From Vulcanimicrobiota bacterium (GTDB taxonomy: Bacteria; Vulcanimicrobiota; Vulcanimicrobiia; Vulcanimicrobiales; Vulcanimicrobiaceae): DNA of 10,731 nt. The position numbers and the translations under genes are program-made. The stretch lies in the NCBI GenBank assembly GCA_003133025.1, contig PKZK01000071.1:1-10731 (forward strand), read 5' to 3'. This document shows, piece by piece, positions 1 through 10,731 of this stretch. The notes under the pieces were generated by a model. That model ran no database searches, was not told where the DNA came from, and saw nothing but the letters and a program-made list of their open reading frames with translations. Each line of letters opens with the position of its first letter. Positions within the stretch are counted from its first letter, which is position 1.

Positions 1-450
1 GCGTTCGGCCGACGTCGTGAATCACACGATTCATGGATTCCAAAGCATTGCAACAAATGCCTATGGTATCAGGAACGGTACGCCGGTTATGCGACCCGCG
101 CGGTGGACTACATCGACGCGTTGCGCAACCGCACGCTGATGCTCGCGGCACTCGAGCAAAGCTTCGAACCGTACGACGCGATCGTTGCGCCGACGCTGCC
201 GACGGTCGCCTATCCGGTCGACCGGCCCTTCGATGAAGCGTATCCCAAGTACCCCGGCGCGCTCAGTTTGATCCCGGCCGGTAATTTGATCGGAGCTCCG
301 GCGATCGGCCTGCCCAACGGCTTCGCTGAAAATGGGCTGCCGACGGGGCTCTCGCTGCTGGGTCTTCCCTGGTGTGAGGTAAAGTTGACGCGCATAGCCC
401 GCGAGTATCAGCGTCGCTCTGATTTTCACCGCGCTCGTCCGAAGCTATAG
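1..450 (+). CDS. Amidase signature family protein (GatA-like amidase), C-terminal part; 5'-truncated or interrupted
   Basis: Frame 1 is open from base 1 to TAG at 448-450. From about base 79 it reads YAGYATRAVDYIDALRNR...YDAIVAPTLPTVAY...GNLIGAPAIGLPNGFAENGLPTGLSLLGLPWCEVKLTRIAREYQ, matching the amidase C-terminal pattern (D-x-hh-x-PT-x-P; N-x-x-G-x-PA-h-x-hP-x-G-x4-GLP-x-G-h-x-hhG). The GTG at 103 is internal. Bases 1-76 do not look like amidase (see findings). Confidence 0.85.
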   Translation, partial: AFGRRRESHDSWIPKHCNKCLWYQERYAGYATRAVDYIDALRNRTLMLAALEQSFEPYDAIVAPTLPTVAYPVDRPFDEAYPKYPGALSLIPAGNLIGAPAIGLPNGFAENGLPTGLSLLGLPWCEVKLTRIAREYQRRSDFHRARPKL

Positions 451-457
451 AGAAGAG

Positions 458-488
458 AAGAGACCCGGCACGTCGTGCCGGGTCTCTT
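458..488. terminator. Intrinsic terminator, probably bidirectional, between the convergent amidase and lipoprotein 1 genes
   Basis: Perfect 14-bp inverted repeat AAGAGACCCGGCAC (458-471) / GTGCCGGGTCTCTT (475-488) with a 3-nt loop. On the minus strand the GC stem runs into a pyrimidine tail UCUCUUCUCUUCU. It lies 7 nt after the amidase stop and 19 nt after the lipoprotein stop. Confidence 0.85.
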
Positions 489-507
489 GCATGTCGAGCG
501 CTGTGGT

Positions 508-1665
508 TTAGCGGTGCAGGTACAGCGTCCGCTGAGCCTGTTTGCGCAGACCGCGCGGATCGCGGGCGCGAGCACCGGTGCCGCTACCGTACGAATAGAC
601 GAAGTCGGCGAAGGTGACGTCGGTTTGTCCCGCGCTGCCGACCAGCGTGGGCACCTGATTGGTGTTCGCCGGCGGCGCAGCTTCGAACGCGGGGTAATCG
701 GCGCCGGCGAGTTGCACGAGGATCGTGTCGCCCGAATTGAAGGTCGTCGTCGGCGGGTTGCCCGGGCCGATGTCGCCCGGGAACGAGACCGACGTTTGGC
801 CTGCGGTCGCGACCGCGGTGTACACGCCGCCCGAGGTGATGTCGACCGCGTTGACGATCGTTTCGGTGACGCCGGCCGGAGGCTTTCCGAAGGTGATCGT
901 GGCGCCGCCCGAGCCGCTCGCGACGAAGTCCGGCGTGTTCGTCCACGGCGGTAACGGCTTCGTCTTGCTCAGCGTCGCCGTGACCGTCGGCGAGACGTAG
1001 GTTCCCGTATTGGAGGTTTGGATCGTGAGCTTCACGCCGTACCCGCCCGTGACCGGCGTGGCGTAGAAGGTGGTAAAGCCCTCGGAGTAGCCGTTGAACG
1101 CCGCGGGGTAGTCGCCGTTGCGGAAGTTGGGGAAGGCCGGCGGGCCGCCGATGAATTGATCCTGCGGACAATTCGGTTGAGCGGCCTGGCAGCTCGGATC
1201 TTCGTCGCCCGCGTAAAACGGCAGCGTGTTGAAGCTGCTGATCAGGTCGCCCGAGGTGTCGCTGTTATCCGGCTGGATGCCGTACGAGAAGATACCGTTG
1301 CTCGTGGAGAGCGTCGAGGGTTTTGCGGTTTGGCCGGGCAGCACTTGCAGCGATCCCGAGATGATGTTGGTGCCTGCATCGTCGCCGGCCTGAGCGCTCG
1401 GCGGCACGATGAATGTCGCCGGACCCGTGATGGTCGGCGTGCTGAGGCCCGTGGCCGAGTCGCCATTGGCCTGGCGCCACGTCGCGACGACGTTGAGTCC
1501 GACGGTGCCGTCGTTGAAGGTGGCCACACCGACGGCCGCATTGATGCGGTCGCTGGAGAGGTTTGCCGAGGTGTATCCCGGTTGCAGTCCGCTGTTGCCG
1601 GACGTGCACCCGGTTGCCAAACCCAGGAGAGCCACCGCAGCTAGGGATGGACTAAACTTGCGCAA
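508..1665 (-). CDS. Lipoprotein 1, uncharacterised receptor-associated lipoprotein (385 aa; TTG start)
   Basis: The ORF-track start at 1863 overlaps the receptor gene. A TTG at 1665 follows TAAGGAG (1682-1676) by 10 nt and gives MRKFSPSLAAVALLGLATG-C20, a signal peptide II with lipobox. The body is Ser/Thr/Gly/Pro-rich and collinearly homologous to the 9408..10691 protein. Confidence 0.85.
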   Translation of the reverse strand: MRKFSPSLAAVALLGLATGCTSGNSGLQPGYTSANLSSDRINAAVGVATFNDGTVGLNVVATWRQANGDSATGLSTPTITGPATFIVPPSAQAGDDAGTNIISGSLQVLPGQTAKPSTLSTSNGIFSYGIQPDNSDTSGDLISSFNTLPFYAGDEDPSCQAAQPNCPQDQFIGGPPAFPNFRNGDYPAAFNGYSEGFTTFYATPVTGGYGVKLTIQTSNTGTYVSPTVTATLSKTKPLPPWTNTPDFVASGSGGATITFGKPPAGVTETIVNAVDITSGGVYTAVATAGQTSVSFPGDIGPGNPPTTTFNSGDTILVQLAGADYPAFEAAPPANTNQVPTLVGSAGQTDVTFADFVYSYGSGTGARARDPRGLRKQAQRTLYLHR

Positions 1666-1675
1666 TGGATTCTCT

Positions 1676-1682
1676 CTCCTTA
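1676..1682 (-). promoter_or_regulatory. Shine-Dalgarno of lipoprotein 1, overlapping the receptor 1 stop codon
   Basis: The minus strand reads CTG TAA GGAG AGAGAATCCA TTG CGC AAG, so the TAA stop is part of TAAGGAG. Confidence 0.7.
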
Positions 1683-4600
1683 CAGCTTGAGCTGATAGTA
1701 GAAACGCAACGTCAGCGGCGTTTGGTTCGGGCTGATCAAGTACGGGTCGTAGCCGTACCGGTCGTTCGCGTACTGCGACGAGATCCCGAGCTCGGGGAAC
1801 TGGTAGAACGTCTGGCTCGAGCCGGTCAGCGGGCCGCCGATGCCGGTTGCAACGGGCTGCCAACGCGCGTTCAGTCCCGGATTTCCGTAGAGCTGGTTGA
1901 ACAAGTTGGCAATCTGCAGACCGAAGGTATGGTGCGACCCGGGCGGGCTGAACTCGAAGGACACGTTGGTTCTGAAGTGCGGCGACGAGAGCACGCCACC
2001 TGCCGAAGCGCTCTCCGGCGTGCCGCGCGTCGCGTAAATGTTCGGGTGGAAGAACGAGCCCGGGTTGAGCGGGTCGACATACGCCCAGGCGCCGGTCGAA
2101 CCGAACGGCGAGGTGACGTTGGTCTCGGCCACGTTGTATGGTTTACCGTTGACCACGAACGGTGCGATCGTACCGGCGCCGATCGGATAGCCGCGATCGT
2201 AGCTGATCACCGGGTTGATGCGGAAGCCGCCGTGCGTCTTGTACTGCAGGGCAAGCGTTGACTGGAACGGCGAGAGGAAGCCGACGCGGTACAGGTTGCC
2301 CAATTGCAGCGATTGGATCGGAATCGACGGGAAGAAGTCTTCGCTCGCCGAGGTCGGGATCACGTTCGAAAACTCGTTGATGTACGTTGCCGAAAGCGAG
2401 CCCGAGAAGCCGTACGCGGCCTCCTTCGTCAGGTAGAACTCGAGGCCGGTGGTCTTCGACGTGCCGAGATTCGTCTCGGTCGACGGACCGAACTCGTACG
2501 AACCGTCGGGAGCGAGAAGCGGCTGGCCCGTCGCCGGGTTGATGCGCGGTTCGTCGACCAAGGCCAACTGGTTATAGCCGCGGCGGTAGAACGGCGTCAG
2601 CTTGACGCTGATGTTGTCGGGAAATTGGTGCGAGTAGGAGCCTTCCCAGTTGGTGAAGGTTTCCGGCTGCACCGGCTGAATCGGCACGCCCTCGATCAGG
2701 TTCTGGTTGTCCCAGCGCAACTGCTCGGCGTAGTTGTGGCATAGTCCGTTTTGGAAGATACCGCAATACGTCGCCGGCGAGTTCGTGAAGACGTTGTACG
2801 ACGGCACGTTGGCATAGGCGCTGTAGATGCCGACCGGGTTCATCAAGTCGATGTCGCCGAGCGACGCGAGTTCGACCGAGCGCGCGAATTCCGCGCGGAT
2901 CGCATCGTTCTTGGTCAACTGATACGAGAAGGCCAAGCGCGGTTCGGGCACGACCGGATGGGTCTCGCTGGTCGTCAGCGTCGTGTACGGGTAGAGCTGC
3001 CCTTGCGAGTCCTTGTGGTACCCGGTCGGCGCGTAGTTGCACTCCGCCGCGGTGTTGTACCAACTCGTCGGGTCGGACGTGTTCTCCGCGCCGCTGGTCG
3101 GATTACAACCGGTGAGCGGCGGCAGTTGGTAATTGGTCGAGTCGACGCGCAAGCCGGCGTTGATCTTCAACCGGTCGCTGGGCGAGAACTGGTCGAGCAA
3201 GTAGAACGACGCATCTTGACGATCGGTCACGCTCTGCTCGTTGTTGCGCGGGATCTGGCCGGGGCCGGTCAGCGACCAGTTCGGACCGCCGGTGCTCTTG
3301 AAGTTGTTCCACAGATAGCCGCACTGGCCGGCGCCGAAAATGTACGACGTGGGGCAATACGCACTGTTGGGGCTGACGAAGTCGCCGACTTCATAGCCCG
3401 GGCTGCTGCCGATCAATCCGCCCGACGCGGCGAGCACGCCGTCCACCGGGTCGACCTGGTCGTAGATCGGCTTGAGGAACTCGTACTTGCCGCCGAACTG
3501 GACCAGGTTCTTGGAGTTGATCTGCTTGGTCGAGTCGAGCGCGAGGCCCGAGCGCGAGCCGCCCTGCTTGAGGTACAGGCTCTGCTCGAAGATGTCGTCT
3601 TCGAGGAAGGGGAAGTCGAACGTCACGACCGCATTCGTGCGATACGCCTTGAGCGTAAAGAACGTCGAAGCGTCGATGTTGTTCGAGTACTGGAGCTTCC
3701 ACACGTCGTTGGGCTGATAGTAATTCTCCGGCCCGCGATCGAGCGGCGCGGAGTAGCACGGCGTGTTGAAGGCCGGCCCGGCGGCGTACGGGATCGTCTC
3801 GGAAGCCGTGGTACAGGTCGAAAGTTGGCTCAGGGCCGGCTGTCCGGGAATGCGCTCGGCGAGTTGGCCGAATTGATACGGATTCAAGCCCGTGTAGAAG
3901 GGCAGGTAGTACATGTCGAACTGGTCGCCGGCCGCATAGCTCATGCCGCCGTAGCCGCCGTAGTTGCCCAAGAAATTGTTGGTCTGGTTCTCGTAGAACA
4001 ACTGCAGCGATTGCTGGTTGCTCTTGCCGAACTTGTAGATGAGGTTATTGGTCAGGTTGTCGGAGATGAAGAAGTTCGTTGCGTAGAAGGCGCCCGTGCC
4101 CAGGTCCTTGGCGACGGTGCCGCGCGAGCCGAACTGGTTGTTCTCGCGGGTGCCGGTGTAGGCGATGTAATCGGAGAACCGGTTGTTGGGCGTCGCAAAG
4201 CCGTATTCGAAGCTCAACTGGTGATCGAAGGGCTGCGCCAACGCGTCGACTTCTATGTCGCCGAACGCGGGGTTCGAACCCCGCTTCGAAATCAGGTTGA
4301 TGACGCCGGTACCGGTGTTGCCCTGCGAGGCGTCGCCCGCGCCGGGAATCAACTGCAACTCGCCGATGCCCGGATTGATGGCCAGCGAGTTGATGAACTG
4401 CGAAGTGAAGGCGTCGGTGTAGTCGATGCCCTCGAACTGGAAGCCCTCTTCGTTCTCGCGGCCGCCGCGTAGAACGGGGTAACCGCTCGAGTCGAGGCTC
4501 GCACCGGGAAGGCTGACCAGCAAGTCGGTTTCGCTGACGGCGTTGGCCTTACCGAGTTGCGTCGTGATCTGCGACGAACTCACCGTGTACGTGTCTTGCG

Positions 4601-5030
4601 TCTGCGTCGGCTGGAACGCGCCGCCCGGACTGCGCGCGCTGACCGATCCGATGGTCTTGAGCGACTTCTGCAGTCCGGTGGTGACCTGCGCTATCTGGTC
4701 GGCAAACACGTTGACGCCGGTCAGAGAGGCCGGTTGGTATCCGGTTATTTCGAACGACACCGTATACGTGTCGGGCGAGACGCCGGTGAACGACACGAAA
4801 CCTTTCGCGTCGGTCTTGCTGGAATATTGCCCGGTCGGCGAAACCGCGGTGACGCGGACGCCGGCGAGCGGGGCCCCGGTCTTCCCGTCGGTAACCGTTC
4901 CCGAAATCGTCCCGGTCGTGCCCGCTAAAAGGGTCCCGGCCGAGTTGACGAAGAGGGCGATTGCCAAAAGGACGCCGACGATAAGACGGCGACCGTAGCC
5001 CCGCGGGTTGAAGCGTGAAACAACGAACAC
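1680..5030 (-). CDS. TonB-dependent outer-membrane receptor 1 with N-terminal carboxypeptidase-regulatory-like domain (Oar-like architecture), 1116 aa
   Basis: GTG start 6 nt after AAGGAG. Sec signal peptide (..RRLIVGVLLAIALFVNSAGTLLA). CarboxypepD_reg-like segment GTISGTVTDGKTGAPLAGVRVTAVS...TDAKG...DTYTVSFEITGY. TonB-box-like LKTIGSVSARS. Plug motifs LPGASLDSSGYPVLRGG...FQFEGID and GDASQGNTGTGVINLISKRG. Barrel motifs DRLKINAGLRVD, PEPRLAFSYQL, IRAEFARS, LQIANLFNQ. Amphipathic last strand LRFYYQLKL. Confidence 0.93.
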   Translation of the reverse strand: MFVVSRFNPRGYGRRLIVGVLLAIALFVNSAGTLLAGTTGTISGTVTDGKTGAPLAGVRVTAVSPTGQYSSKTDAKGFVSFTGVSPDTYTVSFEITGYQPASLTGVNVFADQIAQVTTGLQKSLKTIGSVSARSPGGAFQPTQTQDTYTVSSSQITTQLGKANAVSETDLLVSLPGASLDSSGYPVLRGGRENEEGFQFEGIDYTDAFTSQFINSLAINPGIGELQLIPGAGDASQGNTGTGVINLISKRGSNPAFGDIEVDALAQPFDHQLSFEYGFATPNNRFSDYIAYTGTRENNQFGSRGTVAKDLGTGAFYATNFFISDNLTNNLIYKFGKSNQQSLQLFYENQTNNFLGNYGGYGGMSYAAGDQFDMYYLPFYTGLNPYQFGQLAERIPGQPALSQLSTCTTASETIPYAAGPAFNTPCYSAPLDRGPENYYQPNDVWKLQYSNNIDASTFFTLKAYRTNAVVTFDFPFLEDDIFEQSLYLKQGGSRSGLALDSTKQINSKNLVQFGGKYEFLKPIYDQVDPVDGVLAASGGLIGSSPGYEVGDFVSPNSAYCPTSYIFGAGQCGYLWNNFKSTGGPNWSLTGPGQIPRNNEQSVTDRQDASFYLLDQFSPSDRLKINAGLRVDSTNYQLPPLTGCNPTSGAENTSDPTSWYNTAAECNYAPTGYHKDSQGQLYPYTTLTTSETHPVVPEPRLAFSYQLTKNDAIRAEFARSVELASLGDIDLMNPVGIYSAYANVPSYNVFTNSPATYCGIFQNGLCHNYAEQLRWDNQNLIEGVPIQPVQPETFTNWEGSYSHQFPDNISVKLTPFYRRGYNQLALVDEPRINPATGQPLLAPDGSYEFGPSTETNLGTSKTTGLEFYLTKEAAYGFSGSLSATYINEFSNVIPTSASEDFFPSIPIQSLQLGNLYRVGFLSPFQSTLALQYKTHGGFRINPVISYDRGYPIGAGTIAPFVVNGKPYNVAETNVTSPFGSTGAWAYVDPLNPGSFFHPNIYATRGTPESASAGGVLSSPHFRTNVSFEFSPPGSHHTFGLQIANLFNQLYGNPGLNARWQPVATGIGGPLTGSSQTFYQFPELGISSQYANDRYGYDPYLISPNQTPLTLRFYYQLKL

Positions 5031-5036
5031 TCGAAA

Positions 5037-5042
5037 CTCCTT
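5037..5042 (-). promoter_or_regulatory. Shine-Dalgarno of receptor 1
   Basis: Minus strand AAGGAG-TTTCGA-GTG (6-nt spacer to the GTG at 5030). Confidence 0.75.
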
Positions 5043-5089
5043 CAGTGTGCGCTTCGTGGGAGAACCCTGGGTTGGGCCTGATATCGGTT

Positions 5090-5104
5090 AATTGCCGCTC
5101 AATT
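5090..5104. promoter_or_regulatory. Candidate operator palindrome in the divergent receptor 1 / DMT intergenic region
   Basis: AATTG-CCGCT-CAATT, an AT-rich dyad in the middle of a 126-bp GC-rich divergent intergenic region. The regulator is unknown. Confidence 0.35.
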
Positions 5105-5156
5105 CCTTGCACTTGGCCGTCTCGCCGAGGTCACCGTTAGCGGCTCCGCGGCGGGT

Positions 5157-5990
5157 GTGGCCGGCATCGGTTTGGCGCTCCTGGCGGCGGTCTCGTATGG
5201 CTCGGCCGACTTCCTCGGCGGCATAGCAAGCCGCCGCCTCCCGGCGGCGGTCGTGGTCGTGTCCTCGCAGGTCGCCGGATTGGCGCTGCTCGTGGCGCTG
5301 CTGCCGCTCGTACCGGGCCATTTCCATGCCTCGGATTTGGGCTGGGGTTTGGCGGCCGGCGTGTTCGGCGCGGTCGGGATCGGCGCGCTCTACGCAGCCC
5401 TTGCCGTTGGAAGGATGGGGCTCGTCTCTCCGGTCACGGCCGTGGTGGGCGCGAGCGTCCCGGTCGTGTGGGGCTTGCTCAGCGGCGAGCGCCCGGGTGC
5501 GGCTGCCTTGCTCGGCGTCGGCCTGGCCTTTATCGCCGTGGTGCTCGTCTCGACCAACGTCGAGACGGGCCGAATCTCGCCACGCGAGCCGGGCATCGGG
5601 CTGGCCTTGGTCAGCGGGCTCGCGATCGGGCTGCTCTACGTATTGCTGGCCCAGGCACACCGGGACTCGGGTCTCACGATCTTGGCGGCCGGCCGGCTCA
5701 GCTCGATCCCGCTCCTGGCCGCGTGGGCGCTCGCCAAGGGCGAGCGGCTCTTCCCGCCCCGGTCGCTGTGGGGCACCCTGGCGCTGACGGGGGGCCTCGA
5801 CATGGGAGCCAACGTGCTCTACGTGCTCTCCGCGCGGGTGGGCCTGGTGTCGATCGCCGCGGTTCTCACCTCGCTCTATCCCGCGGCCACCGTCTTCCTG
5901 GCTCGCGTCGTTTTGGGCGAACGGCTCAGCGCCGTGCAGTGGGCGGGGGTCGGCTGCGCTGCTGCCGGGGTCGCTCTGATCGCCGTTTGA
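5157..5990 (+). CDS. EamA/DMT (drug-metabolite transporter) family inner-membrane protein, 277 aa
   Basis: About 10 hydrophobic helices in two repeats. N-terminal LALLAAVSYGSADFLGG; repeat-end motifs SPVTAVVGASVPVVWGLLSGERP and SLYPAATVFLARVVLGERLSAVQWAGV are typical of EamA. The GTG start has no obvious SD, so the exact start is uncertain. Confidence 0.9.
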   Translation: MAGIGLALLAAVSYGSADFLGGIASRRLPAAVVVVSSQVAGLALLVALLPLVPGHFHASDLGWGLAAGVFGAVGIGALYAALAVGRMGLVSPVTAVVGASVPVVWGLLSGERPGAAALLGVGLAFIAVVLVSTNVETGRISPREPGIGLALVSGLAIGLLYVLLAQAHRDSGLTILAAGRLSSIPLLAAWALAKGERLFPPRSLWGTLALTGGLDMGANVLYVLSARVGLVSIAAVLTSLYPAATVFLARVVLGERLSAVQWAGVGCAAAGVALIAV

Positions 5991-6031
5991 CCGGGCGCCT
6001 GCTCCGGCATCCGGCCGGGTAACGCCCGGGC

Positions 6032-6237
6032 GAGCGACCCTCCGGCCTATGTCGTAGCAAACATTTTGACGACATTAAAAAGGAGCGAGGGCCGCCGCGG
6101 CAAAGGTCGCTTCCGGACCCTCAGCAACCCTTAAGAAAACTAGCATTTCCGAGGTCCGGTTCCCGGCAATAGCGAGCCCAGGCGATCTTAACGAAGAGCC
6201 GTGGTCTCTCATAGCCGGCCGCCGGACCCATGGGAGA
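6032..6237 (+). promoter_or_regulatory. Putative structured regulatory leader / promoter region of receptor 2
   Basis: Several inverted repeats: AGCGACC 6033-6039 / GGTCGCT 6105-6111; ATGTCGT 6049-6055 / ACGACAT 6069-6075; CCGGACC 6113-6119 / GGTCCGG 6153-6159; TCTCTCAT 6205-6212 / ATGGGAGA 6230-6237, which covers the SD. No known riboswitch class recognised with certainty. Confidence 0.35.
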
Positions 6238-6244
6238 GTGGATC

Positions 6245-9200
6245 GTGGAATTCGTTCCGCTGCGAGGCCCGTGGAAACGGGTCATCGCATCATGTACTGC
6301 CCTGGCTATGATCGCCGGGCTGCTTGCGTCGTTCTCCGCCCCGGCTTCGGCCGCCGGCGGTCAGTACGGCGCCATCGCAGGCTACGTCATTGACGGCAAG
6401 ACCAAGGCCGCCGTTTCGGGAGCCTCCATCTCCGCCGCCTCGCCGACGGGCCAATTCAAGGCCTCGACCGACGTGCGCGGTTATTTCAACATCCCCGGCG
6501 TCAACGTCGACACGTTCACCGTGTCGATCGAAGCCAAGGGCTACGACCCGCTGACGTATACCGGCGTCACCGTCTTCGGCGACCAAACGGTCAACCTGGG
6601 CCAGATCAGTCTGACCAAGTCGCTGTCCACCATCGGCACCGTCAAGGCGCGCTCGATCGCCTCGGTCTACCAGCCGAATCAGACGATCGACTCCTACTCG
6701 GTCAGCGGCGACCGCATCACGCAGACCGCCGGTAAGGCGAACGCGACCGACGAAACCGCCCTCGCCCTGGCCGTCCCCGGCGTGTCGTTGACCAACACGG
6801 GCAACATCACGATCCGCGGCGGCCTGCGCACCGAGGTCGGCTATCAGTTCGACGGCGTCGACTTCACCGAGCCGTTCTTCTCGCAGAGCGCTTCGAACAA
6901 CCGGTACAACGGCATCCAGTCGCTGCAGGTCGTCGAAGGCGCGGGCGACGCGACCCAAGGCAACGTCGGCGGCGGCGTGGTCAACTTGATCCCGAAGCGC
7001 GGTACGTATCCGCCCGACGGTTCGGTCGACTTCGAAGCGGGCGCGCCCAATTTCGCGCACCAGTTCGCAGCCGAATACGGCATCGCTTCGCGCGACGGCC
7101 GCATCTCGGATTACGTGTCTTACACGGGCGACCGCGACGTGCCGTACTACGGCTGGCACAGCGCCGACGCCGGTTCGTACGGTAACTACTTCGGCGTCTC
7201 GTACGAGAAGAACGACGACTTCGTCAACAACTTCATCTACAAGTTCGGCAAGAACAACAACCAGTCGCTGCAGGTGCTCTACCTCAATCGCGACCTCCAG
7301 CAGTACGGTAATTTGGGCGGCCTCAGCGGCCTCTCGTTCTACCCCGCCGATCCGTACAACCCGCTCGGCACCCCGGTGCTCGGCTCGTACTACACGAAGC
7401 TGATCGGTCTCAACCCGGGCACGCCGCAGAACGGCAACTACACGGTAACGTCGCCTGAAGAAGTCAGCTTCAATCCGACGCGCTACCTGAAGTTCGAATA
7501 CGACAACACGCTCAACGCCAAGACGTTCCTCCAGGCTCGTTTCTACAACTGGGAGACGCTCCAGGGCGGCAGCAATAATACCGGCACCTCGGCGATCGCC
7601 TCCGGCGACGGCCTGGGCGGTTATCCCAACTGGAACCAGACCGGCGGTCCCCGCGTCGGCGGCACGCTCGACCTCACCGAGCAGTTCAGCTCGAAGAACG
7701 TCGTGACGATCTCGACCAAGTACGAGACCGCGCACCCGATCTGGGACGGCTACGATCCCAACGCGATCTACTTCCTGACGCTGTTGGGCATCCCGGGCGA
7801 GGCGTCGATCACCGACTTCCTGCCGGGCGGCTATCTGTCGCAGTACTTCCCGAACGGCGTGCCGCGCATCCCGAACTCGGGCATCAACTACAATAAGGCC
7901 TGGTACCAGACGTTCGGCGTCGGCCTGCGCGAGCAGTGGCAGCCCAACGATCGCCTCAAGGCCGACCTCGGCGTTCGCGAAGACGGACAGAACCAGAACT
8001 ACGGCATCAACCCGTTCAATACGTTCGATCCGTCCAATCCGTCCGACGTCAACCCGGCGGGCATCTCCCGCAAGTACCTCAACCCCCGCGAACTCGAGCC
8101 CCGCATCGCGGTCAACTACCAGGCCGGCAATAACGACGCGTTCCGCGTCGGGTACGGCCGCTCGGTGGTCTTCCTGAACGCGCAGACCTCGGGTACGCCC
8201 GGCGGCATGTACAACTATCAGCCGTTCCTCAGCGTTCCGGCAACGCCCGGCGCGCTCTGCGGCAGCGGTAAGAACACGTCGCTCCAAGCCAAGAATCCCA
8301 ATGCGCCGAACTACAGCCCGCTCGCGCCGTACTGGTCTTGCGCCAACTACGCCGACGAACTGTACTGGCTCTACGACCAGAACTTCGACGCTCCCGACCT
8401 CGGCGGCGCGTTGCCGGCGGCGTACAACAACTACGACTTCACCTACCAGCACCAGTTTGCCGGCGGCTACGGCCTGAAGGTCACGCCGTTCTACAAGCTC
8501 GGCACCAACCTGCCGTCGTTCGCACTGCTCAGCAGCGGTCTGACCAGCGGCGCCGCGGTGTTCACGGTGAACAACGAAGGCATCAACCGGACGACCGGTG
8601 TGGAACTCGGCCTCACGACGCCGGAGCACCCGTACGGGTTCAGCGGCTTCTTCTCGGCCACGTACCAGAACGTCATCGGTTCGACCCCGCCGCTCATCGG
8701 CGGTGAGGACGCCCTGCCGATCAACGGCTCGGGTTCCCTCGGTCTCGGCGACACCTATCGCGCAGGCTACGTCTCGCCGGCTTCCGCCCGTATCGGCGGC
8801 ACCTACAAGACGAAGAGCGGTCTGCGCTTCACGCCGACGCTCCAGTACGATCGCGGCTACCCGTATTCGCTGGGTAACACGATCGCCACGAACTGCACCC
8901 CGTTCTCGAACGCGGTTCAGGTGAACTTCGGCTGCGCCGTCAACCAGGTCCCCGGCTACCAGGGTCAGCCCGGTACGACCGGCTCGACCAACTACGCCGA
9001 CCCGGCCAACCCGGGCACCACGGCGCACCCGAATGTCGCGTGGACGCGCGGTACGCCGGGCACGTCGTCGAGCGGCGGCGTTCTCTGGCAGTCGAACCTG
9101 CAGGCCAACTTCACGACCGAGTACGACGTGCACGGAACCACCATCGGTATCTCGCTGCGCAACCTGTTCGGCAACGCCTACAACGGTCAGGTGCCGATCG

Positions 9201-9394
9201 TCAACCCGTACTACCAGCCGGTTGCCAACGGCATCTCGGGCCCGCTGACCGGCCAGAACCCGTACGCCAATGTGTTCCCGGGCCGCGGCTTTGCCAACGT
9301 CCCGACCAACGCGTACGCGTTCAGCAACGGAGCCTACCTATTGCTTCCCAACCAGCCAACCACCATAACGCTCTACCTGCAGCGGAAGATCTGA
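6245..9394 (+). CDS. TonB-dependent outer-membrane receptor 2 with N-terminal carboxypeptidase-regulatory-like domain, ~1049 aa; paralog of receptor 1
   Basis: The ORF track starts at ATG 6230, but the in-frame GTG at 6245 has GGAG (6233-6236) 8 nt upstream and is preferred. Signal peptide ..KRVIASCTALAMIAGLLASFSAPASA. GAIAGYVIDGKTKAAVSGASI...DTFTVSIEAKGY; LSTIGTVKARS; plug VPGVSLTNTGNITIRGG...YQFDGVD and GDATQGNVGGGVVNLIPKRG; barrel DRLKADLGVRED, LEPRIAVNYQ, FRVGYGRS, LRNLFGN; last strand ITLYLQRKI. Confidence 0.93.
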   Translation: MEFVPLRGPWKRVIASCTALAMIAGLLASFSAPASAAGGQYGAIAGYVIDGKTKAAVSGASISAASPTGQFKASTDVRGYFNIPGVNVDTFTVSIEAKGYDPLTYTGVTVFGDQTVNLGQISLTKSLSTIGTVKARSIASVYQPNQTIDSYSVSGDRITQTAGKANATDETALALAVPGVSLTNTGNITIRGGLRTEVGYQFDGVDFTEPFFSQSASNNRYNGIQSLQVVEGAGDATQGNVGGGVVNLIPKRGTYPPDGSVDFEAGAPNFAHQFAAEYGIASRDGRISDYVSYTGDRDVPYYGWHSADAGSYGNYFGVSYEKNDDFVNNFIYKFGKNNNQSLQVLYLNRDLQQYGNLGGLSGLSFYPADPYNPLGTPVLGSYYTKLIGLNPGTPQNGNYTVTSPEEVSFNPTRYLKFEYDNTLNAKTFLQARFYNWETLQGGSNNTGTSAIASGDGLGGYPNWNQTGGPRVGGTLDLTEQFSSKNVVTISTKYETAHPIWDGYDPNAIYFLTLLGIPGEASITDFLPGGYLSQYFPNGVPRIPNSGINYNKAWYQTFGVGLREQWQPNDRLKADLGVREDGQNQNYGINPFNTFDPSNPSDVNPAGISRKYLNPRELEPRIAVNYQAGNNDAFRVGYGRSVVFLNAQTSGTPGGMYNYQPFLSVPATPGALCGSGKNTSLQAKNPNAPNYSPLAPYWSCANYADELYWLYDQNFDAPDLGGALPAAYNNYDFTYQHQFAGGYGLKVTPFYKLGTNLPSFALLSSGLTSGAAVFTVNNEGINRTTGVELGLTTPEHPYGFSGFFSATYQNVIGSTPPLIGGEDALPINGSGSLGLGDTYRAGYVSPASARIGGTYKTKSGLRFTPTLQYDRGYPYSLGNTIATNCTPFSNAVQVNFGCAVNQVPGYQGQPGTTGSTNYADPANPGTTAHPNVAWTRGTPGTSSSGGVLWQSNLQANFTTEYDVHGTTIGISLRNLFGNAYNGQVPIVNPYYQPVANGISGPLTGQNPYANVFPGRGFANVPTNAYAFSNGAYLLLPNQPTTITLYLQRKI

Positions 9395-9407
9395 GGTGCG
9401 CTCCACG

Positions 9408-10691
9408 ATGAATCGTTCACTCACCGTCATCGGTTTGAGCGCGACGCTCGGCCTGACCGCCTGCAGCGGTTCGGGCACGTCACCGCAAAAGCCGACGACT
9501 CAGAACCTCAACGCCAACGTGCTGCAAGTAGCCGTTGGAACGGCCAACCTCTACGGAGACTTGGCCGGCGGCGGGAGCACGAGCTACTTCGGCTCGGGCC
9601 TCAACGTCGCCACGACCTATCGCCAATCGAAGACGCAATTGTCTCCGGGCGATAGCGCGGTGGCGGTCAGCGCACCGACCCTGAGCGGTCCGTTCACTCT
9701 GAACATTCCGGTTGGGACCGGCGGTGCGGGCACGGCCTACTCGACGATCGCAACAGGTCCGGCTCCCGTCGAAATCGGCGGTAGCTCGATCACCGCGACC
9801 GGTCAAACCAGCACCATCGTCACGACGTTCGGCACCGCCGGCGGCGTTTCGGGTCTGGGTATCGAGCCGTTCAACTTCAATAGCGAGAACGGCACGCCGT
9901 ACTCGTACGTCCCGTACACGGTACCGGCGTACGACCCGACGACCGATACGAACTTCTTCAGTCCCGAGGGTTACCCGCCGGCGTTCCCGAGCCTCGCGGG
10001 CACGGGCAGCCCGGCTGCGGCGTACAGCGAAGGCATCGACGTCTTCGCGCAAGTGACGCCGGTCGCCGGACCCTACACCCTGAGCGTCTCGGTGCCGATC
10101 GCGAACAGCCCGACGTTCACCACCTCGAAGACGGCTACGCTCACCTCGACGGCGCTTTTGCCGCCGTGGGCTCCGCAGACGCCTTCGCTCGATTCCAACG
10201 ATGACGGCGGCGCGTCGTTTGCCGTCACCCTGCCGGCCGGCGTGACGGAAGGCTACATCCAACTCGTCGACGTGGGTCCGGGCGCGAGCAGCGTGTCGTG
10301 TAACGGTTCGAGCGCGAGTGCTCCGACGTTCTACACGATCTTCGTCAACGCGTCGGGCACCGCGACCCTCGCGGGCAACCTCGGTACCGGCGGCACGCCG
10401 TCGATCTGTACCGTGGATCTCAATACCGCGGCAAACGCCGGCGTCGCGACGCCCGGCGACGTGTTCACGGTGCAGTACGTCGGATTCGACTACCCCTGGT
10501 ATGAGGCGTCGTATCCGAACAGCAACGGTAACCCGGCGCCGGCCATCACCGGCGCCAACGGCCAAGCCGACGTGACGATCTCGTCGGCCACCGGCTACCA
10601 AGAAGTCGCCGAGAGCGGCATCAAGACGATCAAGAGCTTCCGTGCGAAGAACCTGCACGCGAAGGCCCTCAAGTACAAGCTACACCGCTAA
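9408..10691 (+). CDS. Lipoprotein 2, uncharacterised receptor-associated lipoprotein (427 aa); paralog of lipoprotein 1
   Basis: ATG 9408 lies 9 nt after GAGGTG (9393-9398), which overlaps the receptor TGA; the ORF-track GTG at 9396 is part of this SD. MNRSLTVIGLSATLGLTA-C19 has the canonical lipobox LTAC. It shares many ordered motifs with lipoprotein 1. Confidence 0.88.
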   Translation: MNRSLTVIGLSATLGLTACSGSGTSPQKPTTQNLNANVLQVAVGTANLYGDLAGGGSTSYFGSGLNVATTYRQSKTQLSPGDSAVAVSAPTLSGPFTLNIPVGTGGAGTAYSTIATGPAPVEIGGSSITATGQTSTIVTTFGTAGGVSGLGIEPFNFNSENGTPYSYVPYTVPAYDPTTDTNFFSPEGYPPAFPSLAGTGSPAAAYSEGIDVFAQVTPVAGPYTLSVSVPIANSPTFTTSKTATLTSTALLPPWAPQTPSLDSNDDGGASFAVTLPAGVTEGYIQLVDVGPGASSVSCNGSSASAPTFYTIFVNASGTATLAGNLGTGGTPSICTVDLNTAANAGVATPGDVFTVQYVGFDYPWYEASYPNSNGNPAPAITGANGQADVTISSATGYQEVAESGIKTIKSFRAKNLHAKALKYKLHR

Positions 10692-10709
10692 TCGCGGCTA
10701 GCGCTCAAC

Positions 10710-10731
10710 AAAAAAGGGACGGGGTCGATGC
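10710..10731. terminator. Probable 5' arm of an intrinsic terminator, cut by the window end
   Basis: AAAAAA followed by G-rich GGGACGGGG, 18 nt after the lipoprotein 2 stop, at the position equivalent to the terminator arm after lipoprotein 1. The complementary arm is not in the window. Confidence 0.4.

What the first reader, a model, noticed from the sequence alone, without database searches (positions are those of the whole stretch)
508..10691. Twin, divergently oriented TonB-dependent receptor + lipoprotein modules: a candidate SusC/SusD-analogous system with a non-SusD partner
Seen: the order is lipoprotein1 <- receptor1 <- | DMT -> receptor2 -> lipoprotein2. Receptor 1 is homologous to receptor 2 and lipoprotein 1 to lipoprotein 2, so the two-gene unit was duplicated and kept intact despite deep divergence. 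Established: in Bacteroidota, SusC/RagA receptors (also with a carboxypeptidase-regulatory-like N-domain) work with a downstream SusD/RagB lipoprotein lid, and TbpA/TbpB and BtuB/BtuG are other receptor-lipoprotein pairs. Seen: these lipoproteins are Thr/Ser/Gly/Pro/Val-rich and beta-strand-like, unlike the helical TPR-containing SusD, and the receptors lack SusC signature motifs I would recognise. Inference: an independently evolved receptor-lid nutrient-capture system, with two paralogs of different specificity. No tonB/exbBD, FecR/ECF sigma or glycoside hydrolase gene is in the window, so the substrate is unknown. I cannot confirm novelty without a search.
Basis: partly seen in the sequence, partly recalled or inferred. 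Interest (0 to 1): 0.78.

Follow-up and report, generated by a model that had tools for sequence, protein, structure and literature searches.

The report
Outer-membrane transporter with new lipoprotein partner
This peat-soil bacterium carries two old copies of a two-gene unit, a TonB-dependent outer-membrane transporter followed by a lipoprotein of no known family, and the lipoprotein likely works as the transporter's dedicated surface helper, which would be notable because this branch of bacteria is thought to lack both such helpers and the usual route for delivering them to the outer membrane.

Summary
Observation confirmed. The window holds lipoprotein1<-receptor1 | EamA -> receptor2->lipoprotein2; receptors are 34% and lipoproteins 31% identical, and a third pair lies elsewhere in the genome. 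The receptors model as 22-stranded TonB-dependent transporters of the Oar/SusC architecture, without SusC signatures. The lipoprotein matches no Pfam/NCBIfam family, is not SusD, and models (pLDDT 88) as two tandem fibronectin-III/Ig-like sandwiches. It was found in 51 of 62 same-class genomes (Vulcanimicrobiia) and 0 of 58 others of the phylum; 63 of 67 evaluable copies sit directly behind this receptor clade, and the two trees agree (r=0.89). Coupling is not obligatory: 9 of 74 receptors lack it. The twin layout and the EamA gene are incidental: old paralogs at two sites of a housekeeping region. Binding, surface location and substrate are untested; the complex predictor was unavailable. No Lol pathway was detected, so a periplasmic role is a real rival, while a true surface lid would break two published generalisations. 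The scan found this family before on other DNA (e1-7317354). Verdict: new variant of a known kind; interest 0.55.

The parts
508..1665 (-). Lipoprotein 1 (385 aa): signal peptide II, lipobox Cys20, ~19-residue tether, two predicted FN3/Ig-like beta-sandwich domains (about 34-234 and 235-362) with long Gly/Pro/aromatic insertions, basic C-terminal tail
   Evidence: no family; AF2 pLDDT 88, pTM 0.87; best Z 6.8 to tandem FN3
1680..5030 (-). Receptor 1 (1116 aa): TonB-dependent transporter, signal peptide + CarboxypepD_reg N-terminal extension + plug + barrel
   Evidence: (PF13620 E 1.5e-14; PF00593 E 2.8e-13)
5157..5990 (+). EamA/DMT inner-membrane transporter; part of the amidase-DMT-dehydrogenase housekeeping backbone, not shown to belong to the system
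6230..9394 (+). Receptor 2 (1054 aa; start may be the GTG at 6245): TonB-dependent transporter, model with N-terminal extension, plug and 22 barrel strands, large extracellular loops EL3, EL5, EL7 (conserved Cys pair 677/704), EL10, EL11
   Evidence: pLDDT 86; Z 35.1, rmsd 2.7, 533 aligned to BtuB
9408..10691 (+). Lipoprotein 2 (427 aa): same family as lipoprotein 1, lipobox Cys19, Cys pair 298/334 present in about two thirds of the family rows, basic C-terminal tail
   Evidence: (profile E 5.6e-77)
458..488 (-). Terminator-like hairpin (14 pairs) behind lipoprotein 1, facing the convergent amidase gene
   Evidence: consensus match only; 5 sites found against 8.6 expected by chance over the window

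Best explanation
Each unit is a TonB-dependent outer-membrane transporter followed by its own lipoprotein of a previously unnamed, class-restricted family, and the lipoprotein likely acts as a lipid-anchored, surface-exposed helper (lid or catcher) that would sit on the receptor's extracellular loops and help it import a still unknown nutrient. Shown: gene order, family membership of the receptor by fold, lipobox, class-wide linkage, congruent trees, TonB/ExbBD, BamA, Lgt and Lnt in the genome. Inferred: the two genes are co-translated as an operon (gap -4 to +35 nt in 55 of 60 loci); Lgt/LspA/Lnt triacylate the lipoprotein; it reaches the cell surface by a route that is not the canonical Lol pathway; its short tether holds the first beta-sandwich against the barrel's loops; TonB pulls the plug for import. 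The helper is an accessory rather than an essential subunit, since receptors of the clade have lost it several times. The two window copies are old paralogs whose extracellular loops have diverged far more (25%) than plug (52%) or N-terminal extension (45%), which would fit different ligands.
For: Receptor: 22 barrel strands + plug in the model, Z 30-35 to solved TBDTs. Linkage: 63 of 67 evaluable lipoprotein loci have the receptor directly upstream on the same strand; 24 of 25 evaluable in a second, possibly overlapping set; 65 of 74 evaluable clade receptors have the lipoprotein behind them, 55 of 57 in families f1+f2; none of 8 evaluable sister-clade receptors does, nor do the genome's other TBDTs. 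All 11 same-class genomes without the lipoprotein also lack the receptor clade. Trees of 51 pairs: Mantel r 0.89, 0 of 2000 permutations as high, 20 supported splits shared. One genome carries four receptors in 20 kb, the three evaluable ones each with its own lipoprotein, 44-47% identical to each other: a private partner per paralog fits contact with the variable loops better than with the conserved periplasmic parts (inference). Short tether and tandem Ig/FN3 fold resemble surface accessory lipoproteins of Bacteroidota (resemblance recalled). RNA-library contigs of four studies cover both genes of module 2 and parts of module 1; one contig bridges receptor 1 and lipoprotein 1; the same RNA runs cover another stretch of the genome only patchily (3-16 of 30 bins) where a run of unrecorded library type covers 29 of 30.
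Against: No LolA (PF03548 0 of 5 genomes; PF16584 0 of 5; PF17131 only below cut-off in 3 of 5) and no LolC/E over cut-off in 12 genomes; two papers state that diderm Terrabacteria lack Lol and outer-membrane lipoproteins (PMC11784454, 10.1101/2021.05.31.446380; passages). 9 of 74 clade receptors, and 3 of 10 in a further set, lack the lipoprotein, needing at least 5 changes on the tree, and their sequences show no loop loss. Intact solo lipoproteins exist (L091, L142). Congruent trees are expected from physical linkage alone. The 65 neighbouring proteins scanned give no glycoside hydrolase or other consistent substrate clue.
Confidence: 0.5

Rival explanations
1. The lipoprotein stays anchored in the inner membrane and works in the periplasm: it receives the ligand from the receptor, engages the receptor's N-terminal extension or TonB, or chaperones the large barrel to BamA.
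For: No Lol pathway detected; published view that diderm Terrabacteria keep lipoproteins out of the outer membrane; the phylum is filed under Bacillati; receptors that lack the partner show no change in extracellular loops.
Against: The tether is only about 12-19 residues, so two small domains would hardly span a periplasm (dimension recalled); the periplasm-facing parts are the most conserved parts of the receptors, which gives little reason for a private partner per paralog; the fold is not that of a periplasmic binding protein in the model; sister receptors with the same N-terminal extension have no such partner.
Confidence: 0.25
2. The two genes are co-regulated but do not form a stable complex: the lipoprotein is a surface or envelope adhesin/structural or ligand-concentrating protein expressed with the transporter.
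For: Tandem FN3/Ig folds are common in adhesins; solo receptors and solo lipoproteins occur; the genome encodes about 78 lipobox proteins by a crude pattern, so a lipoprotein neighbour is not rare.
Against: The family is essentially never found elsewhere (63 of 67 evaluable loci behind this one receptor clade, always downstream, often with overlapping stop/start: 27 of 60), across three families and through several duplications.
Confidence: 0.15
3. The receptor is an Oar-like exporter and the lipoprotein is its cargo or export adaptor; the pair might itself be the non-Lol route by which the lipoprotein reaches the surface.
For: Same domain order as Myxococcus Oar (signal peptide, PF13620 extension, plug, barrel), which is required for secretion of protease PopC (PMC6434023, passages and section 15); no Lol detected; neighbours are housekeeping genes rather than catabolic ones.
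Against: The Oar architecture is shared by 28% of TBDTs, and dominates in Bacteroidetes, whose SusC proteins import; large variable extracellular loops fit ligand capture; solo lipoproteins persist without an adjacent receptor.
Confidence: 0.1

Closest known systems
SusC/SusD and RagA/RagB (Bacteroidota)
   Same: Large (about 1050-1150 aa) TBDT with CarboxypepD_reg-type N-terminal extension, followed directly by a lipoprotein; several paralogous pairs per genome (SusCD features from PMC13543919 passages).
   Different: No SusC/RagA NCBIfam match; partner is all-beta and about 30-45 kDa, not a helical TPR SusD; no PF07980 in 5 genomes; no glycoside hydrolases among the neighbours scanned; different kingdom-level lineage without detected Lol.
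BtuB/BtuG (Bacteroides)
   Same: TBDT with an adjacent all-beta lipoprotein held by a short linker (PMC10404256 passages).
   Different: BtuG is a beta-propeller on a about 620-aa BtuB; here the model is two beta-sandwiches on a much larger receptor; the genome's B12-type receptor is a separate gene on C48 (annotation of its neighbours from recall).
TbpA/TbpB, LbpA/LbpB, HpuA/B (Neisseria, Pasteurellaceae)
   Same: TBDT plus accessory, non-essential surface lipoprotein outside Bacteroidota (recalled).
   Different: No TbpB-type Pfam match; short tether rather than a long anchor peptide; Slam exporter not found, though that search rang in no control either.
Oar (and MlpA) of Myxococcus xanthus
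   Same: Oar-type domain architecture. A lipoprotein gene mlpA behind oar is recalled, not seen in any paper read here.
   Different: Oar is required for protein export; no sequence comparison with Oar or MlpA could be made; ESM Atlas feature hits to Myxococcota clusters scored 0.87 and 0.85, below the 0.9 bar.

Membership tests
TonB-dependent transporter | 22-stranded barrel with N-terminal plug | tested here: met
   PF00593 over cut-off for receptor 1; 22 strands counted in the receptor 2 model; Z 35.1, rmsd 2.7, 533 aligned to BtuB
TonB-dependent transporter | TonB-ExbB-ExbD energiser in the genome | tested here: met
   C17:6123-8456 exbB, exbD x2, tonB
TonB-dependent transporter | Functional TonB box | tested here: inconclusive
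   A conserved L-x-T-I-G/A-x-V/T-x-x-R-S segment lies between extension and plug and is low-confidence in the model, as a TonB box would be; not shown to bind TonB
Oar-architecture TBDT | PF13620/PF13715 N-terminal extension before the plug | tested here: met
   definition from PMC6434023
Oar/MlpA system | Homology of the lipoprotein to MlpA; protein export | not testable with these tools
   No MlpA sequence was available from a tool; function needs experiment
SusC/SusD (RagA/RagB) | SusC/RagA signature models | tested here: not met
   No SusC/RagA NCBIfam match for either receptor at E<=0.1 or for any of 22 clade members at E<=0.01
SusC/SusD (RagA/RagB) | Partner belongs to SusD/RagB families, helical TPR fold | tested here: not met
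   0 Pfam matches for both lipoproteins; no SusD family in 120 members; model has two beta-sandwiches and no TPR helices; PF07980 in 0 of 5 genomes, control rang
SusC/SusD (RagA/RagB) | Lipoprotein gene directly downstream of the TBDT | tested here: met
   63 of 67 evaluable loci; gap -4..+35 nt in 55 of 60
Polysaccharide utilisation locus | Glycoside hydrolases/lyases in the locus | tested here: not met
   None among 65 flanking proteins scanned, of 103 first neighbours listed plus two more C125 genes; only first neighbours were examined
Lipoprotein-capped TBDT (SusCD, BtuBG kind) | Stable receptor-lipoprotein complex with a surface-exposed lid | not testable with these tools
   The complex predictor was not available; location needs experiment
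BtuB/BtuG | Beta-propeller partner | tested here: inconclusive
   Listed fold matches are tandem FN3 domains at Z 5-6.8, a level that may mean only a common arrangement; the model's strand pattern does not look like a propeller
TbpA/TbpB (Slam-dependent) | TbpB-family domains in the partner | tested here: not met
   No Pfam match
TbpA/TbpB (Slam-dependent) | Slam exporter in the genome | tested here: inconclusive
   PF04575 in 0 of 5 genomes but also in 0 of 14 controls
Bacterial lipoprotein | Signal peptide II with lipobox Cys; Lgt and Lnt present | tested here: met
   Cys invariant in 150 rows; lipobox-like in 59 of 61 called starts; Lgt 5 of 5, Lnt 12 of 12 genomes; lipidation itself not shown

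The most novel reading that the evidence does not exclude
Vulcanimicrobiia independently evolved a lipoprotein-capped TonB-dependent transporter with a tandem-FN3 lid, and deliver that lid to the cell surface without a Lol pathway. This would be a lid-type system outside Bacteroidota and an outer-membrane/surface lipoprotein in a diderm Terrabacteria lineage, implying an undescribed lipoprotein trafficking route.
Probability: 0.35. Interest if true: 0.8.

Novelty: new variant of a known kind. Interest (0 to 1): 0.55.

Why it matters
The transporter-plus-lipoprotein design is known, but this partner family is unnamed, has a fold not seen in characterised partners in the searches run here, and is present in most sampled genomes of a class common in peat, moss and permafrost. 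[quoted passage not shown] Locating this one lipoprotein in a cultured member of the class tests both statements at once: on the surface it means a convergent lid and an unknown export route; in the periplasm it means a new kind of periplasmic TBDT partner.

Tried and rejected
Inter-protein covariation on 62 pairs (Neff 40): top Z 5.1 against 4.8 in a neighbour-swap control, no signal. Receptors with and without the partner: no loop or motif lost; only L132 and E175 differ. Sequence search of PDB with the lipoprotein profile: only signal-peptide-region hits to BamE at E 0.01, rejected. ESM Atlas: all feature hits under 0.9; structure hits TM under 0.4 on a poor Atlas model. Foldseek TM-scores of the lipoprotein model are about 0.2; no close fold match, which does not show that the fold is new. 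SusC entries are absent from the top 50 receptor matches; absence is not exclusion. EamA as part of the system: rejected; in six genomes holding both, the best EamA match and the lipoprotein are on different contigs or about 750 kb apart, and the RNase J/amidase-EamA-dehydrogenase backbone occurs without modules (L104, L105). Local tandem duplication: rejected for the lipoproteins; the same test for the receptors did not finish, but nearest neighbours differ likewise. Substrate from neighbours: none consistent. Promoter scan: 1 site against 1.3 expected. Codon-bias proxy: 71-92nd percentile, weak. The 3' half of EamA had no cover in four RNA runs; contigs cannot show absence or rank genes, so nothing is drawn from it. 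First IQ-TREE attempt timed out; FastTree was used. Literature searches that found no description of this pair: 0 papers; 2 unrelated listings; 0 papers; subscription papers are not covered, and no supplements were read.
Full report
1. Observation. Lipoprotein 1 starts at a TTG at 1665, 14 nt behind the receptor 1 stop; lipoprotein 2 at the ATG at 9408, 13 nt behind the receptor 2 stop. Receptors are 34% identical, lipoproteins 31%. The window is G000:C231. The genome (80% complete) holds a third receptor+lipoprotein pair on C125, an exbB-exbD-exbD-tonB cluster on C17, an Omp85/BamA gene, Lgt and Lnt. Named homologues come from Eremiobacteraeota/Vulcanimicrobiota records, so I place the genome in that phylum, class Vulcanimicrobiia (inferred); NCBI files the phylum under Bacillati, the name I take to correspond to Terrabacteria (recalled). 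The cultured representative has a Gram-negative envelope with an outer membrane (PMC9758169, passages).

2. The receptors. Pfam gives CarboxypepD_reg, a weak Plug and the TBDT barrel. An AF2 model of receptor 2 (68 rows, pLDDT 86) shows extension, plug and 22 barrel strands with very large loops EL3, EL5, EL7, EL10, EL11; it matches solved TBDTs at Z 30-35 (Foldseek). No SusC/RagA model matches. The domain order is that of Oar, shared by 28% of TBDTs (PMC6434023, passages and section 15). Between the two window receptors identity is 52% in the plug, 45% in the extension, 38% in strands and 25% (111 of 442) in extracellular loops.

3. The lipoprotein. No Pfam or NCBIfam match at E<=0.1; among 120 family members only three single weak Pfam hits; no meaningful PDB sequence hit. 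161 relatives were found by word search and 411 clusters at 50% identity by full profile search, of which 150 were shown. The AF2 model (120 rows, pLDDT 88, pTM 0.87) is mostly beta with long ordered insertions; the best structural matches are tandem FN3 domains (Z 6.8, rmsd 8.4, 184 aligned; the C-terminal domain alone Z 5.5, rmsd 2.0, 93 aligned), a level the tool calls possibly only a common arrangement. The lipobox Cys is invariant. Conserved positions are Gly, Pro, Tyr/Phe, one Arg and a few acidic residues; no conserved Trp or His, so neither a Trp glycan platform nor a His metal site is evident.

4. Range. The profile matched 51 of 62 other genomes of the class (f1 43/54, f2 1/1, f3 7/7; one of the seven is the unpublished G117, on which only this tally rests) and 0 of 58 genomes of the phylum's other groups. 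A pattern scan of all GTDB species gave 29 loci: 22 titled with names of this phylum, 3 'bacterium', 4 titled as proteobacteria; the tool gave no kinship for those, one of them (L134) has the window's amidase neighbour, and they are unresolved.

5. Linkage. I fetched 71 regions around the matches (not fetched then: two at contig starts, G117, and the window's own). 68 showed the lipoprotein, 3 were fragments at contig ends. Of the 68, one had no upstream DNA; of 67 evaluable, 63 have the receptor directly upstream on the same strand. The four exceptions are three C-terminal fragments (L086, L092, L100) and one intact solo gene (L091). Gaps are -4 to +35 nt in 55 of 60 loci with a called start, overlapping or abutting in 27. 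In the second set 24 of 25 evaluable loci are linked, L142 being a solo gene; the sets may overlap and are not added. Conversely, a receptor profile over 62 genomes (the 50 positives other than G117, the 11 negatives, G000) splits into a full-length clade and a sister group matching only the N-terminal 60%. All 11 lipoprotein-negative genomes lack the clade; 49 of 51 positives have it (exceptions: a fragment-only genome and a gene at a contig start). Of 74 evaluable clade receptors (5 more end at contig ends), 65 have the lipoprotein and 9 do not: 7 of 17 in family f3, 2 of 57 in f1+f2, both near-duplicates of linked receptors. The profile was built from linked receptors, so the clade's definition leans towards them; the tree with ten sister receptors supports it. 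None of 8 evaluable sister receptors has the lipoprotein. In three further genomes 7 of 10 evaluable receptors are linked, including an array of four receptors in 20 kb whose three evaluable members each have their own lipoprotein.

6. Co-divergence and the twin layout. Trees of 51 intact pairs agree (Mantel r 0.89; 35 and 27 supported splits, 20 shared, 4 lipoprotein splits in conflict); linkage alone predicts this. Window pair 1 and pair 2 fall in different subclades, each nearer to pairs of other genera and, for pair 2, another family; holding the two lipoproteins together is rejected (40 rows, 11 near-identical rows left out, p-AU 0.00024). The EamA gene lies in a backbone (RNase J, permease, amidase, EamA, dehydrogenase, FtsK; some names from recall of the sequences) that occurs empty in some genomes and with one module on either side in others. 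So the back-to-back arrangement is two old paralogs at two favoured sites, not a designed twin.

7. Expression. 17 metatranscriptome runs from peat, moss, plant and permafrost samples hold part of window 5000-10731. Contigs of four runs (four studies) cover receptor 2 and lipoprotein 2 and parts of module 1, many at 99% or more identity; one contig spans 717-1753, across the receptor 1/lipoprotein 1 junction. Three of these RNA runs cover C125:1-12000 only patchily where a run of unrecorded library type covers it almost wholly, which argues against plain DNA carry-over. Contigs show neither strand, level nor a single transcript.

8. Where does the lipoprotein go? LolA was not found (PF03548 and PF16584 0 of 5 genomes; PF17131 three sub-threshold hits), nor LolC/E over cut-off in 12 genomes; controls rang. 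This fits statements that diderm Terrabacteria lack Lol and outer-membrane lipoproteins (PMC11784454 and 10.1101/2021.05.31.446380, passages; neither passage names this phylum). It is the main argument against a lid. For a surface role: the tether is short, each paralog keeps a private partner although the periplasm-facing parts are the most conserved, and sister receptors with the same extension have none. These are inferences. The complex predictor was unavailable and covariation gave no signal.

9. Mechanism and odds. Surface helper for TonB-dependent import 0.5; inner-membrane-anchored periplasmic partner 0.25; co-regulated without stable contact 0.15; Oar-like export 0.1. The substrate is open: 65 flanking proteins gave housekeeping functions and no hydrolase pattern.

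10. Relation to what is known. It works like SusCD/BtuBG/TbpAB in layout; it is not a member of SusCD (signature and partner tests failed). PMC10404256 (passages) says lipoprotein-capped TBDTs seem exclusive to Bacteroidetes; PMC13543919 (passages and section 13) adds SusCD-like pairs in some Gammaproteobacteria, likely by transfer. PMC3222651 (passages) covers Oar; its single mention of mlpA was not among the passages shown. Searches found no paper on this pair; some searches were listings used to choose papers. An earlier AI note of this scan (e1-7317354) reports the same family in another genome; it is not independent evidence, and my reading was on record before I saw it.

11. Verdict. Real, class-wide, uncharacterised; new variant of a known kind. 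Interest 0.55; 0.8 if the Lol-independent surface lid proves true (probability about 0.35).

Noticed in passing
G000:C125:290-10614 (L101) and L045-L066, L071, L085: The third module is followed by a second, unrelated lipoprotein of no Pfam family (C125:7178-8461) that is conserved behind the pair in about 17 loci of that subclade, with a LuxR-type regulator upstream; a multi-lipoprotein locus reminiscent of SusE/F accessories.
   Followed up: partly
L101:293-1903, L044:6144-7100, L051:3-1247: A secreted PBP_like_2 (PstS-like) protein lies next to the receptor in three genomes of that subclade; RNA contigs cover it in two of three runs. A weak hint at a phosphate-related substrate for that subclade only.
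   Followed up: partly
window 511-580 and 10620-10688: Both lipoproteins end in a basic tail; 40 of 150 family rows have one, against 4 of 78 crude lipobox proteins in the genome at a stricter threshold. Function unknown; perhaps a surface-binding or export signal.
   Followed up: partly
G063 (L091, L117) and G138 (L142, L163): Two genomes each have one intact solo lipoprotein and one solo clade receptor far apart; they may be split pairs acting in trans.
   Followed up: no
window 1683-1700 and 9374-9391; all clade receptors: The receptors end in an aliphatic residue (e.g. ...YYQLKL...YLQRKI) far more often than in the terminal Phe typical of proteobacterial barrels (the Phe rule is recalled), suggesting a lineage-specific BamA signal.
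   Followed up: no
G000 genome-wide: About 78 genes carry a lipobox by a crude pattern although no Lol component was detected; where these lipoproteins end up is an open question for the whole class.
   Followed up: partly
L103 (G016:C173) and L100 (G035:C36): Between EamA and the dehydrogenase these genomes keep only a broken C-terminal lipoprotein remnant, in G016 flanked by two copies of the small secreted gene that follows the window (C231:10781-11500): traces of module loss at the same site.
   Followed up: partly
window 1-450: 3' end of an amidase gene (PF01425), convergent with lipoprotein 1; it is the downstream neighbour of module-1-type pairs in several genomes.
   Followed up: yes
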